Made by a program: the position numbers and the translations under genes
Notes under the pieces: generated by a model
The model's input: only the letters and a program-made list of their open reading frames with translations
Told to the model about the DNA's origin: nothing
Databases searched by the model: none
Shown: positions 1 through 64,000 of the stretch, piece after piece
Layout of the letters: each line of letters opens with the position of its first letter
How positions within the stretch are numbered: the first letter of the stretch is position 1
Sequence record: NC_029091.1
Length of the DNA stretch: 64,000 nucleotides
Strand: one strand, 5' to 3'
DNA from: Escherichia phage APCEc01

Positions 1-976
1 CTGTTTGGTCCATTGCCATAATAACAGGTGGTCGGTTTTCCATATAAATCATTTCACCGGAATGATGTTGCAGGTCTCTAGGGTCGTAATAATCCTTTTC
101 TGCTTTAACATTAGGGTCATTTGGATTTTTCTTAGCTTCTAACGGGTTTGCGATAATTGATATCTGTCTAAAACCCTTGTTACCAGGCAAAGCTGCCTCA
201 GGGAAATAAACAGAATCAAAATATGCTTTAAACCGCATCGTATTAGCTTTAACACGGTAAATCAAACCGTAGTCATCTTGTTGCCAAGTTAAGTTATTTT
301 CATATCCCCAACGGGTGGGGTCTTCTTTAATTTCTTCCGGCCATGGAACTACAAGATATTCGTTAGTGCAACGGTTAATTGACACATCGGCAGGAATCTC
401 ATAAAGATATTCCCAAATATATCCATCACCGGTTTCGATAACCCCATTAGCATCGCCTCTGCCTTCAGGAGGAGACATAGAACGAACAGACGGAGTCCAT
501 TTACCACCCAATTTAAGACATTCATCTTTATTATCTAAAGATTCTATTGAACAGAGCCCTACGTCAGGGACATCTAAACAACGGTAAATTAACCAACCAG
601 CTCCAACTTCTGTCGCGTTGTACGGAGCAGTATTACATGCGACTATATCGTTAATTCTAAACGTGTAAGGGTCTGGATATCGCACATCTCCCCAATCACG
701 TCTAGGAATAACAGAATCTAACATTGAAGGTAAAACTTTAACGGTGCCCATCATATGGGTCCACATATCAGTAACACCAAGAACAGAATCTGTAGGATAA
801 GGTGGGGCGAAGCCCACCTCATTTTCATTTGACGCCCAAGGCTCTGAACGTCCAAACGTAATATAAATGGAGTTCTTATCATCTCCATCCCCAACTGAAT
901 TATAAAAATTCAGCATTTTCTCTGTTCTAAATTTTGATGTAACTATTGCACGATAGATAACACTTGAATCATTCAT
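1..976 (-). CDS. 8: baseplate wedge protein gp8 (C-terminal end cut by window edge)
   Basis: Minus-strand ATG at 976-974; translation begins MNDSSVIYRAIVTSKFRTEKMLNFYNS, the T4-type gp8 N-terminus; start overlaps gp7 stop; ORF runs to position 1. Confidence 0.9.
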   Translation of the reverse strand, partial: MNDSSVIYRAIVTSKFRTEKMLNFYNSVGDGDDKNSIYITFGRSEPWASNENEVGFAPPYPTDSVLGVTDMWTHMMGTVKVLPSMLDSVIPRRDWGDVRYPDPYTFRINDIVACNTAPYNATEVGAGWLIYRCLDVPDVGLCSIESLDNKDECLKLGGKWTPSVRSMSPPEGRGDANGVIETGDGYIWEYLYEIPADVSINRCTNEYLVVPWPEEIKEDPTRWGYENNLTWQQDDYGLIYRVKANTMRFKAYFDSVYFPEAALPGNKGFRQISIIANPLEAKKNPNDPNVKAEKDYYDPRDLQHHSGEMIYMENRPPVIMAMDQT

Positions 977-3900
977 CTAATTTAACCTGTGGTGGATTCA
1001 CGGGGTCTCTTGGATTTCCTACATTATCGATTAACCGTTGTTCAACCAAATCTCTAAATCTAGAGAATGTTGTTCCGGACGCATCAAATAATGGGCTCAT
1101 CAGTTTACGTCGTTCCGATGGAAGTTGACCTTGAAATATGGAGTTATTGTTTTCAGCGTTATAATCTTCAGGTAATGGATAATCTTGACCAGCCATAGGG
1201 CCTATTTCATATATCGCTTTACCTGTAATAGGGTCAAACTCAACATTTCCTTGTGGGTCTAATTTAGCCACTCGGTCTGCATATTTAGTCGGTAATCCAG
1301 AATCCCACTTATAGTTTTTGTATTTATTAATAATGGTTTCAACATGTTTAAGTGTTAATCCGGTGTTAATAAACATTGTGAGAAGGGTAATTGCGATAAA
1401 TCCAAATCCAACCGGATGAACAAAACGTAATACGTCTGATTTCCAACGAGATGATGGAAGTTTAGATTTAATCTTCATTACGTAGTATGCTCTACCACGA
1501 TTTATGTAATCGATGTTGTTCTGAGAAAGCTCTTTACCTTTAATACCACGAACAATTTCGCCTTCAAAACCAGGGAGTCTTTCAGCTTTAACTTCCTGTC
1601 CTTGGATTAAACGACCTAAGAGGTTGTGAATTGTTACAGTCCATTGTAATTTACCTTTAGAGTAACTTCTCTCGATATACGTCACATTACAACGTCCTGT
1701 AGCGGTGTATATGGTTTGTCCGACCAAATCTTCTGTCAACGAATCAGATTCAATGATGATATCATATTCGGTCCCGGAACTAGATTCAATTTCAATTTCA
1801 ACATCTTCGTTATAAAGCACTTTAAACAAGAATTTATACGATGCTTCAGTTCCTTTAGTTGAATAGAAGTCATAACTTCTTGATTCAAAGAAACGAGACA
1901 CTAAATCGCGTTTTTCGGCGTTTAAGTAAATGTTTCGTTTATAAATCTCAGACCATAAATATTCCCACGCATGTTCTTCGCGCGGATATTGATTTTTAAT
2001 AAGATTTAAAAGGTTGTTATAATGGGTCCCATAACCGTCAGAAAGATACTGAATATAAGCCTCGCAGAATGCTTCAAAGTTTGTATTATCTAAAAGATAA
2101 GACTCCGGCATCATTGTAGTGAGCAATGGTCGTAAATCCGGGTCTGCAATACCGTCCTCTTCTACAGGAGTCCATGTGGTATCTTTTTCTTGGTTTTGTA
2201 ACGATGCTGTTAAGAATATATTAGTAGGCTTCCAAATTATAGAAACATTATCTCTAACACGATAACTAAAATCATAATAAGAAATAATCTCACCTGATGA
2301 TTTATAGAAAATCATGCCGGATGCATATTTTTTAAATCCGGCGAAATCTACGTTAGGCATCACTATTGTACAGTCACCGTCCTTCCAATATTCATGAACT
2401 TCACGGTCTGAAGAACTAAGTGGATGATTCTCAATAACCTTAGTGTAAAGTAAATCAGAATAAATTACAACAGCCTTGTCTGAGTTATTAATCCAACATC
2501 GAGTACCGGACTTTCTAGAATAACTAAAGAATGGCTCAGCATAGTATTCCATCGGTTGAGGAGTGAACGATTCCCATTGAGAGTCTTCAGTTGAAATAAA
2601 TGCCATCATATGATAATGTTTATCAGCCAACCATTCGCGAGGATACTCATATTTAACAGCACCGATTAAACCGTACTTGATTTGTGTTTTTGGGTCATCA
2701 ACAATATCCGATTCTAGAAATTTAAAATTACTAGATGAAATAGATAACTCAACACCATCAGTAGACATACTGGTGTACCCAGGTTCAATACGACGGCGTT
2801 CTTCTTCAGTATTACCAAACACACGTTTAAATGTGCCAGCATCATGGTCTAGAACGTAAACGCCCTTATCAGCAGAATCAACAATAGGAGTAGTCCTCGG
2901 GTCGTCATTAAGATTAACAACTTCACCGATAATCAGTGCAAATATTTTACCGCCGACAGAATCCATTTTATAGCAAACTGCCTTAGGGTTACCTGTGATG
3001 TTAAATGTTTCTTGTTCAAACAAACGTTCGGAATACGTCGGAGATAACGGGTCTGAATCAATAGGGGCATTACTAGTTTTAATAAAACGAACTTTATCTC
3101 GAGCAGCAACGTATACATAATCGTCATTGCAAACGATAGCTTCTGCAATACGTGACACGTTAGCAGGTAATGATGCGTAGTTACCAAATATTTCTACATC
3201 AAATCCTAAATTTAACTGGTCACCAATTTTAGCAAATGTTATATCTTGAGAACTAAATCTCACATCACCAGCAGACCAACGAACGTCAGTTGATTTACGG
3301 CCGTAAAATAATTTATCATACCCAAGAACATACGTGGTATAACCTGTCTGGTAATACACTGTTCTTGATACAGGGTACCCTACACGGTCATTAAACAATT
3401 TAACCGATTTCCAGGTTTGTCCCTTATCATTAGAGACTTTAACCACAGGCTGATACCGTTCAAACAAATAAAGAATTCCTTCGGATTCCATCAAATAAAC
3501 ACGGTTTATATCATGACACACCTGTTGAATCGAACCTTGAATTTCATGATACTCATTTTCGCCAATAATGAAATTTTTAATAGATGAAATATCCGCATAA
3601 GCAGGGCTAAATTGGAACGATTCATTCATTAGAGCTGCCATTATAGTGTCGTTATTAAAATCGACATAAGACATGTTGTTATTTGTAAATTTTTCTCTAA
3701 TAAAAGTGTTAGCCAATTGCATTTCAATCATATGTTGAAATGTATACGCGTTAGTCTGAAATGATTCAAATATTTCGGTATATACCCAATCAGATCTCTC
3801 GAAGCCTTCGGCGGCAGTTGATACACGAATAATATAAGAAGTTAATGGGTCTAAGCTACTTTCGAACCAGTTGCTATTAGGAGTATATCCTAAATTTATC

Positions 3901-4067
3901 CATCTGTAGCTGGCAGGGGGAATTATTTCCCCGTCTGCCGTTTTAGTCTCAGCGATTTCTACGAAATAGTAGAAATTAGCACCAACGTCATCCCAGCGTA
4001 TTTGAACTTGGTTAGCGGACAACTTGGATATTCTGAGACTTGTGACTGCTGGCGCTTTTACTGTCAT
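969..4067 (-). CDS. 7: baseplate wedge initiator protein gp7
   Basis: 1032-aa ORF, same length as T4 gp7, in conserved 53-5-6-7-8 order with overlapping stop/start junctions. Confidence 0.9.
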   Translation of the reverse strand: MTVKAPAVTSLRISKLSANQVQIRWDDVGANFYYFVEIAETKTADGEIIPPASYRWINLGYTPNSNWFESSLDPLTSYIIRVSTAAEGFERSDWVYTEIFESFQTNAYTFQHMIEMQLANTFIREKFTNNNMSYVDFNNDTIMAALMNESFQFSPAYADISSIKNFIIGENEYHEIQGSIQQVCHDINRVYLMESEGILYLFERYQPVVKVSNDKGQTWKSVKLFNDRVGYPVSRTVYYQTGYTTYVLGYDKLFYGRKSTDVRWSAGDVRFSSQDITFAKIGDQLNLGFDVEIFGNYASLPANVSRIAEAIVCNDDYVYVAARDKVRFIKTSNAPIDSDPLSPTYSERLFEQETFNITGNPKAVCYKMDSVGGKIFALIIGEVVNLNDDPRTTPIVDSADKGVYVLDHDAGTFKRVFGNTEEERRRIEPGYTSMSTDGVELSISSSNFKFLESDIVDDPKTQIKYGLIGAVKYEYPREWLADKHYHMMAFISTEDSQWESFTPQPMEYYAEPFFSYSRKSGTRCWINNSDKAVVIYSDLLYTKVIENHPLSSSDREVHEYWKDGDCTIVMPNVDFAGFKKYASGMIFYKSSGEIISYYDFSYRVRDNVSIIWKPTNIFLTASLQNQEKDTTWTPVEEDGIADPDLRPLLTTMMPESYLLDNTNFEAFCEAYIQYLSDGYGTHYNNLLNLIKNQYPREEHAWEYLWSEIYKRNIYLNAEKRDLVSRFFESRSYDFYSTKGTEASYKFLFKVLYNEDVEIEIESSSGTEYDIIIESDSLTEDLVGQTIYTATGRCNVTYIERSYSKGKLQWTVTIHNLLGRLIQGQEVKAERLPGFEGEIVRGIKGKELSQNNIDYINRGRAYYVMKIKSKLPSSRWKSDVLRFVHPVGFGFIAITLLTMFINTGLTLKHVETIINKYKNYKWDSGLPTKYADRVAKLDPQGNVEFDPITGKAIYEIGPMAGQDYPLPEDYNAENNNSIFQGQLPSERRKLMSPLFDASGTTFSRFRDLVEQRLIDNVGNPRDPVNPPQVKLDE

Positions 4068-6037
4068 TGTGAAATAGGCTCCAAATCTATAGTTAAGTAC
4101 TGAGGACGTAAGTCATTTTCGAATACGATTAAAGAACCATCCTTTGTAAAAATAATATCATCTGCAGGGTCGGAATAAAGTTCAATTGTTTGAACTTCAA
4201 AACGGTCTGAAGTGAGGTCAATTTTAGCAATGTTCCAATAAATCGAATCGGCAGGATAATTCACTTCACCAATTGAATAGTATTTGTTTCGTCCGTCAGT
4301 AACAGTAAGTTTATTAAAATCATTACCTGTATAAGGTTGTATATTTTCGTTTTCAACAACATCACCGTCCGCAAATGGACCAATAATAACTTGACCTATG
4401 CCACGGTCATTACGGTCAGAAGATACTATGCGAACACCATATTTAATAGTTTCGTTTGCATTTTCTGGATTAGGTCTGTGCGAATCAAACGAGAATATAT
4501 TAGATTCCATCGATCTATCTTTAATCTGATTATTGTATTTAATACCGGCCTCAGGCGTTTTATAGAAGTTTTGTACTTCGCGAACCATTTGAATAGTAGC
4601 TGAAGAACCAATAATAGAAATATCTGCATCATCGACATAAGTTAGCATTTTAGATTTTGCAAACGATGAGTTAAAAATTTCTACATCTTCAATATAATAT
4701 CGGTCAATTTTATTAATAATTTGCCCTTCAAGATATTGCTCTGATTCTTGAAGTTTATTCAACGCGTATGTAACTTTGATATTCATTTTGATAAACAAAT
4801 AATCAGGCGAAATAACAACAGGTGTAATAGTCCCTAAGTTATAATCATTCAAATAGTTTTTGATATCATCACGTTGGACAGAAGTCAAATACAATCCAGA
4901 TTTAGGCTTAGCAGCAATATATGCGTACCCTGGTTTAGATGAATCTGTGAATGTTTGAACCGCCTGAATAATAGAACCAAACCGCTCAGAAACGAATGTG
5001 TCATAGTCGGGAGCGGTTACACAACGTTGTTGAGTTTCGCGTTTAATTGTGCCTAATTCGCGGATACGTTCAATATCTTCAGGGTCACCACCGCCGTCGG
5101 CCCCAACAAAGTCTGGGTTATTGCTAGGGTTCTCATTAATATCTATTACCGTGATATTAGCTAATGTATCAGCATAAGAAAATCCTACAGCACCGTTAGC
5201 ATCTGCGCCATTAGTAGAAATATACTCAATTACGATTTTAGAACCCTGAACAGGTTTAAGGCCACCAATATAGTTAGATGTTAACGCACCTTCTGACGTG
5301 TTAATAGAGATTTCGCCTTCACCAAAATAAAATTCGGTGTTCCCATCAACTGTTTCACGCATATAATAGATTGTTGACGTAGAACCAGCGTGAACCATCG
5401 ACTTACGAGTCCAGTTAATCCATTCTGCTCCGTCAACATACAACTTAACCAAATTACGGTCAATATTCTTATCACGAATAATGATAGGTTTTAATCTATC
5501 AAATGTTAATTCAGTGCGAACAATACGTCCTTGAGCTAATCGAAGACGTGGAAAATATTGGTTATTTTTGTCTTTAACTACAATGACATCTTCAGTAGAA
5601 ACAAAGTTATACGGGTTAACAGAAGTATCTTTAGCGTATGCTAAGAAACGAGTGCCACGTGGAATGGTGATATAGTTTCTATTTAATGCATCTGTACATG
5701 TGAGCATAATTTCTGTTTGTGCTGCTGATTTAGATGAAGGCAGATATCCGTTATCTTGAGCCGCTTGTACAACAGAACTACGCAAGTTTGCAGTACGCAT
5801 AAAACTTTCATACACTGCACTATTACTGAACTGTTGGATGTAAAGAGTGTTATATGCTAAAAGGTCGCACAATACGTTTAAGCGTGAACCTTCAAAATCA
5901 TAATCAAGAAATTCATTCTGTCCATTGAGCCATTCGATAATGTTCTGTTTGATTTCGGCAAATGTGCCCCCGATAAAAATCTCGGGAATAGCATTCGCTG
6001 TTCGGGTTAATTGATAATTTACAGGAGTGTTTGCCAT
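4064..6037 (-). CDS. 6: baseplate wedge protein gp6
   Basis: ORF track 4064..6094; in-frame ATG at 6037 gives MANTPVNYQLTRTANAIPEIF..., the T4 gp6 N-terminus; 657 aa. Confidence 0.9.
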   Translation of the reverse strand: MANTPVNYQLTRTANAIPEIFIGGTFAEIKQNIIEWLNGQNEFLDYDFEGSRLNVLCDLLAYNTLYIQQFSNSAVYESFMRTANLRSSVVQAAQDNGYLPSSKSAAQTEIMLTCTDALNRNYITIPRGTRFLAYAKDTSVNPYNFVSTEDVIVVKDKNNQYFPRLRLAQGRIVRTELTFDRLKPIIIRDKNIDRNLVKLYVDGAEWINWTRKSMVHAGSTSTIYYMRETVDGNTEFYFGEGEISINTSEGALTSNYIGGLKPVQGSKIVIEYISTNGADANGAVGFSYADTLANITVIDINENPSNNPDFVGADGGGDPEDIERIRELGTIKRETQQRCVTAPDYDTFVSERFGSIIQAVQTFTDSSKPGYAYIAAKPKSGLYLTSVQRDDIKNYLNDYNLGTITPVVISPDYLFIKMNIKVTYALNKLQESEQYLEGQIINKIDRYYIEDVEIFNSSFAKSKMLTYVDDADISIIGSSATIQMVREVQNFYKTPEAGIKYNNQIKDRSMESNIFSFDSHRPNPENANETIKYGVRIVSSDRNDRGIGQVIIGPFADGDVVENENIQPYTGNDFNKLTVTDGRNKYYSIGEVNYPADSIYWNIAKIDLTSDRFEVQTIELYSDPADDIIFTKDGSLIVFENDLRPQYLTIDLEPISQ

Positions 6038-6045
6038 TTTAATTC

Positions 6046-6339
6046 CTATTTTATAAAGACTTTTGACGAGGCCTGAGAAACAGTATCCCCGCATGAAATT
6101 GGGTCAGCCATTTGAACGGCCTTTTTACCGGTGACGTATACTTTAGATGTACGAGGTTCAGTAACACCTCCATGAGTCTCGTATGGTTTTTTAATTTCTG
6201 TATGAGGTGTTATTTGGTCTCCTGCCACAAGAACAGGAATACCACCGGTGAACACTTTAGATTGGGAAGCATTTATTACAGTAGGAGGCCATGCTTCATG
6301 ACCTGTTGTAACACACTTGTCGTAACTTAAGCCAGACAT
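6046..6339 (-). CDS. 5.4: PAAR-repeat spike-tip protein gp5.4
   Basis: 97-aa product from in-frame ATG at 6339 ([19 protein letters not shown]...); size and position just downstream of gene 5 match T4 gp5.4. Confidence 0.75.
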
Positions 6340-6341
6340 TT

Positions 6342-6857
6342 TCACGGCCTCACATAAACATAGTTTCGTAATTGATGAGCCCATTTGCTCCAATTTCCTA
6401 CTATAGTTTTTGTATAAACCTTAGTAAGAGTTTTTTGTACTGGAGCCGGTGGAGGTTCTGTACCAGAGTCACTTCTAGAACCGCCTGATGAACTTTCTTC
6501 TTGGTAGTTATAAATCATTTCAACCGTATAACTAAACACTTTACGAAGATTCTGAGGAGCTCTCCACAAATATAACTGTGTGGACTCATCTTTTGGTAAA
6601 TCATCCCATGAAGATGCGGTTTCAAAATCATCATTTAATCGGTATTTCAATGCGTCCGAAGAAAAGCTAAACACACTTTCATATGTTCCATATAAACGAT
6701 TACCATCTACCGTAATGCCTTGTGTCGGTTCATAATCTGTTATATTTATTGACACTAAAGTTTCGGTTGTTTCTAACTGTGGAGTAAAAAGGGCGTCTAT
6801 TGACGCCCCTTCCATGTCTTCTCCTAAGTCGGTATTTAAAGGAAGTATTTGTGCCAT
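6342..6857 (-). CDS. conserved baseplate-region protein (gene 5.1-like by position)
   Basis: 171-aa acidic ORF packed between gene 5 and gene 5.4. Confidence 0.55.
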
Positions 6858-6860
6858 ATA

Positions 6861-8594
6861 TTACCCAATATCAATACGAGATCCGTCAACAGTGTATTGT
6901 CCTGAAGCTACTGAGCTCATTGTAGACATTGTTTCTGCCCAATCCCCGGCAACAGTCATATCAACATTACCATTAACAGTCCATTTAACGTTTCCGTTGA
7001 CGGTGTAATCATGATTCCCTTCGACCTGAGTTTTTGCATCACCTTTAACAAGAATATCTGCATTTCCGTCAACAACTATTTTGATATTACCCTTAACGTA
7101 AAGAGTTCCATCGCCTTCAACAGTTTTAGATTGATTACCACGAATAAAGATTGTGTCATTGCCGTCTATTTGATGGAGGCGGTCTGCCATGTTATAATAT
7201 ATTTCATTAGCACCAACGTTAACAAGCTTATCGCCAGAAATCAAAAAGTTCCCATCGCCATTAGTGATGTCAAAAAGGTCTTCTACAGTTTTACGAGTAC
7301 GACGCCCAGACGGAGAAACTTCCTCATATGACCCTGTTGGATGAACTAAGCGATAACGTTCATTACCTGGAGTATCGTCAAATTCTTGGATATGACCGCT
7401 TTCTGTTTCCATAGCATGAACGTATGGATACTCACCACGATAACTTGATTCCGGTTCTTTAAAAAGGATGCGTGAATCTAATGGAACAGGAGGACCAGCT
7501 GGGTCTTCTGGATCGGTATTTCTAGTAACTAAATCGGCACCAACTCCTGGTGAAGGCGGCGTTTTAACAGGAACACCATATGATTCCATGTTACCGGTTA
7601 AAATAATTGTTGTTACACGTGAAGCGCGTCCTTTAGTCTGTTGGAACCATAATGAATCGCGTCCAGATTTGTATGCAGTTTTCCAATCGCCTGCGGCCAT
7701 TGCTTTAAGCATAGTATTGAATTTTGCTACACCACCAACGCCCATTTGGAAACACATGTTTTCTAATGCCATTTGACGAGACCTGTTCATTTTAGCATAA
7801 ACAGGACCTACTTTAGAATTAGAACGAATGTCTTTCTGCATCTTAGCAAGGTCTTTCTCAAATAACGCTGTTGCTTCTTCTAATGTAATAGTTCCCGGAT
7901 TTCCTGTTACTTCACGCCCTACTTGATCGGATAACAATTTATTAATTCGAGACATATCTCGGGTCTTTTCCATTACGATAAGGTGTCCAATACCTACGGT
8001 AGGATATCCGAGATGGTCCCAATACACTTTATCACGAAGACCTTCGTCACGACGTAACATTTCTGTTATTGTAAAATTAGGGTCATCATCTTCTGGAATA
8101 TTTGCTAAATCTGTATCATCTGGGTTTATACCATAATCCAAGTTGTTATCTTGAATTACGTTAGAGTTTGAATAATAACCAGCTTCACCACCTTGGTTTA
8201 ATACGTTCGTATCATTACCTAAACGTCGTGGATACTGGCCTGTCGGGTCTGAAAAACCTTCAAGTCTATTAGGCTTTTCACGTACGATTCCACCGTATGT
8301 ACCAAGTACAATCCCGTTTGTTTTCCATTTGTCTAAGAAATGACCATATACTCGAGTTCCTTCAACAGGACCTGTAACAGAACCACCAATACCTGACATT
8401 GATGCAGACGTAATAGGTTGAATAACAGTCATCCATGGAAGTTTTTCTGTAGGAATACCTTGTACATCACCTTGTGCTCTCTGTGCTGGATGAAGACCAA
8501 CGACTCGAACTCGAACTCGCCCTTGTTTTAATGGGTCCATTCTGTCCTCGACAACACCCACGAACCAATTAAGGCTACTGCTAATCATTTCCAT
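6861..8594 (-). CDS. 5: baseplate central spike / tail lysozyme gp5
   Basis: 577-aa ORF with a T4-lysozyme-like domain (YPTVGIGHLIVMEKTRDMSRINKLLSDQVGREVTGNPGTITLEEA) and C-terminal VxGNxxxxVxGN beta-helix repeats. Confidence 0.92.
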   Translation of the reverse strand: MEMISSSLNWFVGVVEDRMDPLKQGRVRVRVVGLHPAQRAQGDVQGIPTEKLPWMTVIQPITSASMSGIGGSVTGPVEGTRVYGHFLDKWKTNGIVLGTYGGIVREKPNRLEGFSDPTGQYPRRLGNDTNVLNQGGEAGYYSNSNVIQDNNLDYGINPDDTDLANIPEDDDPNFTITEMLRRDEGLRDKVYWDHLGYPTVGIGHLIVMEKTRDMSRINKLLSDQVGREVTGNPGTITLEEATALFEKDLAKMQKDIRSNSKVGPVYAKMNRSRQMALENMCFQMGVGGVAKFNTMLKAMAAGDWKTAYKSGRDSLWFQQTKGRASRVTTIILTGNMESYGVPVKTPPSPGVGADLVTRNTDPEDPAGPPVPLDSRILFKEPESSYRGEYPYVHAMETESGHIQEFDDTPGNERYRLVHPTGSYEEVSPSGRRTRKTVEDLFDITNGDGNFLISGDKLVNVGANEIYYNMADRLHQIDGNDTIFIRGNQSKTVEGDGTLYVKGNIKIVVDGNADILVKGDAKTQVEGNHDYTVNGNVKWTVNGNVDMTVAGDWAETMSTMSSVASGQYTVDGSRIDIG

Positions 8595-9169
8595 TATGCA
8601 ATCTCCATCTCACGAATCAAATCAGTAATAAACGAGTTTATATCTTCTTTTGCAACAATTTTTATTTTACGAAGTTTTTCGTTATCTAATACAGCCGCTT
8701 CATAAATATCTACTGCAGCTAAAGGTCCTTTATATTGCGGATACTTACGAGCTTCATCACCTTTATCGTACCACACTAAAGGCTCGTCAGGATATGAAAC
8801 TAAATTGTAAAATTTCTCACGGTTCTCGTTAATATGATAAAGAATTTGGTCGCCGCCTGCATTAGCATATTTCTGAATAGAAGCTTGATACGCTGCTTCC
8901 TGAGATGTAATCCAACCATAATACGGGTCGTAGTTGTCATTACACATCAAAAGGACCCAGTATAATTGAGGGTTGCCATAAATGATATTCGCTAGTTCTT
9001 CAGGACGCGGAGAGCCTTTAATATAATAAGAACGTAATCTATAATTGGCAGCAACACGCTTAAAGTACTCTTTATAGTTACGAAATATGTCTGTCATAGG
9101 AATAGTAGGTGCATTCTTATCAACTGTTTTAGCACTATATCCTATTGGGTCGAAGAATGTAAATAACAA
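8594..9169 (-). CDS. 53: baseplate wedge protein gp53
   Basis: 191-aa ORF immediately upstream of gene 5 with 1-nt overlap; apparent TTG start preceded by GGAGG-like RBS; size and position match T4 gp53. Confidence 0.8.
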   Translation of the reverse strand: MLFTFFDPIGYSAKTVDKNAPTIPMTDIFRNYKEYFKRVAANYRLRSYYIKGSPRPEELANIIYGNPQLYWVLLMCNDNYDPYYGWITSQEAAYQASIQKYANAGGDQILYHINENREKFYNLVSYPDEPLVWYDKGDEARKYPQYKGPLAAVDIYEAAVLDNEKLRKIKIVAKEDINSFITDLIREMEIA

Positions 9170-9196
9170 GATAGTCTCCTTCCAATATGAAATTGG

Positions 9197-9204
9197 TATA
9201 AATA
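9197..9204 (+). promoter_or_regulatory. T4-type late promoter (TATAAATA) for gene 4
   Basis: Exact TATAAATA octamer about 27 nt upstream of the gene 4 ATG. Confidence 0.6.
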
Positions 9205-9211
9205 ATAATAC

Positions 9212-9219
9212 TATTTATA
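9212..9219 (-). promoter_or_regulatory. T4-type late promoter (TATAAATA on minus strand) for gene 53
   Basis: Plus-strand TATTTATA is TATAAATA on the minus strand, about 43 nt upstream of the gene 53 start; divergent from the gene 4 promoter. Confidence 0.55.
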
Positions 9220-9230
9220 AGGAGGACAAC

Positions 9231-9680
9231 ATGGCCTACTCTGGTAAATGGGTCCCAAAAAATTTAAAAAAATACCGTGGAGACCATACCAAAATAACGT
9301 ATCGTTCAAACTGGGAAAAATTCTTTTTCGAATGGTTGGATAAAAATCCAGAAATTATTGCATGGGGTAGTGAAACAGCAGTAATTCCATATTTTTGTAA
9401 TGCTGAAGGTAAGAAACGTCGATACTATATGGACATATGGATGAAAGATGCATCAGGTCAAGAGTTCTTTGTAGAAATAAAACCAAAGAAAGAAACTCAG
9501 CCACCTATTAAACCGGTGAATCTTACAACTGCGGCTAAGAAACGTTATATGAATGAAATCTACACGTGGTCTGTGAACTGTGACAAATGGAAAGCTGCCT
9601 CAGCTGTTGCTGAAAAGAGAAATATAAAATTTCGAGTTCTAACCGAAGATGGTCTTAGAAAACTCGGATACAAGGGGTAA
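9231..9680 (+). CDS. 4: head completion protein gp4
   Basis: 150-aa product from ATG at 9231 ([11 protein letters not shown]...) after RBS AAGGAGG; divergent from gene 53 as in T4. Confidence 0.8.
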
Positions 9681-9682
9681 TT

Positions 9683-10504
9683 ATGAGCATATTCCAAATT
9701 ATATCTGAAGGCGTACAAGCCCCTAAGATTGCTCAGTCTATGAATGAAAGAAAATGGATTGAGATAGGATTAGAATACAAGAAAGCTAAAGAGAAAGGAA
9801 TCACTGCAAAAGCATTTGCAGAATCAAAAGGAATAAAATACTCGTCGTTTACATCTGCAATGTCTAGATATGCATCATCTATTAAGACTGCACAGAAAAT
9901 TGAAACGCTTGAATCTAAACCTAAAAATAAACTCAATAAGCAAGAACGTCAACTTCTGATGATAAACTCGTTTCGCAGTTCAATACGAGAAAAGATTAGA
10001 AATGAAGGCGCAGCAGTAAACAACAAATCATCTAAGTGGTTTGTTGAAACAATTAAAAAAAGTGTAAAAGGTCATAAAGTAGTCAAGCCTACGCCAGGCA
10101 AAATTTATACTTACGTGTATGATGCTAAACATAAAGATACTCTGCCATACTGGGACCGATATCCTTTGATTATTTATTTAGGATTAGGTAAACATAATTT
10201 GATGTATGGGTTAAACTTGCACTATATCCCACCTAAAGCACGTCAACAGTTTCTTGAAGAATTGCTGAAGCAATATGCTAGCACAACTACTATTACTAAT
10301 AACACAAAGTTGAAGATAGACTGGAGCAAGGTGAAAGGATTTCAAGGTGCTGACAAAATGATTAAAGCATACCTGCCAGGCCACATTAGAGGAACAATAA
10401 CAGAAATAGCTCCTAAAGACTGGGCTAACATAATCATGTTACCTACTCAGCAGTTTATGTCAAAAGGAAAACGTTTCTCTGCGAATACTGTTTGGAAATC
10501 TTAA
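9683..10504 (+). CDS. 2: DNA end protector protein gp2
   Basis: 273-aa ORF (T4 gp2 is 274 aa) in conserved 4-2-3-1 order. Confidence 0.8.
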
Positions 10505-10606
10505 TTCTATTCTCTTCCGTTCTTCTGATATTCTGTTGAACCGGATTAATGGAAGAGACCTAAAACCATTATACTGCATTTTTATTAAAGCGTTTTTGAG
10601 GTGCTT

Positions 10607-11191
10607 ATGACTCGTCCAACGAGACAGATTTTTAACCAAACAAATATAACAAACTTTGTTGTGGATATCCCAGATAGTACACGAACTTCAGGTTTTGTGC
10701 TCAATGCCCAAACAGCTCCATTGCCAGGTGTGAGAATTCCTGTTGTTGAAACTGTGACAGGCACAATGGGGTTAGGACGTGCAATGCGTGCAGGCACCAC
10801 ATTTGAATACGACCCTTTTGTTGTACGATTTATAGTTGATGAAGACATGACGTCCTGGATGAACATGTATAAATGGATGCTCAGCACTAATAACTATATA
10901 ACCGGACATAATACGGCCCACTCCGATGGTCCTGAGTTTGTTACTTTGCACATTTTAAACAACAATAAGACTGAAGTAGTTTTGACGGCGAATTTCTATA
11001 AACCATGGATTTCTGATTTGAGTGAAATTGAATTTAGTTACACCGAAGACTCTGACCCTGCCGTTACGTGCGTAGCAACTATTCACTATGCGTACATGAC
11101 GATAGAAAAGGATGGTGAAGTCATTGTATCTCAACAACCACGTCAAGCAGTCGAATCTAAATCCATTTCTAGACACCCTTCCTTGCGTTAA
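10607..11191 (+). CDS. 3: tail completion / sheath stabiliser protein gp3
   Basis: 194-aa product from first ATG; position after gene 2. Confidence 0.7.
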   Translation: MTRPTRQIFNQTNITNFVVDIPDSTRTSGFVLNAQTAPLPGVRIPVVETVTGTMGLGRAMRAGTTFEYDPFVVRFIVDEDMTSWMNMYKWMLSTNNYITGHNTAHSDGPEFVTLHILNNNKTEVVLTANFYKPWISDLSEIEFSYTEDSDPAVTCVATIHYAYMTIEKDGEVIVSQQPRQAVESKSISRHPSLR

Positions 11192-11244
11192 TCGCTTCTA
11201 GCTCCGTATGTTATAATCACTCATAAATTATATGAGGAAAACCT

Positions 11245-11979
11245 ATGGAGCTAATCTTTTTAAGTGGCATCAAACGTAGTGGTAAAGACACCACTGCTGA
11301 TTACATCAATTCAAACTTTAAATCCGTAAAATACCAATTAGCATATCCAATTAAAGACGCTCTAGCAATAGCCTGGGGACGTAGGCATGCTGAAAATCCT
11401 GATGTATTCACAGAGTTGAAATACGAATACTTTGAAGGCATTGGATACGACCGTGAAACACCATTAAATCTCAATAAGTTGGATGTTATTGAATTATTGG
11501 AAGAAGCGCTAATTTATTTGCAAAGTCAATATTTACCGATTAATAATGTTAAAGTATTATCATCGTTAGAAGGTGGATATTCGTATCTAGATATTAAACC
11601 ATATGAAGCCCTGCGTGAAGCTATAAATAATATCAACGACACATGGTCAATCCGCCGTCTTATGCAAGCCCTCGGTACGGATGTTGTCGTTAATTTATTT
11701 GACCGTATGTATTGGGTTAAACTTTTTGCATTAAACTATATGGATTATATTGGAAGTGATTTCGATTACTATGTTGTGACCGATACACGCCAAGTCCATG
11801 AAATGGAAACCGCTAGAGCGATGGGTGCTACAGTTATTCATGTGGTTCGCTCTGGTACGGAATCCACCGATAAACATATTACAGAAGCTGGGTTGCCTAT
11901 TGAAGAAGGCGATTTAGTTATTACAAACGACGGCTCTTTAGAAGAGCTTTATTCTAAAATTGAAACAATCTTAAGGTAA
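11245..11979 (+). CDS. 1: deoxynucleoside monophosphate kinase gp1
   Basis: 244-aa ORF starting MELIFLSGIKRSGKDTTADYINS with P-loop GxKRSGKDT, as in T4 gp1. Confidence 0.9.
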   Translation: MELIFLSGIKRSGKDTTADYINSNFKSVKYQLAYPIKDALAIAWGRRHAENPDVFTELKYEYFEGIGYDRETPLNLNKLDVIELLEEALIYLQSQYLPINNVKVLSSLEGGYSYLDIKPYEALREAINNINDTWSIRRLMQALGTDVVVNLFDRMYWVKLFALNYMDYIGSDFDYYVVTDTRQVHEMETARAMGATVIHVVRSGTESTDKHITEAGLPIEEGDLVITNDGSLEELYSKIETILR

Positions 11980-11983
11980 TAAA

Positions 11984-12669
<686 letters not shown>

Positions 12670-12682
12670 TTTTCACAAAACA

Positions 12683-12716
12683 GTTTACATAAAGATGATG
12701 GTGTGTTACTATCATC
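12683..12716 (+). promoter_or_regulatory. early promoter with stem-loop (GTTTACA -35, TACTAT -10)
   Basis: GTTTACA at 12683-12689, 17-bp spacer carrying inverted repeat GATGAT/ATCATC, -10 at 12707-12712. Confidence 0.55.
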
Positions 12717-12746
12717 CTATCAAATAAACAGCCTCAAGGAAATAAA

Positions 12747-13034
12747 ATGAAATCCTATAAAGAATTTATATCACCTTTTGCTAACGTTTCTACTCTGACC
12801 GAAGCAACCCTTACTTCCGAAGTTATTAAAGCAAATAAAGGACGTGAGGGTAAACCAATGATTAGCCTGGTTGACGGCGAAGAAGTAAAAGGTACTGTTT
12901 ACTTAGGGGATGGATGGTCTGCTAAGAAAGACGGCGCTACTATTGTTATCTCTCCGGCCGAAGAGACTGCACTGTTTAAAGCTAAGCATATTTCTGTAGC
13001 TCAGCTTAAAATTATTGCAAAAACTCTTCTGTAA
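12747..13034 (+). CDS. internal protein candidate with capsid-targeting N-terminus (IPI-like by position)
   Basis: 95-aa ORF starting MKSYKEFIS, resembling the T4 internal-protein leader MKTYQEFIAE; sits next to 57B where T4 has ipI. Confidence 0.7.
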   Translation: MKSYKEFISPFANVSTLTEATLTSEVIKANKGREGKPMISLVDGEEVKGTVYLGDGWSAKKDGATIVISPAEETALFKAKHISVAQLKIIAKTLL

Positions 13035-13037
13035 GTA

Positions 13038-13080
13038 GTTTACATGCTGATAGGACTATGTTATAGTAGTCCTATCAAAA
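13038..13080 (+). promoter_or_regulatory. early promoter with stem-loop, repeat family A
   Basis: GTTTACA at 13038-13044, TATAGT at 13062-13067, palindrome ATAGGACTAT...ATAGTAGTCCTAT spanning the -10. Confidence 0.6.
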
Positions 13081-13104
13081 CAAATGAGTAAATGGAGAAA
13101 TAAA

Positions 13105-13290
13105 ATGAAACGCGCTGAACTGATTCGTAATGTTGCTGTAGTAATTGCTTCAATGGCTTTTAGTTTTTCGATGTTTGTAGGATTCATTTGCGGACTACTG
13201 ACAACAACTGAAAATTCTATCTCATTGGTAGTAGCATTTCTAATCGGTTTAATCGCTATCGTTATGGATAAAATTGCAAAAGGTGAGTAA
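13105..13290 (+). CDS. small hydrophobic membrane protein
   Basis: 61-aa product from ATG after GGAG; single hydrophobic segment. Confidence 0.5.
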   Translation: MKRAELIRNVAVVIASMAFSFSMFVGFICGLLTTTENSISLVVAFLIGLIAIVMDKIAKGE

Positions 13291-13291
13291 A

Positions 13292-13654
13292 ATGAAATAT
13301 CACGTATATGCGGATTTTGAAGCAAATCCTTCTAAAGACCCTGATTGTCGTTTGATACGCAAACCATTTGATTCAGCAGCTCAAGCATGGACTTGGATTA
13401 AATCTAAATCGCCTGGTTATATGTTCTTTGAAGTAGTCGATGACAATGGTACACTGCATCCAGAACCTACAGAAACTATTAATTTCCTTCTGTTTGCTGG
13501 TTACGACTGTTATCCTCTTGGTGGTATTGATGATCTTGTTGCTACAGGAAAAACTGTTGAGGCTCTTCGCGAAATTTATAAAAACGCAGAAGAAAATTTT
13601 GACTGGTACCAGATTGTCAGTGCACATACTTTTGAAGTGGTGGAACACTCATGA
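13292..13654 (+). CDS. hypothetical protein
   Basis: 120-aa product from ATG after GGTGAG RBS; no recognisable family. Confidence 0.55.
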   Translation: MKYHVYADFEANPSKDPDCRLIRKPFDSAAQAWTWIKSKSPGYMFFEVVDDNGTLHPEPTETINFLLFAGYDCYPLGGIDDLVATGKTVEALREIYKNAEENFDWYQIVSAHTFEVVEHS

Positions 13655-13941
13655 TTCTTTACGCTAAAGTAAAATCTGTCGAGAACGGATATGAAAGCGA
13701 TCAACGTGCAGCTAAAGCACTAGTCGATGACTATGGTATTTTGACTAATTTTGAAGTTGAAAAGGTTTATATCGACCGTTCATCTTCGCAAGTTAAATTA
13801 CTCTGTGAAGATGATAAATTTAACACAGTTAACTTTGATTTCTTTATTGAAACAGAAAAAGGCCCTCTTGAATATGATATTTTCAAGAATCCTTTGAAAT
13901 TACGTTGCATTGAATATAATTACATTAATATGGTACGGTGA
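13651..13941 (+). CDS. hypothetical protein
   Basis: 96-aa ORF, start overlaps upstream stop. Confidence 0.5.
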   Translation: MILYAKVKSVENGYESDQRAAKALVDDYGILTNFEVEKVYIDRSSSQVKLLCEDDKFNTVNFDFFIETEKGPLEYDIFKNPLKLRCIEYNYINMVR

Positions 13942-13945
13942 GTAA

Positions 13946-14461
13946 ATGAATATTTGTTTAGGCAGTACAATTCCTAAGGGTTACGTAATTGATGTCACTA
14001 CTTGGGAAAATGACGGCGACAACTATAAAACTAAAACGTTGTTTGGTGTAGAAGAGCATGAGCTCCAACAGTTTAAATATCTCTTGAAGAAATTTAAGAG
14101 TCGTCATTCCAGCACTAAAGCTGAACGTTACTGTGGTAATACACCATTCAGTGATTGCTCGCTTTTAATCTATGAATACTTGGTTGAAGGACTGTTCTCA
14201 GACCAGCTTTATCCAGAATTCATTAAAAAGGTCTTTGGTATTGAAGTCGACCTTGGTAATAAATCTGAAGAAGACGAATCGCGTGTATTTGACCTGTTCC
14301 ATGAGAATGGATATTTAGTATCAGAAGGTCTCATTGATATTCTTGGCCATGCTTCTGAATATTATGATTATGATTTCTTGCGTGTAGTTGAATGTGTTGA
14401 ATTTGCTTATATTGAAGAAGAAATCGTTTTGCCGACTGTTAAAATGATTGATTTGCTTTAA
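13946..14461 (+). CDS. hypothetical protein
   Basis: 171-aa ORF after GGTGAG RBS. Confidence 0.55.
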   Translation: MNICLGSTIPKGYVIDVTTWENDGDNYKTKTLFGVEEHELQQFKYLLKKFKSRHSSTKAERYCGNTPFSDCSLLIYEYLVEGLFSDQLYPEFIKKVFGIEVDLGNKSEEDESRVFDLFHENGYLVSEGLIDILGHASEYYDYDFLRVVECVEFAYIEEEIVLPTVKMIDLL

Positions 14462-14540
14462 GAATTATGTGTTATTATTAATTCATACCCTCTATTACCA
14501 AAGGTGCTCTAAAGTGCCTTTCATAATAGAAAGTTATTTA

Positions 14541-14614
14541 GGCCCTGTAGCTCAATGGTTAGCAGCAGTCCCCTCATAAGGGAAAGGTTACCAGTTCGAA
14601 TCTGGTCTGGGTCA
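14541..14614 (+). tRNA. tRNA with CAT anticodon (Met, or Ile if C34 is modified)
   Basis: Cloverleaf: acceptor GGCCCTG/CTGGGTC, T-arm ACCAG-TTCGAAT-CTGGT, anticodon loop CTCATAA; no encoded CCA. Confidence 0.75.
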
Positions 14615-14620
14615 TATATT

Positions 14621-14697
<77 letters not shown>

Positions 14698-14715
14698 ACT
14701 TTAAGTGAGGAAAAT

Positions 14716-15060
14716 ATGAAAGGTAATATTTATCTGGTAGTTCATGATTTAACGTTTTATTTTAATGAACAGGATACAGTTATTTCCGACCGGTTGATTA
14801 ATTCGTTATATCAACACGCTGATTACGTTTATTTCCAAAATGAATTTGGCCATTGGAAGTTTCTTAAAAACCGTTCCGGGTTAACTAGTTTTGAATACTT
14901 TGACCGTAAAGACCTTTTAAACGAAATTCCATTACAACATCGGTTCCAGAAACGCGAATCACTATACTATTGTCGTCATATACCAAATGCTGAATGTGTT
15001 TATGAAGCGATTAATCTATGGCGTCGGCGTCGAGAGCAAATTGATGATATGCCAAAATAA
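14716..15060 (+). CDS. hypothetical protein
   Basis: 114-aa product from first ATG after RBS; the upstream ORF-track extension overlaps tRNA-Arg and is rejected. Confidence 0.5.
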   Translation: MKGNIYLVVHDLTFYFNEQDTVISDRLINSLYQHADYVYFQNEFGHWKFLKNRSGLTSFEYFDRKDLLNEIPLQHRFQKRESLYYCRHIPNAECVYEAINLWRRRREQIDDMPK

Positions 15061-15371
15061 GAAGCCGGGTCGCTACCGGCAAGTCGTCGGACTGATGTTC
15101 CCTGAGTAAGGACTGGTCTTAATAAATCTTTACGATTTGTTAATATCCCCTTACATCACAGCAGAAACGGCGCACAGAATTATCGATTCGAGGAAATATC
15201 TTTGTCGTAAGCCGAGTAGCGTTTTTGACGGAACGTTCGGATATGGTCGAGATATGGCCTTTTAAAAATATTGAGTAGCGTCAACTGCTTAATAACCGGG
15301 TTCGAATCCCGGCGTTTCGTACAAACACTTGCCTTAGCAGGTGGAACCCCGACAAGGTTGCCGCAAGGCTT
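15061..15371 (+). ncRNA. candidate small stable RNA region
   Basis: About 300 bp without a credible ORF, GC-rich paired segments and a tRNA-like T-arm (CCGGG-TTCGAAT-CCCGG), closed by a terminator; T4 has small stable RNAs next to its tRNAs. Confidence 0.3.
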
Positions 15372-15399
15372 AGCCCCTTCCGAAAGGTCGGGGCTTTTT
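15372..15399 (+). terminator. intrinsic terminator (GCCCC..GGGGC plus T5)
   Basis: AGCCCCTTCCGAAAGGTCGGGGCTTTTT. Confidence 0.7.
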
Positions 15400-15444
15400 G
15401 GCATAATAATAAATAGATAAGTTAATTAACTTAGGAAAAGCAAC

Positions 15445-15909
15445 ATGAAATCATACGCTGAATTTTTGACTGAACAATCTAGTTCAGATGTAAAAGCCGC
15501 TGCGATTGCAGCAATTCAAGCAGGTAAATATTCTTACAAAGACGCCTCTGATGAAGAACGTTTCCGTTTTATTAGAGATTTTAAAGCCGAAGGTTTTACT
15601 AATGCTAATACTGTTAGCCGAGTTTTTAAAAGCCTAGCTGCATCAGGTGAATTGTTCCAGAAAGCTACAGGTAAAGCACCTGCGCCAAAAACAGACCCTA
15701 AAGCAGCTCAAGAAAAAAATATCGCCAAAGGAATTATTTCTAAGTATGAAGCAATTCTTAAAGAGCTTTTAGTAATCAAAACAGAAGGCCAGAAACTGGC
15801 ACGAGCACATAGCTTCAAAGATAATCCTCACGCTCATAGCCTTGAGTATGTTGAAGATATCCAAAAACTTATTAAAGACCGTATCTGGTCTGCTAAACAA
15901 ATTAAATAA
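15445..15909 (+). CDS. internal protein candidate with capsid-targeting N-terminus
   Basis: 154-aa ORF starting MKSYAEFLTEQ. Confidence 0.65.
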   Translation: MKSYAEFLTEQSSSDVKAAAIAAIQAGKYSYKDASDEERFRFIRDFKAEGFTNANTVSRVFKSLAASGELFQKATGKAPAPKTDPKAAQEKNIAKGIISKYEAILKELLVIKTEGQKLARAHSFKDNPHAHSLEYVEDIQKLIKDRIWSAKQIK

Positions 15910-15914
15910 TAGAA

Positions 15915-15942
15915 TGCCCCTTCCTTATGGTTGGGGCCTTTT
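15915..15942 (+). terminator. intrinsic terminator-like hairpin
   Basis: TGCCCCTTCCTTATGGTTGGGGCCTTTTGG, variant of the hairpin at 15372. Confidence 0.5.
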
Positions 15943-15975
15943 GGTATCTAGGGCATAAAAATATTTCATAAAGAT

Positions 15976-16010
15976 GTTTACTTCTTCTAAGGACATGATA
16001 CTATAGACTT
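15976..16010 (+). promoter_or_regulatory. early promoter (GTTTACT -35, TACTAT -10)
   Basis: GTTTACT at 15976-15982, TACTAT at 15999-16004. Confidence 0.5.
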
Positions 16011-16032
16011 ATCAACCATAGAGGAAAATGTT

Positions 16033-16536
16033 ATGAGTCTTTACACTGAACTGAATAAAAAATCTGAAGAATCTGCTGAAACTATTTTTAAAAACGTGCA
16101 AAAGCGTATTTTGGAAAAGATGTACGATGCAGCATCTAAAGGTGAAAAATCTTGCCGGTTTCCGATGAGGTGTTCTTCTGATTTATGCGCAAATACTATT
16201 GAATGGCTGGAAAGTGAAGGTCTTACGGTAGAGAAAAACCCGGCGACTTCTATTGACGGCGAATCATATATTAGTATTTCTTGGGATAAATCAAGGGTAG
16301 AAGAGAAAGATGGTGATTGGGTTGTAGATGTTAAAACTTCTGATGGTGGACGTTCTGTTGAAGTTTCAGCTGTAGTTAAAGGCACCCACGAACAAAGGAC
16401 TTGGGGTTGGGGTGGTGAAGAAAAAGAAATTGTTCTTAGTGTGATTGCCAGGTCAACTAGTAATAAAATTGCACAAAGCATCATTGACGCTGCAATTGCT
16501 GAAGCAGAAAAAATTTGCAAAATTAAAAATAAATGA
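16033..16536 (+). CDS. hypothetical protein
   Basis: 167-aa ORF after AGAGGAAA RBS. Confidence 0.55.
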   Translation: MSLYTELNKKSEESAETIFKNVQKRILEKMYDAASKGEKSCRFPMRCSSDLCANTIEWLESEGLTVEKNPATSIDGESYISISWDKSRVEEKDGDWVVDVKTSDGGRSVEVSAVVKGTHEQRTWGWGGEEKEIVLSVIARSTSNKIAQSIIDAAIAEAEKICKIKNK

Positions 16537-16570
16537 TGTACAAACGCCAAGGATGGTGGTACTATAGACT
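16536..16570 (+). promoter_or_regulatory. early promoter with stem-loop
   Basis: ATGTACA -35, 17-bp spacer containing CCAAGGATGGTGG, TACTAT -10 at 16560-16565. Confidence 0.45.
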
Positions 16571-16595
16571 TATCAACTACAGAGGAGTAAACAAA

Positions 16596-16760
16596 ATGAC
16601 TACTTTAATTATTTGGTTCGATGAAAATGAAGAAACATACTGTGTGAATATTGGTGAAAGTCCAATGCCTGAATTTGAATCCTCGGATAAAAACTCTGTT
16701 GTATCTTGGGCTGAAGGTTATAAAGCAGCTAAAGGTGACGTTGAAATAATTTACATCTAA
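16596..16760 (+). CDS. hypothetical small protein
   Basis: 54-aa product from ATG after AGAGGAG; the longer ORF-track version would overlap the promoter. Confidence 0.45.
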   Translation: MTTLIIWFDENEETYCVNIGESPMPEFESSDKNSVVSWAEGYKAAKGDVEIIYI

Positions 16761-16806
16761 GTAAGTTTATGTTATAGTAATCACATCAAATCAAGAGGAA
16801 AATAAA

Positions 16807-17034
16807 ATGGCTAAAGTTAGTATTGATGTCGTTGATTATGAATACACCGAAGAAGTTATTCGCAACCGACACCCTGAAGTTCGTATCGATTCAGTCCAAG
16901 ATTCCAAGTTCTGGACAACTGAGCTTAATCTGAGTGGTCCTTATGAAGCTGTTAAGAAGTTCATGGTTGAAGAATACTGCGAAGGCATGCACCCCGAAGA
17001 CGCCAAGTTTTATGTCAATTTGATTAAAAAATAA
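16807..17034 (+). CDS. hypothetical protein
   Basis: 75-aa ORF after AGAGGAAAA RBS. Confidence 0.5.
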   Translation: MAKVSIDVVDYEYTEEVIRNRHPEVRIDSVQDSKFWTTELNLSGPYEAVKKFMVEEYCEGMHPEDAKFYVNLIKK

Positions 17035-17071
17035 TTTACAAACTCTTGAGAGCAGAGTATAATGCTCTCAT
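17034..17071 (+). promoter_or_regulatory. early promoter with stem-loop
   Basis: TTTACA at 17035-17040, TATAAT at 17058-17063, inverted repeat TGAGAGCA/TGCTCTCA across the -10. Confidence 0.55.
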
Positions 17072-17104
17072 CGGATAACAAACCACCAATTGAAAGGTAA
17101 TAAT

Positions 17105-17698
17105 ATGAACACACTGAAGAAACTTGTTGAATTCATCCGCACTAAACTTGGTACTGCTATGGCTAAAAATCTGACTGTCGAAGAACAGTATAACGCAGCT
17201 GCAGATAAGTTGATTACCCAAATCAAAGAACTAAAAACGGCTTCTGTTAAATCTATTAATGAAGAAAAACGTATTCGCGAACTTGTTAATGAAAAGAACA
17301 AACAAGCCGCTTCTAAGGAACGTGAAATTCGTAAGCTCTTGGCTGAAGGACAAGATGTTACCATGCATGCTAAGCTTGGTCTTCTGTATCGTCGAACTGC
17401 CGAACAACTTAATACAAAGGCTGACGGGTATGCCGCTATGCGAATTGAAATTGCTCGTAAGGTGGTTGAACTTGATGATGCTCGTCAGAATCTGGCAATC
17501 AAACTCGAATACATTCGTGAAACTCGAGCAGCCAATGCCCTTGGTATCTCTACGGCTGATGATGTAATTGAAATCGCTGCACTGACTAAGGTTGATATCG
17601 AAGACACTCTGACTCGTGTTGAAACGTTCAATGGCACTCCAGCCGGTGTCGAAACCACTTCTGCTGATGTACAAGAATATATTAACTCTTTGAAATAA
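17105..17698 (+). CDS. hypothetical coiled-coil protein
   Basis: 197-aa product, Lys/Glu/Ala-rich heptad-like sequence. Confidence 0.55.
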
Positions 17699-17705
17699 AA
17701 TAATA

Positions 17706-17728
17706 CGGAGGACTCCGGTCCTCCTTTT
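17706..17728 (+). terminator. intrinsic terminator
   Basis: GGAGGAC-TCCG-GTCCTCC followed by TTTT. Confidence 0.65.
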
Positions 17729-17747
17729 GGATAATAAAGGAGTTAAC

Positions 17748-18350
17748 ATGCGAAACCAAAATAATGATATTGACTCAATGTTCGAAGAGTTCCGAGATAA
17801 GGTAAATCCACCTACGTCTTTAGTTGATTCATTACGATATGTTGCAACCGGACGTAAATGGTACTGGTCGTCTTCTTATGAGACTACTGAGAAAACGGCT
17901 AGCCATAGCAGAAAATCTTTATTAGCCCCAGGTATTATGATTCATGATATCGGAGCTATTGCTAAACTAGTTGCAGACCATGATATTAGATTCACCGATT
18001 TCGTTGCTCCTACATGGTCTGTTTGTTGTTTAAACACTGAATGGGAATATATCAGCGAACGCTCTAAAGATTATTATGGTTTTAGAGATAAGCTTCTGAG
18101 GTCTAACATGTTTTATATTGATACAGAAGTTCTGGTCAATAATAAAAAATACTACTTCACTTTAATCGTCGATTCTGAAACTATGTATGAAGGCGGGCCT
18201 TTGCTTAAGAGAGTTGATGCTTTAAGTGCTATTGATGCGCTTTATGAAACTATGGTTGTTAGTCCTAATTTCACTAACAATTTAATCCTTGAGCAATTTA
18301 TTATGGAATGTAGAGAATATGTCAAAGCCAACCCTGTACATGCCAATTAA
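17748..18350 (+). CDS. hypothetical protein; C-terminus has FIMECR motif
   Basis: 200-aa product from ATG after GGAG; ends ...EQFIMECREYVKANPVHAN. Confidence 0.5.
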   Translation: MRNQNNDIDSMFEEFRDKVNPPTSLVDSLRYVATGRKWYWSSSYETTEKTASHSRKSLLAPGIMIHDIGAIAKLVADHDIRFTDFVAPTWSVCCLNTEWEYISERSKDYYGFRDKLLRSNMFYIDTEVLVNNKKYYFTLIVDSETMYEGGPLLKRVDALSAIDALYETMVVSPNFTNNLILEQFIMECREYVKANPVHAN

Positions 18351-18714
18351 GCCCTGGGCATACGAATACAAGCGTAAATTAATCCCAAATGAAGTACTAT
18401 TTGGCCCTATTTTAGCTTTAGCATTTTTAATCTTTATGATTATAGGAGCTGTTTTAGATTCCAATAAAGTTATATCGTCTGATGCAGCATTTTCATTAAT
18501 GTTCGTCGCACCACTTATTGTACCGTTTTTATTAATGCCTATTAATTGGGTAGGATATTGGCACCAAGGCCGTCATCACAGAGCTCGAGTAAGAGAATGG
18601 AAAGTTCAGTGCGCAAAAGCCCAAGCTCAGTATGATGAAGCTGTTAAAAAGTATGAATATGAAGAAGCTATGGAATTCGTTAAGGAAATAAGATGCAAAA
18701 GCCTCAACTCTTAA
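18319..18714 (+). CDS. hypothetical membrane protein
   Basis: 131-aa product with two hydrophobic segments; overlaps the upstream gene end. Confidence 0.45.
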   Translation: MSKPTLYMPIKPWAYEYKRKLIPNEVLFGPILALAFLIFMIIGAVLDSNKVISSDAAFSLMFVAPLIVPFLLMPINWVGYWHQGRHHRARVREWKVQCAKAQAQYDEAVKKYEYEEAMEFVKEIRCKSLNS

Positions 18715-19052
18715 CCGTATGGCCTTCTCTTGGTGAGAACATTCTAATTTTTATTATGAGTATTGGCATGGGATTTGCCTTTGGATTAGTTGGATTTCTT
18801 ATTGACGGCGTTGTGTTAGGATTTATAGGGAACACTGGTGGATTCACAGACCAATGGCAGGACTTACGGTATACCCAAGCCTTTGCATCCATCGCATCAT
18901 TTTGTACTGTAGTCTATTTTTACTACGATTTTATAAACCACAACAAGAAAAATAAAAAGGTTTACGCTTCTCAAATGATTAGTTATAATGAACTCCTAGC
19001 TAGACGTGAAAATGAAACAATCGAAAACTTTATTAAGGAATGTAGAAAATGA
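18693..19052 (+). CDS. hypothetical membrane protein; C-terminal NFIKECR motif
   Basis: 119 aa, hydrophobic N-terminal half, ends ...ETIENFIKECRK. Confidence 0.5.
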   Translation: MQKPQLLTVWPSLGENILIFIMSIGMGFAFGLVGFLIDGVVLGFIGNTGGFTDQWQDLRYTQAFASIASFCTVVYFYYDFINHNKKNKKVYASQMISYNELLARRENETIENFIKECRK

Positions 19053-19354
19053 GTAAGATTATTGAAATTAAAGTACCAGAGTTTAATGATGCCAAATCCG
19101 CTTCAGATGCAATTTATAAACTTCTGAATCAAGCTGAACGTATCGAAGAAGAAGCAACAAAGATCGCAGACCAATATGCCGTATCATTTTCTGTAGGTGA
19201 TTATGGTAGCGGTCGTACTTATTATCCTAAGGGTGAAATCGTATCCCAGTGGATGAAAGATGAAATTGAAAATAATGGCGGCGATGTTAAGCGTGAAGGT
19301 AATGGATACGTTATTACTGAAGGTGCTTGGGTTTCGTCTTCTGCGTTGTGCTAA
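19049..19354 (+). CDS. small protein, tandem paralog A (C-terminal GAWVSSSALC)
   Basis: 101 aa; shares DYGSGRTYYP and GWVxSS..C motifs with the next two ORFs. Confidence 0.5.
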   Translation: MSKIIEIKVPEFNDAKSASDAIYKLLNQAERIEEEATKIADQYAVSFSVGDYGSGRTYYPKGEIVSQWMKDEIENNGGDVKREGNGYVITEGAWVSSSALC

Positions 19355-19363
19355 GGAATCATT

Positions 19364-19636
19364 ATGTCTAAAGAACAAACCGAACTGGCTGAAGCTGTAG
19401 CAAAAATCTATGCAGCTATTGAGGCTGCCAAAGAAATTGCTGATAAACAAAACACAACATTCAACTTGTACCCAGCTTATGGTATGGGTGGAACCTATCA
19501 TTCACCCGGACATCTTAAAGCCGATCTTGAACGTTGTACAAAAAACGGCTATGCTGAATGGGCTGACGTTTACCAATACGACTACAACCTGAGCCTCGAA
19601 ACTGGTGGTTGGGTCGCATCTTCTCACACTTGCTAA
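19364..19636 (+). CDS. small protein, tandem paralog B (C-terminal GGWVASSHTC)
   Basis: 90 aa; gene junction TGCTAAGGAAnCAnTATGTCT identical to paralog A. Confidence 0.5.
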   Translation: MSKEQTELAEAVAKIYAAIEAAKEIADKQNTTFNLYPAYGMGGTYHSPGHLKADLERCTKNGYAEWADVYQYDYNLSLETGGWVASSHTC

Positions 19637-19645
19637 GGAAACAAT

Positions 19646-19843
19646 ATGTCTCGTGAATTAGATTGTGCTGTACGTACGGCAGTAGCTGCTCTGGAAAACC
19701 TGTTCCAAATTGCAACAGAAGAACGCGAAGAAGTTACATTATGGATTGAAGATAACGCAGGTCTGAATCTCCAGGACGCGATCTCATTATCCCACAATAG
19801 TATCACTGTTCAAGGCTGGGTATCATCTAGTTATTCTTGCTAA
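19646..19843 (+). CDS. small protein, tandem paralog C (C-terminal QGWVSSSYSC)
   Basis: 65 aa, same C-terminal motif. Confidence 0.45.
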   Translation: MSRELDCAVRTAVAALENLFQIATEEREEVTLWIEDNAGLNLQDAISLSHNSITVQGWVSSSYSC

Positions 19844-19847
19844 AACA

Positions 19848-19890
19848 GTTTACAACAAGATAGGGCTATGTTATAGTAGTCCTATCAAAA
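19848..19890 (+). promoter_or_regulatory. early promoter with stem-loop, repeat family A
   Basis: GTTTACA at 19848-19854, TATAGT at 19872-19877, palindrome ATAGGGCTAT...ATAGTAGTCCTAT. Confidence 0.6.
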
Positions 19891-19905
19891 CAAATGGAGT
19901 CCACA

Positions 19906-20145
19906 ATGATTTATTACGAAAGTATCGGAACCAAAGTGGTTAGTAAAACCATTACTCGTGAAAAGTTTGCAAAGATATTCGATATGCGTTATAAAAAATC
20001 TGAACACAAAGGCATCCGATTCGAAGATGCGCACTGTACAATTTGCCCTTATAATGAAGACATAAACGGTACAATCGTTCCATTGGTAGAGGCTTCACAT
20101 GATGACCTCTGGGATGAATATAATATCGCATGTCGTGAAATTTAA
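19906..20145 (+). CDS. hypothetical protein
   Basis: 79-aa product from ATG after GGAG. Confidence 0.5.
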   Translation: MIYYESIGTKVVSKTITREKFAKIFDMRYKKSEHKGIRFEDAHCTICPYNEDINGTIVPLVEASHDDLWDEYNIACREI

Positions 20146-20173
20146 GTTAATGAATTAATCCGAGGAAAATATT

Positions 20174-21130
20174 ATGATGTTAGTTATTGGTTCTCGTGCA
20201 CTTCACTATCACGGTCTTATTGATTCTAGCGCTATTAAAAATAGTGATTGGGACTTTATTGCGGACCAAGGTTCTTGGAATGCATTCAAAAATCAAATGA
20301 TGGGTGTATATGTTCACCAAGATAACCCTGATGTCCAAGTTTTCAAATGCTTCCATAATGGACGCGAAACTCATTTTGAAGCATATATTGTTCCGGCAAT
20401 CACTAATGTCCGTGAATTAGTCGGTGAACTCACTCCTGAAGATTTCACGTCTTCTTATGACCTTTTAAAATACGCCAAGAAAAATTTGACTAAAGACCGT
20501 TTGAACGGGTTTTACTGGGCAACTCCTGAGATATGTCTTGCAATTAAGATGTCTCATCGTTTCAAGAAAAATAATCCATTCTTTTTAAAGACTATGAACC
20601 ATATTCAGTATCTTCGTGGTAAAGGTGTTACACTGAACGATGAACTTACTGAAATTATGCTGAAACGCCAGAAAGAAACCTTGAATTATGCTCACCCAGT
20701 TCTTGACACTTCTAAAAGTGCGTTCTTTAAAGATGACATCTATACATATGACCATGATACTATTCATGAAGCCATTGCACTAACAGACCGTCCAGCGTAT
20801 ACATTTTATATGAAAGATGGTTCTGAAGTCATGACCTCACGCGAGAAGTTCGAATCATTACCAGAAATGGTCAAATTGGCCGGCGTATACGAAGAATCAT
20901 GTGTACTAGCGTTAGAACGTTCTCAGATTCCTAATAACTTTGAAATCCATCCACGTGATAGTTTTATGATGGCCCTTGAAAAGGTCTGTACATCAATCAC
21001 ATCAGGATGGTTCCGTGAGTTCGCTTGGGAAAATTATAGCAAAGTAGTAAGTATGTACCAAAGCTTAGGACACGACGATTACGTCAAGCGTTTCAAACAA
21101 AACTTTCATATGGTAAAACCTTTCAAATAA
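20174..21130 (+). CDS. hypothetical protein, possible minimal nucleotidyltransferase fold
   Basis: 318-aa ORF; N-terminal IGSRALHYHGL...DWDFI resembles a G-S...D-x-D motif (weak). Confidence 0.5.
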   Translation: MMLVIGSRALHYHGLIDSSAIKNSDWDFIADQGSWNAFKNQMMGVYVHQDNPDVQVFKCFHNGRETHFEAYIVPAITNVRELVGELTPEDFTSSYDLLKYAKKNLTKDRLNGFYWATPEICLAIKMSHRFKKNNPFFLKTMNHIQYLRGKGVTLNDELTEIMLKRQKETLNYAHPVLDTSKSAFFKDDIYTYDHDTIHEAIALTDRPAYTFYMKDGSEVMTSREKFESLPEMVKLAGVYEESCVLALERSQIPNNFEIHPRDSFMMALEKVCTSITSGWFREFAWENYSKVVSMYQSLGHDDYVKRFKQNFHMVKPFK

Positions 21131-21142
21131 TTTCACAAAACA

Positions 21143-21185
21143 GTTTACAAGGTCTGTAGTTGTTGATACTATAGACCTATCAAAA
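21143..21185 (+). promoter_or_regulatory. early promoter with stem-loop
   Basis: GTTTACA at 21143-21149, TACTAT at 21167-21172, inverted repeat AGGTCT/AGACCT; upstream TTTCACAAAACAGTTTACA is identical to the 12670 promoter. Confidence 0.55.
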
Positions 21186-21210
21186 CAAATGAGTGAATGG
21201 AGATATAAAA

Positions 21211-21411
21211 ATGACTACTTTGAATAAACGTTTCGGTAAAGCTAAACCTGGTTGTGCAGCAGAACGTCGTTATGTTTTCGCTCAGTTAGAAGATGTAGAG
21301 TATCAGATTAATCAAGTTCACATTACTGGCATCGAGCCTATGTGTGGCCTTGAAGCTCTTCGTGAAGTTCGTGATGGGTATCGTCGTGACATCGAAGAAA
21401 TGTCAAAATAA
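21211..21411 (+). CDS. hypothetical protein
   Basis: 66-aa product from ATG after GGAG. Confidence 0.5.
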   Translation: MTTLNKRFGKAKPGCAAERRYVFAQLEDVEYQINQVHITGIEPMCGLEALREVRDGYRRDIEEMSK

Positions 21412-21455
21412 GTGTACAAACTGATAGGACTATGTTATAGTAGTCCTATTAAAAC
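21412..21455 (+). promoter_or_regulatory. early promoter with stem-loop, repeat family A
   Basis: GTGTACA -35, TATAGT at 21436-21441, palindrome ATAGGACTAT...ATAGTAGTCCTAT. Confidence 0.6.
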
Positions 21456-21469
21456 ATGAGGAGAATATT

Positions 21470-21775
21470 ATGAAATTAGGCGAAACCAACCGAATTGGTC
21501 TTTTAACAATATTTGTATCACTTTTTTACGCAGCTCTTTCTGTTGCAGTATTACAAAAGGCTTACAGTATGGATGGTGTTCCTGGTTTTGTATTCTTATC
21601 GCCGTTTTTGCTATTCGTTGGAGCATTGTTATTATATGCCACGACTAGTTTCGACCATAACGTCTGGGTCAATTATAAATGTAAATTGTCTGAAGAAGAA
21701 CACGCAGAAGCTCGTAAAAAAGCTATTGAATCTACCAATCTAGAAAATTTCATTAAAGAATGTCGAGGAAAATAA
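21470..21775 (+). CDS. hypothetical membrane protein; C-terminal NFIKECR motif
   Basis: 101 aa, two hydrophobic segments, ends ...NLENFIKECRGK. Confidence 0.5.
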   Translation: MKLGETNRIGLLTIFVSLFYAALSVAVLQKAYSMDGVPGFVFLSPFLLFVGALLLYATTSFDHNVWVNYKCKLSEEEHAEARKKAIESTNLENFIKECRGK

Positions 21776-21776
21776 T

Positions 21777-22463
21777 ATGAATAGTTCTAAAGTGTTTAAT
21801 AGTCAAGCTCGTGCAGTAGGTGGTTTTGCTCATGCGATTAAAAATGACCAGATTAAAAACGAGCCTATGTTCTTTAATTGCGATTTGAATTTTGCTTTTG
21901 ATAACGGCGGTCCAATTACTCGTAGCTTTATCCAAAATCTCCCTGACGATTGGAAAGACTCGGATGTAGTATTTGATTCACGAGTCCATATGCTGATGCC
22001 TGGTTGGTATCCTGCTATTCCTGGTTATCACCATGATGACGTACCACGCCCGGATATTCCGGTTGGTCAACATTTTATTACTGCAGGACAACCTGACTAT
22101 GACAATCCTCGCTATTTGTCTGAACATATTCTTGGTCTTGTTAACGCTGATGTGTGTCCTACTCATTTTGCAACAGGAACTGCAGAGTTCAGTCAGATTC
22201 CTGATGGCGAACTTATCTATCGCCAGTGGCACAAAGAAGTCCTCGAAAAAATCGAAAAAGGCGAACTAGAGAAATGGGAAGCTCCAGATCGTACTCTTCT
22301 TCAGTTTGATTGGCAAACATGGCACACTGGTTCTCGTGCAATTAGTAACGGATGGCGTTGGTTCGGACGTGTATCTCGTAATACAGACCGAGTTAAAAAG
22401 ATTACCAATGAAATTCGTGTCAATGCCCAAGTTTATCTGGAATTCCCTATGGAAGGATGGTAA
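21777..22463 (+). CDS. hypothetical protein
   Basis: 228-aa ORF, His/Asp-rich (PGYHHDDVP); no confident family assignment. Confidence 0.55.
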   Translation: MNSSKVFNSQARAVGGFAHAIKNDQIKNEPMFFNCDLNFAFDNGGPITRSFIQNLPDDWKDSDVVFDSRVHMLMPGWYPAIPGYHHDDVPRPDIPVGQHFITAGQPDYDNPRYLSEHILGLVNADVCPTHFATGTAEFSQIPDGELIYRQWHKEVLEKIEKGELEKWEAPDRTLLQFDWQTWHTGSRAISNGWRWFGRVSRNTDRVKKITNEIRVNAQVYLEFPMEGW

Positions 22464-22954
22464 TGATTAACAAAACATATTGGTCTAATATAGACGATGG
22501 CAACGAAGGTATTTCATACTATTCAGTAGATTGGACAGGATGTCCATCCTACTTAGTGAAACATATTTGCCAAGAATTTAAAATCGACCAGCCAGCAGGT
22601 ATTATCGTGAACAGATACATTAATGGATATCAACCTATCGATGAAGTAATACGAACAACTCAAGCTGAGCTTGAAAAGTTTTTCAATAAGTGCCAATGGA
22701 TAACAGGATGGATTATATTTGTACCGTCGGTATGGTTTTTTAGTACTAAGGTGAGTTCTTTCGGTTTTGTTGATATTATTGCTATCTTATTAGCATCTGC
22801 TATCGTAAGTATAATTGGCGGTATAATTGGTGGAGGTACTGTAGGCATCATTATTAATCTTGTTAAAAGTAGTTTACAAGAACGTAAAGACAAGATAAAG
22901 GCCAAGAATAATGAAGTTGAACGTTTTATTACCGAATGCAGGAATTTGAGATGA
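22457..22954 (+). CDS. hypothetical membrane protein; C-terminal RFITECR motif
   Basis: 165 aa, hydrophobic central region with GGxIGG repeats, ends ...NEVERFITECRNLR. Confidence 0.5.
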   Translation: MVMINKTYWSNIDDGNEGISYYSVDWTGCPSYLVKHICQEFKIDQPAGIIVNRYINGYQPIDEVIRTTQAELEKFFNKCQWITGWIIFVPSVWFFSTKVSSFGFVDIIAILLASAIVSIIGGIIGGGTVGIIINLVKSSLQERKDKIKAKNNEVERFITECRNLR

Positions 22955-23187
22955 GTATAGCAATTTACATTAAATCAGAATCATGTGATAGTTATCTGTA
23001 CACATATGATAAAGATGTGTCAGAAGAAAAAATCAAAGACGACCTTAATATGGACCTTGATATGTTCTGTCCTATTGCAGATTACAAACTTGCGGTCTCT
23101 AATAGTGAAAGTCCATCTAAAGAAACGCGCATTGAAGAATTTATGTCCGAATTAATGGCCAAATCATGGGACCGAGATGATGAGTAA
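22951..23187 (+). CDS. hypothetical acidic protein
   Basis: 78-aa product from second ATG. Confidence 0.45.
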   Translation: MSIAIYIKSESCDSYLYTYDKDVSEEKIKDDLNMDLDMFCPIADYKLAVSNSESPSKETRIEEFMSELMAKSWDRDDE

Positions 23188-23635
23188 GAAAAATAAAGTG
23201 AAAGAACTATCAGCCGGTATTATTTTCCTTACCGAAGATAAAGAATTATTCATGGGGCGTGTAACTGGTTCTCGTCCTAAAGGTGCATTAGCTCATCGGT
23301 GGGATATTCCTAAAGGCCGTGTCGAACCTGGCGAATCTCCTATTGAAGCCGCTATTCGTGAATGCGAAGAAGAAACTGGGTTTACACAATATGACCCTGC
23401 CTTCCTGAAAGACCTAGGTGAACATCATTACTCAGACAATAAGAATATTCATCTGTTCCTATATACCATCCCTGTAGAGCACGAGCAATTCAGAAACAGT
23501 GTTTGTAATTCCTATCATACATTCCCAGACGGACGACAGATTCCTGAATTTGATGCATTCGCTTTAATTAAACCTTCTCAATGGGAATATGTAATGGGTA
23601 AATCATTATATAAGGTGCTCACTACACTCCTATAA
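23177..23635 (+). CDS. nudE: Nudix hydrolase (NudE-like)
   Basis: 152 aa with Nudix box GRVEPGESPIEAAIRECEEETGF; directly upstream of lysozyme as in T4 (e.1). Confidence 0.85.
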   Translation: MMSKKNKVKELSAGIIFLTEDKELFMGRVTGSRPKGALAHRWDIPKGRVEPGESPIEAAIRECEEETGFTQYDPAFLKDLGEHHYSDNKNIHLFLYTIPVEHEQFRNSVCNSYHTFPDGRQIPEFDAFALIKPSQWEYVMGKSLYKVLTTLL

Positions 23636-23642
23636 GTAATAA

Positions 23643-23668
23643 ATACCTCCTATAAACGTGGGAGGTAT
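23643..23668 (+). promoter_or_regulatory. hairpin sequestering the gene e ribosome-binding site, late-promoter-like loop
   Basis: Perfect 8-bp stem ATACCTCC/GGAGGTAT; 3' arm is the Shine-Dalgarno 2 nt before the ATG; loop TATAAACGTG resembles TATAAATA. Confidence 0.6.
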
Positions 23669-23669
23669 T

Positions 23670-24158
23670 ATGAATATATTTGAAATGCTTCGTAATGACG
23701 AAGGTCTTAGACTGACTTTATACAAAGACACTGAAGGCTTTTGGACGATTGGCATAGGCCATTTAGTAACAAAGAACCCGTCTTTAGCCGTAGCTAAAGC
23801 TGAACTTGACAGAATGATCGGTCGTAAATGCAACGGTACAATTACCCTTGATGAGGCTGAAAAGCTATTTAATGAAGACGTTGATAAAGCCGTCCGCGGA
23901 ATCTTGGGTAATGCTAAACTTAAACCGGTATATGATTCTTTAGACGCAGTTCGTCGGTGTGCATTGGTCAATATGGTCTTCCAAATGGGTGTAGCAGGAG
24001 TCGCCGGTTTTACTAATTCTCTTCGTATGCTTCAACAGAAACGTTGGGATGAAGCGGCAGTAAATCTAGCCCAATCTAAATGGTATCGTCAGACACCTAA
24101 TCGCGCGAAACGCGTAATCTCAACATTTAAAACAGGAACTTGGAAAGCGTATATATGA
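23670..24158 (+). CDS. e: endolysin, T4 lysozyme family
   Basis: 162-aa product [32 protein letters not shown]..., close to T4 lysozyme. Confidence 0.95.
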
Positions 24159-24436
24159 AAACATATAGTGAATTTTTATCAGAATCTATTCTTAACGAAG
24201 CTACTGACACATTTGCAACTAAGCTAGGTGCAGCTTTGGTTGAAGCTGAAAGTCTATTAGCACGTATTTCTGAACTTGCTAGTAAGATAGATACTCGCAA
24301 ATTTGAACGTACCAGCGATATCGCTAAGCTTGAAGCCTTGTTGCGTATGTGCGATAAACCAGAAGAAATCGCTAAGAACGGCTCGCTGATGAAACAACGT
24401 CTTGAAAAATATATTTCAGGCGCTTCAGAAAAATAG
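24155..24436 (+). CDS. internal protein candidate with capsid-targeting N-terminus
   Basis: 93 aa starting [11 protein letters not shown]; start overlaps lysozyme stop (ATGA). Confidence 0.65.
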
Positions 24437-24437
24437 T

Positions 24438-24490
24438 GTTTACTTCCTCCAAGGGTTTTGATACTATACATTCATCAACTACTTGGAGGA
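24438..24490 (+). promoter_or_regulatory. early promoter with stem-loop
   Basis: GTTTACT at 24438-24444, TACTAT at 24462-24467, inverted repeat TTCCTCCAAG/CTTGGAGGAA whose 3' arm is the denV RBS. Confidence 0.55.
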
Positions 24491-24494
24491 AATT

Positions 24495-24908
24495 ATGACT
24501 CGTATCAATTTAACACTTGTTTCTGAACTGTCCGACCAACATCTTATGGCTGAGTATCGTGAATTACCACGCGTATTTGGTGCAGTCCGTAAACATGTTC
24601 AAAACGGTAAACGTGTAAAGGATTTTAAAATCTCTCCAACATTTATCTTAGGCACAGGTCACGTAACATTCTTTTACGACAAACTCGAATTTTTACGTTT
24701 ACGTCAAATCGAGCTAATCGCTGAATGCTTGAAACGTGGTTTCAAAATCAAGGACACGACTGTCCAGGATATTTCCGACATTCCTGTAGAATTTCGTAAT
24801 AATTACGTCCCGTCCGAAGCGTCCATTGCGATAAGTCAAGCACGCTTAGATGAAAAAATTGCTCAACGTCCGACTTGGTACAAATACTATGGTAAATCAA
24901 TTTACTAA
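24495..24908 (+). CDS. denV: endonuclease V (pyrimidine-dimer DNA glycosylase)
   Basis: 137-aa product [34 protein letters not shown]..., close to T4 DenV. Confidence 0.92.
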
Positions 24909-24915
24909 GGAAAAA

Positions 24916-25176
24916 ATGAAAATGTATCAAGAATTTATCATTGAAGTAGATGCCAAAGACCCCAAATTTAAAGTTAAAGCTTTCATTGGTGATGCGGAAG
25001 ACTTTGGCTCATTAAAACGTAATGGGTATTCTTTCTTGGGTGGCGATGGTAAAGAAATCAACACCTATGCAAAACGTAGTGAAATTGCTTATGTTGTAGT
25101 AAGTCCTAAAGTAGATGTTGACGATATTGGATACGATTTTAACAACTTCGGAATTATTTCTGGCGGTAAAGCTTAA
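24916..25176 (+). CDS. internal protein candidate with capsid-targeting N-terminus
   Basis: 86 aa starting MKMYQEFIIEV. Confidence 0.6.
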   Translation: MKMYQEFIIEVDAKDPKFKVKAFIGDAEDFGSLKRNGYSFLGGDGKEINTYAKRSEIAYVVVSPKVDVDDIGYDFNNFGIISGGKA

Positions 25177-25179
25177 ATT

Positions 25180-25215
25180 GTTTACGCTTAAGTATTAATA
25201 TGGTATAATTACTCT
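25180..25215 (+). promoter_or_regulatory. early promoter (GTTTACG -35, TATAAT -10)
   Basis: GTTTACG at 25180-25186, TGGTATAAT at 25201-25209. Confidence 0.55.
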
Positions 25216-25239
25216 ATCAAAACAAACAAGGAAACAAAA

Positions 25240-25554
25240 ATGAAAACGTATAAAGAATTTATTGCAGAATCCGCCAACCAACGCGTTGAAGGTGGTTATA
25301 TTTGGATTGAACAAGTTGAGCCACCGAGCCGCACTTCTACAGGTAAATGGAAAATTACTGTTGACGGTCCTGGCGGTAAACGTAGGACTCTTAAAGAAAT
25401 TAACGGGTACTATGAAGAAGCTCTTTCGGATGCAGGAACTTACATGATGCAAATCATGATTAAAAACCCTGAAAACCGTTTTGCAGCTAAAGTCTTCCGT
25501 CGTATTGGTAATAAACTTTATGATGCATACTCTAAAAACTTCCCTAAAGAATAA
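25240..25554 (+). CDS. internal protein candidate with capsid-targeting N-terminus
   Basis: 104 aa starting MKTYKEFIAES. Confidence 0.65.
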   Translation: MKTYKEFIAESANQRVEGGYIWIEQVEPPSRTSTGKWKITVDGPGGKRRTLKEINGYYEEALSDAGTYMMQIMIKNPENRFAAKVFRRIGNKLYDAYSKNFPKE

Positions 25555-25579
25555 CATAAATTAAAACAATAGGAACAAA

Positions 25580-25909
25580 ATGAAAACATATCAGGAGTTT
25601 ATCACTGAAGTTACATTATCTGCGGAACAGAAAGCTGCTATCGAAGAAGGTAAAAATCCCAAAGTAACATACAAAGTAAATAGTAAAGGCGTTTTTGATG
25701 GCTTGGTTCAAGACCCTGAATTGAAAAAAGCTCTTTCTAAAACTAATGCGTACTTTGCTCCTAAATTTAACACAGCCGGTGTACTTATTGGATTGGACGT
25801 ATTCAACTCTAAAGGTGTTCTATCTAATGCCTTTGGTTATGCCGCTAACAAAATTACCAAAGCAGCATGGGAATCCAATACCAAACAAGCTCAAAAGCCT
25901 AGAGTATAA
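25580..25909 (+). CDS. internal protein candidate with capsid-targeting N-terminus
   Basis: 109 aa starting MKTYQEFITEV. Confidence 0.65.
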   Translation: MKTYQEFITEVTLSAEQKAAIEEGKNPKVTYKVNSKGVFDGLVQDPELKKALSKTNAYFAPKFNTAGVLIGLDVFNSKGVLSNAFGYAANKITKAAWESNTKQAQKPRV

Positions 25910-26082
25910 TTCTTGCCTAATAAAGGGAAACGCAACCTCTCCTCATGAACGTCGAGTCCTCTGAGTGATGTACCTTTTCCAACCTGTAATAAGGTCGAGC
26001 CCAAGTGCGGTAATGGGTTTACATAGCGAGTCGAAGGACCTAACATGTGCCACGGAATGGCCCAAACCTTAAGAGAAATAAT

Positions 26083-26622
26083 ATGAGAACATTTTTAACT
26101 GGACCTTATCTATCCCTGATGAATGCTTTTACACACCATTCTGATGCTAGAGTAGAAGAAATTTGTAAGAACGGTTATGTCCCACCATTTGAAGACGTAC
26201 TCAAGCAGTACTGTACACTTCGTTTAGACGGCGGCCGACAATCAGGTAAATCAATTGCTGTGACTAACTTTGCTGCTAATTGGCTGTATGATGGCGGAAC
26301 AGTTATTGTTCTTTCTAATACTTCAGCTTATGCTAAAATTTCTGCTGGCAACATTGAAAAAGAATTTTCGCGTTATTCTAGCGACGATATTCGATTCCGT
26401 TTATTTACTGATTCTGTTCGTAGTTTTATTGGCAATGAAGGTTCTAAATTCCGTGGATTAACGCTTTCTCGTATTCTGTATATAATTGACGAGCCTATTA
26501 AAGCTCCTGATATGGATAAGATTTACAATGTACATATTAAAACAGTCCAACACTGTTGCAAAAGCAAATATTGCATCGGCGGTAATGCTCGTCCTCAATT
26601 TTTTGTGATTGGAATGCAATGA
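26083..26622 (+). CDS. hypothetical protein with P-loop-like motif
   Basis: 179-aa product; LDGGRQSGKSIAV resembles a Walker A motif. Confidence 0.5.
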   Translation: MRTFLTGPYLSLMNAFTHHSDARVEEICKNGYVPPFEDVLKQYCTLRLDGGRQSGKSIAVTNFAANWLYDGGTVIVLSNTSAYAKISAGNIEKEFSRYSSDDIRFRLFTDSVRSFIGNEGSKFRGLTLSRILYIIDEPIKAPDMDKIYNVHIKTVQHCCKSKYCIGGNARPQFFVIGMQ

Positions 26623-26927
26623 TGACCACTATTGAAGTTTTTGAATATTGTTATAACAGCCCAGTATGCAATAAAAGGGCCCTTGTAGAAAATTACGAGA
26701 TTTACCATTTTAAACCTAAACGATACCGTTTGACTAAAGGTCCGTTCGCAGGGCAGCAGGTTCTTTGTACTGCTCCTAATGCACGGTTGATGACTAGTAT
26801 TCCACATTTCAAAATGGAATTTATTGACGGGCCATTTAAGGGATTAATCACTCAAAGTTTAATGGCGTTTAATTCCGACCCATTTTTGATTAAAGAAAAA
26901 ACTTGGATAAATTTATTTTCTAATTGA
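26619..26927 (+). CDS. hypothetical protein
   Basis: 102-aa ORF, start overlaps upstream stop. Confidence 0.5.
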   Translation: MMTTIEVFEYCYNSPVCNKRALVENYEIYHFKPKRYRLTKGPFAGQQVLCTAPNARLMTSIPHFKMEFIDGPFKGLITQSLMAFNSDPFLIKEKTWINLFSN

Positions 26928-26933
26928 GGTTAT

Positions 26934-27296
26934 ATGAAAGCATATCAAATTCTTGAAGGCACACACAAAGGCACTATTTATTTTGAAGACGGTACTCAAG
27001 CCCGGATTATTGTCTCTAAGACTTTTAAAGAAGACGCTATTGTAGACCCGGAAATTTTCTACGGTTTGCATGCCCGTGAAATTGAAATTGAACATCACCC
27101 TAAAGTTAAAATTGAAGGTGGTCAACATCTGAACGTTAACGTTCTGCGTCGTGAAACTCTAGAAGATGCAGTTAAGCATCCAGAAAAATATCCGCAGCTG
27201 ACCATCCGTGTATCTGGTTATGCAGTTCGCTTTAACTCTCTGACTCCGGAACAGCAGCGCGACGTTATCGCTCGCACCTTTACTGAGAGTCTATAA
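26934..27296 (+). CDS. autonomous glycyl-radical cofactor (GrcA/YfiD-like)
   Basis: 120 aa; C-terminal [20 protein letters not shown] carries the glycyl-radical fingerprint RVSGYAV. Confidence 0.75.
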
Positions 27297-27520
27297 TGGC
27301 TAAATTGATTATAGAAGGGTCTGAAGATGTTTTAAAATGTTTTGCCGCCTGGTTTAGTTGCTCAGGCGAGCAATCATTCACTGAAGCATTTAGAATGGGT
27401 GATATTACCGGAAACTATCCGGCAACTGATATCACTGTACGTGGATATGGTATTAATGAGCCTATCCAATTGGTCGAATATGACCTTGCCACTGATGAGG
27501 AAATTCCTTATGTCGATTGA
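27296..27520 (+). CDS. hypothetical protein
   Basis: 74-aa ORF. Confidence 0.45.
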   Translation: MAKLIIEGSEDVLKCFAAWFSCSGEQSFTEAFRMGDITGNYPATDITVRGYGINEPIQLVEYDLATDEEIPYVD

Positions 27521-27776
27521 AGACATCAAAGGCTACAAGCCGCATACCGATGATAAAATCGGTAAAGTGAACGCTATTAAAGATGCAGAAGTCCGTCTTG
27601 GATTGTTGTTTGATGCTCTGATTGAAGAAGCATATATCTTGAAAGAAAATGAAACAGAGCAACAAACCAAAGAAGATATGGATGCAGTGCAGGCTCTTAA
27701 GTATGCTAAGCAACATCTAAAAGAAGCCAGCATGTGGGCGTGTCGTGCAGTATTTCGACCTGAGGAAAAATACTAA
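27510..27776 (+). CDS. hypothetical protein
   Basis: 88-aa product from internal ATG (MSIEDIKGYKPHTDDK...). Confidence 0.45.
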   Translation: MSIEDIKGYKPHTDDKIGKVNAIKDAEVRLGLLFDALIEEAYILKENETEQQTKEDMDAVQALKYAKQHLKEASMWACRAVFRPEEKY

Positions 27777-27991
27777 TGGCTTCTACTATTACTGGGTTAT
27801 TGGACTTTCAAGAAAAGGTCAACAAAATTTGTAGTGAATACTTAAAGTATCTTGAAGAAGACCTTGAAGATTGTAAGGAAGAAGGCGAAGAAGACTATGC
27901 TGACCAGCGTCGACGCCAAATCGAAGAGATGAGGCATTTCGCCAATATGGTATCTAAAGAATCTTGGGCTTTAACTCCATTTTATCAATAA
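27776..27991 (+). CDS. hypothetical acidic protein
   Basis: 71-aa ORF. Confidence 0.45.
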   Translation: MASTITGLLDFQEKVNKICSEYLKYLEEDLEDCKEEGEEDYADQRRRQIEEMRHFANMVSKESWALTPFYQ

Positions 27992-27995
27992 AGTA

Positions 27996-28046
27996 GTTTA
28001 CTTCTCCTCTAGTTGTGTTACTATAGACCTGTCAACTAGAGGAGAA
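27996..28046 (+). promoter_or_regulatory. early promoter with stem-loop
   Basis: GTTTACT at 27996-28002, TACTAT at 28019-28024, 13-bp inverted repeat TCTCCTCTAGTTG/CAACTAGAGGAGA; 3' arm contains the regB RBS. Confidence 0.6.
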
Positions 28047-28052
28047 ATCAAA

Positions 28053-28511
28053 ATGACTATCAATTCAGACGTTTTTATCCGCCGTAATAAACTCCGTCGA
28101 ATCTTTGAAACGGAGTTCCGCAAAATAAATGCCGGTATAAAAGATGCTGCAAAGTCTCTTGGACTACCAGGCTTTCATATCAAGTATTCTCAACATCTCT
28201 TAGATCGTGCCATCCAGAGAGAAATAGATGAGAATTACGTTTTTGAATTATTTCATAAAGTAAAAAATCATGTTAAAGAAGTTGCAGAATTTTTATCAAT
28301 GCCGGCACGTCCAGATGTTGATGAAGATTTTGTCGAAGGTGTCGAATATCGCCCAGGCCGTTTAGAAATAACTGATGGAAATCTTTGGTTAGGACTTACA
28401 GTTTGTCGCGAAAATCCGGCATTCAAAATGAAGACTCTTCAATGCAGAATGGCTATTATTAACAATAAACGACTACCAGGAAAAGCTTCTAAAGCAGTGA
28501 TTAAAATCTAG
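28053..28511 (+). CDS. regB: site-specific endoribonuclease RegB
   Basis: 152 aa, MTINSDVFIRRNKLRRIFETEFRKIN...AIINNKRLPGKASKAVIKI, close to T4 RegB. Confidence 0.9.
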   Translation: MTINSDVFIRRNKLRRIFETEFRKINAGIKDAAKSLGLPGFHIKYSQHLLDRAIQREIDENYVFELFHKVKNHVKEVAEFLSMPARPDVDEDFVEGVEYRPGRLEITDGNLWLGLTVCRENPAFKMKTLQCRMAIINNKRLPGKASKAVIKI

Positions 28512-28519
28512 AGGTAAAC

Positions 28520-29062
28520 ATGAGAAAAGCACTACTCGCTGGTCTATTTGCTCTTTCATTATCAGCACATAGCTCCGAGCATACTTTTAGTAATGTCCAA
28601 CTCGATAACTTGAATTATGCTTATCAGTTTGGGGAACAGTTTTCTAAGGATGGAAAATTTAAAACGCATGAAAATATGCATAAGAAAGGACTTGGATACA
28701 TAATGGCCGCAATACTATGGCAGGAATCATCTGCCGGTATTAATCTTAAAGATAAGAAAGGTCACCATGCGTATGGAATGTTCCAAAATTATCTACCGAC
28801 AATGAGGGCAAGAATTAACCAGCTTGGTTATAATATGACTGATGCCCAAATTAAGAAAATGCTATCTAAGCGGTCTAATTCAGCCAGATGGGCTTATATC
28901 GAATTTTCTTATTGGTTAAATATACATAACGGGGATATAAGAAAAGCTATATCCTCATATAATGCGGGATGGAAGACAAGTGCCGGAAGTAAATATGCTT
29001 CTGAAGTCCTAGAAAAGGCTAATTACCTTAAATCAAATAAACTACTGGAAATAAAAGAATGA
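28520..29062 (+). CDS. secreted lytic-transglycosylase-like protein
   Basis: 180 aa, N-terminal signal peptide, WQESSAG...YGMFQ resembles the SLT catalytic motif. Confidence 0.55.
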   Translation: MRKALLAGLFALSLSAHSSEHTFSNVQLDNLNYAYQFGEQFSKDGKFKTHENMHKKGLGYIMAAILWQESSAGINLKDKKGHHAYGMFQNYLPTMRARINQLGYNMTDAQIKKMLSKRSNSARWAYIEFSYWLNIHNGDIRKAISSYNAGWKTSAGSKYASEVLEKANYLKSNKLLEIKE

Positions 29063-29406
29063 CCAAAATGTTGGCTTTAATAGTTGGCTTGGTTTCATTT
29101 AACGCTCTTGCTAATACTACATATACTGATGTAACGGAGTATACAAACAGAACGGCGTCTGATTACTGTGGTAAAAGTCAAGAGTGTAAAGTAGATTTTT
29201 CACAAAAATTGTTATATGCGTATAAAGACGGAGAAAAAGACGGGGCGTCTAGTAGGTTCAAGGCGTCTACCTTAATTAAAAGATACTATAAAAAATGGCA
29301 AATATTAGAATGCTCGGTGGCGGAACCTAAAGATAAGGCAGCATGCAATTCTATGGTGGACCGTCTAGTTGACTCTTATAATAGAGGACTTGCAGCAAGT
29401 GATTAA
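29059..29406 (+). CDS. small secreted protein (Vs-like by position)
   Basis: 115 aa with signal peptide, several Cys; adjacent to regB. Confidence 0.5.
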   Translation: MTKMLALIVGLVSFNALANTTYTDVTEYTNRTASDYCGKSQECKVDFSQKLLYAYKDGEKDGASSRFKASTLIKRYYKKWQILECSVAEPKDKAACNSMVDRLVDSYNRGLAASD

Positions 29407-29866
29407 AAACTATATCAAGGGCGATATTGTCGCCCTGTTTTCTAAAGGTAATAATATTGCTCATGGGTGTAATTGTTTTCATACAATGGGCGCGGGTGTG
29501 GCAGGACAATTAGCAAAGGCTTATCCAAAAATTCTGGAAGCCGATAAACTTCAAACCGAATTCGGAGACGAGTCTAAACTCGGGACTTATTCGGTTTATG
29601 AAAAATATTTTAAGACCCATAAAGCTTATTGCTTTAATCTTTATACACAGTTTGAGCCGGGACCTAATTTTGAGTACTCTGCTTTAATGAATTGTATAAT
29701 AGAATTAAATGAATTCGGAAAGAATAAGATAATAAAGCCTGTAATTTATATGCCAAGAATTGGTGCAGGTATTGGTGGTGGAAACTGGGATGTCATCGAA
29801 GAGATTTTAGATACGTATTCTACTAAACTAGAAATTGTGATTGTTGATTGGGAACCGTTATTATGA
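29399..29866 (+). CDS. macro-domain protein (ADP-ribose binding/processing)
   Basis: KGDIVALFSKGNNIAHGCNCFHTMGAGVAGQLAKAYP matches the macro-domain pattern GDI...N..N...GxGVxG.L..A; no in-frame ATG near the N-terminus, GTG at 29399 assumed. Confidence 0.5.
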   Translation: MIKNYIKGDIVALFSKGNNIAHGCNCFHTMGAGVAGQLAKAYPKILEADKLQTEFGDESKLGTYSVYEKYFKTHKAYCFNLYTQFEPGPNFEYSALMNCIIELNEFGKNKIIKPVIYMPRIGAGIGGGNWDVIEEILDTYSTKLEIVIVDWEPLL

Positions 29867-30075
29867 ATATACATTATCCACATCCATATGACCCAAAGAA
29901 TAAGGCAGTAATTATTCGTCAATGGGAACGCATTTGTCGTACCAAATGTCCAATTAATAGTCCACATGATGTAGATAAAGACTACATCGGAACATTCGTT
30001 GAATATACCTTTATTGATAAGAAAGGCCGTAAACAACATGTAGAAGAATATTGCTTAAAGGTGACATGGCTATGA
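29863..30075 (+). CDS. hypothetical protein
   Basis: 70 aa, start overlaps upstream stop. Confidence 0.45.
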   Translation: MNIHYPHPYDPKNKAVIIRQWERICRTKCPINSPHDVDKDYIGTFVEYTFIDKKGRKQHVEEYCLKVTWL

Positions 30076-30278
30076 GTCAAACAAAAATTCTTACAGGTGC
30101 TAAATGCGAAAAATGCGAATGGCCTGTAGTTTTTGCTTTATGCAATGACGAAATGGCTTGTGATTTTGATTATTGGTGTTACTGTTCGAACAAAGGTTGT
30201 AGCAATCATAAAGGTGAAGGGTTTTACTCAGGATTTTACCCTTACCCAGATTTCGTTAAAGAAGGTGAACCTAAATGA
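30072..30278 (+). CDS. small Cys-rich (zinc-binding) protein
   Basis: 68 aa with CEKCEW...CNDEMACDFDYWCYCSNKGC. Confidence 0.5.
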   Translation: MSQTKILTGAKCEKCEWPVVFALCNDEMACDFDYWCYCSNKGCSNHKGEGFYSGFYPYPDFVKEGEPK

Positions 30279-30457
30279 AATTGACTAAAGAAGAGAAAAC
30301 TAAACTGTTCGAACTTATCCATGACCTATTGGATGAGCAAGCAGCCACCAATGCGTACGATGAATATGCTCCTTTGACGGACGAAGAATATCAAGCATTG
30401 TTGGAATCATTTGACAGGAAAGAACAAGAACTCATTGACTATGTGAATTCACTATAA
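30275..30457 (+). CDS. hypothetical acidic protein
   Basis: 60-aa ORF. Confidence 0.4.
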   Translation: MKLTKEEKTKLFELIHDLLDEQAATNAYDEYAPLTDEEYQALLESFDRKEQELIDYVNSL

Positions 30458-30466
30458 GGGACTCTT

Positions 30467-31048
30467 ATGGCTAGTTTAATTTTTACCTATGCCGCTATGA
30501 ACGCTGGTAAGTCTGCTTCATTACTTACTGCTGCACATAACTATAAAGAACGTGGCATGGGTGTATTAGTTCTTAAACCGGCTATTGATACTCGCGATTC
30601 AAAAGGTGAAATAGTCTCTCGTATTGGTATTCGTCAGGATGCCAATATAATTACAAAAGACATGGATATCTTTGAATTTTATAAATGGGCTGCAGCACAA
30701 AAGGATATTCATTGTGTATTTGTTGACGAAGCTCAGTTCTTAACTACTGAAAAGGTGTATCAACTTAGTCGTATTGTTGACGTGTACAATGTGCCGGTAA
30801 TGGCATATGGACTACGAACAGATTTTAAAGGTAATCTATTTGAAGGTTCTCAAGCATTAATGGCTATTGCCGATAAGCTTGTTGAACTTAAAGGTGTCTG
30901 TCATTGTGGTAAAAAGGCCACAATGGTAGCTAGAGTCACGGAAGACGGACTTCCAATTACAGATGGCAGTCAAATTGAAATTGGTGATACCGATAGATAT
31001 GTGTCATTATGCCGGAAGCATTGGAATGATTTGACAGGGTTGTTATAA
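30467..31048 (+). CDS. tk: thymidine kinase
   Basis: 193 aa, P-loop MNAGKSASLL, VDEAQF, C-terminal CHCGKKAT...LCRKH zinc site. Confidence 0.92.
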   Translation: MASLIFTYAAMNAGKSASLLTAAHNYKERGMGVLVLKPAIDTRDSKGEIVSRIGIRQDANIITKDMDIFEFYKWAAAQKDIHCVFVDEAQFLTTEKVYQLSRIVDVYNVPVMAYGLRTDFKGNLFEGSQALMAIADKLVELKGVCHCGKKATMVARVTEDGLPITDGSQIEIGDTDRYVSLCRKHWNDLTGLL

Positions 31049-31075
31049 ATACTAATATCTAACCAAGAGGTATAT

Positions 31076-31288
31076 ATGCAGCAATTAAACGAAAGACAAC
31101 TTCGTAATCTTACTGTAACCCAATTAGATGAAATCCGAAGAGAATTAGGACATTCTATTTCTCATTTAAACGAGGATATCCGTCAAACTGGTTCTAAAGC
31201 TGATTATACACGCAAGCGCAAGCTGGAAAAATACCTCACAGATGTTAAGGCCGTCCAAAGGCGAAAAATAAATACTGGCCAAAATTAA
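31076..31288 (+). CDS. hypothetical basic protein
   Basis: 70-aa ORF. Confidence 0.45.
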
Positions 31289-31300
31289 CAGGAGGCCTAT

Positions 31301-31603
31301 ATGGCCTTAAGAGCGATAGCTGTCATAGCGATGCTGGGGTTTTTTGCAGCAACAACTCCTATCGTTGGTACTGCACATATCGACCCATATTTTGATAACT
31401 TTATGGAATCAGGGATTAAAAACGTATATACTTTGTTTGAAATTCAAAATGTCGAGAATTCTGAAAAATTCTATAAGTATATGGCAAAGCATTACAAAAA
31501 TAGCCCCTGTGATGATGCATTTGAATGTCATGAACAAGGCATAAAAACTGCCAGACAATTTGCCGAGTTCATGAAAATAAAATTAGAGCCTACATCTATC
31601 TAA
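31301..31603 (+). CDS. rI: lysis inhibition regulator rI
   Basis: 100 aa, N-terminal membrane anchor, ...DPYFDNFMESGIKNVYTLFE...CDDAFEC..., close to T4 RI. Confidence 0.88.
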   Translation: MALRAIAVIAMLGFFAATTPIVGTAHIDPYFDNFMESGIKNVYTLFEIQNVENSEKFYKYMAKHYKNSPCDDAFECHEQGIKTARQFAEFMKIKLEPTSI

Positions 31604-31609
31604 TTTACT

Positions 31610-31637
31610 AGCCCCTTCCGAAAGGTTGGGGCTTTTT
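31610..31637 (+). terminator. intrinsic terminator, near-copy of the 15372 element
   Basis: TAGCCCCTTCCGAAAGGTTGGGGCTTTTT. Confidence 0.7.
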
Positions 31638-31648
31638 GGCATCTATCA

Positions 31649-31700
31649 GTTTACTTCTCCTCAGGTTGTGTTATAGTAAACCTTACTTACTAGAGGAGAA
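31649..31700 (+). promoter_or_regulatory. early promoter with stem-loop
   Basis: GTTTACT at 31649-31655, TATAGT at 31672-31677, inverted repeat TTCTCCTC/GAGGAGAA. Confidence 0.55.
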
Positions 31701-31704
31701 CGTT

Positions 31705-31884
31705 ATGTCACGTAAAGAAAAAATTTCTAAGTTAATGTTTTTGATTGAAGAGTACGCTAATGCGGTATCTGATTGGGAAAATGCTCATGGTTGCGAAGAT
31801 GGAGACATCGACATTAACAGAGCTATGAAAAAGATGGCTGAAGCCCACACCGAATTGCAAATGTATGTTAACGAGATTATGTGA
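31705..31884 (+). CDS. hypothetical small protein
   Basis: 59-aa product from ATG after AGAGGAGAA. Confidence 0.45.
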   Translation: MSRKEKISKLMFLIEEYANAVSDWENAHGCEDGDIDINRAMKKMAEAHTELQMYVNEIM

Positions 31885-31891
31885 GGATATT

Positions 31892-32098
31892 ATGCTTTAC
31901 GATTATACTGGAAAATCTGAAGACGGTGTACTTGAACTTTTACCTGAAAGCGCTGAAGATGATGATACGGTGGTGATGTTTTGTAAAAATGGCCCTGGGG
32001 ATAAGGGATGGATTTATCTTCGTCAAGAAAATGACTTAATTGTTTTGGGCCCAAAACAAGTTGAAGAACTTTATCAACATTTAAAACACAATCGGTAG
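31892..32098 (+). CDS. hypothetical acidic protein
   Basis: 68-aa product. Confidence 0.45.
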   Translation: MLYDYTGKSEDGVLELLPESAEDDDTVVMFCKNGPGDKGWIYLRQENDLIVLGPKQVEELYQHLKHNR

Positions 32099-32140
32099 TT
32101 TACATCTTGGTAGGACTATGTTATAGTAGTCCTATCAAAA
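32098..32140 (+). promoter_or_regulatory. early promoter with stem-loop, repeat family A
   Basis: GTTTACA at 32098-32104, TATAGT at 32122-32127, palindrome TAGGACTAT...ATAGTAGTCCTAT. Confidence 0.6.
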
Positions 32141-32443
32141 CAAACGGAGAACAAAATGAAACTTTTGCTTATCGCTTATGTTGTAGTACAATACAATTAT
32201 CCGATGTTTACTTATAACATGGTAAACGGCATAGTGAATCTTATTGAAACGAGTATGGTAAAATGACCCGTGAACAAGCTAATAAATTGATGGAACTTAT
32301 CCGTAACTTACGTGAAGCCGATTCAGATTTGAATGATGTAGCTTATCATGCAGTAAATGATAACGAAGACTTTTATGAAAATCAGGTTGATGCTTGTCTG
32401 AATGATTTGGTGAATTTTGTTGAAACTTTAATTGGTGAATAAT

Positions 32444-32974
32444 ATGAAAACTGTAATTGAAACAACCGAGTTGTTTGGCGATTTATGTATCGAAAAACGT
32501 GGTTATGCTTACGTTCTGACACAAGAAGATGATGCTGTTACTATTCTTCCTATGGAACTGGACAAGATTTTGAAACTCAATCCGCCCGGCCATGCATCTG
32601 TAATTAACATTGATGAAGACCTTCAAGTTCGTTTTTATCACGGTCTTTATAGTGGGGTTAATATCGAAACAGAAGATGAATGCCTTTCTATCAATAATTG
32701 GAAAACATTCGTCACTAAGGTGAAAGAATTCATAGAATCTGAAACTGCCAAAAAGGCCAAACTTCAATGGGCTAAATGCCGTAATGCTTTTATTACAAAT
32801 CAGGACCGCCCTGACTATACAACAGTCCTAGGCGTTAATCCTTCTTATGAAGACGGTGATGTCGTAGTTATTCGCCAAATTGATGACCTTCGTCAACATA
32901 TCATTACATTAGACAAAGATGAAGCAGTTGCTCTTAAAGCTTATCTTGATTCTATTATCCCAACCTTGAAATAA
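32444..32974 (+). CDS. hypothetical protein
   Basis: 176-aa product. Confidence 0.5.
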   Translation: MKTVIETTELFGDLCIEKRGYAYVLTQEDDAVTILPMELDKILKLNPPGHASVINIDEDLQVRFYHGLYSGVNIETEDECLSINNWKTFVTKVKEFIESETAKKAKLQWAKCRNAFITNQDRPDYTTVLGVNPSYEDGDVVVIRQIDDLRQHIITLDKDEAVALKAYLDSIIPTLK

Positions 32975-32984
32975 GGAAATTATT

Positions 32985-33458
32985 ATGATTATCAATGAAA
33001 ACTCTTGGCACTTTAAAATTTATGCCGCGTTCAATAGTACATGGAATCGTCCGAAAACGTTGTGTGCTTATTTTTGGAAAACGCTAATCCCGGTATTGGC
33101 TGCTTCAATTATTGGATTTGCGATTTTAGCAGCAGTCACAATCATTGGCCAGGAAATTTTAACTAAATTCTTTGTTTTTAGCAGTCTATGGACATTAGTT
33201 CCAGCCTCAATTGGTGTAGGCATTTTGATTGTAGCAGTCATGGCTTTTATTGCTACCGGGTTGGTAATTGGTCCGTCTTGGTTGTTAGACAAATATAACG
33301 ACAGAAAATATTATAAAGAAATTGAGCTCATTGCGCAAAACCAAGAACGAATTAAAAATGGACTTGAGCCTATTGAACGTAAGAAATCATTAATAGGCGA
33401 ATACCTTAAAGCTCGTAAAGAAAAAGTCTGTCCTACTCTTGAATATAAGGCTAAATGA
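32985..33458 (+). CDS. hypothetical membrane protein
   Basis: 157 aa with three hydrophobic segments. Confidence 0.5.
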   Translation: MIINENSWHFKIYAAFNSTWNRPKTLCAYFWKTLIPVLAASIIGFAILAAVTIIGQEILTKFFVFSSLWTLVPASIGVGILIVAVMAFIATGLVIGPSWLLDKYNDRKYYKEIELIAQNQERIKNGLEPIERKKSLIGEYLKARKEKVCPTLEYKAK

Positions 33459-34444
33459 TGAAAACAATTATGAAAGGCTACTTTGGTAGCCACCTTTATG
33501 GAACGTCTACTCCTGAATCTGACGTCGATTTTAAAGAAATTTATGTCCCTCATGCTCGTGATATCTTGACCGGTAACGTTAAAGAACACATGAGCAAGAA
33601 CACGAATAACACATCTTCTAAGAACACAAAAGACGACGTGGACCATGAGTTATATAGTCTCAAATATTTCTTTAAACTAGCTGCGGATGGTGAAACCGTC
33701 GCATTAGATATGCTTCACACTCCACAAAGTCTAGTAGTTAAATCTGATTTGCCTGATGTATGGAAGTATATTCAAGATAACAGGTCTCGTTTCTATACCA
33801 CTAACATGAAATCTTATTTAGGGTATGTCCGTAAGCAAGCTTCTAAATACGGTGTCAAGGGTTCTCGACTGGCCGTTCTTCGTCAAGCCCTTAAACGTTC
33901 TAATGAATGGGGACAATACTTTGATAATGGTGCAGTAATTCGTTTATCACATATGAAGAATGTTCTGCCCGTAGGTGAATTTGCTTCGTGGGTTGAAACC
34001 GAAAACAAGAAAACAGGTAAGCAAACATTCTATAATCTGTTAGACCGTAAATTCCAAGATACGTTAACCAATAAAGAGTTCAATGCCATCCTGGTTAAAC
34101 TTGAAGAGAACTATGGCGAACGTGCTCGTAAGGCAGAAGCCAACGAAGGTATTGACTGGAAAGCATTGAGTCATGCATGTCGTGGTGGACTTCAATTATT
34201 GGAAATTTACAAAACCGGCGACCTGGTTTACCCACTTCAGGATGCTCCATTTATTCTCGATGTTAAGCTTGGTAAACATACGTTTAAAACTGTACAAGAA
34301 TTCCTAGAAGATATCGTTGACCAAGTTGAACATGCGTCAGAACAAGCCGCTAAGAACGGTATGCAACAAAAAGTAGATATGAGTTTCTGGGATGATTTCC
34401 TTGAGCAAGTCTATCTCGAAAATCATAATTCTTACTATAAATAA
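33455..34444 (+). CDS. predicted nucleotidyltransferase (Pol-beta-like fold)
   Basis: 329 aa; N-terminal GYFGSHLYGTSTPESDVDF is the classic G-S-x(9-13)-D-x-D signature. Confidence 0.6.
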   Translation: MMKTIMKGYFGSHLYGTSTPESDVDFKEIYVPHARDILTGNVKEHMSKNTNNTSSKNTKDDVDHELYSLKYFFKLAADGETVALDMLHTPQSLVVKSDLPDVWKYIQDNRSRFYTTNMKSYLGYVRKQASKYGVKGSRLAVLRQALKRSNEWGQYFDNGAVIRLSHMKNVLPVGEFASWVETENKKTGKQTFYNLLDRKFQDTLTNKEFNAILVKLEENYGERARKAEANEGIDWKALSHACRGGLQLLEIYKTGDLVYPLQDAPFILDVKLGKHTFKTVQEFLEDIVDQVEHASEQAAKNGMQQKVDMSFWDDFLEQVYLENHNSYYK

Positions 34445-34475
34445 ATAGATAAATAACCATTAACTTGAGGTAAAT

Positions 34476-34742
34476 ATGAAAAAATTAGTAATTGGTTTAT
34501 TCGCGGTAATGATGGCATTCTCTGTTGGTGCTACCACGGGCGCAGGAGCTGATGGTAACCAGTCTTCTGCGCCTTCTAACGGTTCGGTAAATGCATCACA
34601 TTCTCAGGGTATTGAGAACATTAAATCAAGCTATATTAATAGCACGGCCGGACAAGCAACTGAAGCATGGTCAAAGGGTCGAGTAGTTACTCGCTCTGTA
34701 TTCTGTGATATGCCTAATTATGTTGCTAAGTGTGATAAGTAA
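34476..34742 (+). CDS. small secreted protein
   Basis: 88 aa with signal peptide MKKLVIGLFAVMMAFSVGA. Confidence 0.5.
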   Translation: MKKLVIGLFAVMMAFSVGATTGAGADGNQSSAPSNGSVNASHSQGIENIKSSYINSTAGQATEAWSKGRVVTRSVFCDMPNYVAKCDK

Positions 34743-34746
34743 ATGT

Positions 34747-34766
34747 GGGGACCTTCGGGTCCCTTT
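34747..34766 (+). terminator. intrinsic terminator-like hairpin (UUCG loop)
   Basis: GGGGACC-TTCG-GGTCCC then TTT. Confidence 0.55.
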
Positions 34767-34793
34767 AGGGGGTTAAAATATTTTTAAAAAGTA

Positions 34794-34830
34794 GTGTACA
34801 TGCTTTTAGGATATGATACTATAGACCTAT
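34794..34830 (+). promoter_or_regulatory. early promoter
   Basis: GTGTACA at 34794-34800, TACTAT at 34817-34822. Confidence 0.5.
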
Positions 34831-34860
34831 CGAAACGAAATGAGTAAATTGGAGAATAAA

Positions 34861-35841
34861 ATGTTCAACGTTCAAATCAAAAAAGGTATCTATCGTAATA
34901 ACGAAATCTCTGGTTCTTATGTTGCCACAAAGACCTGGTTCCCGGCAAAGCTTAATCCTGAATGTTCCCACTTAGGTGATGGTAAAATTTTCGTTATTAT
35001 TGATGGTTCTGAACGTGGAGTATGGGTCTTCAAATCAGACATCGTAATGGAAGGAGTTGAGACATCACCAGTTGCAGTTGTTGAAAGCACTGAAGATATG
35101 AAAACCCGTATCAACAAACGCTTTAAAGTAATGAACATGATGACGAATGGTATTATCGATGGCAAAATTCGTTCACTCATTATTTCAGGTGCAGCTGGTA
35201 TTGGTAAGACGTATTCTCTGGATAAAGCACTTAATAATGCTAATGATAATGGTTTCATCAAATACAAAAGCATTAATGGTAAAATCTCTGGTATTGGCCT
35301 TTACGAACAACTTTGGCTCAACCGTGATGCAGACAGCGTTCTCTTAATCGATGACGTTGACGTATTCTCAGATATGGACATCCTGAACCTTCTTAAAGCA
35401 GCATTAGATACCGGAGATAAACGCAAAGTTTGTTGGAGCACTGCGTCATCTTATCTCGAGGATAAGGGTATTGATAAAGAATTTGAGTTTGAAGGTACTA
35501 TCGTTTTCATTACAAACGTTGATATCGATAAAGAGTTAGAACGGGGTTCGAAACTTGCTCCACATCTTCAAGCTTTAGTATCTCGTTCAGTGTATCTCGA
35601 CCTTGGAGTACACTCTAATGAAGAGATTATGGTTCGAGTTGAAGATGTAATATTATCTACTGACATGATGCAGAAACGTGGTCTGACGGATGCAGAAACG
35701 TATAAAGCATTGTCCTGGATGAAGGCTAACGTATCTCGTCTTCGCAATGTATCATTACGTACGGCTCTTTATGTAGCAGATTTTATTTCAACTGATAAAG
35801 ATGGTTGGGAGGAAATCTCTGAAGTAACTTTACTGAAATAA
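34861..35841 (+). CDS. AAA+/P-loop ATPase
   Basis: 326-aa product; Walker A ISGAAGIGKT, Walker B SVLLIDDVD. Confidence 0.65.
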   Translation: MFNVQIKKGIYRNNEISGSYVATKTWFPAKLNPECSHLGDGKIFVIIDGSERGVWVFKSDIVMEGVETSPVAVVESTEDMKTRINKRFKVMNMMTNGIIDGKIRSLIISGAAGIGKTYSLDKALNNANDNGFIKYKSINGKISGIGLYEQLWLNRDADSVLLIDDVDVFSDMDILNLLKAALDTGDKRKVCWSTASSYLEDKGIDKEFEFEGTIVFITNVDIDKELERGSKLAPHLQALVSRSVYLDLGVHSNEEIMVRVEDVILSTDMMQKRGLTDAETYKALSWMKANVSRLRNVSLRTALYVADFISTDKDGWEEISEVTLLK

Positions 35842-35979
35842 GCTTATAGGAAGTTCTGAGGTAACAAAAGCCATAAAGATGAATAATCATATGGCTTACC
35901 TCAAAGAAGGACACCAGGAACCTACTGAGGGCATAGAAATATTTAAAAATAATGATGTACAAATCAAAGAGGATATGTT

Positions 35980-36267
35980 ATGGATTTTATGCAAAAAATT
36001 AAAGCCGCAGTCGAACTCTATGCTCATCGTATGGTTAGTTCTACAATGCAATATAGCGAGGAGGTTCGCCAGGACTCTTCCTTGAAAGGAAAAACTAAAG
36101 CCTTAATTACCTTAGATCGTTTGCAAAAGAATGCCATAGAGATGCTCCAGTACGACAAGGGTGTATATAAGAAAGAACAGGAAGAGAAACTTAAATCTGA
36201 AAAATTACAAAAAATCCCGAAGTCTGTTTGGTTCAGTGGAAAAAATACCGAAAAAAGTTTCTTTTAG
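35980..36267 (+). CDS. hypothetical protein
   Basis: 95-aa ORF; start uncertain. Confidence 0.4.
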   Translation: MDFMQKIKAAVELYAHRMVSSTMQYSEEVRQDSSLKGKTKALITLDRLQKNAIEMLQYDKGVYKKEQEEKLKSEKLQKIPKSVWFSGKNTEKSFF

Positions 36268-36269
36268 TT

Positions 36270-36310
36270 GTTTACAAGGTCTATGGTTATGTTATTATAG
36301 ACCTATCAAC
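36270..36310 (+). promoter_or_regulatory. early promoter with stem-loop
   Basis: GTTTACA at 36270-36276, TATTAT at 36293-36298, inverted repeat AGGTCTAT/ATAGACCT. Confidence 0.55.
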
Positions 36311-36325
36311 TACTGGAGGTAAAAC

Positions 36326-36853
36326 ATGAACGCTAAAGATATTTTCAACCTGGTAAATTATAACGACGGTAAATTTAAATCTGAAGCACAAAGCAAGTTC
36401 TTTAATGACGTTGCTTATGGTAACGAGATTACCGTGGACGGAGGTCAGATTTTCAAATCTCGCTGGAATTGGATTGTTATCATCGATTCAGTTGGAATTG
36501 TGGAAGTCTACAAAAACACTAACAAAAAACGTACATTATTCTGGTCTCGTGAAACTAACGAGCAGTACAAAAAGGATAAAGCATCTCGTTTATCCAAAGT
36601 AACCCAGGAAGATATCGAGTTTATCAAGAAAGATATCGAGATGTACGAAAATTTAATCGCTGAAGACCAGGCAGTACTCGATAAGTTTGATGAAATTAAA
36701 GCTTCTCGTGAAATCCCTGACTTCATGAAAGAAACAGTAAACGAACGATACGCTCTCACTTCAGAACGTATTGCAAACTATACAAAACAGAAAGCAGAAC
36801 GTATTAGTACTCTTCGGAAATTTGAAGAACGTTTAAAGACGGTTCACGCATAA
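36326..36853 (+). CDS. hypothetical protein
   Basis: 175-aa ORF. Confidence 0.55.
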   Translation: MNAKDIFNLVNYNDGKFKSEAQSKFFNDVAYGNEITVDGGQIFKSRWNWIVIIDSVGIVEVYKNTNKKRTLFWSRETNEQYKKDKASRLSKVTQEDIEFIKKDIEMYENLIAEDQAVLDKFDEIKASREIPDFMKETVNERYALTSERIANYTKQKAERISTLRKFEERLKTVHA

Positions 36854-36881
36854 ACGCTTTACCCAAGGACGGGTTATAATG
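36851..36881 (+). promoter_or_regulatory. MotA-dependent middle promoter candidate
   Basis: MotA-box-like AAACGCTTTA, 13 nt, then TATAAT at 36875-36880. Confidence 0.5.
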
Positions 36882-36915
36882 GTTTTGAGTTCCAATTCAA
36901 TCTGAGGAAATAGTT

Positions 36916-37911
36916 ATGAGCATTACATCTGATGCGGTAAAACATGAAATTAACGGTTTATGTGCTTCACAGATTAAAGTATGGTTTAAAGACCATAACG
37001 ATCGCAGAGCACTTAATTATGAGCAAATTGCTATCCAAGTTCATCAATTACTGACTAGTAAATTTGATTTTCATATGCCGTCTGAAATCTATACTAATCT
37101 GCCGCGAGCACTTATTAAAGCGTGTAAAGGTTATGGAAAATCAATGGCTGATGGAATCTTCAGCGCGCTGAATAAACTTAACGTTCTGTCGATGATTAAC
37201 TCTAACAACATCCTGCGTAATCTAGGACGTACTGATTTGTTCGGCCGTGAACAGGGTAAAATGCCTTTGAAATGGATTGTTGCTCATCTTAACGAGAACC
37301 AAACACGTTTTATGGCCGTAACAGCACGTTTACAAATGGGCCTAGATCGTCAGATGAACTTTAAAACTCATCCATGTTATTCAGGTTCAACAAACTTTTA
37401 TAAATGTGAGCTTCAAAAGGTCGGTGGCAAAACCGTCTTAGTAGTTCGTGTAACGTTTGAAGGACGACGTCAAGGATATTTTGACATAATCGGCTCTGGA
37501 CTTAAACATTGTGGATTTATCGACGAAGTTGATATCAAGCGAGACGGCGTTGGATACCGTATTGGGTATGTTTGTACTCTTAAAGAAGAGATTTCAGGAC
37601 CAGCTCCAGGACTAAAAGACGTTAGATATAAAGACGAGCTCGTTGAAGAAATAAAAGAAGTTGAATATGATATCAACCAAGAAGATGCTCTTAAAGACCT
37701 TATTGATGAACTGAACCAAGACGTTATTCCGGTTCAGAAATTTGAATCAAAACATGCTGAGCAAATCAAATACTTTGAAGCTTTGATTAACGAACTTAAT
37801 GTAACTATTCAACAGACTGACGATGAAATCTCACGATTAGCAGGCTTAAACGGTAAAAATAAAACAGAACGAGCTAATCTTATTCAAGTAGTAAAACTTC
37901 TTAAGGAATGA
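36916..37911 (+). CDS. hypothetical protein with C-terminal coiled coil
   Basis: 331-aa ORF. Confidence 0.55.
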   Translation: MSITSDAVKHEINGLCASQIKVWFKDHNDRRALNYEQIAIQVHQLLTSKFDFHMPSEIYTNLPRALIKACKGYGKSMADGIFSALNKLNVLSMINSNNILRNLGRTDLFGREQGKMPLKWIVAHLNENQTRFMAVTARLQMGLDRQMNFKTHPCYSGSTNFYKCELQKVGGKTVLVVRVTFEGRRQGYFDIIGSGLKHCGFIDEVDIKRDGVGYRIGYVCTLKEEISGPAPGLKDVRYKDELVEEIKEVEYDINQEDALKDLIDELNQDVIPVQKFESKHAEQIKYFEALINELNVTIQQTDDEISRLAGLNGKNKTERANLIQVVKLLKE

Positions 37912-37950
37912 TGTACAACCAAGGATGGTTGGAGTATAATAAATTTTTCA
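37911..37950 (+). promoter_or_regulatory. early promoter with stem-loop, repeat family B
   Basis: TGTACA -35, TATAAT at 37935-37940; 32 bp (ACAACCAAGGATGGTTGGAGTATAATAAATTT) identical to 38911-38942. Confidence 0.55.
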
Positions 37951-37966
37951 ACATGAGGAATATAAA

Positions 37967-38902
37967 ATGGCTTTTATTACACGTAGAGAACTTATCAAAG
38001 AATTTACCTCGAACGCATATACTCCAGGACCTAATCCTATCCGTATGCCTGTAAAGACTCCTGAAGAGATTGAGGAAATCTGTTCGTATTATGGGATTAA
38101 TTCTCGTAAGTTTACTCAATTTGAATGCGTTACTAACACACCCGTTAAAGAGTTCATTAAAAATGGCGAGTTCAGCCGTTTATTGGCCAAACAGAAACTT
38201 CGTAATTTTTGTATTGGCGGTGAAGGACAATATTTCGCTAAGCAGTTCCGGAATAACCTTAACAATCTGATGGCCATTGCTTCTCGTATTCGTCCTCAAG
38301 CAATTAACATGAAACATTTGAAATATACTTACGATAAGTTGGAAATCATGGTTATCAGTGAGAACGAGTTCACTCTCACGTATAAACCTAAGAATGATAA
38401 CGTTGCTCGTGTATTCCACCAAGCGTTGGAAGTGTTAGGTGATAATATTCACCAGATTAAAGCAATTTATTCTCGTGAGCTTAATATTATCAACCCTATC
38501 AAGAATAAGGGCCATATCGCTATCCAGGCTCGTGTATCTATTGGTAAAAAGGTTCCTGCGCCATGGTGGCACAAAGACTCTGAATACTATCAAAATCTTA
38601 AAAAGGAAAATGCAACGTTCGAAGCGTCAATTACTGCAACCCCAATTGGCCATGCTGAAGTTCTAGGTGCATATTCTACTGCTCCATCTATACACATTTC
38701 ACCGTCGACTAAACTGGAAATCTCTAACGGTCTTCTTCCTGCCGAAGATTACCATTATAATCAAATCAAGGCCACTGTAGACCAACTATCCGTTGAACTT
38801 GACAAAGCACAAGCTAAGCTTCGTGATGCTCAACAAGTAGTTACCAAGCTCCAGTTGCAGTACTCTAAACTTTTTAACGCAATGAATGCGTTAAAATCAT
38901 AA
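37967..38902 (+). CDS. hypothetical protein with C-terminal coiled coil
   Basis: 311-aa ORF. Confidence 0.55.
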   Translation: MAFITRRELIKEFTSNAYTPGPNPIRMPVKTPEEIEEICSYYGINSRKFTQFECVTNTPVKEFIKNGEFSRLLAKQKLRNFCIGGEGQYFAKQFRNNLNNLMAIASRIRPQAINMKHLKYTYDKLEIMVISENEFTLTYKPKNDNVARVFHQALEVLGDNIHQIKAIYSRELNIINPIKNKGHIAIQARVSIGKKVPAPWWHKDSEYYQNLKKENATFEASITATPIGHAEVLGAYSTAPSIHISPSTKLEISNGLLPAEDYHYNQIKATVDQLSVELDKAQAKLRDAQQVVTKLQLQYSKLFNAMNALKS

Positions 38903-38906
38903 ATCA

Positions 38907-38945
38907 GTTTACAACCAAGGATGGTTGGAGTATAATAAATTTATC
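38907..38945 (+). promoter_or_regulatory. early promoter with stem-loop, repeat family B
   Basis: GTTTACA at 38907-38913, TATAAT at 38931-38936. Confidence 0.6.
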
Positions 38946-38964
38946 TTAACGAGAGGAAAATATT

Positions 38965-39915
38965 ATGACACGTTCACATTACATTGAATACTTTGCAGGT
39001 CTTATCGCTAACGTTCATGCCCAACGTGCTTCTGGTGTACTAGGATTTGATGTTCCACACCGAGATGTAGTAAGTGGTATTCTTCGAGATTTTGGTACAT
39101 ACATAGGCCAAGAAAATCATATCTGTAAAGATACTCAAAATGCATATTCTCATTCATTAGGGACACTGCTTCAATGGTTCAAACGTTCTCGTTTATTATC
39201 TTCTACTGTAGCTCGCGATAACATTAAAAACTTTATGAAGCCGAGCTTCATTAAATCTGTGACATCTAAAACCGATTTGGTTGAATTCACTATTGTTAAT
39301 GATGTTAAAAAGACTCATTTGGCTGATTGGTTATCTACCATTCCTGAAACTAAATTTGCTGATAAATTTGCTTGTGAATTCAATAACCAAGTGAATATGC
39401 TTTTTAAACATTCTCGTAAATTATTCACAGGCGGCGATGATCGTACAAATACAGTTCATGCTAAAGATTGGGTTACTGCAGTGTTCAAACCAACCGGTAA
39501 TGGTACCGCATCATTATCAATTGATATTCAGGTTCCTTATTATTACTCACGTAATCTCGGCACCATGAAAGCTGAAGAAATTAAGAAGCACAATAAAACC
39601 ATTCGTTCGCTGTCTTATAAACTTCGCATGATGTTAAGAGTCATGGACGTGGTAGAAATGTATGATGAAACCGAAGATAATGGTTCAATGTTATACAGTT
39701 CTCGCATTCAAATTAAGTTGAAGAACCCTAACGAGTATAAGCCTAAGCCTATTAAAGAGCCTAAAGCAGAAAAAGTTGATAACTTAAGAGAAGAACGCGA
39801 ATATCTCAAATCTCGTCTGAAAGAAGTCGAAGCCCAGATTGCAGAACAAACTAAATCGTTAAAAGCTCTGAATGCGAAAGCGGATGGTTTACGAAATGCC
39901 ATTGAGGTGTTATAA
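38965..39915 (+). CDS. hypothetical protein with C-terminal coiled coil
   Basis: 316-aa ORF. Confidence 0.55.
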   Translation: MTRSHYIEYFAGLIANVHAQRASGVLGFDVPHRDVVSGILRDFGTYIGQENHICKDTQNAYSHSLGTLLQWFKRSRLLSSTVARDNIKNFMKPSFIKSVTSKTDLVEFTIVNDVKKTHLADWLSTIPETKFADKFACEFNNQVNMLFKHSRKLFTGGDDRTNTVHAKDWVTAVFKPTGNGTASLSIDIQVPYYYSRNLGTMKAEEIKKHNKTIRSLSYKLRMMLRVMDVVEMYDETEDNGSMLYSSRIQIKLKNPNEYKPKPIKEPKAEKVDNLREEREYLKSRLKEVEAQIAEQTKSLKALNAKADGLRNAIEVL

Positions 39916-40220
39916 TGAAACTACGTCTTTTAGAGGATATTGATATGAGCACTAATCATGGCTTGGTTAAGTTTATTGACGATAGTTCAAAGATTGAATT
40001 TGTTCAGCGAGATAAAATCCACGGTGAAGAAGAGTTTGTTCCTCCGGCATGGAACGAAATAATGAAAATGGTTGAACGACGTGAAAATGCTGCCAAATCG
40101 GCAGCAAAACATCCATGCCCGGAATGTGGAACTATCCAAGTCCAACTGGTTAACTGGACAACTGATAACTTGAAATTGAAATGCCGTAAATGCTTCCACA
40201 AATTTGAGAGAACATTATAA
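39915..40220 (+). CDS. small zinc-ribbon protein
   Basis: 101 aa with CPECG...CRKC. Confidence 0.5.
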   Translation: MKLRLLEDIDMSTNHGLVKFIDDSSKIEFVQRDKIHGEEEFVPPAWNEIMKMVERRENAAKSAAKHPCPECGTIQVQLVNWTTDNLKLKCRKCFHKFERTL

Positions 40221-40633
40221 TGAGATATAGCCTTCGTTGTTTTATCGCAGCTTTAGTTTTTGCTATTATTCCATTCATTTGGAACAGCCAGAATACTTAC
40301 ATGGAAACTAAAGTAATTCCTGTGGAGGTAGTGGAATTAATCTCAGGCCAATCTACAGGAAAATATTCTAAATTAGAATTTATTGCAGTCTATAAAGATG
40401 AGCAAGGACGAGTTTTTGACAGGCATGTATCACCGTCGTTTTATACGCTTCTGAATAAAGGTGATACGATAGCTATAGAAATTCGTGAGATGGATATCAA
40501 ACAAACTACTAAAGATAACTTGATTTGGTTCTTTGGTACGGTGTTGTTGGTTTCTATCTGTATCACAGGTTTTATTACATGTATTGTATTTGGCGTTGCA
40601 TATTTAATCGATGAAAGGAAAAATAATGTTTAA
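40220..40633 (+). CDS. hypothetical membrane protein
   Basis: 137 aa, N- and C-terminal hydrophobic segments. Confidence 0.5.
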   Translation: MRYSLRCFIAALVFAIIPFIWNSQNTYMETKVIPVEVVELISGQSTGKYSKLEFIAVYKDEQGRVFDRHVSPSFYTLLNKGDTIAIEIREMDIKQTTKDNLIWFFGTVLLVSICITGFITCIVFGVAYLIDERKNNV

Positions 40634-40889
40634 AGTGTACGGGTATGACTCTACTATTCATAAATGCGTTTATTGTGATAATGCGAAACGATTGCTGACT
40701 GTTAAGAAACAGCCATTCGAATTCATTAATGTTATGCCAGAAAAAGGTGTGTTCGACGATGAGAAAATTACTGAGCTTCTGACTAAGCTCGGGCGTGAAA
40801 CAAAAGTCGGATTGACAATGCCACAGGTATTTGCTCCTGATGGAACTTTGATCGGCGGATTTGACCAACTGCGAGAATATTTTAAATGA
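40626..40889 (+). CDS. nrdC: thioredoxin/glutaredoxin NrdC
   Basis: 87-aa product MFKVYGYDSTIHKCVYCDNAKRLL... with CVYC active site, close to T4 NrdC. Confidence 0.9.
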   Translation: MFKVYGYDSTIHKCVYCDNAKRLLTVKKQPFEFINVMPEKGVFDDEKITELLTKLGRETKVGLTMPQVFAPDGTLIGGFDQLREYFK

Positions 40890-41182
40890 GTATTGATTTA
40901 ACTTTCCCGGGCCCTTATGACCTGGGTGAATTAGAAGCTTTATTATATCAAGAAATGTGCTCTCGTGCTAAGAACGATATTCAGTATGCTATCGATAATC
41001 CATGGGGTGAATTTCGTATATTAATGGGTAATCGAATCATCGGTGTCCAATGGCGATTCGTTGGCCTTGAGCCTGAGGACTATGAAGAAAACGAGCACGG
41101 TGACTGGATTCCTGTTGGTGAATACCACTGGGAATACGGTGGTCCTGATTTTGAAGTCTCTTGTTCATGGGTAGAACAATAA
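40886..41182 (+). CDS. hypothetical acidic protein
   Basis: 98-aa ORF. Confidence 0.5.
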   Translation: MSIDLTFPGPYDLGELEALLYQEMCSRAKNDIQYAIDNPWGEFRILMGNRIIGVQWRFVGLEPEDYEENEHGDWIPVGEYHWEYGGPDFEVSCSWVEQ

Positions 41183-41200
41183 CCTGCGAGAAAATTTTAA

Positions 41201-41557
41201 ATGACATATTCATTAAATCTTAAAGATTTCCAAGATGTATACGAAGTTTGTGCCAATGAACTTGGACCTGATGCTCCAACTATTATTGAAGTTTTAAATG
41301 TGCTCCCTTCATCATTAGCTTACGAAGCCAAATCATGGGGTTGGAACGACACTGTCGTTCGTGATGACCTTTACGTCCTGATGAACGATATGATGGTTAA
41401 AAAGGCAGAACCGGTTGCGCCAATGGTTACCATTACCGTTGAAGAATATAATCGCCTGCAAGCCATTGAAGAGCTTCTGTGGAACATTGAATGTGACCTG
41501 CCGTCAGGGCTAGAATCCTGGATTGATTATGAAGAGCTCAATAAACTCCGGGGTTAA
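41201..41557 (+). CDS. hypothetical protein
   Basis: 118-aa ORF. Confidence 0.5.
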   Translation: MTYSLNLKDFQDVYEVCANELGPDAPTIIEVLNVLPSSLAYEAKSWGWNDTVVRDDLYVLMNDMMVKKAEPVAPMVTITVEEYNRLQAIEELLWNIECDLPSGLESWIDYEELNKLRG

Positions 41558-41857
41558 ACCGTGGTATTCTGCTCGATGGGAGACTGTCGAGCCAGACGTC
41601 GAAACGGTTTACAACGACGAAGAACCATGTTATGATGAACCTTCAATAAATGAATTAATTGATATGGAAATGGGAAGAGATTATTATGCAAGTTAAATTA
41701 TTGTACCGTTTATTAAAAAATGGCAAACACGATTGGTATTTGCTTATTAAAACCGATCCGAATTTTTTCTCTGGACAACCATTTACAGTTCGTCCTACTA
41801 AACGTCAGCTTCGCAAAGCTAAACGTTCTCATCGTAACTTTTATAGAGAATATTGAT

Positions 41858-42283
41858 ATGAATATTTCTGAAACTCGCGGTAAATGGTTCAAGATTGTTA
41901 AAGAAGATGAAGAACTACAAGTCAAGTTTCCTGAATTAAAGAAAGATACGATCATCAAGGTAATTGGTACTACTACCGAAGATGGTTATGGCGACCATGG
42001 CATTATTGAAGTGATGTTGTCTACCGGTGAGAAACTTTGCATCTATGACCGTGATACTTCTCTTTGGTGCTTCTGGGAATCACATTCAATAGATGAACTC
42101 GAAGAAATTGATTCGGCTGATATTGCGGATGTGCTAGGTAGTAAACTTGGTGAATTCGAAGGTGAACGAATTTCTTATGCATTAGCTAAATTAGCTGGAC
42201 AAGAAAATAACGACGGCTATGAAGGTAACCTGATGCAAGCAGCCGCAGAATACATTGAATATTTAGAAAGACGTTTAAGTTAA
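41858..42283 (+). CDS. hypothetical acidic protein
   Basis: 141-aa product from internal ATG (MNISETRGKWFKIVKE...); directly upstream of gene 49. Confidence 0.5.
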   Translation: MNISETRGKWFKIVKEDEELQVKFPELKKDTIIKVIGTTTEDGYGDHGIIEVMLSTGEKLCIYDRDTSLWCFWESHSIDELEEIDSADIADVLGSKLGEFEGERISYALAKLAGQENNDGYEGNLMQAAAEYIEYLERRLS

Positions 42284-42288
42284 TAAAT

Positions 42289-42313
42289 ACCCTTATCTAT
42301 TTAAGGTAAGGGT
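42289..42313 (+). promoter_or_regulatory. hairpin over the gene 49 translation initiation region
   Basis: 7-bp stem ACCCTTA/TAAGGGT; the 3' arm overlaps the RBS 6 nt before the ATG. Confidence 0.5.
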
Positions 42314-42318
42314 TTATC

Positions 42319-42792
42319 ATGTTATTATCAGGCGCAAAATATAAAGAAGAAAAACAAAAATTTTATGATGCACAGAACGGTAAGTGTCCTATTTGCCACC
42401 GTGAATTAGACCCTGATGTTCAAGGTAACCATCTTGACCACGACCACGAATTAAACGGGCCAAAAGCCGGTAGAGTTCGTGGATTACTCTGTAATCTGTG
42501 CAACGCAGCAGAAGGCCAAATGAAGCATAAGTTCAATCGTTCCGGTCTTAAAGGACGTGATGTTGACTACCTCGAATGGCTTGAAGCTCTTCTTGCTTAT
42601 TTGAAACAAGATTATTCTGATAATAATATCCATCCTAATTTTGTTCCAGACAAAACTAAAGAGTTCTCAAGACTAGGTAAAGAGGAAATGATGGCTGAGA
42701 TGCTTCAAAGAGGATTTGAATATAATGAATCTGACACCAAAACACAGTTAATAGCTTCATTTAAGAAGCAGCTTAGAAAGAGTTTAAAATGA
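42319..42792 (+). CDS. 49: endonuclease VII (Holliday junction resolvase) gp49
   Basis: 157 aa, MLLSGAKYKEEKQKFYDAQNGKCPICHREL...HLDHDHELNGPKAG..., close to T4 gp49. Confidence 0.93.
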   Translation: MLLSGAKYKEEKQKFYDAQNGKCPICHRELDPDVQGNHLDHDHELNGPKAGRVRGLLCNLCNAAEGQMKHKFNRSGLKGRDVDYLEWLEALLAYLKQDYSDNNIHPNFVPDKTKEFSRLGKEEMMAEMLQRGFEYNESDTKTQLIASFKKQLRKSLK

Positions 42793-44606
42793 CAATTGAA
42801 AAAGAAATTGAAGGATTGATTCATAAAACTAATAAAGACCTTTTAAACGAGAATGCTAATAAAGATTCTCGTGTTTTTCCAACTCAACGGGACCTTATGG
42901 CTGGTATTGTGTCTAAACACATTGCCAAAAATATGGTCCCGTCTTTTATTATGAAAGCACATGAAAGCGGAATTATCCATTTCCACGATATTGATTATTC
43001 CCCTGCTCTTCCGTTTACTAATTGCTGTTTAGTCGATTTAAAGGGGATGCTTGAGAACGGATTTAAATTAGGCAATGCTCAAATTGAAACGCCTAAATCT
43101 ATTGGCGTTGCTACTGCAATTATGGCACAAATTACTGCACAAGTTGCTTCCCATCAATACGGCGGAACGACTTTTGCTAATGTAGATAAAGTACTTTCTC
43201 CTTATGTTAAACGCACCTATGCAAAACATATTGAGGATGCAGAAAAATGGCAAATCGCTGATGCGTTAAATTATGCTCAATCTAAAACAGAAAAAGACGT
43301 ATACGATGCATTCCAAGCTTATGAATATGAAGTAAATACTCTCTTTAGTTCAAACGGACAAACGCCTTTTGTAACAATTACATTTGGTACGGGAACTGAC
43401 TGGACTGAACGAATGATTCAGAAAGCAATTCTGAAAAATCGTATTAAAGGTCTTGGTCGTGATGGGATAACTCCTATTTTTCCTAAACTTGTTATGTTCG
43501 TTGAAGAAGGTGTTAATCTTTATAAAGACGATCCGAACTATGATATTAAGCAGCTTGCGTTAGAATGTGCAAGCAAAAGAATGTATCCTGACATTATTTC
43601 GGTTAAGAATAATAAAGCTATCACCGGCTCATCTATTCCTGTTTCTCCAATGGGTTGTCGTAGTTTCTTGAGTGCATGGAAAGATTCAACTGGAAATGAA
43701 ATTCTTGACGGTCGTAATAATCTTGGCGTTGTAACACTGAATCTTCCTCGTATAGCATTAGATTCTTATATTGGAACACAGTTCAATGAACAGAAATTTG
43801 TTGAGCTATTTAACGAACGAATGGACCTGTGTTTTGAAGCCTTGATGTGTAGAATTAGTTCCTTAAAAGGAGTTAAAGCGACTGTTGCTCCTATTCTTTA
43901 CCAAGAAGGTGCATTCGGGGTTCGTCTTAAACCTGATGACGACATAATTGAGTTATTTAAAAACGGTAGAAGTTCAGTGTCTTTAGGATACATTGGTATT
44001 CACGAATTGAATATTCTTGTCGGTCGTGATATTGGGCAAGAAATTTTAACTAAAATGAATGCTCATCTTAAACAGTGGTCCGAAAGAACTGGATTTGCTT
44101 TTAGTTTGTATTCTACTCCTGCTGAAAACCTTTGTTACAGCTTCTGTAAACTTGATACAGAAAAATATGGAAGTGTAAAGGATGTTACTGATAAAGGTTG
44201 GTACACTAATAGTTTCCATGTTTCAGTAGAAGAAAATATTACTCCGTTTGAAAAGATTTCTCGTGAAGCGCCATATCATTTCATAGCGACAGGTGGTCAC
44301 ATTTCTTATGTTGAACTTCCAGATATGAAAAACAATTTAAAGGGACTTGAGGCCGTCTGGGATTATGCTGCACAACATTTAGATTATTTTGGTGTTAATA
44401 TGCCAGTGGATAAATGTTTTACATGTGGAAGTACCCATGAAATGACTCCTACTGAAAACGGATTTGTTTGTTCTATTTGTGGAGAAACTGATCCTAAAAA
44501 GATGAACACAATAAGAAGAACATGTGGTTATTTGGGAAATCCGAACGAACGCGGATTTAATCTCGGTAAAAATAAAGAAATCATGCATAGGGTTAAACAC
44601 CAATGA
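42789..44606 (+). CDS. nrdD: anaerobic ribonucleoside-triphosphate reductase NrdD
   Basis: 605-aa uninterrupted ORF (same length as T4 NrdD); C-terminal glycyl-radical motif RRTCGYLG. Confidence 0.93.
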   Translation: MTIEKEIEGLIHKTNKDLLNENANKDSRVFPTQRDLMAGIVSKHIAKNMVPSFIMKAHESGIIHFHDIDYSPALPFTNCCLVDLKGMLENGFKLGNAQIETPKSIGVATAIMAQITAQVASHQYGGTTFANVDKVLSPYVKRTYAKHIEDAEKWQIADALNYAQSKTEKDVYDAFQAYEYEVNTLFSSNGQTPFVTITFGTGTDWTERMIQKAILKNRIKGLGRDGITPIFPKLVMFVEEGVNLYKDDPNYDIKQLALECASKRMYPDIISVKNNKAITGSSIPVSPMGCRSFLSAWKDSTGNEILDGRNNLGVVTLNLPRIALDSYIGTQFNEQKFVELFNERMDLCFEALMCRISSLKGVKATVAPILYQEGAFGVRLKPDDDIIELFKNGRSSVSLGYIGIHELNILVGRDIGQEILTKMNAHLKQWSERTGFAFSLYSTPAENLCYSFCKLDTEKYGSVKDVTDKGWYTNSFHVSVEENITPFEKISREAPYHFIATGGHISYVELPDMKNNLKGLEAVWDYAAQHLDYFGVNMPVDKCFTCGSTHEMTPTENGFVCSICGETDPKKMNTIRRTCGYLGNPNERGFNLGKNKEIMHRVKHQ

Positions 44607-45073
44607 ATTATGATAGATTTTATCCTTGCGATTTTGTGAATGGCCCTGGATGCAGGGTCGTTCTTTTCGTTACGGGTTGTTTGCATAAATGCGAAGGGTG
44701 TTATAATAAATCAACATGGAATGCTAGAAATGGTGTTCCATTCACTGGTGAAACACTAGAACAATTAATTGAATGTTTGAATAATGATTATATAGAAGGA
44801 TTAACTATAACCGGAGGTGACCCTCTCTATCCTGATAACCGAGATGTTATTCATTGCATTGCTCAAACAGTAAAAAATCTTTATCCCAATAAAAGCATTT
44901 GGTTGTGGACAGGATATAAGTTTGAAGATATTAAACAACTAGAAATGCTTAAATATGTTGATGTTATTATTGATGGGAAGTATGAGAAAAATCTTCCGAC
45001 TAAAAAGCTGTGGCGAGGATCAGATAATCAGCGACTTTGGTCAAATACCGATGGGGTGTGGAAACATGATTAA
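44603..45073 (+). CDS. nrdG: anaerobic RNR activating enzyme NrdG (radical SAM)
   Basis: 156 aa with CLHKCEGC cluster motif; start overlaps nrdD stop. Confidence 0.9.
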   Translation: MNYDRFYPCDFVNGPGCRVVLFVTGCLHKCEGCYNKSTWNARNGVPFTGETLEQLIECLNNDYIEGLTITGGDPLYPDNRDVIHCIAQTVKNLYPNKSIWLWTGYKFEDIKQLEMLKYVDVIIDGKYEKNLPTKKLWRGSDNQRLWSNTDGVWKHD

Positions 45074-45183
45074 ATTGAATTACATTATGGATACTATAAA
45101 TGATATGATTTTTCGTTTTGGTCCAGAATTTTATTCGCAATATAGTTTAATGATTATCAATGTTTAGTTAATTAAGGGTAAAT

Positions 45184-45399
45184 ATGTACAAATTTCGTAA
45201 AGGTTTAGCTGATTTTCTTACATCTGTAACGTTCTTTTTGTTTATGGCAGTTGGAGCTATTTTTCTTATTCCTTTTACTGGTGTATTTTTCGTGATTAGT
45301 TTAATTTCTCCAGAAAAGGGTTTATCCTCCAGCGAATTCAATGAACGTTTGGACAAAATTACTAATAAACTGAATTCTGTTCTTGATAAAAAGGCTTAA
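45184..45399 (+). CDS. small membrane protein
   Basis: 71 aa, two hydrophobic segments. Confidence 0.5.
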   Translation: MYKFRKGLADFLTSVTFFLFMAVGAIFLIPFTGVFFVISLISPEKGLSSSEFNERLDKITNKLNSVLDKKA

Positions 45400-45401
45400 T
45401 T

Positions 45402-45719
45402 ATGATTAGTTTTGAGCGGTATGTAGTAGAGAGTTGGAATGGTTTTGATATGTTCGGTAATGACTATTATTTCTATGAATGTAGTCTGAACCCAAGCTTC
45501 TGGGCTGGACGTGAACAAGACCTCGAAGAAATCAACGCTCGTGCCGATTTGTTAGGTGAACTGCCTACGGTTTATTTTACCTTTGATGAATCCGGCTTCG
45601 TTATCCAGGTTTATTTTCCTGAAGAAAACTCTGGTGAGGATTCTGTTAATCCTCCTTATTGGGCTTACCAAGGAATTATTTCTCGTGGAACAAAACTCGA
45701 ACTTAAAGAACAAGATTGA
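45402..45719 (+). CDS. hypothetical protein
   Basis: 105-aa ORF. Confidence 0.5.
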   Translation: MISFERYVVESWNGFDMFGNDYYFYECSLNPSFWAGREQDLEEINARADLLGELPTVYFTFDESGFVIQVYFPEENSGEDSVNPPYWAYQGIISRGTKLELKEQD

Positions 45720-46008
45720 AATTTATGGCATCCCTGAAGAAGTAGGACGTTGTCCAGGATGTTATGCTGTTACAAAACTTTTAAAGGATCTCAATGCTCC
45801 TTATACATTTTATAAAGTCCTCACTAATAATGGTAAGATTGAATATGACCGTCCTTTAATCGTATCTCTTGCTAAACGTGCAGGATTCACTTCACTTAAT
45901 ATTCGTTATCCTGTCATATTTTTAAATGATAAGAAACAAAAGAATATTGCAGAGTTTAAAAAGTCCTTGATTTCATTAGGATATGACTCTGATATCATAG
46001 AAGATTGA
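45715..46008 (+). CDS. glutaredoxin-like protein (NrdH-like); start codon unresolved
   Basis: Thioredoxin-fold sequence KIEIYGIPEEVGRCPGCYAVTKLL with CPGC site; no in-frame ATG at the expected N-terminus. Confidence 0.5.
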   Translation: MEIYGIPEEVGRCPGCYAVTKLLKDLNAPYTFYKVLTNNGKIEYDRPLIVSLAKRAGFTSLNIRYPVIFLNDKKQKNIAEFKKSLISLGYDSDIIED

Positions 46009-46035
46009 CCAGGTGCCGCCTGGTCTTCTTTATCT
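46009..46035 (+). terminator. terminator-like hairpin
   Basis: CCAGG-TGCCG-CCTGG followed by a T-rich run. Confidence 0.45.
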
Positions 46036-46176
46036 CATTTCTAATATAATCCATTGGAATCTTCACTTCACTATCTCCTTGTGCCCCTCTCAAATCAAAA
46101 AATATTTTCATAAAACCAGTTTACATCCTCGATAGATATGTTAAGATTAACACCATCTACCGCAGAGGAAAACAAA

Positions 46177-46359
46177 ATGACAATTGAAGATAAAGAAATT
46201 AAGGTTGACCAGTACTATTCTGTCAATGGTAATGCCATACAGATAACCAGAGTTTCAAGCCTGGATGTTTGGTACCGTTCAATCAAATATCCAGAAATTG
46301 GTGAAATGCTTTGTGACCGTGGTATATTCTGTTCAATTGCGAAGGAAATTAAGTCATGA
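46177..46359 (+). CDS. hypothetical small protein
   Basis: 60-aa product from ATG after GAGGAAAA. Confidence 0.45.
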   Translation: MTIEDKEIKVDQYYSVNGNAIQITRVSSLDVWYRSIKYPEIGEMLCDRGIFCSIAKEIKS

Positions 46360-46604
46360 TTAGTTTAGATTCAAAGAAAGTTGTTCTATCTCTTAATGTA
46401 AATAACGAACGTCCGATATTCATTACCATTTCCGATTTGAACGTTGAAATTGCTAATGGAGTCCGTACTTATCAAACGTCTAAAACACATTGGGATTATA
46501 TCCCGATGTTGACGCTTACTCAGCGTTTAGAATCAATCGGTCTTAAAGACCTTTCAGTAAGTGAAGTGAATTTTATCAAACGCGTTGTATCAATCAACCT
46601 CTGA
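46356..46604 (+). CDS. hypothetical protein
   Basis: 82-aa ORF. Confidence 0.45.
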   Translation: MISLDSKKVVLSLNVNNERPIFITISDLNVEIANGVRTYQTSKTHWDYIPMLTLTQRLESIGLKDLSVSEVNFIKRVVSINL

Positions 46605-46611
46605 GGTACTT

Positions 46612-46905
46612 ATGGGTAAAACATATCGTCGTAAAGATTTGAAAGTTCGCGATTACGACTATTTTGGTAAGCGTAAAGCTCCTGATGGTGTTAGCCACAA
46701 AGACATGGTTGAAAACATTTTCCGCTCAGATAAATGGAAACGTATGAAAGGCGTTGATTCTGAAGTCAAGAATGAAATGAATCGACAACTCCGCAAAGAA
46801 GTTCGTAAGTTGAAAAAAGATGTTTACAGTAAAGAAGAGTATGATTATAATACTTCTCATACTGAAGCCAAACGTAAAGCTAACGAATGTTATCGTTACA
46901 GTTGA
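46612..46905 (+). CDS. hypothetical basic protein
   Basis: 97-aa Lys/Arg-rich product. Confidence 0.45.
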   Translation: MGKTYRRKDLKVRDYDYFGKRKAPDGVSHKDMVENIFRSDKWKRMKGVDSEVKNEMNRQLRKEVRKLKKDVYSKEEYDYNTSHTEAKRKANECYRYS

Positions 46906-46912
46906 GGAAATT

Positions 46913-47047
46913 ATGAATATCAAACGAATGCTTTTTAAGCAGGGATTATATACTTTAAATGTTAATCCAAAGGGTGATACAACTAAATGGTCTGTAAATG
47001 ACTGGATTAAGTTCATCGATGAAAATGGGGCCTGGAACACAAAATGA
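46913..47047 (+). CDS. hypothetical small protein
   Basis: 44-aa product from ATG after GAGGAAA. Confidence 0.35.
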   Translation: MNIKRMLFKQGLYTLNVNPKGDTTKWSVNDWIKFIDENGAWNTK

Positions 47048-47244
47048 ATCCTGAATCTATGTTATCGCAAAAGCTTCGTGAAGAACGTGCCGAATTCTTT
47101 GCCAATATGAAACTCAACGGCGTTGAGGATGAAGACTTCTTACGCTGGTTCTGGATTTACAAATACAAAGAATGCCAGCACGCTGTACTACTGACTTGTG
47201 CAGTTATGTACGAAGGCTGGAAAGGCGCTAAAAAGTTCGGTTAA
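47044..47244 (+). CDS. hypothetical protein
   Basis: 66-aa ORF. Confidence 0.45.
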   Translation: MNPESMLSQKLREERAEFFANMKLNGVEDEDFLRWFWIYKYKECQHAVLLTCAVMYEGWKGAKKFG

Positions 47245-47246
47245 TA

Positions 47247-47290
47247 ATGTACAACGATAGGAAGATATGTTATTATCTTCCTATCGTCTT
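47247..47290 (+). promoter_or_regulatory. early promoter with stem-loop
   Basis: ATGTACA -35, TATTAT at 47271-47276, 12-bp inverted repeat GATAGGAAGATA/TATCTTCCTATC. Confidence 0.55.
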
Positions 47291-47307
47291 AAAATGAGGA
47301 AAATATC

Positions 47308-47547
47308 ATGGCCCAAGAATTAGATTTTATCAAATTCAAAAAACACCTCGACGTTAAAATTGGGGATTCAATTGTTAGGATTGAGTATGACATTTTAACA
47401 GATGCTATTACTGTTGGTTGTGATGGAAATAGTTTCAGCTTCGATACAACCGAAAACAAATACCCAATCTATAAAGGCATCTTTGATATGGGTGTTGATA
47501 TTACTCCACGCGATACAAATTACTTGCTTTTCATGCTTAAAAAATAG
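47308..47547 (+). CDS. hypothetical protein
   Basis: 79-aa ORF. Confidence 0.5.
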   Translation: MAQELDFIKFKKHLDVKIGDSIVRIEYDILTDAITVGCDGNSFSFDTTENKYPIYKGIFDMGVDITPRDTNYLLFMLKK

Positions 47548-47590
47548 TATACAAACTCTTGAGAGCAGAGTATAATTCTCTCGTTGGATA
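47547..47590 (+). promoter_or_regulatory. early promoter with stem-loop (near-copy of the 17034 cassette)
   Basis: GTATACA -35, TATAAT at 47571-47576, shared core AAACTCTTGAGAGCAGAGTATAAT. Confidence 0.55.
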
Positions 47591-47613
47591 ATAAAATAAC
47601 CGAGGAAAATAAT

Positions 47614-47946
47614 ATGTCTACTAAAATCAAAAACGTAGTTAATTCTTTCGCTTTCGATAAAGTTGTTGCTCTTCTGGAATCTGGCAATATTGTTACTCCT
47701 CAAGTTCTTGACGCATGGGAATTCCGTCTTTATGAAATCATGCAAAAACACAACCAGAAAATTGGACGTAATTCTATTCGTGAAATTCTAGTGCAATATA
47801 TTCTTTCTGAATTTGACGTTGCTGCGTTTGGTGTTGAATCTAAAGCTTATCAGAAACATGAAATCTCTGAAAAGACTATCCGTCGTATGAAAAATCAACG
47901 TAAGAAAAAATTCGTTGACCTGAAAATTGTTAAGGCGGCAAAATGA
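47614..47946 (+). CDS. hypothetical protein
   Basis: 110-aa product. Confidence 0.5.
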   Translation: MSTKIKNVVNSFAFDKVVALLESGNIVTPQVLDAWEFRLYEIMQKHNQKIGRNSIREILVQYILSEFDVAAFGVESKAYQKHEISEKTIRRMKNQRKKKFVDLKIVKAAK

Positions 47947-48170
47947 GCGTATTAACAGAAACTTTGATTAATGACCTGCGTCTAGCTGGTTACGAAGTTG
48001 GTACAAATAGTCTAGGTCTTCCTCAGATTGAAGGTCCTGGATTTATTCTAGAATACGAATTCAAACAATGGTGGTTATATGCTACGGTTGACGATGCGTT
48101 GAATATTGATTTCGTTGACCAATTTGATTCGCTGGATGCTGCTCTTGAAGCAGCAAAGGAACTAGAATGA
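47943..48170 (+). CDS. hypothetical acidic protein
   Basis: 75-aa ORF. Confidence 0.5.
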   Translation: MSVLTETLINDLRLAGYEVGTNSLGLPQIEGPGFILEYEFKQWWLYATVDDALNIDFVDQFDSLDAALEAAKELE

Positions 48171-48436
48171 AATTAACTCGAATCAGTATAACTGAAGAAA
48201 AGCTGGGCGAATTTTATGTTGACGAATACATGAAAGTCACGTATTTTCCATTCGTTAAAGGTGTTGGTTTTTGGGAAACTCATGTATCTCAATTAAACGA
48301 AGGCGACTATAACGAAACACATGAGAACTTTTTAGATTTTCTTTATAATGCCGGTCTTACTGAGCTTTATATCGATATCCATGAGTTCAAACGTTTAATG
48401 GAAAAAGTGTTTCAGGCTTATTGTTTGCTCCGATAG
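48167..48436 (+). CDS. hypothetical protein
   Basis: 89-aa ORF. Confidence 0.5.
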   Translation: MKLTRISITEEKLGEFYVDEYMKVTYFPFVKGVGFWETHVSQLNEGDYNETHENFLDFLYNAGLTELYIDIHEFKRLMEKVFQAYCLLR

Positions 48437-48443
48437 TATCTCG

Positions 48444-48490
48444 TGCTTTAAGATAGGTCTCTAAATATTATGATATAATAGACCTATGAA
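48444..48490 (+). promoter_or_regulatory. promoter with stem-loop upstream of gene 55
   Basis: TGCTTTA at 48444-48450, TATAAT at 48474-48479 flanked by inverted repeat ATAGGTCT/AGACCTAT. Confidence 0.4.
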
Positions 48491-48508
48491 TTGAGCCAAG
48501 AGGTACTT

Positions 48509-49066
48509 ATGACTGAACAAAAACCTAAAAATAACTATGTGAATAATAAAGAGCTTCTCGCCGCTATAATCGAGTGGAAAAAGGAGCTCTTAAATAATAA
48601 AGACCCAAACAAAATTATTCGTCAGAATGATACCATCGGTTTAGCAATTATGCTTATCGCCGAAGGCCTGTCCAAACGTTTCAACTTTTCAGGATATACC
48701 CAGTCTTGGAAGCAGGAGATGATTGCAGATGGGATTGAAGCCTCTATTAAGGGACTTCATAATTTCGACGAAACTAAGTACAATAACCCACATGCATACA
48801 TAACTCGAGCTTGTTTTAATGCTTTTGTCCAACGTATCAAAAAAGAACGTAAGGAAGTTGCAAAGAAATATAGTTACTTCGTTCATAATGTCTACGACAG
48901 TCATGACGATGATATGGTAGCGTTGGTAGATGAAACGTTTATTCAAGACATCTACGATAAAATGACGCATTATGAAGAATCCGCTTATAAAGCTCCTGGG
49001 GCTGAAAAGAAGGAAGTTGTTAGCGATTCGCCTAGTTTGGATTTTTTATATGAGGATGACAATTGA
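48509..49066 (+). CDS. 55: late-transcription sigma factor gp55
   Basis: 185-aa product [35 protein letters not shown]...[44 protein letters not shown]..., close to T4 gp55. Confidence 0.93.
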
Positions 49067-49266
49067 CATCTCTAACTACTTAGAAGAACCTTTTGACGAA
49101 GCAATCCCTTATTTGGTAAAACTGTTGGGTCGTGAATTTAAAATTAATTTTGACATCGACCCTTTGAACCCACATGACGTGTCATTTTCGATAAATGGGA
49201 CTCCGGTTGAGTATGAGTTCTGTATTGAAGAGGATGGACGTTTTTATTTTAATTTAATGAGATAAT

Positions 49267-49590
49267 ATGACTACCGAGATTATTGAAAATAAAGAAGCAG
49301 AAGATGCAGTAGCTAAAATGCTACAAGAAATCCAAAAGAAAAATGAAGCTGAAGCACGTAAAAAATCCGAAAAGATTCTTAAAAAGAATCGTTTTGAACT
49401 AAACCGTCTTTATGCTCATGCTCAAGAAGCAGCAATTCAAAACAACTTCGAAGCTTACGAATATGCTATTAAGAAATCTCGGGATATTCTACGACAACCA
49501 TATAATGACAAGTTAATTAAAATCCAGTGGGTTACTACTCGTCAGGCTATTGAGGACATCATTAATGGCGCTAGTTCAAACAAAGTTTAA
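49267..49590 (+). CDS. hypothetical protein
   Basis: 107-aa ORF. Confidence 0.5.
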   Translation: MTTEIIENKEAEDAVAKMLQEIQKKNEAEARKKSEKILKKNRFELNRLYAHAQEAAIQNNFEAYEYAIKKSRDILRQPYNDKLIKIQWVTTRQAIEDIINGASSNKV

Positions 49591-49810
49591 ACGTCTAAAG
49601 CTGAACGCAGGGTTCACCCTTAAATTGGGAGGTCCTCTTTGTGTTAAAATCTCTGAAAAGGAATATCACGACGGTTCTATTACAGAAATTTGTCCGCCTA
49701 TTGTAAAGGCAGACCCAAAACAACTCGTGTGGGTTGATTCATTTCAAGTTAAGAAATGGTGGAAACGATGAGAGAAATCGGTTTAGGTATTTTCTGAGAG
49801 GTGCTTATGC

Positions 49811-49984
49811 ATGACGAACATCCCGACTTCTGAAAATTTCGATAAAATCCGTAAAGGCAAAGCAGAAAGAATGAGACGTTTTAAAGAGTCTTATGATAAA
49901 GCTAAAGCCGAAGGAACTATTACATACAAGCCCATTCGATTTAAAAGTTCAAATGAGCCTCTGTACGGTGTACTATGTGGATAG
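49811..49984 (+). CDS. hypothetical small basic protein
   Basis: 57-aa ORF ending at the terminator hairpin. Confidence 0.35.
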   Translation: MTNIPTSENFDKIRKGKAERMRRFKESYDKAKAEGTITYKPIRFKSSNEPLYGVLCG

Positions 49985-50011
49985 GAACTCTTCGGAGTTC
50001 CTTTTTTTTTT
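49984..50011 (+). terminator. strong intrinsic terminator
   Basis: GGAACTC-TTCG-GAGTTCC followed by T10. Confidence 0.8.
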
Positions 50012-50034
50012 GCTTTATAAACGGATGATAAAAT
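50011..50034 (+). promoter_or_regulatory. MotA-dependent middle promoter candidate for gene 47
   Basis: TGCTTTA at 50011-50017, 11 nt, TAAAAT at 50029-50034. Confidence 0.45.
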
Positions 50035-50057
50035 GAATTAACTAATGAGGAAATAAT

Positions 50058-51077
50058 ATGAAAATTTTGCACTTAGGCGACTTCCATATCGGAGTCAAAC
50101 AAGACGACCCATGGGTTCAAGATATTCAACGTGATGGTATTCGTCAAGCAATTGAATACTCTAAGAAACACGGGATTAAAACTTGGATTCAGTACGGTGA
50201 TTGGTTTGACGTCCGTAAAGCAATAACACATCGTACAATGGAATTCAATCGTGAAATCGTTGATATGATTTCTAAAGCAGGCATTCACGTTCATGTCACG
50301 ATAGGAAACCATGACATGGCGTTTAAGAATACAATAACACCTAACACTGTTTCTGAATTGTTAACTCAATTTGAAAACTTTACTATTTATGAACATCCAA
50401 CTACTGTAGATTTTGACGGATGTCTGATTGATATCGTTCCATGGATGTGTGAAGAAAATACAGGTGAAATCTTAGAGCACATCAAGACTTCTTCCGCAGC
50501 GTATTGTGTTGGGCACTGGGAACTGAATGGCTTTTATTTCTATAAAGGAATGAAGTCTCATGGGCTTGAACCTGATTTCTTAAAGACCTATAAACAAGTC
50601 TGGTCTGGCCACTTCCACACAATCTCTGAAGCTGCTAACGTCAAATATATTGGGACACCATGGACCCTTACTGCAGGTGATGAGAACGACCCGCGCGGAT
50701 TCTGGGTATTTGACACTGATGTTGAACGTATGGAATTTATTCCTAATGAAACAACATGGCATCGACGAATCACTTATCCGTTTAAAGGCAAAATCAATTA
50801 TTCTGATTATACTAATCTAGCCTTACGTGTTATAGTATCAGAAATTGATTCAGAGTTGACTAAGTTTGAATCTGAACTTGAAAAAGTAGTTCACTCTCTT
50901 CGTATGGTTTCTAAAGTTGATAACAGTGTTGAATCTGATGACGACCAGGAAATCGAGATTAAATCACTTCAAGATATCATTAAAGAATATATTGACGCGA
51001 TTCCAGATATCTCAGACGAAGACAGAGAAGCGCTGGTCAAATATTCCAACGAACTTTATATTGAGGCAACACAATGA
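50058..51077 (+). CDS. 47: recombination nuclease subunit gp47 (Mre11/SbcD-like)
   Basis: 339 aa (same as T4 gp47), MKILHLGDFHIG phosphoesterase motif. Confidence 0.93.
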   Translation: MKILHLGDFHIGVKQDDPWVQDIQRDGIRQAIEYSKKHGIKTWIQYGDWFDVRKAITHRTMEFNREIVDMISKAGIHVHVTIGNHDMAFKNTITPNTVSELLTQFENFTIYEHPTTVDFDGCLIDIVPWMCEENTGEILEHIKTSSAAYCVGHWELNGFYFYKGMKSHGLEPDFLKTYKQVWSGHFHTISEAANVKYIGTPWTLTAGDENDPRGFWVFDTDVERMEFIPNETTWHRRITYPFKGKINYSDYTNLALRVIVSEIDSELTKFESELEKVVHSLRMVSKVDNSVESDDDQEIEIKSLQDIIKEYIDAIPDISDEDREALVKYSNELYIEATQ

Positions 51078-51331
51078 CTTTAGATGAATTTAATAATGCT
51101 GGGCTTGGACTTGAAGTTGAAATGGACGTTAAAGACGATGATGGATTCGAGAACACTATCAAGTATTGGATTGAGCCATTACGCGTTGAAGGCAATGAAG
51201 TTAAAGCAGTTCATGTCTGCACCGACTGGGCTATTGAATTTAGCTTTAATATAATGGACAACGATACTCCCGGCTCTATTCTTAAAATGGCTGAAGCGTG
51301 TATTGAGGATGCGTATAATGACGAAGACTGA
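51074..51331 (+). CDS. hypothetical acidic protein
   Basis: 85-aa ORF between genes 47 and 46. Confidence 0.5.
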   Translation: MTLDEFNNAGLGLEVEMDVKDDDGFENTIKYWIEPLRVEGNEVKAVHVCTDWAIEFSFNIMDNDTPGSILKMAEACIEDAYNDED

Positions 51332-51557
51332 TTATGAAATCCATCGTCATGAATTTAGTATTGGTGACGGTTATATTGGTATCGTTGAATGGACTGAGAA
51401 TTACGAGGAATCAACTCCTCGTTTCTTTGGAACAATGTATGTTACCTGTGAGTATGCACCAGGTGTTGTTATGTATGCAGAACTAGATGAATATTTTGCT
51501 GATAGAGATGACATGTTAAAATATGTAGAGGACTTCATTCGAAGAGAATACATATGA
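51318..51557 (+). CDS. hypothetical protein
   Basis: About 79 aa; start ambiguous (ATGs at 51309 and 51318). Confidence 0.45.
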   Translation: MTKTDYEIHRHEFSIGDGYIGIVEWTENYEESTPRFFGTMYVTCEYAPGVVMYAELDEYFADRDDMLKYVEDFIRREYI

Positions 51558-53242
51558 AATCATTTAAATTAAATCGTGTTCGTTATCAAAACATCATGTC
51601 GGTAGGTGGGAATCCTATCGATATCCAATTAGATAAAGTCCAAAAGACCTTAATCACCGGTAAAAATGGCGGTGGTAAATCTACGATGTTAGAAGCCATT
51701 ACTTTCGGACTTTTCGGTAAACCATTTCGTGATGTTAAGAAAGGACAAATCATTAATAGCACGAACAAGAAAGAGCTCTTAGTTGAGCTTTGGATGGAAT
51801 TCGATGATAAAAAATACTTCATTAGACGCGGCCAAAAGCCCAATATTTTCGAAATCTCCGTTGACGGTGTTCGTCTCGATGAATCTGCCAGCAGTCGTGA
51901 CTTCCAAGAAGAATTTGAACGTAGCATCGGAATGTCATACGCGTCTTTTAAACAGATCGTTGTGCTTGGGACGGCAGGGTATACCCCTTTCATGGCTCTT
52001 AGCACCCCTGCTCGTAGAAAACTTGTCGAAGACCTTTTAGAAGTCGGCACACTCGCTGAAATGGATAAAATCAATAAGTCTCAAGTTCGAGAACTTAATT
52101 CCCAGGGACAAGTTCTCGATGCTAAGAAAGATGGTGTTATCCAACAAATTAAGATTTATAACGAGAATATCGAACGTCAAAAGAAATTATCTGGTGATAA
52201 TGTAGCGCGTCTACAGAATATGTATGACGACCTAGCCAAAGAAGCTCGTTCATTAAAAGCAGAAATCGAAGAAGCTAATGAGCGACTACTTAATATCGTT
52301 CTTGATGAAGACCCTACTGAGGCATTCAACAAGATAGGACAAGAAGCATTCTTGATTAAATCTAAAATCGACTCATACAACAAAGTTATTAAGATGTATC
52401 ACGATGGCGGTACATGTCCTACTTGCGCATCACAGTTGCACCAGGGTGACCCTATTGTCTCTAAGATTACCGATAAGCTTCACGAATGTAATCACTCATT
52501 CGAGCAACTTACATGTCACAGAGATAACCTGAGTGTCCTAGTGGACGAATATAGAGCTAATGTTAAGACTAAACAGGACCTTGCATCTGATATTCGTACC
52601 AAGAAACAAGCAATGATTGCCACTATTGATAAAGCTAAGAAAGTTAAAGCTGCAATAGAACAAGCCTCGGCGGAATTTATCGACCATGCCGATGAGATAG
52701 CTTTGCTTCAAAAAGAACTTGATAAAATCATTAAAACAAAATCAGATATCGTTCTTGAAAAATACCATCGTGGTATTATTACAGATATGTTAAAAGATTC
52801 TGGTATTAAAGGTGCTATCATTAAAAAATATGTGCCTCTGTTCAACAAGCAGATTAACCATTATCTTAAAATCATGGAAGCCGATTACGTGTTTTCTATT
52901 GATGAAGAATTCAATGAATCTATAAAATCACGTGGCCGTGAAGATTTTAGTTATGCTTCATTTAGTCAAGGTGAAAAGGCACGTATCGATATCGCATTGT
53001 TGTTTACATGGCGAGATATTGCTGAAAAGGTCTCTGGTGTTAAAATCAACACTCTGATTCTTGATGAGGTTTTTGATGGGGCAGTTGATTCTGAAGCTGT
53101 TAAGGCTATAGATACCATTCTTGGAAGTTTACAAAATACTAACGTGTTCATTATTTCTCATAGGGACCATGACCCTCAACGTTATGGACAACATTTGCAA
53201 ATGAGCAAAGTTGGACGATTTACTGTAATGACTGTTTCATAA
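51554..53242 (+). CDS. 46: recombination ATPase subunit gp46 (Rad50/SbcC-like)
   Basis: 562 aa, Walker A GKNGGGKST, central coiled coil with CPTC zinc hook, C-terminal LILDEVFDG. Confidence 0.93.
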   Translation: MKSFKLNRVRYQNIMSVGGNPIDIQLDKVQKTLITGKNGGGKSTMLEAITFGLFGKPFRDVKKGQIINSTNKKELLVELWMEFDDKKYFIRRGQKPNIFEISVDGVRLDESASSRDFQEEFERSIGMSYASFKQIVVLGTAGYTPFMALSTPARRKLVEDLLEVGTLAEMDKINKSQVRELNSQGQVLDAKKDGVIQQIKIYNENIERQKKLSGDNVARLQNMYDDLAKEARSLKAEIEEANERLLNIVLDEDPTEAFNKIGQEAFLIKSKIDSYNKVIKMYHDGGTCPTCASQLHQGDPIVSKITDKLHECNHSFEQLTCHRDNLSVLVDEYRANVKTKQDLASDIRTKKQAMIATIDKAKKVKAAIEQASAEFIDHADEIALLQKELDKIIKTKSDIVLEKYHRGIITDMLKDSGIKGAIIKKYVPLFNKQINHYLKIMEADYVFSIDEEFNESIKSRGREDFSYASFSQGEKARIDIALLFTWRDIAEKVSGVKINTLILDEVFDGAVDSEAVKAIDTILGSLQNTNVFIISHRDHDPQRYGQHLQMSKVGRFTVMTVS

Positions 53243-53270
53243 ACGCTTTAACACGATGTGGTTATAATGA
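53243..53270 (+). promoter_or_regulatory. MotA-dependent middle promoter candidate
   Basis: AAACGCTTTA at 53241-53250, 12 nt, TATAAT at 53263-53268; inverted repeat GATGTGGT/ACCACATC around the -10. Confidence 0.5.
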
Positions 53271-53296
53271 CCACATCAAATTAAATGGAGAACAAC

Positions 53297-53485
53297 ATGG
53301 AGTATTCAACTGGACAACATCTTCTCGTTGTCCCTGAAATTAAAAAATATGTTTTGACCAATACGTTTTCAGGTGAAGAACATATTGTTACTGAACAAAT
53401 GCTCAAATCTGCTTTTAAAGATGAGTATAATAAAATAATGTCTAATCGCAATTCCGCATGGACAGTTACCGACTTCTACGAATAA
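53297..53485 (+). CDS. hypothetical protein
   Basis: 62-aa product from ATG after GGAG. Confidence 0.45.
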   Translation: MEYSTGQHLLVVPEIKKYVLTNTFSGEEHIVTEQMLKSAFKDEYNKIMSNRNSAWTVTDFYE

Positions 53486-53497
53486 GAGAGAAATAAT

Positions 53498-53914
53498 ATG
53501 TTTACTACTGCTAAAGGTTTTACCGCTGCTGATCTGAAAGTTACTTCTATCCGTACTGACGCTAACCCGCATAACCATAATCGTGTTCGTAAAGCATGGG
53601 TCCTGCATTGTGATGACGCAAGTGCTAAAAAACTCCAATCTTTGCCACAAGAAACTCGTTTTATGATTTATGGTTTTATTGATAACGATGTGTCTGATAT
53701 GTGGATTCATTTGATGCGTAAGCACTATAAAGATTCTATCGAAGCAGGTGCTAAAATCGTTCTTGATAAAGACGGTTCTGAACGCCTTGAAGATTTTTAC
53801 TGTGTTGATGCCGACGAACAACTAATTGCAGCTGGCGAAATTGTTGCTTCTAAAATTCCAGAATATATTGAATCACTGCCTGAAGCTATTAAAAAGCAGA
53901 TTGTTGCTGCATAA
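53498..53914 (+). CDS. rpbA: RNA-polymerase-binding protein RpbA (by position)
   Basis: 138-aa ORF immediately upstream of gene 45. Confidence 0.6.
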   Translation: MFTTAKGFTAADLKVTSIRTDANPHNHNRVRKAWVLHCDDASAKKLQSLPQETRFMIYGFIDNDVSDMWIHLMRKHYKDSIEAGAKIVLDKDGSERLEDFYCVDADEQLIAAGEIVASKIPEYIESLPEAIKKQIVAA

Positions 53915-53956
53915 TAAATTTGTTATAAACTTTGAATTGTCTTGAAAGGAAATAAA

Positions 53957-54643
53957 ATGAAACTGTCTAAAGATACTATCGCTATTCTGAAAAACTTTGC
54001 CTCTATTAACTCTGGCATTCTGCTGAGTCAAGGTAAATTTATTATGACTCGTGCAGTTAATGGCACCACTTATGCGGAAGCAAATATCTCTGATGAAATT
54101 GATTTTGACGTAGCACTTTATGATTTGAATAGCTTCTTAAGCATTTTGAGTCTAGTGTCTGATGATGCCGAAATTTCAATGCATACTGATGGCAATATTA
54201 AAATTGCAGATACACGTTCCACAGTTTATTGGCCTGCTGCCGACAAGAGCACCATTGTTTTTCCTAATAAGCCAATTCAATTCCCAGTGGCTTCTGTGAT
54301 TACTGAAATTAAAGCTGAAGACCTTCAACAATTGCTTCGAGTTTCACGTGGACTTCAGATTGATACAATTGCTATTACAAATAAAGATGGTAAAATTGTT
54401 ATCAATGGCTATAATAAAGTTGAAGATTCCGGACTAACTCGTCCTAAGTATTCTTTGACTCTTACTGATTATGACGGTTCTAATAACTTTAACTTCGTAA
54501 TCAATATGGCTAATATGAAAATCCAGCCAGGTAACTATAAAGTAATGTTGTGGGGAGCTGGTGATAAAGTTGCAGCTAAGTTTGAAAGCTCTCAAGTAAG
54601 TTATGTTATTGCGATGGAAGCCGATTCTACTCACGACTTCTAA
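53957..54643 (+). CDS. 45: sliding clamp gp45
   Basis: 228-aa product MKLSKDTIAILKNFASINSGILLSQGKFIMTRAVNGTTYAEANISDEIDFDVALYDLNSFL..., T4/RB69-type clamp. Confidence 0.95.
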   Translation: MKLSKDTIAILKNFASINSGILLSQGKFIMTRAVNGTTYAEANISDEIDFDVALYDLNSFLSILSLVSDDAEISMHTDGNIKIADTRSTVYWPAADKSTIVFPNKPIQFPVASVITEIKAEDLQQLLRVSRGLQIDTIAITNKDGKIVINGYNKVEDSGLTRPKYSLTLTDYDGSNNFNFVINMANMKIQPGNYKVMLWGAGDKVAAKFESSQVSYVIAMEADSTHDF

Positions 54644-54647
54644 GTCA

Positions 54648-54675
54648 AAGCTTTACGTTTATTGTGATACGATTA
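54648..54675 (+). promoter_or_regulatory. MotA-dependent middle promoter candidate for gene 44
   Basis: AAAGCTTTA box ending 54655, 12 nt, TACGAT at 54668-54673; followed by hairpin TGGAGGA-GAAA-TCCTCCA at 54676-54693. Confidence 0.5.
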
Positions 54676-54718
54676 TGGAGGAGAAATCCTCCAGTTTAAT
54701 GATAATGAGGAAAATTAC

Positions 54719-55681
54719 ATGATTACTATCAATTCCAAAGAACACATTCTAGAACAGAAATATCGTCCTTCTTCCATTGACGAATGTATTCTGCCTGCGT
54801 ATGACCATGAAACATTCAAGTCTTTAGTATCTAAAGGAAAACTTCCTCATATTATTTTACACTCTCCATCTCCTGGTACCGGTAAAACAACCGTAGCAAA
54901 AGCATTATGTAATGATATCAATGCCGAAATGATGTTCGTCAACGGTTCTGATTGTAAGATTGATTTTGTGCGTGGTCCATTAACTGCATTTGCTCGTTCA
55001 GTCTCAATGGAAGGCAAGCCTAAAGTTATCGTTATCGATGAATTTGACCGTAGTGGCCTTGCTGAATCACAACGGCACCTTCGTACGTTTATGGAAGAAT
55101 TCTCTAGTAACTGTTCTATTATTATTACTGCCAACAACATCGATGGAATTATCGAACCATTACGTAGTCGTTGTCGAGTTATCGAATTCGGACGTCCGAC
55201 TGAAGAAGATAAAATCTCGATGATGAAGAAAATGATTCATCGTATGGTTGAAATCTGTAAGAACGAAAATATCGAAATCGCTGATATGAAAGTTGTTGCA
55301 GCTTTGGTTAAAAAGAACTTCCCGGACTTTCGTCGTACAATTGGCCAATTAGACCAGTACTCGTCTAAAGGTGTTCTTGATGCAGGTATTTTGTCAATTG
55401 TAACCAATGATCGTGGCACGGTAGATGATGTCATAGAAGCAATGAAGAACAAAGATATCAAACAACTTCGTGCATTAGCTCCAAAATATGCTGCAGATTA
55501 TTCATGGTTCATCGATAAATTAGTTTCTGAGTGTTATGACAAAGTTGCACCAGGTAAAAGTATTATTTCGCTTTATGAAATTGCAGGCGAAAATAATAAG
55601 TTTCATGGATTAGCAAGTAATATTGAATTACATGTTATGTATATGCTTCTTCAACTGACCTGCGAACTAACTTGGAAATAA
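54719..55681 (+). CDS. 44: clamp loader large subunit gp44
   Basis: 320 aa, Walker [11 protein letters not shown], Walker [10 protein letters not shown]. Confidence 0.95.
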
Positions 55682-55682
55682 T

Positions 55683-56246
55683 ATGAACTTATTCGATGAT
55701 GACGTCCAGCTTAACGAGCACCAAATTGCATGGAAGTCTAATGACGCTGATGCGATTCAAAAATGTGCTGATATGTTTAAAGAAAAACCTGAGAATGAAT
55801 TCTTTAAAATCATTAATGCTATTAATGAAAAGAAATCTATGTCAATTGCTCAGGTCGACTACTCAAAATTTATGGTTGAGAACTCATTATCCCAGTTCCC
55901 GGAATGTATGCCAGCTGTTTACATGATGAACTTAGTCGGTTCTGAATTAAGTGATGAAGCGCACTTCAACTATATGATGGCTGCAATTCCGCGTGGTCGT
56001 CGATTCTCTAAATGGGCTAAACTAGTTGAAGACACTTCAGAGTTACTAGTTATCAAACTGTTGATGAAACATTACACAATCAACATGAATGATGCTACCG
56101 AGTATAAGCGGCTCCTTGAAAAAAATAACAAGTTGCCAATAGTCCTTAAAGAACTGAAGGCCATGGTCACTGATGAGTTTCTCAAAGAAGTTACAAAAAA
56201 TGTGAAAGAACAAAAACAATTTAAAAAATTAGCATTGGAATGGTAA
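55683..56246 (+). CDS. 62: clamp loader small subunit gp62
   Basis: 187 aa (same as T4 gp62). Confidence 0.9.
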
Positions 56247-56248
56247 AA

Positions 56249-56617
56249 ATGATCGAAATTAAATTGAAGAACCCCGAAGATTTTCTGAAAGTCAAAGAGA
56301 CTCTGACCCGTATGGGCATCGCTAATAACAAGGATAAAGTTCTTTATCAGTCCTGTCATATCCTCCAAAAGCAAGGTAAATATTACATCGTCCACTTTAA
56401 AGAAATGCTGCGTATGGACGGACGTCAGGTTGATATTGATGGTGAAGACTATCAGCGACGTGATTCGATTGCTCAGTTGCTTGAAGACTGGGGCTTGATT
56501 GTTATTGAAGACTCTGCTCGTGAAGATCTGTTTGGCCTTACTAATAACTTCCGTGTTATCTCTTTTAAACAGAAAGATGACTGGACTTTGAAAGCAAAAT
56601 ATACAATTGGTAATTAA
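56249..56617 (+). CDS. regA: translational repressor RegA
   Basis: 122-aa product MIEIKLKNPEDFLKVKETLTRMGIANNKDKVLYQSCHILQKQGKYYIVHFKEMLRMDGRQ..., close to T4 RegA. Confidence 0.93.
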   Translation: MIEIKLKNPEDFLKVKETLTRMGIANNKDKVLYQSCHILQKQGKYYIVHFKEMLRMDGRQVDIDGEDYQRRDSIAQLLEDWGLIVIEDSAREDLFGLTNNFRVISFKQKDDWTLKAKYTIGN

Positions 56618-56621
56618 AGCA

Positions 56622-56641
56622 ATGGGACTTCGGTCCCATTT
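56622..56641 (+). terminator. hairpin (UUCG loop) after regA
   Basis: ATGGGAC-TTCG-GTCCCAT followed by TTGG; TATAAT 6 nt downstream. Confidence 0.45.
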
Positions 56642-56698
56642 GGAGTATAATAAGTTCATCAACAAACAAAAGACAATAACTCGTCTAAAGGAAATTAA

Positions 56699-59410
56699 AT
56701 GAAAGAATTTTACTTAACGGTTGAACAGATTGGTGATTCAATTTTTGAACGTTACATCGATTCTAATGGCCGTGAACGTACTCGTGAAGTAGAATATAAA
56801 CCATCACTGTTTGCTCATTGTCCAGAAAGTCAGGCTACGAAATATTTCGATATCTACGGTAAGCCGTGTACTCGTAAGTTGTTCGCTAATATGCGTGATG
56901 CCTCCCAATGGATTAAACGCATGGAAGATATCGGACTTGAAGCACTTGGCATGGACGATTTCAAATTGGCGTATTTGTCTGACACTTATAACTATGAAAT
57001 CAAATACGACCATACAAAAATTCGTGTGGCTAACTTCGACATCGAAGTAACATCTCCGGACGGGTTCCCTGAGCCGTCACAAGCAAAACATCCGATTGAT
57101 GCTATCACCCATTATGACTCAATTGACGACAGGTTCTACGTATTTGATCTATTGAATTCTCCATATGGTAATGTAGAAGAATGGTCTATTGAAATCGCTG
57201 CTAAGCTTCAAGAACAAGGCGGTGATGAAGTTCCATCTGAAATTATCGATAAAATCATTTATATGCCGTTCGATAACGAAAAAGAATTGTTGATGGAATA
57301 TCTCAACTTCTGGCAACAGAAAACTCCTGTCATTTTGACTGGATGGAACGTTGAGTCATTTGATATTCCATATGTGTATAACCGAATCAAGAATATTTTT
57401 GGCGAATCTACTGCGAAACGTTTATCGCCACATCGTAAAACTCGTGTTAAAGTTATCGAAAACATGTATGGTTCTCGTGAAATCATTACATTGTTCGGTA
57501 TCTCTGTTCTTGATTACATTGGCCTTTACAAAAAATTCTCTTTTACCAATCAACCGTCGTATTCTCTGGATTACATTTCAGAATTTGAATTGAACGTTGG
57601 TAAACTGAAATATGACGGCCCTATTTCTAAGCTTCGTGAAAGCAATCACCAACGATATATTTCTTATAACATTATCGACGTGTATCGTGTATTGCAAATT
57701 GATGCTAAGCGTCAGTTCATCAACTTGAGCTTGGACATGGGTTATTATGCTAAGATACAGATTCAATCTGTGTTTAGCCCAATTAAAACATGGGATGCTA
57801 TTATTTTTAATAGCCTTAAAGAGCAGAACAAGGTGATTCCACAAGGTCGTTCTCACCCGGTTCAACCTTATCCCGGCGCTTTTGTTAAGGAACCTATTCC
57901 AAATCGATACAAATATGTAATGAGTTTCGACCTTACATCTCTGTATCCAAGTATTATTCGCCAAGTGAATATTAGCCCGGAAACAATAGCAGGAACGTTT
58001 AAAGTAGCTCCATTGCATGATTATATTAACGCAATCGCTGAACGTCCTTCAGATGTGTACAGTTGCTCTCCTAACGGCATGATGTATTATAAAGACCGTG
58101 ATGGTGTAGTTCCAACTGAAATCACTAAGGTCTTTAATCAACGTAAAGAACATAAAGGTTACATGCTTGCAGCTCAACGTAATGGTGAAATAATTAAAGA
58201 GGCATTGCATAATCCTAATCTTTCTGTTGACGAACCATTAGATGTTGATTATCGTTTCGACTTCAGTGATGAGATTAAAGAAAAGATTAAAAAGTTGTCT
58301 GCTAAATCTCTTAATGAAATGTTGTTTAGAGCTCAACGTACTGAAGTTGCAGGTATGACCGCACAAATTAACCGTAAATTGCTTATCAACTCACTTTATG
58401 GTGCACTTGGCAACGTTTGGTTCCGTTATTATGATTTGCGTAATGCTACTGCAATCACAACATTCGGGCAAATGGCTTTACAGTGGATTGAACGTAAAGT
58501 TAATGAATATCTGAATGAAGTTTGTGGTACAGAAGGTGAAGCTTTCGTTCTATATGGTGATACAGACTCTATTTACGTATCTGCTGATAAAATTATCGAT
58601 AAGGTTGGTGAATCTAAATTCCGTGATACCAACCATTGGGTAGACTTCTTAGATAAGTTTGCACGTGAACGTATGGAACCTGCTATTGATAGAGGTTTCC
58701 GTGAAATGTGTGAATACATGAACAATAAACAACACTTAATGTTCATGGACCGAGAAGCTATCGCTGGTCCTCCGCTCGGTTCTAAAGGTATTGGTGGATT
58801 CTGGACTGGTAAGAAACGTTATGCATTAAACGTGTGGGATATGGAAGGAACCAGATACGCTGAGCCTAAACTCAAAATCATGGGTCTAGAGACTCAGAAA
58901 TCTTCGACCCCTAAAGCAGTACAGAAAGCTCTTAAAGAATGTATTCGTCGTATGCTTCAAGAAGGTGAAGAATCATTACAAGAATATTTTAAAGAGTTTG
59001 AAAAAGAATTCCGTCAATTGAATTATATTAGCATCGCGTCGGTATCTTCTGCGAATAACATTGCTAAATACGACGTAGGTGGATTCCCGGGTCCTAAATG
59101 CCCGTTCCATATTCGTGGAATTCTGACATATAACCGAGCTATCAAAGGTAATATTGATGCACCACAAGTTGTAGAAGGTGAAAAAGTATATGTTCTGCCT
59201 TTACGTGAAGGAAACCCATTCGGTGATAAATGTATCGCATGGCCTTCTGGTACTGAAATCACAGATTTAATTAAAGACGATGTACTTCATTGGATGGACT
59301 ACACTGTTCTCCTTGAGAAGACATTTATTAAACCACTTGAAGGATTCACATCAGCAGCTAAACTCGATTACGAGAAGAAAGCATCTCTGTTCGATATGTT
59401 TGATTTTTGA
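56699..59410 (+). CDS. 43: DNA polymerase gp43 (family B, RB69-type)
   Basis: 903 aa; MKEFYLTVEQIGDSIFERYIDSNGRERTREVEYKPSLFAHCPESQATKYFDIYGKPCTRKLF..., exo motif FDIEV, pol motifs DLTSLYPS and YGDTDS, C-terminal SLFDMFDF. Confidence 0.97.
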   Translation: MKEFYLTVEQIGDSIFERYIDSNGRERTREVEYKPSLFAHCPESQATKYFDIYGKPCTRKLFANMRDASQWIKRMEDIGLEALGMDDFKLAYLSDTYNYEIKYDHTKIRVANFDIEVTSPDGFPEPSQAKHPIDAITHYDSIDDRFYVFDLLNSPYGNVEEWSIEIAAKLQEQGGDEVPSEIIDKIIYMPFDNEKELLMEYLNFWQQKTPVILTGWNVESFDIPYVYNRIKNIFGESTAKRLSPHRKTRVKVIENMYGSREIITLFGISVLDYIGLYKKFSFTNQPSYSLDYISEFELNVGKLKYDGPISKLRESNHQRYISYNIIDVYRVLQIDAKRQFINLSLDMGYYAKIQIQSVFSPIKTWDAIIFNSLKEQNKVIPQGRSHPVQPYPGAFVKEPIPNRYKYVMSFDLTSLYPSIIRQVNISPETIAGTFKVAPLHDYINAIAERPSDVYSCSPNGMMYYKDRDGVVPTEITKVFNQRKEHKGYMLAAQRNGEIIKEALHNPNLSVDEPLDVDYRFDFSDEIKEKIKKLSAKSLNEMLFRAQRTEVAGMTAQINRKLLINSLYGALGNVWFRYYDLRNATAITTFGQMALQWIERKVNEYLNEVCGTEGEAFVLYGDTDSIYVSADKIIDKVGESKFRDTNHWVDFLDKFARERMEPAIDRGFREMCEYMNNKQHLMFMDREAIAGPPLGSKGIGGFWTGKKRYALNVWDMEGTRYAEPKLKIMGLETQKSSTPKAVQKALKECIRRMLQEGEESLQEYFKEFEKEFRQLNYISIASVSSANNIAKYDVGGFPGPKCPFHIRGILTYNRAIKGNIDAPQVVEGEKVYVLPLREGNPFGDKCIAWPSGTEITDLIKDDVLHWMDYTVLLEKTFIKPLEGFTSAAKLDYEKKASLFDMFDF

Positions 59411-59450
59411 TATAATGCCAAGGACGGCCAACTAATTAAATGAGAGAAAT

Positions 59451-60086
59451 ATGAAAACTACTCCTATTACTATCGCTATTGACGCAATCGTAAAACAAGC
59501 TTCATCTCTTGCCACTATGGCTAAAGTAATTAGTCAAAACCCTGCTCGTTATAATGCTATTCTAGAAACTCTTCGACGCCCTGGACTTAGTAATTATGAA
59601 AGCCGGGTAATTATTACAGGTGTTGGTAAGAATGCTAATATCGCAACTAAAGCTTCCGAGACTTTTGCTTCACTAGGTATTCCTAGCATGTATTTGAACA
59701 CCGGGCATTATTCTCATGGTGACGCAGGATTTATTGCGCCTAATGACGTGTTGATTCATATTAGTCGTTCTGGTAAAACTGAAGAAATGATAGGTGTTGC
59801 TAAACATCTTCGTATGATTCGTCCTCAGGTTAAACAGATTCTGTTACATTGTAACCCAGACATTCCACAAGAATACGAAGCTCTTTTTGATTATACGTTC
59901 TGTACCGGTATCGCGGTAGAAGTTGACGAGAACTCTTTAGCTCCGACTATGTCCACTACATTGTTGTTAGCGCTTATCGATACGTTTGCTATCAACCTTT
60001 CGTCTGAACGTGGATTTACCTCTAATGATTTCCTTAAGTTCCATCCAGGCGGTGCACTAGGTGCCATGTTACGAGGCGAACAATGA
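59451..60086 (+). CDS. D-arabinose-5-phosphate isomerase, SIS domain only (KdsD/GutQ-like, no CBS domains)
   Basis: 211 aa; VIITGVGKNANIATKASETFASLGIPSMYLNTGHYSHGDAGFIAPNDVLIHISRSGKTEE and LAPTMSTTLLLALIDTFAINLSSERGFTSNDFLKFHPGGALG parallel the KdsD SIS domain. Confidence 0.8.
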   Translation: MKTTPITIAIDAIVKQASSLATMAKVISQNPARYNAILETLRRPGLSNYESRVIITGVGKNANIATKASETFASLGIPSMYLNTGHYSHGDAGFIAPNDVLIHISRSGKTEEMIGVAKHLRMIRPQVKQILLHCNPDIPQEYEALFDYTFCTGIAVEVDENSLAPTMSTTLLLALIDTFAINLSSERGFTSNDFLKFHPGGALGAMLRGEQ

Positions 60087-60226
60087 AAGCAATAACAATA
60101 GGACTTTTACTATTGATGCTTGTCATGACTATCTACTGGAGCTTAACGGCTCCGGTAATGATTCCAACACTTGTAATTGGATGGATTATGATTGGACTAC
60201 AAGCAAAGTATGAATGCTTTAACTAG
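60083..60226 (+). CDS. small two-helix membrane peptide
   Basis: 47-aa ORF (MKAITIGLLLLMLVMTIYWSLTAPVMIPTLVIGWIMIGLQAKYECFN); start overlaps isomerase stop (ATGA); below the ORF-track length cut-off. Confidence 0.35.
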   Translation: MKAITIGLLLLMLVMTIYWSLTAPVMIPTLVIGWIMIGLQAKYECFN

Positions 60227-60267
60227 AATAGTGTACAATACTCCTACTTACCAATGAGGACTTCAAC

Positions 60268-61953
60268 ATGAAAAAAGCTGTTATTCTTGGTGCTGGACTG
60301 GCAACTCGTTTGTATCCAATAACGCATCATATTCCTAAGGTGCTTGTTAATTATAAACAAGACACTATTCTGAGCAATTTGTATACAATTTATTCTGACC
60401 TTGGCGCAGATGAAATTATTGTAGTAGTTCATTCAAAATTTGCTGAAACTGTTCGAGCTTATTGTGAGCAAGAAGGGTTCAATGTGACTATTCGTACAGT
60501 TGATGAAGCGTATGGTTCTGCTTATGCTCTTGCTAAATTACACAAAGATTTAGACGGCCATAATGTAATTGTTAACTGGTGTGATATTATTCCTGATTTT
60601 GGTTCATGGTCTTGGAATGTTAACGCAATCTATGTTAAGGGTGACGAATGTCGATATAATTTCGACGGTGAAAATATCACTAACGTAGGTTCAACAGGTG
60701 GTAATGTTGTAGGAATTTATCAGTTCAAAGACTGGGAATTCTATATGGGTTCTACCGATGAGGAAATTCATGAATACTGCAAAGGACGTGATTTCGTAGA
60801 ATTCCTTTACGGCAGCGCATTCAATAAATCAGAGCTTATGAATATAATTGATTTAGGTGATATGCCTAAACTTGAAAAGGCTCATGAAGTTCGTGAACTT
60901 AATCGTAGTTTTAATGCAGTTGAAATTGGTGAAGAAACTGTAACTAAATTCGCATTAACCGAACAGGGTCGAGCTCTTCAGAAAGATGAGATTTCGTGGT
61001 ATTTGAAAGTGAAATCAGATTCAGTTCCTCAGTTAGTTTCTGTTAATGAAAATAACTTTGAAATGGAACGCATTAAAGGTAAGCCAGCATTTGAATATAT
61101 TAAATCCAAATCAAGTCTTGCTCGTCCACAAATTGTTGATGCAATTTTAGATGCACTGAAATTCAGCACAGACACTTATTTTGTAAGTCCTGAAACTGTT
61201 CGTCGTGATTTCACTAAAGAATTCTATACGAAAGTTATTGATCGTTGTGAAAGCATTCAACCGTTGATTGATTCATTTGGTAAAATCACACATGTGAACT
61301 ACACTAAGATTGGACGTCTGAAGCCAATGCTGAAACAAGCTTTAGAACACCTTATTCGGTATCATAACCGTTCTCAGGGACAGTACTCTGTTATTCACGG
61401 TGACCCGAACTTCAGTAATACTATGATTACTGATAACGGCGAAGTCAAGTTTATCGACCCTCGTGGATATTTTGGCGAAACCAAGATTTACGGGCCAAAA
61501 TTGTATGATGAAGCTAAAGTGCTTTATGCTGTTTCAGGTTATGATGAATTCAATGCTAATCCGACCTGGGGGCAGTTTACTATTGATGAAACAACTTGTA
61601 ATGTGACTATTAACATCAATCCATTAGTTTACAAATATGGAAAGATGAGTTCGTTTAACGAGTATCATCATTTGGCAGTGGCAATTATCTGGATTGCATT
61701 AGGTGGTTATTTCAAGAATAATCCACTTAAAGCGGTAGCCGCATATTATAAAGGTATGGAACTTCTGACTAAGCAATTACGTAACATGGGCCGTGTACTT
61801 CAGGACGGCTCTATTAGTTATGACGTAGCAGAACCTGTAACGGCTACTCTGATTACAAAAAATCCTGGTAAATGGGTACTAACTGATAAAGAAACTGGTG
61901 TTTCCTATCGTCCAATCGGTGGCGATATCACTCATCAATGGGAACGAATCTAA
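60268..61953 (+). CDS. bifunctional sugar-1-phosphate nucleotidyltransferase / sugar kinase
   Basis: 561 aa; N-terminal MKKAVILGAGLATRLYPIT is the RmlA/GalU/LicC-type G-x-G-T-R-L motif; C-terminal part has kinase motifs HGDPNFSNTMI and FIDPRGYFG (APH/choline-kinase fold). Confidence 0.75.
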   Translation: MKKAVILGAGLATRLYPITHHIPKVLVNYKQDTILSNLYTIYSDLGADEIIVVVHSKFAETVRAYCEQEGFNVTIRTVDEAYGSAYALAKLHKDLDGHNVIVNWCDIIPDFGSWSWNVNAIYVKGDECRYNFDGENITNVGSTGGNVVGIYQFKDWEFYMGSTDEEIHEYCKGRDFVEFLYGSAFNKSELMNIIDLGDMPKLEKAHEVRELNRSFNAVEIGEETVTKFALTEQGRALQKDEISWYLKVKSDSVPQLVSVNENNFEMERIKGKPAFEYIKSKSSLARPQIVDAILDALKFSTDTYFVSPETVRRDFTKEFYTKVIDRCESIQPLIDSFGKITHVNYTKIGRLKPMLKQALEHLIRYHNRSQGQYSVIHGDPNFSNTMITDNGEVKFIDPRGYFGETKIYGPKLYDEAKVLYAVSGYDEFNANPTWGQFTIDETTCNVTININPLVYKYGKMSSFNEYHHLAVAIIWIALGGYFKNNPLKAVAAYYKGMELLTKQLRNMGRVLQDGSISYDVAEPVTATLITKNPGKWVLTDKETGVSYRPIGGDITHQWERI

Positions 61954-62339
61954 TGCACCGTGTAGAAAACATGCTTAATCTTTGTTTTGATGTCGATGAT
62001 TGTATAACAGAGTGGAATAACAATCGTGATTACGTGAACTTCAAACCTGACGTCGAAATGGTGTCTGCCATTAATGCCCTGTATGATGCAGGGCATACCA
62101 TAACGCTTTACACTGCTCGCGGTATGAAGTCAGTAGGTCCTGGTCGTATAGCAATTGACATTCTCCCAAGTCTTATTCAGAACTTGGCAAACATTGGCTT
62201 GAAGTACCATAATTTGCTAACACATAAACCAGTATATGATTGGATTATCGACGACAAAGCTATGCGTCCTGACGAATTCAAAGCTCTTATGAATAAAGGC
62301 GAATTCGAAACATTTAAATCATATAAACCGAATCTATAA
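61953..62339 (+). CDS. small HAD-superfamily phosphatase
   Basis: 128-aa product from ATG overlapping the upstream stop (TAATG); HAD motifs FDVDDCIT, TLYTARG, K, WIIDDK. Confidence 0.7.
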   Translation: MHRVENMLNLCFDVDDCITEWNNNRDYVNFKPDVEMVSAINALYDAGHTITLYTARGMKSVGPGRIAIDILPSLIQNLANIGLKYHNLLTHKPVYDWIIDDKAMRPDEFKALMNKGEFETFKSYKPNL

Positions 62340-62399
62340 TAATTTAAGTAAGACCTGCAAAAAAAAACCATCGCATCAATTAACGCGAGATGCAAAAAA

Positions 62400-63560
62400 A
62401 TGAATACTTTTAAAATCGGAACGAATTTTGATTTAGCTCTTCTTGATAAAATCGTAGAGCTCAATAAAACTTATCCTAATAGCTTGATAAATGAAGTATA
62501 CGGCTCTACAAGAGAAATGGCTTTTGTAGCAGCCAGACCTGATTTTAGGCTTCCTGACGTTGACAAAAAGATGTTAGAAGATTACGTTAAACGTTGTAAC
62601 GAATTAGGTATTTGCTTTAACTATACACTCAACACGATAAATCCTGGTTCAAAAAGAGAACTAGTTGAGTGGAAGAAGAAAGCTATTCAGGATTATGTTC
62701 AGTATCTTTGGTCAATAGGCGTATGGCGTATTACTATCGCTAACCCTGTTGTTATGGAAATTGTTCGTGAAGTCAATAAAGACATTGAGATTGAAGTTTC
62801 AACAATTCTACATGTCGATGCTGTAACTCAAATCAAATACTTGCATGACCAATATAATATCAAAAAGGTCTGCTGTGGAATTCATAAGAACCGTTCAGTT
62901 TCTTTCCTGAAGCGTGCAGCAGAGTTTTGCAATAAGAACAATATAATATTTGAAGTTCTTGTAAATGAGTTCTGTTCTAATGCTGGTAAAGGGTATACAA
63001 CACATTGTAGCTATCGTGACTCTTGCTATATTTTCCATAGTACTGATGTTACAGCTGATGATGCTAAATCCTTAAACGGATATCCTATGCAGCACTGTAT
63101 TAAAGCTCGTGATACAGACCCATTTAACTGGTTGAGAACTCGTTTTGTTCGTCCTCAAGATTTGAAACTTTATAATGATATTGGTATCACTCAATTCAAA
63201 GTTTCAGGACGTACAGGTAGCACAGACTACATTTTGAAAGTTCTTGAAGCATACGCTTCTGAAAAGTTTGAAGGTAATTTGTTAGAACTGTGGAAGCCTT
63301 TAGAGACTATTTTCACTCTTGAAAACGAAACTGAGTTTTCACATACAGTAAATATTGAAACCTCTTTGTTAGATGGCTTTTTAGAAAAAAGGTGGTTCAG
63401 ACATCCAGATTTCGATTGTGCTAATGAAATCTGCGGGACGACGTGTACATATTGTGAAAGATATTATAAACGTCAATTATCTAAAAACGGGTTAGCAGAA
63501 AACTCTATATCTATTATTGATATAACTAACTCTGATGACGCTTTGAGGTACCCGGAATGA
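62400..63560 (+). CDS. peptidase U32 family protein (Fe-S, RlhA/TrhP/UbiU-like)
   Basis: 386 aa; ANPVVMEIVREVNKDIEIEVSTILHVDAVTQIKYLH...IIFEVLVNEFCSNAGKGYTTHCSYRDSCY parallels the U32 core; extra C-terminal CANEICGTTCTYC cluster; assignment from memory, not HMM-verified. Confidence 0.5.
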   Translation: MNTFKIGTNFDLALLDKIVELNKTYPNSLINEVYGSTREMAFVAARPDFRLPDVDKKMLEDYVKRCNELGICFNYTLNTINPGSKRELVEWKKKAIQDYVQYLWSIGVWRITIANPVVMEIVREVNKDIEIEVSTILHVDAVTQIKYLHDQYNIKKVCCGIHKNRSVSFLKRAAEFCNKNNIIFEVLVNEFCSNAGKGYTTHCSYRDSCYIFHSTDVTADDAKSLNGYPMQHCIKARDTDPFNWLRTRFVRPQDLKLYNDIGITQFKVSGRTGSTDYILKVLEAYASEKFEGNLLELWKPLETIFTLENETEFSHTVNIETSLLDGFLEKRWFRHPDFDCANEICGTTCTYCERYYKRQLSKNGLAENSISIIDITNSDDALRYPE

Positions 63561-63796
63561 TTTCTAGAAAAACTTTTAACCACCAACTTAATGAAGAGAT
63601 TTTGACTATGAAACTGAACACTAATGAACAAATTCTTAAAAAGGCCCATCAGGGCCTTTTTGAAACTAAAGCGGCTAAAGTGATTAAAGAACCTGTTCAA
63701 TTAGAATACTACGCTGATGCATTTCTTCATAGTGTTCTTGGAAGTATCGATGCCGAAGCTTTACGTTATATCAATATTGCCAAGAAATTCAAATAA
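63557..63796 (+). CDS. hypothetical protein
   Basis: 79-aa ORF, start overlaps upstream stop. Confidence 0.5.
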   Translation: MISRKTFNHQLNEEILTMKLNTNEQILKKAHQGLFETKAAKVIKEPVQLEYYADAFLHSVLGSIDAEALRYINIAKKFK

Positions 63797-63820
63797 GCTT
63801 TACGAATTGAGTATATAATA
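63794..63820 (+). promoter_or_regulatory. MotA-dependent middle promoter candidate
   Basis: TAAGCTTTA box ending 63802, 11 nt, TATAAT at 63814-63819. Confidence 0.5.
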
Positions 63821-63837
63821 ATTGTATTGAGGTAAAC

Positions 63838-64000
63838 ATGGGAAAACATAACACAATGAAATATATCAAAGCCGCAGATTTTCAAACCGCATTTAAAGCA
63901 GTCAATCGTGAAATTTTAGAAAACCCGGAATTCGTAACTGATTCTCGTATTGGACGTTGTAATGAAATTGGGTCTATGACAGTAGTTGTTGACACTCCAT
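63838..64000 (+). CDS. 42: dCMP hydroxymethylase (gene 42-like), 5' part only
   Basis: Partial ORF MGKHNTMKYIKAADFQTAFKAVNREILENPEFVTDSRIGRCNEIGSMTVVVDTP; EFVTD...IG...VVVDTP loosely parallels T4 gp42 DFVVDKTGVKTIEIIGASFVADEP; runs off window. Confidence 0.5.
   Translation, partial: MGKHNTMKYIKAADFQTAFKAVNREILENPEFVTDSRIGRCNEIGSMTVVVDTP

Follow-up and report, generated by a model that had tools for sequence, protein, structure and literature searches.

The lysozyme gene e in the stretch of DNA analysed here (64,000 nucleotides of Escherichia phage APCEc01, NC_029091.1, hereafter the window) is preceded by an inverted repeat that takes in its ribosome-binding site. This raises the question of whether the e leader keeps early messages silent and lets late messages be translated, as in phage T4, and which promoter would then provide the late messages. 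In T4, a hairpin of the e mRNA, with late promoters internal to it, controls translation (McPheeters et al. 1986, cited in PMC3014915), the effect being roughly 100-fold (PMC3014915). Uzan and Miller stated in 2010 that e leaders of this kind, in which the part encoding the 5' strand holds a T4-type late promoter, are predicted in closely related phages, and RB69 is not named in the passages of that review that list the phages without the structure or without the gene (PMC3014915).

The product of the e reading frame aligns, over residues 1-161, with residues 1-161 of the T4 lysozyme structures (E 2.5e-89). Since the alignment begins at residue 1 of T4 lysozyme, the ATG at 23670 is taken as the e start. 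The stop codon of the gene upstream, nudE, is a TAA at 23633-23635, 6 nt before the hairpin; the distance from nudE to e is 34 nt and both genes belong to a co-oriented early gene block. The order nudE, e, internal protein (ip) and denV is the one found in T4 and RB69. The e region is 98-99% identical to that of Mosigvirus (RB69-like) phages, e.g. FP43 and SHSML-52-1, and the window, judged by its sequence, is that of a Mosigvirus (RB69-like) phage. From the nudE stop to the ATG, the RB69 e leader is identical to that of the window, with no difference in any element. Two proteins of the late transcription apparatus, gp55 and gp45, are encoded in the window, and gene 33 lies outside of it. The coordinates of the features are collected in Table 1.

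Table 1 Features of the e locus and related features of the window, positions in the 64,000-nt stretch.
Feature	Position	Strand	Details
Nearest sigma-70-type early-promoter-like site upstream of e	21413..21441	+	TGTACA-17-TATAGT with TG; matches RB69 predicted Pe:67959 (Nolan 2006 supplement)
nudE (e.1), Nudix hydrolase	23177..23635	+	ORF; Pfam NUDIX 2.4e-16; relatives annotated nudix hydrolase
Putative gp55-type late promoter box, AATAAATA	23638..23645	+	-13 to -6, A at -13; each of the 17 distinct e leaders has an (A/T/G)ATAAATA box here
5' arm of the hairpin	23642..23653	+	AATACCTCC gives the 9 Watson-Crick pairs; UAU gives the three inner pairs
Predicted late e transcript start region	23651..23654	+	+1 is the 6th nt after the 23638 box; -13..-6 geometry from PMC1524935
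Loop motif, TATAAACG	23651..23658	+	Degenerate counterpart of the T4 second (loop) late promoter TATAAATA; two mismatches, at -7 and -6
3' arm of the hairpin	23661..23669	+	GGAGGTATT; holds the Shine-Dalgarno GGAGG (23661-23665); abuts the ATG
Gene e, T4-type lysozyme (endolysin), 162 aa	23670..24158	+	Pfam Phage_lysozyme 7.5e-14
gp55, late sigma factor	48509-49063		tblastn, 99.5% to RB69
gp45, sliding clamp	53957-54640		tblastn, 100% to RB69

Both ends of e call for a remark. The RefSeq entry of RB69 starts e at Met6 (NC_004928, 65673), 15 nt downstream of an ATG with the identical leader and Shine-Dalgarno (65673-65688 region). As T4 lysozyme aligns from residue 1, and as leader, Shine-Dalgarno and ATG are found 15 nt upstream, the Met6 start is doubtful and is probably a mis-annotation of the start codon, 15 nt too far downstream. 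At the 3' end, e and the next gene share an ATGA (24155-24158, plus strand), in which the TGA that stops e overlaps the ATG that starts the gene behind it. This downstream gene encodes a small protein starting with MKTYSEF, an N-terminal motif common to internal head proteins, and two more ORFs with an MKTY(K/Q)EF start are found at 25240 and 25580. The ATGA overlap suggests a translational coupling of the internal protein gene to e.

The e leader hairpin is formed by nine Watson-Crick pairs, 23642-23650 with 23661-23669. A sequence-only reading of this DNA had described a perfect hairpin with an 8-bp stem, ATACCTCC (23643-23650) and GGAGGTAT (23661-23668), around the loop TATAAACGTG (23651-23660), with the ATG at 23670-23672. 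The hairpin is real and these positions are exact, but 8 bp is too short a description, the structure having nine Watson-Crick pairs and 12 bp in RNA and being, therefore, stronger than described; likewise, the gap of two nucleotides claimed before the ATG is wrong, as the 8-bp arm ends one nucleotide before it. The ninth pair, A23642-T23669, brings the stem up against the ATG, and in RNA the inner pairs U23651.G23660, A23652-U23659 and U23653.G23658 extend it to a helix of 12 bp with an AAAC tetraloop. The anti-Shine-Dalgarno CCTCC (23646-23650) falls at promoter positions -5 to -1, and 4 nt (TATT) separate the GGAGG from the ATG.

Folding of the RNA, which the sequence-only reading had proposed as a check, recovered the 12-bp hairpin with the GGAGG buried. 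The 36-nt hairpin segment showed a folding energy of -16.3 kcal/mol compared to -4.9 ± 2.2 kcal/mol in 200 dinucleotide shuffles (z -5.2), none of which was as good. In an 81-nt context the 12-bp helix dominates the fold, and the hairpin is kept in longer folded contexts too. A scan of 23300-24000 against Rfam returned, at E ≤ 1, only mir-1912, with 24.2 bits compared to a gathering score of 72; being so far below this score, the match was rejected as spurious, an artefact of a generic hairpin.

A perfect 9-bp hairpin as such is not rare in the 64-kb window, where we counted 13 nested hits, corresponding to 6 distinct hairpins, compared to 4.2 ± 2.0 hits in shuffles. The rarity of the repeat was therefore dropped as an argument, and the case for the e hairpin comes from its position and its conservation rather than from the repeat alone. 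What goes beyond chance is the placement of the hairpin over the Shine-Dalgarno and the start codon, together with its conservation in relatives.

From 54 loci with lysozyme relatives in IMG/VR, the 23 with at least 60% identity, together with T4 and the window, yielded 17 distinct leaders, the e lysozymes of the compared phages being 60-100% identical. All 17 exhibit an (A/T/G)ATAAATA box, an anti-Shine-Dalgarno pentamer at -5 to -1 and a hairpin over the Shine-Dalgarno. In every one of them, NATAAATA is followed at once by the pentamer, which is CCTCC, CCTTC, CTCCT, CCTCT or CCCCT. In the more distant lysozyme homologues (L024 onward), this arrangement of box and hairpin was not found. The MAFFT alignment mis-registers the 5' arm of the L010-type leaders, and a per-sequence analysis anchored on the Shine-Dalgarno was used instead. 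In the resulting table, each of the 16 leader types has all four core positions of its Shine-Dalgarno paired. Beyond this core, the window and T4 types lengthen the stem outward, on the ATG side, whereas the L010 type lengthens it inward, on the loop side. Loop and flanks diverge among the leaders and the register of the stem shifts, yet the Shine-Dalgarno is always covered. In the L021 leader, a C-G pair replaces U-A, a compensatory change by which the GGAGG becomes GGGGG.

In-register pairing reached 76%, compared to 32-60% in every slid register. Formal covariation, calculated on the MAFFT alignment, was not significant (0.120, a value reached by 123 of 500 shuffles), and we attribute its weakness to the arms being nearly invariant, since the ribosome-binding site makes up one of them and the promoter overlaps the other. 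A scan of IMG/VR with a pattern for RB69-type leaders bearing any 4-nt loop variant gave a single contig, too few for loop variation within Mosigvirus to be followed.

The near-chance frequency of such repeats and the covariation statistics would fit an inverted repeat that arose by chance or is neutral, or a hairpin that serves RNA stability in general, with no role in the timing of translation. Such a repeat would, however, have to lie precisely over the Shine-Dalgarno and start codon, to be kept in all the distinct leaders despite the divergence of the lysozymes, loops and flanks and the shifts of register, and to be accompanied each time by a late box; the experimental precedent of T4 (PMC3014915) also speaks against it. 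Conservation among relatives excludes, in our view, a chance repeat, and a hairpin without a role in timing is extremely improbable.

The same hairpin could also be read as an intrinsic terminator, or an attenuator, at the end of the nudE early transcription unit. It is labelled 'putative transcriptional terminator, -12.00' in the record of vB_EcoM_G53 (MK327943, 64255-64278), and its stem is, indeed, stable, fairly GC-rich and placed directly 3' of the nudE stop. However, the U-tract of an intrinsic terminator does not follow the stem, the next bases being AUGAAUAUAUUU, and the hairpin was called neither by our terminator scan of the window nor by TransTerm for RB69. In addition, early transcription is known to continue into e in T4 (PMC3014915) and the 3' arm is the e ribosome-binding site in every relative. 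We regard a terminator here as highly improbable, and the label in vB_EcoM_G53 is probably that of a mislabelled ribosome-binding-site hairpin.

The start of the 5' arm is overlapped by the conserved box AATAAATA, the likely promoter, which the sequence-only reading did not mention. As this box is directly followed by CCTCC at -5 to -1, late transcripts are predicted to begin near 23651. By sequence and promoter geometry, such transcripts would be without the whole CCUCC arm, and the upstream box would then explain how late transcripts escape from the hairpin.

T4 late promoters span -13 to -6, and RB69 and other relatives have either A or T at -13 (PMC1524935). In a list of 50 T4 late sites, 32 are perfect, 9 have an A at -13 and all but two of the rest show a single deviation (PMC2988020). 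For comparison, from the 31 late promoters that Nolan et al. (2006) predicted for RB69 we extracted 20 sites. ATAAATA is present in 19 of these 20 sites and three of them are identical to AATAAATA; a site with deviations at both -7 and -6 is not among the 20. In the window, AATAAATA is also found upstream of gene 49 (42282) and of an rI-like gene (31267). RB69 has TATAAATA where gene 49 of the window has AATAAATA, so that T and A at -13 are interchangeable. Considering that the same variant occurs among the RB69 predicted sites, the T4 sites with A at -13 and the gene 49 and rI-like sites of the window, the box at 23638 is by its sequence an ordinary late box. It is likely the functional late promoter of e, equivalent to the upstream e promoter of T4.

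Two observations have to be set against this assignment. The -5 to -1 segment of the e box, CCTCC, is GC-rich, which counts against a promoter, AT-rich DNA being usual at these positions of late promoters (PMC2988020); nevertheless, the mapped e promoter of T4 itself has CCTTC there. Moreover, a late promoter at RB69 e (about 65.7 kb) is not in the published list of the HMM scan (Nolan 2006, supplement S5). Because the box is identical to A(-13) sites accepted in the same list, we read this as a miss by the 43-nt HMM.

The sequence-only reading had looked for the promoter in the loop, where TATAAACG occupies the position of the second TATAAATA of T4. If this motif were a working late promoter, late transcripts would start in the 3' half of the structure. 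It retains the bases at -12, -9 and -8, which gp55 inserts into pockets (PMC7892883), and variant late promoters are usable in vitro (PMC2988020). However, it agrees with the late consensus TATAAATA at 6 of 8 positions, whereas a T4 late promoter would be expected to deviate at one position at most, typically -13, as 48 of the 50 listed sites do, only 2 having more than one deviation (PMC2988020); its own two deviations, at -7 and -6, occur together in 0 of the 20 extracted RB69 sites. The loop is 2 nt shorter than that of T4, which places the predicted start inside the Shine-Dalgarno: the +1 near 23664 would cut into GGAGG and leave GG and a 6-nt leader. Among the 17 distinct leaders, a second box in the loop is restricted to the T4-type ones, other loops reading, e.g., TATACTCA, ATCAATTA or ATTAGAGG. 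The description of the loop as late-promoter-like is, thus, right as to its position and fails on the match and on conservation outside the T4 type. As a late promoter, TATAAACG is probably inactive and a working one is quite improbable, with weak activity being possible by virtue of the retained pocket bases.

Two related arrangements would set this lineage apart from T4. Gene e of the RB69/Mosigvirus lineage could have the A(-13) box, with its GC-rich -5 to -1 segment, as its sole late promoter, the T4-like loop promoter having decayed or never arisen; or the remnant TATAAACG could fire weakly and yield an e mRNA that is almost leaderless, having 6 nt before the start codon. We consider this unlikely. 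If it were true, by way of a sole A(-13) promoter or of a weakly firing TATAAACG, the timing and the amount of lysozyme would be set differently from T4.

Using RNAs with different 5' ends, we calculated the cost of single-stranding 23661-23672. RNAs starting at 23500, 23600 or 23630 gave computed costs of 14.0-16.8 kcal/mol, compared to 6.2 kcal/mol for RNAs starting at 23650-23653, i.e. a computed gap in accessibility of about 8-11 kcal/mol between read-through and late RNA in the window. For the 17 distinct leaders, the mean cost was 14.3 kcal/mol in the read-through RNA and 4.3 kcal/mol in the late RNA, with a minimum difference of 6.9 kcal/mol. The modelled gap is consistent with the roughly 100-fold effect in T4. 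In the predicted late transcript, a residual structure, which pairing between GGAGGUAUU and codons 6-9 can form (region of AAUGCUUC; 23661-23700, plus strand), takes about 6 kcal/mol to open. As a counterpoint to silencing, a ribosome stopping at nudE, 6 nt upstream, could briefly open the hairpin and allow some early e translation.

Early read-through into e is plausible in this phage, from the gene layout and by analogy with T4. The genes upstream of e are all on the same strand and closely packed, and the early-promoter-like site at 21413..21441 is the presumed source of the read-through transcripts. Between this site and e, a terminator was found neither by our scan nor in the published TransTerm list of RB69.

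Three similar perfect DNA palindromes (e.g. GATAGGACTATGTTATAGTAGTCCTATC) lie over sigma-70-type early promoters of the window, at 13048-13077, 21424-21449 and 47256-47285 (plus strand). They present a -35 element, GTTTACA or GTGTACA, just upstream, an extended -10, TGTTATAGT, at the centre and a 3' arm that covers the start site. Each may act as an operator or, as another possibility, form a hairpin in read-through RNA. Several early promoters of RB43 coincide with 9-bp 'terminators' (Nolan 2006 supplements).

The comparison with T4 defines what has been kept at e. The T4 e leader reads TTTTATAAATACCTTCTATAAATACTTAGGAGGTATTATG and holds two perfect late boxes TATAAATA, the first overlapping the beginning of the 5' arm and the second situated in the loop. 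The window shares with it the orthologous gene, the nudE neighbour, the same 3' arm and Shine-Dalgarno (GGAGGTATT, then ATG), a late box over the start of the 5' arm, the anti-Shine-Dalgarno at -5 to -1 and a similar computed rise in opening cost. The distance from the nudE stop to the stem is 6 nt, compared to 7 nt in T4. Unlike T4, the window has one box, with an A at -13, plus the degenerate TATAAACG, its loop is shorter by 2 nt, and its stem presents a C-G pair where T4 has U.G, as well as the extra inner pairs and the AAAC tetraloop.

The same logic, a ribosome-binding site sequestered in early or middle read-through RNA, is known for T4 gene 49 (endonuclease VII), soc and I-TevI (PMC3014915). 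There, too, the 5' arm contains or adjoins a late promoter, as at e; the genes differ and their stem sequences are unrelated. In the window, gene 49 (endonuclease VII; tblastn 42319-42777) is preceded, at 42282-42321 (plus strand), by AATAAATA and then directly by the 5' arm ACCCTTATC, with the 3' arm GGTAAGGGT just before the ATG; in its sequence this is the same box-plus-hairpin design as at e. The RB69 equivalent has TATAAATA at the box, and TransTerm called that hairpin a terminator. At the rI-like gene (MALRAIAV...; 31267-31310, plus strand), AATAAATA lies upstream, and the ATG and part of an AGGAGG Shine-Dalgarno are enclosed by a short AGGCC/GGCCT hairpin.

The e leader is very probably the RB69-lineage copy of the translational timing device of T4 gene e, as sequence, modelling and the T4 analogy indicate. 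Early in infection, host RNA polymerase would start at upstream early promoters, the nearest candidate being at about 21413-21441, and read through nudE into e. In this long RNA, 23642-23669 would fold into the 12-bp hairpin and lock the GGAGG and the base before the AUG, so that ribosomes would rarely initiate and no lysozyme would be made prematurely. Late in infection, the polymerase carrying gp55 would recognise AATAAATA at 23638-23645, and the transcripts from near 23651, having no 5' arm and no hairpin, would be translated. We infer read-through, the late start site and differential translation from T4. The T4-like control that the sequence-only reading had seen as conserved is, thus, supported by the hairpin, the gene, the leader layout and the opening costs, with the correction that it would work via the upstream AATAAATA and not via TATAAACG in the loop.

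The sequence elements, the fold, its energetics, the gene identities and the conservation are established directly here, and the device to which they very probably belong in this phage is an already known, conserved T4 mechanism (McPheeters 1986; conservation reviewed in 2010). In practical terms, the e hairpin should be kept free of the terminator label that it bears in at least one GenBank record, and the e start codon is the ATG that abuts the stem. Beyond annotation the finding is of little importance: the classic endolysin-silencing device of T4 would be kept in an RB69-like phage, and its likely promoter motif can now be named.

Follow-up and report, generated by a model that had tools for sequence, protein, structure and literature searches.

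We describe four small genes (A to D) in a 64,000-nt window of the genome of Escherichia phage APCEc01 (NC_029091.1; the window denotes this whole stretch) that are, with good confidence, T4-type internal protein (Ip) genes of the e-denV-vs.8 Ip locus, encoding products that would be packaged in the phage head, injected into the host and most probably directed against type IV restriction. The RB69 annotation already labels two of them 'internal head protein'; of the others, one is orthologous to Ip10 and one is an orphan. The leader residues, the locus, these annotations and the Ip10 orthology lend support to the sequence-only reading of the region, which had proposed internal-protein-like genes of a diversified Ip locus. 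The locus type has been known since 1994 and the phage, an RB69-like Mosigvirus with 98-99% identity to published genomes, is nearly identical to sequenced ones. Polymorphic loci of genes bearing a capsid-targeting sequence (CTS) were described in T-even phages by Repoila et al. (1994), as cited in PMC3012670 and PMC12373910, and the encoded products have already been interpreted as diversified injected anti-restriction proteins.

Because injected proteins act before phage gene expression, they constitute the phage's first answer to nucleases attacking the incoming DNA, and every characterized member of the class is a highly specific anti-restriction protein. Genes A to D come from a phage group with unusual arabinosyl-cytosine DNA, so knowing their targets would enlarge the picture of type IV restriction and its inhibitors and would help in predicting the host range of therapeutic T4-like phages.

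Table 1. Features of the locus and other leader-bearing genes, with positions in the window
Feature	Position	Strand	Remarks
ipI homolog, second Ip locus, downstream of 57B	12747..13034	+	Pfam PF11634 IPI_T4, E = 1.4e-50
Further leader ORF, 154 aa, MKSYAEFLTE followed by Q	15445..15909	+	phrog_2280, function not assigned there
e, endolysin; left anchor of the locus	23670..24158	+	ORF list; RB69 annotation 'e' at homologous position
Gene A, IP-like, 93 aa, RB69ORF127c	24155..24436	+	Between e and denV
denV, endonuclease V; conserved gene flanked by IP cassettes	24495..24908	+	ORF list, RB69 and T4 comparison
Gene B, IP-like, 86 aa, RB69ORF125c, leader MKMYQEFIIE	24916..25176	+	Starts 8 nt past the denV stop codon
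Putative sigma-70/T4-early-type promoter ahead of C, a strong match: (G)TTTACG, 17 nt spacer, TG-n-TATAAT	25181..25209	+	Consensus match
Gene C, IP-like, 104 aa, RB69ORF124c, leader MKTYKEFIAE	25240..25554	+	Ip10 ortholog
Gene D, IP-like, 109 aa, RB69ORF123c, leader MKTYQEFITE	25580..25909	+	Orphan family, annotated 'hypothetical protein'
Constant right-hand boundary of the cassette array; frameshifted vs.8 remnant	25979..26082	+	tblastn, homology resumption
vs.8, present ORF, start MRTFLTG...	26083..26622	+	tblastn with T4 Vs.8

Organization and variation of the e-denV-vs.8 locus

All four genes are intact ORFs on the same strand; of the two polymorphic Ip loci, e/denV/vs.8 and 57B/ipI/tRNA, they occupy the former, across which the RB69 reference is 98% identical to the window. 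The gene order is e-A-denV-B-C-D-vs.8, with the e stop codon overlapping the gene A start codon (ATGA). In T4 the order is e-ipIII-ipII-denV-vs.8, which bears out the earlier statement that T4 has two such genes next to denV and e; whereas T4 carries both ip genes between e and denV, here one precedes denV and three follow it. The segment at the right-hand boundary corresponds to the N-terminal ~40 codons of a T4-type vs.8, now a frameshifted remnant: tblastn with T4 Vs.8 places residues 6-20 and 23-35 in two other frames, and then residues 38-219 in frame. An RNA gene in the 175-nt gap after D was ruled out by its folding (z = +1.5) and by this frameshifted vs.8 N-terminus, and Rfam returned nothing real over positions 23000-27000, its single weak match ('mir-1912') being a hairpin at the e ribosome-binding site.

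For comparison, 80 related loci were fetched with denV as anchor. Between 0 and 5 leader genes flank denV in each of 36 related phage loci, with about 15 body families represented. The identity of the close relative L004 to the window extends to position 25268, 29 nt into gene C, and resumes at 25571, 9 nt before the D start codon; between these positions it has an ipIII-type body instead, and in both L004 and L005 an ortholog of T4 ipIII fills the slot of gene C. Relatives L005 and L020 lack D, or B to D, and the homology of both to the window resumes at 25979, exactly where that of phage PP01 resumes too; natural relatives (L020, L015) are found without one, three or all of the four genes. 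The breakpoints of replacement lie precisely where the leader codons end, so the locus varies through exchange of cassettes. The term hypervariable, applied to the locus beforehand, holds for cassette gain, loss and replacement and not for the individual genes, each of which is under purifying selection. The locus would evolve as whole gene bodies are replaced, gained and lost, with the conserved leader-coding DNA as the recombination joint.

A shared leader of the T4 capsid-targeting type

The products of A to D have in common the 10-residue leader M-K-x-Y-x-E-F-L/I-x-E, and the N-terminal sequence MK(T/M)Y(S/Q/K)EF(L/I)xE previously attributed to the ORFs starting at 24155, 24916, 25240 and 25580 was confirmed in all four. 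A six-frame scan of the 64-kb window with the strict motif MK.Y.EF[LI].E gave five matches (A to D and the ORF at 15445), all of them at ORF starts on the + strand, against a chance expectation from composition of 7e-5 per window and 0 occurrences in 200 shuffles. Relaxing the motif added one more match, the ipI homolog at 12747.

In the T4 CTS, residues Y4 and F7 are responsible for targeting, and L/I8 and E10 for cleavage by the prohead protease gp21 at L/I-x-E (PMC9026906). Both targeting residues are present in all four leaders, and the cleavage motif occupies residues 8-10 as LSE (A), IIE (B), IAE (C) and ITE (D), followed at P1' by S, V, S and V, respectively, where T4 has A. The proposed identity of the leader with the T4 capsid-targeting type is thus upheld at each of the residues with a mapped function. 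In a set of 30 related denV loci, 67 leader-bearing ORFs flank denV, and they also agree at leader positions that the search pattern did not impose: of the 67, 63 have T3, 65 have E10 and 60 have a small residue at position 11. Gene A has two cleavage sites, the one after E10 and ILNE15 followed by A, the latter conserved across the whole family; family members in which E10 is replaced by V retain LNE followed by A.

Ten CTS residues are sufficient in T4 to package foreign proteins, GFP and nucleases included (PMC9026906). The cognate gp21, gp22, gp67 and gp68 are encoded by the RB69 reference and, by synteny, are expected outside the 64-kb window. As A to D carry the T4 head-packaging signal, they probably encode injected anti-restriction proteins.

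Protein bodies and their conservation

Beyond the leader, the mature proteins (8-11 kDa) are unrelated to one another, in agreement with the sequence-only reading: pairwise blastp of the leader-less sequences gave no E-value below 0.08, and hhalign between the bodies of the C family and the D family gave a probability of 0.1%. Both C and D are assigned to phrog_3966 in PHROGs; this was rejected as a sign of paralogy on the strength of the hhalign comparison of the bodies alone, and because T4 IPIII and IpIV also touch that profile via residues 1-21 only. Compared with IPI (PF11634), IPII (phrog_7857) and IPIII (phrog_5341), the four bodies showed no homology beyond the leader. Pfam returned only sub-threshold noise for A to D and NCBIfam no match, no PDB sequence reached an E-value under 0.1 in searches with C and D, and word-indexed homolog searches recovered close relatives only. 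AlphaFold models built from shallow alignments were unusable (pLDDT 48 for C and 44 for B).

Genes A to D are real genes. Each is under purifying selection, with dN/dS values of 0.02-0.39 across the four against several orthologs, and 75-231 phage genomes contain copies that are identical or nearly so. Gene A matches phrog_3499 ('internal head protein', E = 2e-46), as which its ortholog is also annotated in the RB69 RefSeq record, and belongs to a family of 495 phage records (dN/dS 0.02-0.11); its mature product would have about 9 kDa, a pI of 6.3 and a helix-rich sequence. For gene B, the match is to phrog_2667 ('internal head protein', E = 1e-20), with the same annotation in RB69, a family of 216 phage records (dN/dS 0.17-0.34) and an acidic mature product of 8.2 kDa (pI 5.2). 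A and B are neutral or acidic, unlike the basic T4 Ips. One database variant of B (P0016) has an internal deletion.

The product of gene C is 96% identical in amino acids (90% in nucleotides) to the 'Ip10 internal head protein' of phage PP01 and 72% identical in amino acids to Ip10 of Shigella phage SP18; the family comprises 188 phage records (dN/dS 0.04-0.28) and the mature protein has a predicted mass of 10.8 kDa and a pI of 9.6. RB69 has its C ortholog, ORF124c, in two pieces in the reference record, annotated at 90 aa. The gene D family (89 phage records, dN/dS 0.07-0.39; mature product 10.7 kDa, pI 9.7) yielded, in an exhaustive search of 1.84 billion representative proteins, two real clusters, its own and a 39%-identical one from Dhakavirus; eight weaker matches (27-35% identity) were judged spurious, being short stretches in long repetitive proteins. 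The sole other annotation of D is a misplaced product label in the ESCO10 record.

Proposed function and alternative explanations

By analogy with T4, packaging, cleavage and injection of the A to D products are highly probable. Each Ip would be made with its 10-residue N-terminal capsid-targeting sequence, which would bring the protein into the prohead scaffolding core, where gp21 would cut after the Glu of L/I-x-E and, in the product of gene A, probably also, or instead, after E15 of ILNE. The mature proteins, of 8-11 kDa, would stay in the head with the DNA, enter the host with it and act ahead of all phage gene expression. The most probable action of each is to block a specific modification-dependent type IV enzyme (GmrSD/BrxU- or McrBC-like) that would otherwise attack these phages' arabinosylated DNA.

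The arabinosylated DNA of Mosigvirus is a substrate for cutting by BrxU, an enzyme of the GmrSD family (PMC13390438), and T4 Ip1, Ip2 and Ip3 each inhibit one distinct GmrSD variant (PMC12373910). Extrapolating from T4, an anti-restriction function for at least one of A to D appears somewhat probable, and the chances that type IV enzymes are their targets are evenly balanced. The T-even genes ip4-10 gave no reproducible inhibition on a GmrSD panel (PMC12373910), in which the tested ip10 may or may not be of the PP01 type orthologous to C; the type IV assignment is therefore by analogy only. Also speaking against the overall reading are the lack of a canonical late promoter in the locus, the neutral or acidic character of A and B and the absence of homology between the four bodies and IPI, IPII or IPIII. 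The earlier remark that targets are unknown has been overtaken for the class, targets having been reported for Ip1, Ip2, Ip3 and Bas37_0260, and stands for A to D, none of which has a reported target in the literature searched. That literature also yielded no virion proteome of RB69-like phages, and the leader and protein strings of A to D are absent from the supplements of Silas et al. 2025.

A rather unlikely alternative is that A to D are packaged via the leader and counter defences other than type IV enzymes, such as other nucleases, abortive-infection sensors or exclusion by competing phages or prophages. Their bodies are unrelated to Ip1, Ip2 and Ip3, the T-even ip4-10 inhibited none of 15 GmrSD groups reproducibly, and the acidic or neutral A and B differ in this from known Ips; furthermore, the CTS packages any cargo, GFP and nucleases among them (PMC9026906), so cargo is not restricted to one target class. 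This alternative has to contend with the fact that all four characterized leader proteins inhibit type IV systems, and that phages with modified DNA are specifically exposed to type IV enzymes.

Improbable in our assessment is a mainly structural or assembly role for the packaged proteins (core building, DNA condensation or charge neutralization) with no specific host target. T4 IPIII mutants do show slower head assembly and more polyheads, and Ips, each present in about 360 copies, are abundant and are able to bind DNA when salt is low (PMC9026906); C and D, moreover, are basic. Relatives missing some or all of A to D nevertheless exist in nature, so none of these genes is needed for assembly, and the bodies are unrelated folds under gene-specific purifying selection, two of them (A and B) not basic. 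T4 Ip1, Ip2 and Ip3 themselves turned out to have specific targets.

The expression signals bear on a further explanation. A Shine-Dalgarno-like AGGA/GGAA lies 6-10 nt upstream of the ATG in each of A to D, and the sequence surrounding the start codon is conserved (AAGGAAA-n-ATGAAAACATATCAAGAATTTAT). The match upstream of C is the best promoter-like site of the region (10/12 matches, extended -10), from which we infer its promoter function. The canonical late promoter TATAAATA is absent from the locus. Late expression would have to start at near-consensus sites that precede e (TATAAGTA and AATAAATA) and to rely on read-through. The conserved start-codon DNA with its recombination breakpoint, the early-type promoter serving C and D and the missing canonical late promoter could indicate that the 5' end is conserved as a translation-initiation or recombination module, with the proteins unpackaged and cytoplasmic in the producing cell. 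We regard this as very improbable: conservation lies at the amino-acid level and falls exactly on the targeting and cleavage residues, with synonymous changes among the genes, and in T4 the same ten residues suffice for packaging of foreign proteins. In addition, T4 ipIII without its CTS remains active when expressed by the host, so the leader is unneeded for activity and serves only for delivery. Least probable of all is that some of the four genes are decaying, non-functional remnants, as the split C ortholog of RB69 and the deleted B variant might suggest, given that all four ORFs are intact here, with ribosome-binding sites, low dN/dS and widespread near-identical copies.

Comparison with known injected proteins

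Several known systems come close to A to D. T4 IPII and IPIII share with them the position beside e and denV, the leader (MKTYQEFIAE), a similar size and the status of non-essential accessory genes, and differ in that their bodies are without detectable homology to A to D and in that their targets, the GmrSD enzymes of ECOR21 and ECOR17, are known. T4 IPI/IPI* (PF11634), an inhibitor of GmrS-GmrD, belongs to the same packaged, processed and injected class and has its ortholog at 12747-13034 in the window; unlike A to D, it lies in the 57B-ipI-tRNA locus, its leader is longer, at 19 residues, and its body is unrelated to theirs. Ip10 of PP01 (T2-like) and SP18, from the Ip4-Ip13 series ascribed to Repoila et al. 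(1994), is the ortholog of C in the same locus; PP01, a Tequatrovirus as opposed to a Mosigvirus, has no denV and carries ip10 directly after e.

Bas37_0260 combines the same N-terminal signal with an unrelated body in an Ip locus, in its case the ipI locus of a Tequatrovirus, and is likened to A to D by description only; it inhibits McrBC (bioRxiv 10.1101/2025.11.20.689424), by which the class reaches beyond GmrSD to other type IV systems. The ejection (E) proteins of the giant phages phiKZ and SPN3US are also internal to the head, cut by a gp21-related protease after the Glu of a short motif and then ejected into the host, but their propeptides differ (S/A-x-E), and they are much larger and more numerous and share no 10-residue leader.

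Other leader-bearing genes in the window

The ipI homolog has the 19-residue leader MKSYKEFISPFANVSTLTE, followed by ATLTSE. The ORF at 15445 lies outside both classical Ip loci and is a candidate for an unrecognized internal protein; its family comprises 510 phage records, it is hypothetical in every record listed, and its homolog in PP01 retains MKSYTQFLNE. We tentatively raise the possibility, itself unlikely, that the target of at least one of A to D is a defence outside the GmrSD/McrBC type IV class, or an arabinosylcytosine-specific enzyme, the orphan D and the acidic A and B being the likeliest candidates, and that the 15445 ORF marks a third, unrecognized Ip locus. If so, natural Mosigvirus isolates differing only in their cassettes (such as the L004, L005 and L020 types) would form a ready-made isogenic panel for finding the targets.

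Four leader-bearing genes around denV

The sequence-only reading had proposed four internal-protein-like (Ip) genes, A to D, at this locus, and all four were found with their leaders, on the + strand, in both the ORF list and the sequence. Gene A and the endolysin gene e share an ATGA, in which the start codon of A overlaps the stop of e; gene B begins 8 nt after the end of denV, and C and then D follow B, with vs.8 about 175 nt downstream of D.

Features of the Ip loci and their surroundings (coordinates in the window; a slash marks the predicted cleavage position; mass and pI are predictions for the mature protein)
Feature	Coordinates	Strand	Length (aa)	Leader or start	Mass (kDa)	pI	Remarks
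Second Ip locus (57B/ipI/tRNA)	12214-13034	+					ipI ortholog is its sole Ip gene
ipI ortholog	12747-13034	+		19 residues, LTE/A			
Leader-bearing ORF	15445-15909	+	154	MKSYAEFLTE/QSSS			Y4, F7, L8, E10
Hairpin tacctcctataaacgtgggaggta	23606-23669	+					spans ribosome-binding site of e
Gene A	24155-24436	+	93		9.2	6.3	
denV	24495-24908	+					between A and B
Gene B	24916-25176	+	86	MKMYQEFIIE	8.2	5.2	
Early-type promoter match	25181-25209	+					TTTACG, 17 nt spacer, TG-n-TATAAT
Gene C	25240-25554	+	104	MKTYKEFIAE	10.8	9.6	
Gene D	25580-25909	+	109	MKTYQEFITE	10.7	9.7	
Seemingly non-coding stretch	25979-26082	+					before vs.8
Present start of vs.8	26083						internal Met
vs.6 homolog	26934-27296	+					...RVSGYAVRF...

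Scanning the 64 kb window in six frames with the pattern MK.Y.EF[LI].E returned five matches, all at the starts of + strand ORFs, against a chance expectation from composition of 7e-5 and none in 200 shuffles; a relaxed pattern added a single match, the ipI homolog at 12747. The leader is real and far above chance. In T4, residues 1-10 of IPIII suffice for packaging foreign proteins, suppressor analysis showed residues 4 and 7 to act in targeting and residues 8 and 10 in processing, and the prohead protease gp21 cleaves after the Glu of L/I-x-E (PMC9026906). Y4, F7, L/I8 and E10 are kept in all four proteins, which bears out the identification of their leader with the T4 capsid-targeting sequence (CTS). 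The DNA of the start regions is conserved as well (AAGGAAA-n-ATG AAA ACA TAT CAA GAA TTT AT), with synonymous differences between the genes. Eighty loci around denV relatives were taken from IMG/VR; in the 36 T4-like ones, used for leader counts, denV has 67 leader-bearing ORFs as direct neighbours, 0-2 per locus towards e and 0-3 towards vs.8. At positions free in the search pattern, T3 is present in 63 of the 67, E10 in 65 and one of the small residues A, S or T at position 11 in 60. Because a second cleavage-type site in gene A, ILNE15/A, is retained in family members in which E10 has become Val, the mature N-terminus of this protein may be A16. The genes for gp21, gp22, gp67 and gp68 are present in the RB69 reference and, by synteny, those of APCEc01 should lie outside the window.

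As the earlier reading stated, T4 also has two such genes beside denV and e, in the order e-ipIII-ipII-denV-vs.8; both precede denV there, whereas in APCEc01 one precedes and three follow it. Over the 2.5 kb around the locus, identity to RB69 and to dozens of further Mosigvirus genomes is 98-99%. RB69 RefSeq lists A, B, C and D as ORF127c, ORF125c, ORF124c and ORF123c, the first two annotated as internal head protein and the others as hypothetical. The alignment of C with its ortholog in this reference (ORF124c, L001 4640-4912) is broken in two, and the length annotated there is 90 aa instead of 104, owing to a frameshift or to an error of sequencing in the record. Upstream of vs.8, the seemingly non-coding stretch is a decayed N-terminus of a T4-type Vs.8: residues 6-20 and 23-35 of the T4 protein align to it, in two reading frames other than that of vs.8. 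T4 and RB69 annotate vs.6 as a GrcA-like autonomous glycyl-radical cofactor, and the homolog in the window is one too.

Unrelated bodies and an orphan

With leaders removed, blastp found no match among A-D, the window's two other leader-bearing proteins, T4 IPII and T4 IPIII, so that the proposed lack of relationship between bodies held. Genes A and B match phrog_3499 and phrog_2667, respectively, both labelled internal head protein, and PHROGs assigns C and D jointly to phrog_3966. We rejected the kinship this implies: since hhalign of the body alignments gave 0.1% probability, and other Ips touch the phrog_3966 profile through residues 1-21 only, the grouping is an artefact in which the Ip10 and D families seem to be drawn together by the 10-residue leader they share. 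Automated annotation of Ip genes should be read with this in mind.

Gene C shares 96% identity with a protein of the T2-like phage PP01 named 'Ip10 internal head protein' and 72% with Ip10 of phage SP18. Gene D occurs in 89 phage records, as hypothetical in all but that of ESCO10, with its misplaced product labels; among 1.84 billion representative proteins, its relatives outside its own cluster form a single Dhakavirus cluster of 39% identity, eight other matches at E <= 0.001 being discounted as short stretches in long repetitive proteins. By these comparisons D is an orphan. Sequence searches of Pfam, NCBIfam and PDB with A-D gave no match, and AlphaFold models from shallow alignments were unusable (pLDDT 48 for C, 44 for B). 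A and B are atypical in charge, since T4 IPII and IPIII are basic.

An IMG/VR contig (2974737508; L023 4429-4878) encodes a 149-aa leader-bearing protein in which some 55 residues form an additional N-terminal domain ahead of a C-terminal Ip10-type domain; Ip bodies can therefore be modular. The ESCO10 record (OM386655.1) carries misplaced product names and its annotation looks scrambled: a 119-aa Ip-like gene beside a denV-sized ORF is labelled 'RNA polymerase ADP-ribosylase', and vs genes 'DNA ligase'.

Cassette turnover

Against several orthologs, dN/dS was 0.02-0.39 for A-D and 0.02-0.11 for denV. All four genes are under purifying selection, and the variability of the locus is therefore cassette turnover, not rapid point divergence; the label 'hypervariable' is apt in the former sense, with about 15 body families among the leader-bearing ORFs beside denV, and fails in the latter. 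Near-identical copies in phage records number about 231 for A, 152 for B, 130 for C and 75 for D, and only 72 records cover the entire locus to 80% or more.

Comparison locus L004, with a 99% identical denV, shares 96.8% nucleotide identity over 23600-25268, a breakpoint 29 nt into gene C, where the leader codons end; identity returns at 25571, 9 nt upstream of the D ATG, and an ipIII-type 192-aa body lies between. A second locus (L005) has the same left breakpoint, lacks D and regains homology at 25979, and a third (L020) joins the end of denV directly to 25979, without B, C and D. Homology to PP01 likewise returns at 25979, where the right-hand end of the cassette array recurs in several phages. 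The L004 and L005 breakpoints fall where the leader codons stop, and the recombination joint is therefore leader-coding DNA. This pattern fits the polymorphic CTS-gene hotspots whose description PMC3012670 and PMC12373910 credit to Repoila et al. 1994.

Expression signals

No exact TATAAATA late promoter occurs anywhere in the A-D locus. T4 has two TATAAATA late promoters upstream of e, where APCEc01 has TATAAGTA and AATAAATA instead. The promoter and terminator scan found no + strand terminator-like site before 26578, and late read-through from e into the locus is therefore plausible. A strong early-type promoter match, the best promoter-like site of the region, lies directly upstream of C and D, suggesting that these two genes, whose products would be required in proheads, are transcribed early. 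A GTTTAC...TACTAT promoter candidate upstream of denV is visible by eye and was left unflagged by the scan. The hairpin at the ribosome-binding site of e, which produced a spurious Rfam 'mir-1912' match, resembles the T4 arrangement in which the e start site is sequestered in early transcripts.

Function

By every sequence-level criterion tested, A-D belong to the T4-type internal-protein class. CT596 has a GmrS/GmrD enzyme that IPI* inhibits (PMC3012670), T4 infection of ECOR17 requires ipIII (PMC9391042), each of Ip1, Ip2 and Ip3 inhibits a GmrSD variant of its own, without cross-protection (Silas et al. 2025, PMC12373910), and the leader-bearing Bas37_0260 inhibits McrBC (2025 preprint, bioRxiv 10.1101/2025.11.20.689424). 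Mosigvirus DNA contains 5-arabinosyl-cytosine, and BrxU, an enzyme of the GmrSD family, cuts it (PMC13390438). The most likely role of A-D, judged by analogy, is that of injected type IV enzyme inhibitors. Caution against this analogy comes from ip4-10 of T-even phages, which gave no reproducible inhibition of a GmrSD-group panel (PMC12373910), although the ip10 tested may differ from the Ip10 of gene C. None of A-D is homologous to an Ip whose target is known, their leader and protein strings are absent from the supplements of Silas et al. 2025, and we found no reported target for any of them in the literature. The earlier description of targets as unknown no longer holds for the class, given GmrSD and McrBC inhibition.

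The locus type has been known since 1994 and repeatedly reviewed, and the finding is correct but restates it. APCEc01 is nearly identical to RB69, in which half of A-D are already annotated. RB69 was sequenced in 2003. The remaining value lies in D, an orphan that lacks annotation and has a perfect leader, in the leader-bearing ORF at 15445, beyond both classical loci, and in natural cassette variants as a direct route to target discovery.

Other leader-bearing genes

The 15445 ORF follows a tRNA-Met/Arg pair, outside both classical Ip loci, with a terminator-like hairpin and a AATAAATA late-promoter-like site upstream. It matches phrog_2280 (function unknown) and is present in 510 phage records, those listed all calling it hypothetical. 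In PP01 the homolog, whose annotated start lies 30 codons upstream, retains MKSYTQFLNE; the corresponding stretch of T4 holds rnaC and rnaD and no annotated counterpart. The product is a candidate unrecognised internal protein. At the second Ip locus, RB69 has an additional leader-bearing gene, RB69p156 (MKTYQEFIAEATKADKNF...), between 57B and ipI; its absence from the window is another presence/absence polymorphism.

Follow-up and report, generated by a model that had tools for sequence, protein, structure and literature searches.

The protein encoded at positions 26934-27296 of the window, by which we mean the whole stretch of 64,000 nucleotides analysed from Escherichia phage APCEc01 (NC_029091.1), is the ortholog of phage T4 Vs.6, a small stand-alone glycyl-radical cofactor of the GrcA/YfiD type, and the half of its gene that encodes the radical domain appears to have been overwritten by the grcA gene of E. 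coli. Taken whole, the best explanation, which we consider highly probable, is that of a vs.6 ortholog acting as a GrcA-type spare part for pyruvate formate-lyase (PFL), with a role for the phage and with a radical half overwritten from the host. The identification by itself is correct, already known and annotated, and adds little, since the characterisation of the T4 ortholog dates from 2001 and the protein goes by the name of GrcA in databases already. The E. coli-identical island and the copying from host to phage are the sole part that goes beyond the literature within reach; the host-identical tract was not discussed in the literature searched (the original 2001 paper being outside reach), and it may have been noted before.

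The gene and the elements read at its borders were the following.

26934-27296, plus strand: vs.6 ortholog, a GrcA/YfiD-type (T4 Y06I) autonomous glycyl-radical cofactor of 120 residues, from the open reading frame, Pfam, PHROG and structure 6OWR
26926-26929, plus strand: GAGG ribosome-binding site, read from the sequence, 4 nt before the vs.6 ATG
27216-27218, plus strand: GGT codon of Gly95, the predicted radical site, from alignment with PFL Gly734 and YfiD Gly102

The open reading frame starts with ATG, and the GAGG in front of it overlaps the stop of the vs.7-like gene upstream, which ends at 26927; its own stop overlaps the start codon of the downstream gene (TAATG). This tight packing suggests that the gene is co-transcribed with its neighbours. 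A scan for promoters and terminators over 24400-28600 gave counts not above those of shuffled sequence, and transcription units are not deducible from it.

Most of what the sequence-only reading had claimed for the protein was borne out. Its coordinates and strand for the 120-residue frame were exact, whereas its description of a protein ending in RVSGYAV was right as to the presence of the fingerprint and wrong as to its place, which is near the C-terminus (residues 92-98 of 120, with 22 residues after it). The glycyl-radical domain that it had read from this motif was recovered by the Pfam model Gly_radical (PF01228; residues 60-101, 67.3 bits against a cut-off of 22.2, E = 2e-18). Of the solved structures, the NMR structure 6OWR (E. 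coli YfiD/GrcA) matched best, with an alignment spanning residues 21-120 at E = 3.5e-42, followed by the C-terminus of PFL (1H16 residues 693-759, E = 6.7e-27). Gly95 aligned with Gly734 of PFL (1H16) and Gly102 of YfiD (6OWR), and the radical glycine was invariant in the 14 of 14 representative phage homologs translated. Neither of the two outcomes named beforehand as refuting the reading, a missing glycyl-radical domain or a glycine not conserved on alignment, was thus observed. The likeness to a bacterial GrcA/YfiD spare part also held, the last 60 residues being 100% identical to those of E. coli GrcA. The T4 homolog mentioned in the same reading is Vs.6, which we take to be the protein named Y06I (Y06I_BPT4) in UniProt, and the window gene is its ortholog.

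The window protein and T4 Vs.6 (NP_049730) are both 120 residues long and share 94% amino acid identity; seven of the 120 residues differ, six of them in the N-terminal half. At the DNA level the gene is 99.7% identical to that of Shigella phage JK45, and the order e-denV-vs.8-vs.7-vs.6-vs.5-regB-vs.1-vs-tk.4-tk is common to the window, T4 (NC_000866) and JK45; the window is a segment of a T4-type phage genome. Orthology is thus indicated both by similarity over the full length and by position within the vs.8-vs.7-vs.6-vs.5 block. In RefSeq, the T4 and JK45 proteins are labelled 'autonomous glycyl radical cofactor GrcA'. PHROG 1209 was matched end to end (E = 1e-62, positions 1-120 of 121). 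With respect to the GrcA/YfiD family, taken here as TIGR04365 and IPR011140, the protein is small and stand-alone, has a C-terminal glycyl-radical half and carries RVSGYAV with the aligned glycine. The NCBIfam equivalog TIGR04365 gave 158.5 bits, 11.5 short of its curated cut-off of 170 (residues 18-120, model 23-126 of 126), because the N-terminus has diverged; membership in GrcA therefore rests on orthology to T4 Y06I and not on the model. The match to PFL covers just the last ~67 residues of that enzyme; the ten-stranded catalytic barrel with its thiyl-radical cysteine or cysteines, by which glycyl radical enzymes proper such as PFL and NrdD are defined, is missing, and the vs.6 product is a cofactor module and not an enzyme of this class by itself.

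Close DNA matches to the gene were found in 720 phage records, and tblastn gave a match in 1590, ranging over T4-like phages of Escherichia, Klebsiella, Enterobacter, Cronobacter, Yersinia and Aeromonas, T5-like phages and 7t3-like jumbo phages; a few of the tblastn matches were C-terminal only, to PFL-like genes. In the comparison of Nolan et al. (2006, PMC1524935), vs.6 was one of 11 ORFs that lacked an assigned function and were shared by every T4-like genome in the set. PHROG 1209 still bears the label 'unknown function' despite the published biochemistry of its T4 member, and the gene has been deposited as 'pyruvate formate-lyase', '2-ketobutyrate formate-lyase', 'ribonucleotide reductase subunit' and 'hypothetical protein'. 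Together with the narrow miss in TIGR04365, the PHROG label means that automated phage annotation still loses the gene.

Some neighbouring frames deserve mention for themselves. At least three small ORFs (24140-24436, 25240-25554 and 25580-25909) start with MKTY(S/K/Q)EF(L/I), a sequence similar to the leader that targets T4 internal proteins to the capsid, and a possible fourth lies within 24850-25176 (MKMYQEFIIE). They flank denV, and two internal head proteins are annotated at the matching positions of JK45; the region 24140-25909 looks like a variable internal-protein locus. The vs.8-like protein (26047-26622) belongs to PHROG 1488 (unknown function), and its residues 57-149 weakly matched phrog_2, the family of terminase large subunits (E = 9e-5); it may have a P-loop ATPase-like fold.

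The function of the T4 ortholog is documented by direct biochemistry. Andorfer et al. (2021, PMC8683613), relaying Wagner et al. (2001), describe 'spare part' proteins of ~14 kDa, YfiD of E. coli and Y06I of T4, on which the PFL activase puts a glycyl radical and which, once activated, form complexes with oxygen-cleaved PFL, whose activity comes back. By the same account, the structured C-terminal half of YfiD (residues 61-127) substitutes the lost end of PFL, and the N-terminal half, which is disordered (residues 1-60), favours binding and activation. A 2026 review (PMC13450708) gives YfiD and Y06I as the sole validated spare parts to date. Because the C-terminal 60 residues are identical to those of E. 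coli GrcA, the same biochemistry is to be expected of the window allele, with high confidence; the location of six of the seven differences from T4 Vs.6, in the half that affects binding, would count against full equivalence.

In the mechanism, which is that published for YfiD and T4 Y06I carried over to the window protein, oxygen cuts the active host PFL at its radical glycine, G734; residues 61-120 of the phage protein, which mimic PFL from ~700 to 759, would dock into the cleaved enzyme with the aid of the N-terminal half; and the host radical-SAM activase PflA would radicalise Gly95, with restoration of PFL activity. Expressed from the phage, the spare part would keep the conversion of pyruvate into acetyl-CoA and formate going in low-oxygen, fluctuating habitats (e.g., the gut); the restored flux would sustain the ATP supply during infection, and the formate could feed the phage NrdD/NrdG system as reductant. 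In T4 infection, transcription of the host is shut down and its DNA degraded. Such shut-off by T4-type phages would leave the cell without fresh GrcA or PFL, so that the phage copy would be the only continuing source of the spare part in infection. What the phage gains, the tie to NrdD through formate, and which of the two activases acts, PflA of the host or NrdG of the phage, are inferred.

Since the protein has the exact PflA recognition loop and a PFL-docking domain, it might also be imagined as a decoy that sequesters PflA or obstructs PFL and in this way redirects host fermentation, instead of as a repair part. We regard this as very improbable indeed: the T4 ortholog restored PFL activity and did not inhibit it (PMC8683613), and the sequence holds nothing that would disable the radical glycine or the motif around it.

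Two further genes of the window bear on the role of the protein.

42789-44606, plus strand: nrdD, class III (anaerobic) ribonucleotide reductase, 605 residues (PF13597, E = 2e-170; Gly_radical, E = 1e-25)
44603-45073, plus strand: nrdG, radical-SAM activase of NrdD (PF13353, E = 4e-48; Radical_SAM, E = 1e-7)

The frame of nrdD is a single unbroken one of 605 residues; that of T4 contains a group I intron with the homing endonuclease I-TevII, an intron which appears to be missing from the window phage. The spare-part gene had been described as encoded alongside nrdD and nrdG, from which an investment of the phage in anaerobic or microaerobic growth was deduced. Both genes are indeed present in the window, on the same strand as the vs.6 ortholog, but 'alongside' was an overstatement, as they are located 15.5 kb downstream, beyond many other genes. 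The characterised class III ribonucleotide reductases use formate as their reductant, and in the case of T4 NrdD a site for formate has been discussed (PMC4493059); since the product of PFL is the reductant of this class, a functional link between the vs.6 ortholog and nrdD/nrdG is plausible. In the Salmonella jumbo phage 7t3 (MK773491; positions 677-3324 of our locus L089), a GrcA-like gene is located directly between nrdD and nrdG, its stop overlapping the nrdG start, and 12 phage records cover at least 80% of this nrdD-GrcA-nrdG junction region. NrdD was found in 2912 phage records. The GrcA-like gene and nrdD occurred together in T4, the window, the T5-like phage S114 (MH370367) and jumbo phage 7t3, these four cases being spot checks and not a systematic test of co-occurrence. 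The co-carriage and the 7t3 arrangement lend some support to the proposed investment in low-oxygen growth, which would be a reasonable interpretation.

The position of the 7t3 gene and the presence of nrdD in the checked phage groups that have the gene would also fit a cofactor for the phage's own NrdD, which is likewise cleaved by oxygen at its radical glycine, in place of one for host PFL; a role in nucleotide metabolism was proposed from the common Gly_radical domain (Nolan et al., 2006, PMC1524935). We rejected this reading, which is very unlikely, because BLASTP found no similarity between the window protein and the window NrdD (best E = 10). In addition, the radical domain, which is 100% identical to that of E. 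coli GrcA, aligns with PFL 693-759 (E = 7e-27), and it is PFL that was rescued in the published biochemistry (PMC8683613).

With PFL kept as the target, the radical might still come from phage NrdG instead of, or besides, host PflA, which would make the phage independent of the latter. This is rather unlikely in our opinion, even if the window itself encodes NrdG, an activase of the radical-SAM type for glycyl radicals, and the stop of the 7t3 gene runs into the nrdG start. Glycyl-radical activases are usually partner-specific, which counts against it. Furthermore, the protein has the same recognition loop, residue for residue, as GrcA, the natural substrate of PflA, and Y06I was activated in vitro by PFL-AE (PMC8683613).

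The nucleotide sequence of the gene was clearly divided in two parts.

26934-27113, plus strand: phage-type 5' half, residues 1-60, with weak nucleotide similarity to E. coli grcA
27114-27284, plus strand: tract of 171 nt, host-derived, encoding residues 61-117 of the structured glycyl-radical domain and near-identical to E. coli grcA

In the nucleotide alignment, the first 179 nt displayed weak similarity to E. coli grcA, after which identity rose abruptly. Residues 21-59 align with YfiD 27-66 at about one third identity, and the 5' half is conserved among T4-like phages. The tract had five differences from E. coli grcA in 171 nt (97%), as compared to one in T4, so that the tract of the window has drifted further; in some sister phages it was 99-100% identical to the host gene. 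Over the 3' 183 nt, the window gene differed from E. coli grcA at eight positions, all synonymous and six of them towards A/T, versus three positions in T4 and two in Yersinia phage PYps5T; identity to Citrobacter amalonaticus grcA was 89.6% over this length, and E. coli and Salmonella grcA are there 84% identical to each other. In GC content the 5' half (36.7%) resembled the window as a whole (37.3%), whereas the 3' half had 47%. The boundary of the tract falls where the disordered half of YfiD gives way to the structured one.

When E. coli grcA was searched against the phage collection, 486 records had at least 95% identity, and among the matches listed for them the match began at grcA nt 200 every time. 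In a dereplicated IMG/VR sample, identities of at least 96.7% (96.7-98.9%) to E. coli grcA were found in six sequences only, all of T4 type, and all other phage lineages in the sample, among them further genera that infect E. coli (e.g., Krischvirus), stayed at or below 85%. E. coli grcA is about equally diverged from Citrobacter and Salmonella in both halves, which sets the direction of transfer from host to phage. All these alignments taken together indicate that, in the T4 clade, the radical-domain half was most likely overwritten by E. coli grcA via homologous recombination, the 5' half representing old, diverged phage sequence. Contamination of assemblies with host DNA was rejected as a source of the tract, as ~630 independent phage records carry it, including the T4 reference, with lineage-specific substitutions.

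A tract of host composition and near-host sequence could belong to a recently captured host fragment that is carried passively, with no selected function. This is scarcely credible for the present gene: the frame is full-length, the phage-specific 5' half has been kept across many T4-like genera, full-length homologs occur also in T5-like and jumbo phages, the substitutions in the tract are all synonymous, and the gene is retained where its neighbours diverge by 20-37%. Its spread over 1590 phage records and its conservation in the T4-like genomes of Nolan et al. likewise speak for selection.

Other homologs in IMG/VR differed in kind. In several 'viral' contigs (L163-L174 and L124) the matching sequence was the 3' end of a full-length pflB or, in one case, a host-type grcA with 91% identity to that of Yersinia artesiana in the 3' 183 nt; this is likely to be DNA of the host, in contigs that are misbinned or come from the flanks of prophages, and not phage spare parts. 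Metagenomic phage contigs of 33-154 kb (L114-L119 and L125) carried a separate group of GrcA homologs whose N-terminus is nearer to the host type (…SGSIWLIEDNKARCLVAKEV…) and whose 3' halves were closest (79-84%) to grcA of Pasteurellaceae (Haemophilus, Gallibacterium, Aggregatibacter) or Pantoea. To judge by these affinities, they may derive from phages of Pasteurellaceae.

T4-type loci fell into two haplogroups, one with the window, JK45, phiE142, Av-05 and a Mosigvirus, and the other with T4, PYps5T, OES_C-1 and several IMG/VR genomes. Divergence between them varied along the locus as follows.

Upstream flank: 20-36%
5' half of vs.6: 10% (17-19 of 180 nt)
171-nt tract, 27114-27284: 2.5% on average
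Downstream flank: 28-37%

The tract stands out as an island, with 0-5% divergence between lineages that are 20-37% apart in their flanks; the haplogroup of the window, when compared with T4, diverged by 10% in the 5' half and by about 30% in the flanks. This contrast argues that the tract is younger than its surroundings. The most extreme pair was that of loci L097 and L099, with 0 of 171 differences in the tract, 19 of 180 in the 5' half, and 39 of 200 and 59 of 209 in the flanks, and a single ancestral capture followed by clonal descent was rejected on account of it. Two histories are left by the contrast between tract and flanks, i.e., repeated copying from E. coli grcA or one capture and a later spread from phage to phage. 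That the radical-domain half has been repeatedly re-copied from the grcA of the infected E. coli, by a host-to-phage gene conversion which would be limited to the stretch with surviving homology, is in our estimation an evenly balanced proposition. In its favour, the least-drifted tracts of both lineages are 0-1 nt from E. coli grcA (0 differences in OES_C-1 and 1 in the Mosigvirus, one phage per haplogroup), and the right-hand ends differ, being AGCCTGTAA in OES_C-1 (E. coli-like), AGTTTGTAA in T4 and AGTCTATAA in the window. One capture followed by phage-to-phage spread of the tract alone is possible. Repeated conversion, if true, would hold the spare part of the phage in exact agreement with the PFL and PflA of the host.

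The five private substitutions of the window in the tract, four of them towards A/T, were present in none of 5426 E. coli genomes (best match 97.1%), and a distinct E. coli donor allele was rejected on this basis; with no such donor, the private changes look like drift after transfer. As for Klebsiella phages, no evidence of recent conversion was obtained, the Jiaodavirus tract being 88.5% identical to the nearest Klebsiella grcA among 80 host loci (K. pneumoniae absent).

The gene vs.6 is one of the very few auxiliary metabolic genes of phages with direct biochemistry. Its presence along with nrdD/nrdG would single these phages out as fitted for fluctuating habitats low in oxygen, which is relevant to phage therapy in the gut. 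The 171-nt island offers a clean and tractable case for the rate of host copying by a virulent phage that degrades host DNA.

Comparison with known systems places the window gene as follows. T4 Vs.6 is, like it, a mosaic with an E. coli-like 3' tract, although its 5' half and flanks belong to the other haplogroup. E. coli GrcA is also a small stand-alone protein and is identical over the C-terminal 60 residues (96-97% in DNA), with weak but real homology through most of the N-terminal half; in contrast, the window protein is seven residues shorter, its first ~20 residues are unrelated, and its gene belongs to a phage cluster instead of being under the host promoter. The host grcA promoter is oxygen- and acid-responsive. 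With PFL (PflB, 1H16), residues 54-120 align with 693-759, and the radical glycine and a 13-residue stretch are conserved; the window protein is the detachable end alone, without the catalytic barrel and without the Cys418/Cys419 pair, and therefore cannot act as an enzyme alone. Cyanophage psbA, in which intragenic recombination between host and phage was reportedly described by Zeidner in 2005 and Sullivan in 2006, is as here a case in which a metabolic gene of the host is carried by a phage and trades segments with its counterpart in the host, although the gene, the host and the phage group are other ones; in vs.6, the exchanged tract is one structural domain and stops where nucleotide homology ends.

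What the first reader, a model, noticed from the sequence alone, without database searches (positions are those of the whole stretch)
29399..29866. Macro-domain protein with no ATG start
The sequence GDIVALFSKGNNIAHGCNCFHTMGAGVAGQLAKAY fits the macro-domain ADP-ribose-binding loops. There is no in-frame ATG until residue 38 of the ORF, so the gene likely uses GTG at 29399 or TTG, or is translationally coupled to the upstream secreted-protein gene. A macro domain in an early region could reverse host ADP-ribosylation.
Basis: partly seen in the sequence, partly recalled or inferred. Interest (0 to 1): 0.5.

Follow-up and report, generated by a model that had tools for sequence, protein, structure and literature searches.

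The report
T4 tk.4 (AdfM) macrodomain, GTG start
This is the ordinary, already-named T4-phage gene tk.4 (adfM), a small macrodomain enzyme that T4 needs to resist the bacterial DNA-ADP-ribosylating defence DarTG2; in this phage it simply starts with GTG where T4 has ATG.

Summary
Window 29399..29866 (+) encodes a 155-aa macrodomain protein (Pfam Macro 28.4 bits, cutoff 22; AlphaFold pLDDT 96; best solved-structure matches TARG1, Poa1p, BT1257, DarG, SCO6735).

The window is a T4-like phage, 99.9% identical to Shigella phage JK45. The gene is the orthologue of T4 tk.4: 85% protein identity and the same position between vs and tk.3.

The start is GTG 29399.
- T4 and 30 of 34 related loci have ATG at exactly this codon.
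- Two 98%-identical relatives have an in-frame TAG one codon upstream.
- GenBank annotators chose the same start.
- It overlaps the vs stop (GTGATTAA), in a chain of genes otherwise joined by ATGA overlaps.

The function is already published. A T4 tk.4 knockout becomes sensitive to DarTG2, and the gene was renamed adfM (bioRxiv 2025).

One nuance. The family's invariant Gln84 sits where DarG and TARG1 have their catalytic lysine. The same is true of Streptomyces SCO6735, which cleaves thymidine-linked ADP-ribose from DNA. So this is a Gln-type relative, not a DarG copy like PhiKZ AdfM.

Already known, low interest.

The parts
29399..29866 (+). tk.4 / adfM coding sequence, 155 codons plus TGA stop; a single macrodomain
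   Evidence: ORF list. Same coordinates annotated as 'macro domain-containing protein' in JK45. Pfam Macro above its cutoff. 85% identical to T4 Tk.4. AlphaFold model pLDDT 96.3.
29399..29401 (+). GTG start codon
   Evidence: T4 has ATG at the homologous codon. 30 ATG and 4 GTG among 34 related loci. In L003 and L004 an in-frame stop lies one codon upstream. JK45 and SA79RD carry the identical GTG and are annotated from it.
29384..29388 (+). Shine-Dalgarno-like GAGGA, 10 nt before the GTG, inside the 3' end of vs
   Evidence: Read from the sequence. T4 has GAGGA 11 nt before its ATG.
29399..29406 (+). GTGATTAA junction: the tk.4 start overlaps the vs stop (TAA 29404-29406) by 8 nt
   Evidence: The neighbouring junctions vs.1/vs, tk.4/tk.3, tk.3/next and next/tk.2-like are all ATGA overlaps. 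The T4 vs/tk.4 junction is ATGA.
29462..29506 (+). Loop 1 of the ADP-ribose pocket: H22-G-C-N25-C-F-H-T-M-G-A-G-V-A-G36
   Evidence: H22, G23, N25, M30 and G31 are at least 90% conserved; C26 and G33 are invariant. N25 is present in 167 of 169 family members. It aligns with the TVN...GVMGxG loop of DarG and PhiKZ gp104.
29636..29650 (+). N80-L-Y82-T83-Q84 at the end of a beta strand; Q84 occupies the catalytic-lysine position of TARG1 and DarG
   Evidence: N80, Y82 and Q84 are invariant in 89 sequences. Q is present in 167 of 169. Q84 aligns with the lysine of TaqDarG 'PTK', of PhiKZ gp104 'PTK' and of TARG1 'ITK'. The model strand spans 75-84.
29753..29788 (+). Loop 2, the diphosphate-binding loop: P119-R-I-G-A-G-I-G-G-G-N-W130
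   Evidence: P119, I121, G122 and G124 are invariant. It aligns with PRIGCGL..W of TARG1, BT1257 and SCO6735.
29059..29406 (+). vs (valyl-tRNA synthetase modifier), the upstream gene whose end overlaps the tk.4 start
   Evidence: GenBank annotation of JK45. phrog_1256 at 1.8e-35.
29863..30075 (+). tk.3-like gene (DUF7202); its ATG overlaps the tk.4 stop (ATGA)
   Evidence: Pfam DUF7202 at 1.6e-38. Junction.

Best explanation
Window 29399-29866 is the orthologue of bacteriophage T4 gene tk.4, recently renamed adfM (anti-DarT factor, macrodomain). It lies in the prereplicative regB - vs.1 - vs - tk.4 - tk.3 - tk cluster of a T4-like phage. Translation starts at GTG 29399, most likely helped by ribosomes finishing vs 5 nt downstream. 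The product is a 155-aa stand-alone macrodomain of the TARG1/DarG/SCO6735/Poa1p (ALC1-like) class. Most likely mechanism: it binds ADP-ribose attached by the host toxin DarT2 to N3 of thymidine in single-stranded phage DNA and hydrolyses the bond, so replication can proceed. Chemistry: it has Gln84, held by Asn25, where DarG and TARG1 have the catalytic lysine. It would therefore work like Streptomyces SCO6735 (glutamine positions the distal ribose, water-mediated cleavage), not like DarG. Shown here: gene identity, start codon, fold, conserved residues. Shown in the literature: T4 tk.4 deletion is sensitive to DarTG2; SCO6735 biochemistry. Inferred: that this 85%-identical allele does the same, and that it acts by hydrolysis rather than binding.
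For: Identity. The window is 99.9% identical to Shigella phage JK45 across 28500-30500, and the region is annotated regB / vs.1 / vs / macro domain protein / ... / tk. The protein is 85% identical over its full length to T4 Tk.4.

Start codon., as detailed under the parts.

Fold. AlphaFold pLDDT 96.3, pTM 0.91. Foldseek against PDB gives TARG1 2e-10, Poa1p 6e-10, BT1257 2e-9, TaqDarG 4e-8, MtbDarG 1e-7 and SCO6735 1e-6, all at probability 1.00.

Active site. Q84 aligns with DarG K80, TARG1 K84 and the PhiKZ 'PTK' lysine in three HMM-based alignments. Q is found in 167 of 169 family members and N25 in 167 of 169.

Function. A T4 transposon screen on a DarTG2 host gave tk.4 as the single significant hit, and a clean tk.4 knockout sensitised T4 to DarTG2 (bioRxiv 10.1101/2025.11.20.689424). 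T4 lacking adfA and adfN stays DarTG2-resistant, so another factor was expected (PMC11825919).

Gln-type chemistry. SCO6735 has Gln85 at the Lys80/Lys84 position, cleaves thymidine-linked ADP-ribose from DNA, and its Q85A and N27S mutants are dead or nearly dead (PMC9411070).
Against: No biochemistry exists for T4 Tk.4 or for this allele. The preprint itself only says enzymatic removal 'seems likely', and it is a preprint. The protein lacks the catalytic lysine of DarG. The residue equivalence Q84 = K80/K84 = SCO6735 Q85 rests on HMM alignments and transitivity. A small MAFFT alignment shifted this strand by two residues, and I could not obtain a direct residue-level superposition with 5E3B. 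SCO6735 Q85A still inhibits DarT by binding, so a non-catalytic contribution is possible. Translational coupling to vs is inferred from geometry only.
Confidence: 0.8

Rival explanations
1. It is mainly a small-molecule ADP-ribose-derivative enzyme (ADP-ribose-1''-phosphate phosphatase like yeast Poa1p, or O-acetyl-ADP-ribose deacetylase), as the database labels 'phosphatase' and 'O-acetyl-ADP-ribose deacetylase' imply.
For: PHROG 335 is labelled 'phosphatase' (1.3e-66), and many RefSeq records call the gene 'phosphatase'. Poa1p is among the best sequence and fold matches. In the alignment, H22 aligns with the His and T29 with the Ser that were mutated in the Poa1p structures 6lfs and 6lft.
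Against: These labels are transferred from distant homologues and were not tested. The position of Poa1p F152 (mutated in 6lfu) is G126 here. T4 genetics give a specific DNA-defence phenotype. TARG1-class macrodomains commonly show such side activities in vitro without that being their role.
Confidence: 0.08
2. It protects without catalysis, either by binding and blocking DarT2 itself or by masking ADP-ribosylated DNA.
For: The catalytic lysine is absent. Catalytically dead SCO6735 Q85A still inhibits DarT in vitro, more strongly than DarG or TARG1.
Against: There is no DarT-binding domain. The 155 aa match only positions 4-145 of the 329-position DarG profile. Strict conservation of N25, T83 and Q84, the residues required for SCO6735 catalysis, argues for an enzyme.
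Confidence: 0.08
3. Its main substrate is something other than DarT2-modified DNA. Candidates are ADP-ribosylated RNA (uracil-linked), protein ADP-ribosylation by host defence transferases, or marks written by the phage's own Alt/ModA/ModB enzymes.
For: SCO6735 and TARG1 also remove uracil-linked ADP-ribose from RNA (PMC13036486). T4-like phages encode their own ADP-ribosyltransferases (established knowledge). Homologues occur in about 2,800 phage records across many hosts, broader than one defence system might explain.
Against: The only phenotype on record is DarTG2 sensitivity. Macrodomains of this class are not known to cleave the arginine-linked ADP-ribose made by Alt and Mod (own knowledge). 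Extra substrates would add to the DarTG2 role rather than replace it.
Confidence: 0.1
4. The start is not GTG 29399. Translation would begin at TTG 29369 or TTG 29390, or at the first ATG (29486), giving a longer or a truncated protein.
For: The frame is open from 29369 in this window, and both TTGs are in frame.
Against: L003 and L004 (98% identical) have TAG between the TTG and the GTG. TTG 29390 lies 1 nt after the GAGGA. In T4 and eight other loci an in-frame stop directly precedes the homologous ATG. Starting at ATG 29486 would delete strands 1 and 2 and the conserved H22-N25.
Confidence: 0.03

Closest known systems
Bacteriophage T4 Tk.4 = AdfM (anti-DarT factor macrodomain; bioRxiv 10.1101/2025.11.20.689424)
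   Same: 85% protein identity over all 155 residues. Same length. Same position between vs and tk.3 in the regB-tk cluster. Same conserved motifs.
   Different: GTG instead of ATG. A 1-nt indel in the end of vs turns the ATGA junction into an 8-nt GTGATTAA overlap. 15% amino-acid divergence. This allele is shared by JK45-like Tequatrovirus and by a phage filed under Mosigvirus.
Streptomyces coelicolor SCO6735 and Bacteroides BT1257 (Gln-type ALC1-like macrodomains; PDB 5E3B, 2FG1)
   Same: Stand-alone macrodomain of about 150-180 aa. Gln at the catalytic-Lys position and Asn in loop 1. A PRIGxGxxGGxW loop. SCO6735 cleaves thymidine-linked ADP-ribose on DNA.
   Different: Only about 22-28% identity. 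These are bacterial chromosomal genes, not phage counter-defence genes. The Tk.4 family has its own invariant HGCNC and NxYTQ motifs.
DarG antitoxin of DarTG2 (PDB 5M31, 5M3I, 7OMU) and PhiKZ gp104 AdfM (PMC13309987)
   Same: Same fold and class. Same presumed substrate, DarT2-made ADP-ribosyl-thymidine. Same biological logic: an antitoxin-like eraser carried by a phage.
   Different: DarG and PhiKZ gp104 have the 'PTK' catalytic lysine; this protein has Gln. DarG profile score is 36 bits here against 133 bits for PhiKZ gp104. NCBIfam DarG scores 33 bits against a cutoff of 250. There is no C-terminal DarT-binding domain and no adjacent darT.
Human TARG1 (OARD1) and yeast Poa1p
   Same: Best structural matches. 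Shared loop 1 and loop 2.
   Different: TARG1's K84/D125 dyad is Q84/G126 here. Poa1p's F152 position is G126.

Membership tests
Macro domain (Pfam PF01661) | Profile match above the curated gathering score | tested here: met
   28.4 bits against a cutoff of 22, residues 22-136 on profile positions 2-117 of 118.
Macro domain (Pfam PF01661) | Three-layer alpha/beta/alpha fold with a mixed sheet, matching solved macrodomains | tested here: met
   AlphaFold pLDDT 96.3. Foldseek probability 1.00 to TARG1, Poa1p, BT1257, DarG, SCO6735 and viral macrodomains.
Macro domain (Pfam PF01661) | Glycine-rich ADP-ribose and diphosphate-binding loops | tested here: met
   M30-G-A-G33 and P119-x-I-G-x-G-x-G-G-G128 are conserved or invariant.
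T4 Tk.4 / AdfM orthologous group | Full-length high sequence identity to T4 Tk.4 | tested here: met
   85% over 155 aa.
T4 Tk.4 / AdfM orthologous group | Conserved position between vs and tk.3/tk in the prereplicative cluster | tested here: met
   Same gene order in the window, JK45, SA79RD and T4.
T4 Tk.4 / AdfM orthologous group | Required for phage growth on a DarTG2-expressing host | not testable with these tools
   Reported for T4 only. Needs a plaque assay with a deletion of 29399-29866.
DarG (DarTG2 antitoxin) | Catalytic lysine (TaqDarG K80) at the end of the strand preceding the substrate loop | tested here: not met
   Gln84 aligns with that lysine. Q in 167 of 169 family members.
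DarG (DarTG2 antitoxin) | C-terminal DarT-binding domain; full-length match to the DarG equivalog model | tested here: not met
   Only 155 aa. Matches positions 4-145 of the 329-position PADLOC DarG model. NCBIfam NF048014 scores 33.3 bits against a cutoff of 250.
DarG (DarTG2 antitoxin) | Encoded next to a darT toxin gene | tested here: not met
   The neighbours are vs and tk.3.
SCO6735/BT1257-type (Gln-type) ALC1-like macrodomain | Glutamine replacing the catalytic lysine, positioned by a loop-1 asparagine | tested here: met
   Q84 and N25 are conserved. Equivalence comes from TARG1, DarG and BT1257 alignments plus the paper's statement that Gln85 = Lys80/Lys84 and that Asn27 holds Gln85. 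This is indirect; no direct superposition was made.
SCO6735/BT1257-type (Gln-type) ALC1-like macrodomain | Hydrolysis of thymidine-linked ADP-ribose on single-stranded DNA | not testable with these tools
   Needs an in vitro gel-shift de-ADP-ribosylation assay.
Poa1p-like ADP-ribose-1''-phosphate phosphatase | Residues probed in the Poa1p structures (H23, S30, F152) | tested here: inconclusive
   In the alignment H22 matches the His, T29 aligns with the Ser and G126 replaces the Phe. Numbering was inferred from the mutant entries 6lfs, 6lft and 6lfu.

The most novel reading that the evidence does not exclude
The T4-type 'AdfM' and the PhiKZ-type 'AdfM' are two independently recruited macrodomain lineages with different chemistry. 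PhiKZ gp104 is a near-copy of the DarG macrodomain with the catalytic lysine. The Tk.4 family, present in about 2,800 phage genomes, is a Gln-type enzyme like SCO6735. It may therefore have a broader or different substrate range, for example uracil-linked ADP-ribose on RNA, or direct inhibition of DarT2. A lesser addition: in this clade the weak GTG start and a Shine-Dalgarno-pairing stem may make tk.4 expression depend on translation of vs.
Probability: 0.45. Interest if true: 0.3.

Novelty: already known. Interest (0 to 1): 0.12.

Why it matters
It matters little as a discovery. The gene is annotated as a macro-domain protein in GenBank, lies in one of the best-studied phage genomes, and has a published counter-defence phenotype. 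Macrodomains occur in about 41% of myoviruses (PMC9503650).

Three modest points of value remain.
- The start codon is now firmly fixed by comparative evidence.
- The database label 'phosphatase' is probably misleading.
- The Tk.4 family has glutamine, not lysine, at the catalytic position. Any biochemical follow-up of T4 AdfM should therefore use SCO6735 rather than DarG as its mechanistic model.

Tried and rejected
TTG starts at 29369 and 29390 were rejected. Close relatives have an in-frame TAG between them and the GTG, and TTG 29390 sits 1 nt after the GAGGA.

ATG 29486 as the start was rejected. It would remove two strands and the conserved H22-N25.

DarG membership was rejected on three tested features.

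Intrinsic terminator or regulatory hairpin at 29418-29436. The consensus scan found 3 terminator-like sites against 1.7 +/- 1.2 expected. The local fold has z = -2.5. The hairpin is shared with T4, but the Shine-Dalgarno-pairing extension is not, and more distant relatives have no structure. There is no covariation to count, so it is kept only as a passing note.

A 7-sequence MAFFT alignment placed the NLYTQ strand two residues out of register with DarG. I relied instead on the three concordant HMM and profile alignments.

An attempt to get a direct residue alignment to SCO6735 from the PDB sequence search returned only its C-terminal loop-2 segment.

The sigma-70 promoter scan was uninformative: 8 found against 10.3 expected.

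I did not scan bacterial genomes or metagenomes for DarT-linked relatives.

Full report
**What is in the sequence**

On the + strand a reading frame opens after TAG 29366-29368 and closes with TGA 29864-29866. In-frame candidate starts are TTG 29369, TTG 29390 and GTG 29399. The first ATG is at 29486. That is codon 30 counted from the GTG, or codon 40 from the first possible start, not 38.

**What the window is**

Megablast of 28500-30500 against phage genomes gives 99.9% identity over the whole query to Shigella phage JK45 (Tequatrovirus), with 656 matching records. In JK45 the region is annotated regB, vs.1 (mislabelled endoribonuclease), vs (valyl-tRNA synthetase modifier), 'macro domain-containing protein', three small ORFs, then thymidine kinase. 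The macro-domain CDS has exactly the coordinates 29399-29866. The 'secreted-protein gene' upstream is therefore vs (also phrog_1256, 1.8e-35). In an evolved T4 record the homologous 155-codon gene sits between vs and tk.3, and it is 85% identical at the protein level. This is T4 gene tk.4.

**Macro domain**

- Pfam Macro scores 28.4 bits against a gathering score of 22.
- PDB sequence search finds BT1257 (8e-11), Poa1p, SCO6735, TaqDarG and TARG1.
- A profile of 89 family members raises these to 8e-19 (BT1257), 6e-17 (TARG1), 1.5e-15 (SCO6735), 1e-13 (MtbDarG) and 1.3e-13 (Poa1p).
- The AlphaFold model built from that alignment has mean pLDDT 96.3 and pTM 0.91.
- Its best Foldseek matches among solved structures are TARG1, Poa1p, BT1257, DarG and SCO6735, followed by viral macrodomains.

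**Start codon**

In T4 the gene begins ATGATTGTAAAATATATCAAGGGCGAT. The ATG overlaps the TGA of vs in an ATGA junction. The window reads GTGATTAAAAACTATATCAAGGGCGAT at the homologous place.

- Among 34 IMG/VR loci whose protein match starts at residue 1, the homologous codon is ATG in 30 and GTG in 4. Three of the four belong to the window's own allele; one is an independent case, L012.
- In nine loci an in-frame stop directly precedes the start.
- In L003 and L004, which are 98% identical to the window, a TAG lies one codon upstream of the GTG and there is no alternative start. The TTG options are impossible there.
- JK45 and SA79RD have the identical GTG context and are annotated from it.
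- A GAGGA lies 10 nt upstream (11 nt in T4).
- Starting at the first ATG would delete strands 1 and 2 and the conserved H22-G-C-N25.

I regard GTG 29399 as settled by comparative evidence. Direct protein evidence is still missing.

**Coupling to vs**

The genes vs.1/vs, tk.4/tk.3, tk.3/next and next/tk.2-like all overlap by ATGA. Only vs/tk.4 differs, with GTGATTAA, an 8-nt overlap. Compared with T4, a 1-nt indel in the end of vs and an A-to-G change remodelled an ancestral ATGA junction. Ribosomes finishing vs stop 5 nt past the GTG, so termination-reinitiation is plausible. This step is an inference.

**Function**

A 2025 preprint screened a T4 transposon library on a DarTG2-expressing host. 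It found tk.4 as the single significant hit and showed that a clean knockout sensitises T4 to DarTG2. The authors renamed the gene adfM and proposed enzymatic removal of ADP-ribose from DNA by analogy with DarG (10.1101/2025.11.20.689424). Earlier work had shown that T4 lacking adfA and adfN is still DarTG2-resistant, which predicted another factor (PMC11825919). The name AdfM was also given independently to PhiKZ gp104. That protein removes DarT2-made ADP-ribose from an oligonucleotide in vitro (PMC13309987).

**A nuance on mechanism**

The Tk.4 family has invariant N80, Y82 and Q84, and nearly invariant H22, G23, N25 and T83. In 169 sequences Q84 occurs 167 times and N25 167 times. Three HMM-based alignments put Q84 opposite a catalytic lysine:

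- TaqDarG, 'FPTK'
- PhiKZ gp104, 'FPTK'
- TARG1, 'ITK', K84

TARG1's D125 position is G126 here. SCO6735 of Streptomyces coelicolor has Gln85 at this same position and cleaves thymidine-linked ADP-ribose from DNA. It loses all activity as Q85A or Q85E and almost all as N27S, and it is proposed to use a water-mediated mechanism (PMC9411070).

This phage protein therefore looks like a Gln-type enzyme. It is only a distant relative of DarG:

- PADLOC DarG scores 36 bits here against 133 bits for PhiKZ gp104.
- The NCBIfam DarG equivalog scores 33 bits against a cutoff of 250.
- The match covers only the macro part of the DarG profile.
- There is no DarT-binding domain and no neighbouring darT.

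I file it as a Tk.4/AdfM orthologue that works like SCO6735 and DarG, not as a DarG family member. The equivalence with SCO6735 Q85 is indirect: it runs through TARG1, DarG and BT1257. A small MAFFT alignment disagreed by two residues.

**Rivals**

- The database label 'phosphatase' (phrog_335) comes from Poa1p similarity. One of three probed Poa1p residues is not conserved.
- A non-catalytic blocking role cannot be excluded, because SCO6735 Q85A still inhibits DarT.
- Other substrates such as uracil-linked ADP-ribose on RNA are possible additions.

**Novelty**

Already known. Homologues occur in 2,798 phage records, and macrodomains are reported in about 41% of myoviruses. Interest is low. 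The only modest additions here are the firm start-codon assignment and the Gln-for-Lys observation.

Noticed in passing
window 29059-29406 (+), first ~20 codons: The vs product begins MTKMLALIVGLVSFNALANT, which looks like a Sec-type signal peptide. That is odd for a protein named as a modifier of the cytoplasmic valyl-tRNA synthetase. The HIDEN-SEQ preprint reports vs as the gene most strongly depleted in M9 glucose versus LB. No Pfam or NCBIfam family matches it.
   Followed up: partly
window 28520-29062 (+): vs.1 also has a signal-peptide-like N-terminus (MRKALLAGLFALSLSAHS). It has a sub-threshold SLT lytic-transglycosylase match of 18.8 bits against a cutoff of 21.3. JK45 mislabels it 'endoribonuclease'.
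   Followed up: no
window 29418-29436 (+), with 29382-29389 pairing to 29437-29444: An 8-bp GC-rich hairpin (AGGGCGAU AUU GUCGCCCU) followed by GUUUUCU lies 19 nt inside tk.4. In the predicted fold the Shine-Dalgarno region pairs with the U-rich tail, enclosing the GTG (MFE -19.1 kcal/mol, z -2.5). T4 shares the hairpin but not the Shine-Dalgarno pairing, and more distant relatives have neither.
   Followed up: partly
window 27510-27776 (+): This is the homologue of T4 vs.4; SA79RD's note says 'Vs.4 conserved hypothetical protein', and it matches phrog_717. From my own knowledge T4 Vs.4 is the anti-CBASS sponge Acb2. If so, this cluster would hold at least two counter-defence genes within 2 kb.
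   Followed up: no
window 29681-29705 (+), inside tk.4: GCTT...(15 nt)...TAGAAT. The identical stretch is annotated in SA79RD as similar to a T4 middle (MotA-dependent) promoter with one mismatch. It could drive tk.3-tk independently of tk.4.
   Followed up: no
L051 (OL960576.1) versus L001 (MK962757.1) versus L002 (T4): The same tk.4 allele (98.7-100% identical, GTG start) occurs in a phage filed under Mosigvirus (SA79RD) and in Tequatrovirus JK45. T4 itself is only 85% identical. This suggests allele exchange among T-even phages, or inconsistent taxonomy.
   Followed up: no
H34, OL964745.1 'Escherichia phage T4', record positions 53142-53586: In this T4 record the tk.4 match is split into two pieces and annotated as two 'macro domain-containing proteins'. 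That suggests a frameshift or assembly error in one T4 stock. T4 sublines also differ by a Ser36Gly change in tk.4 (PMC8573959).
   Followed up: no
family alignment of 169 sequences: One family member has Lys instead of Gln at position 84, which is the DarG/TARG1 state. I did not identify which sequence it is.
   Followed up: no
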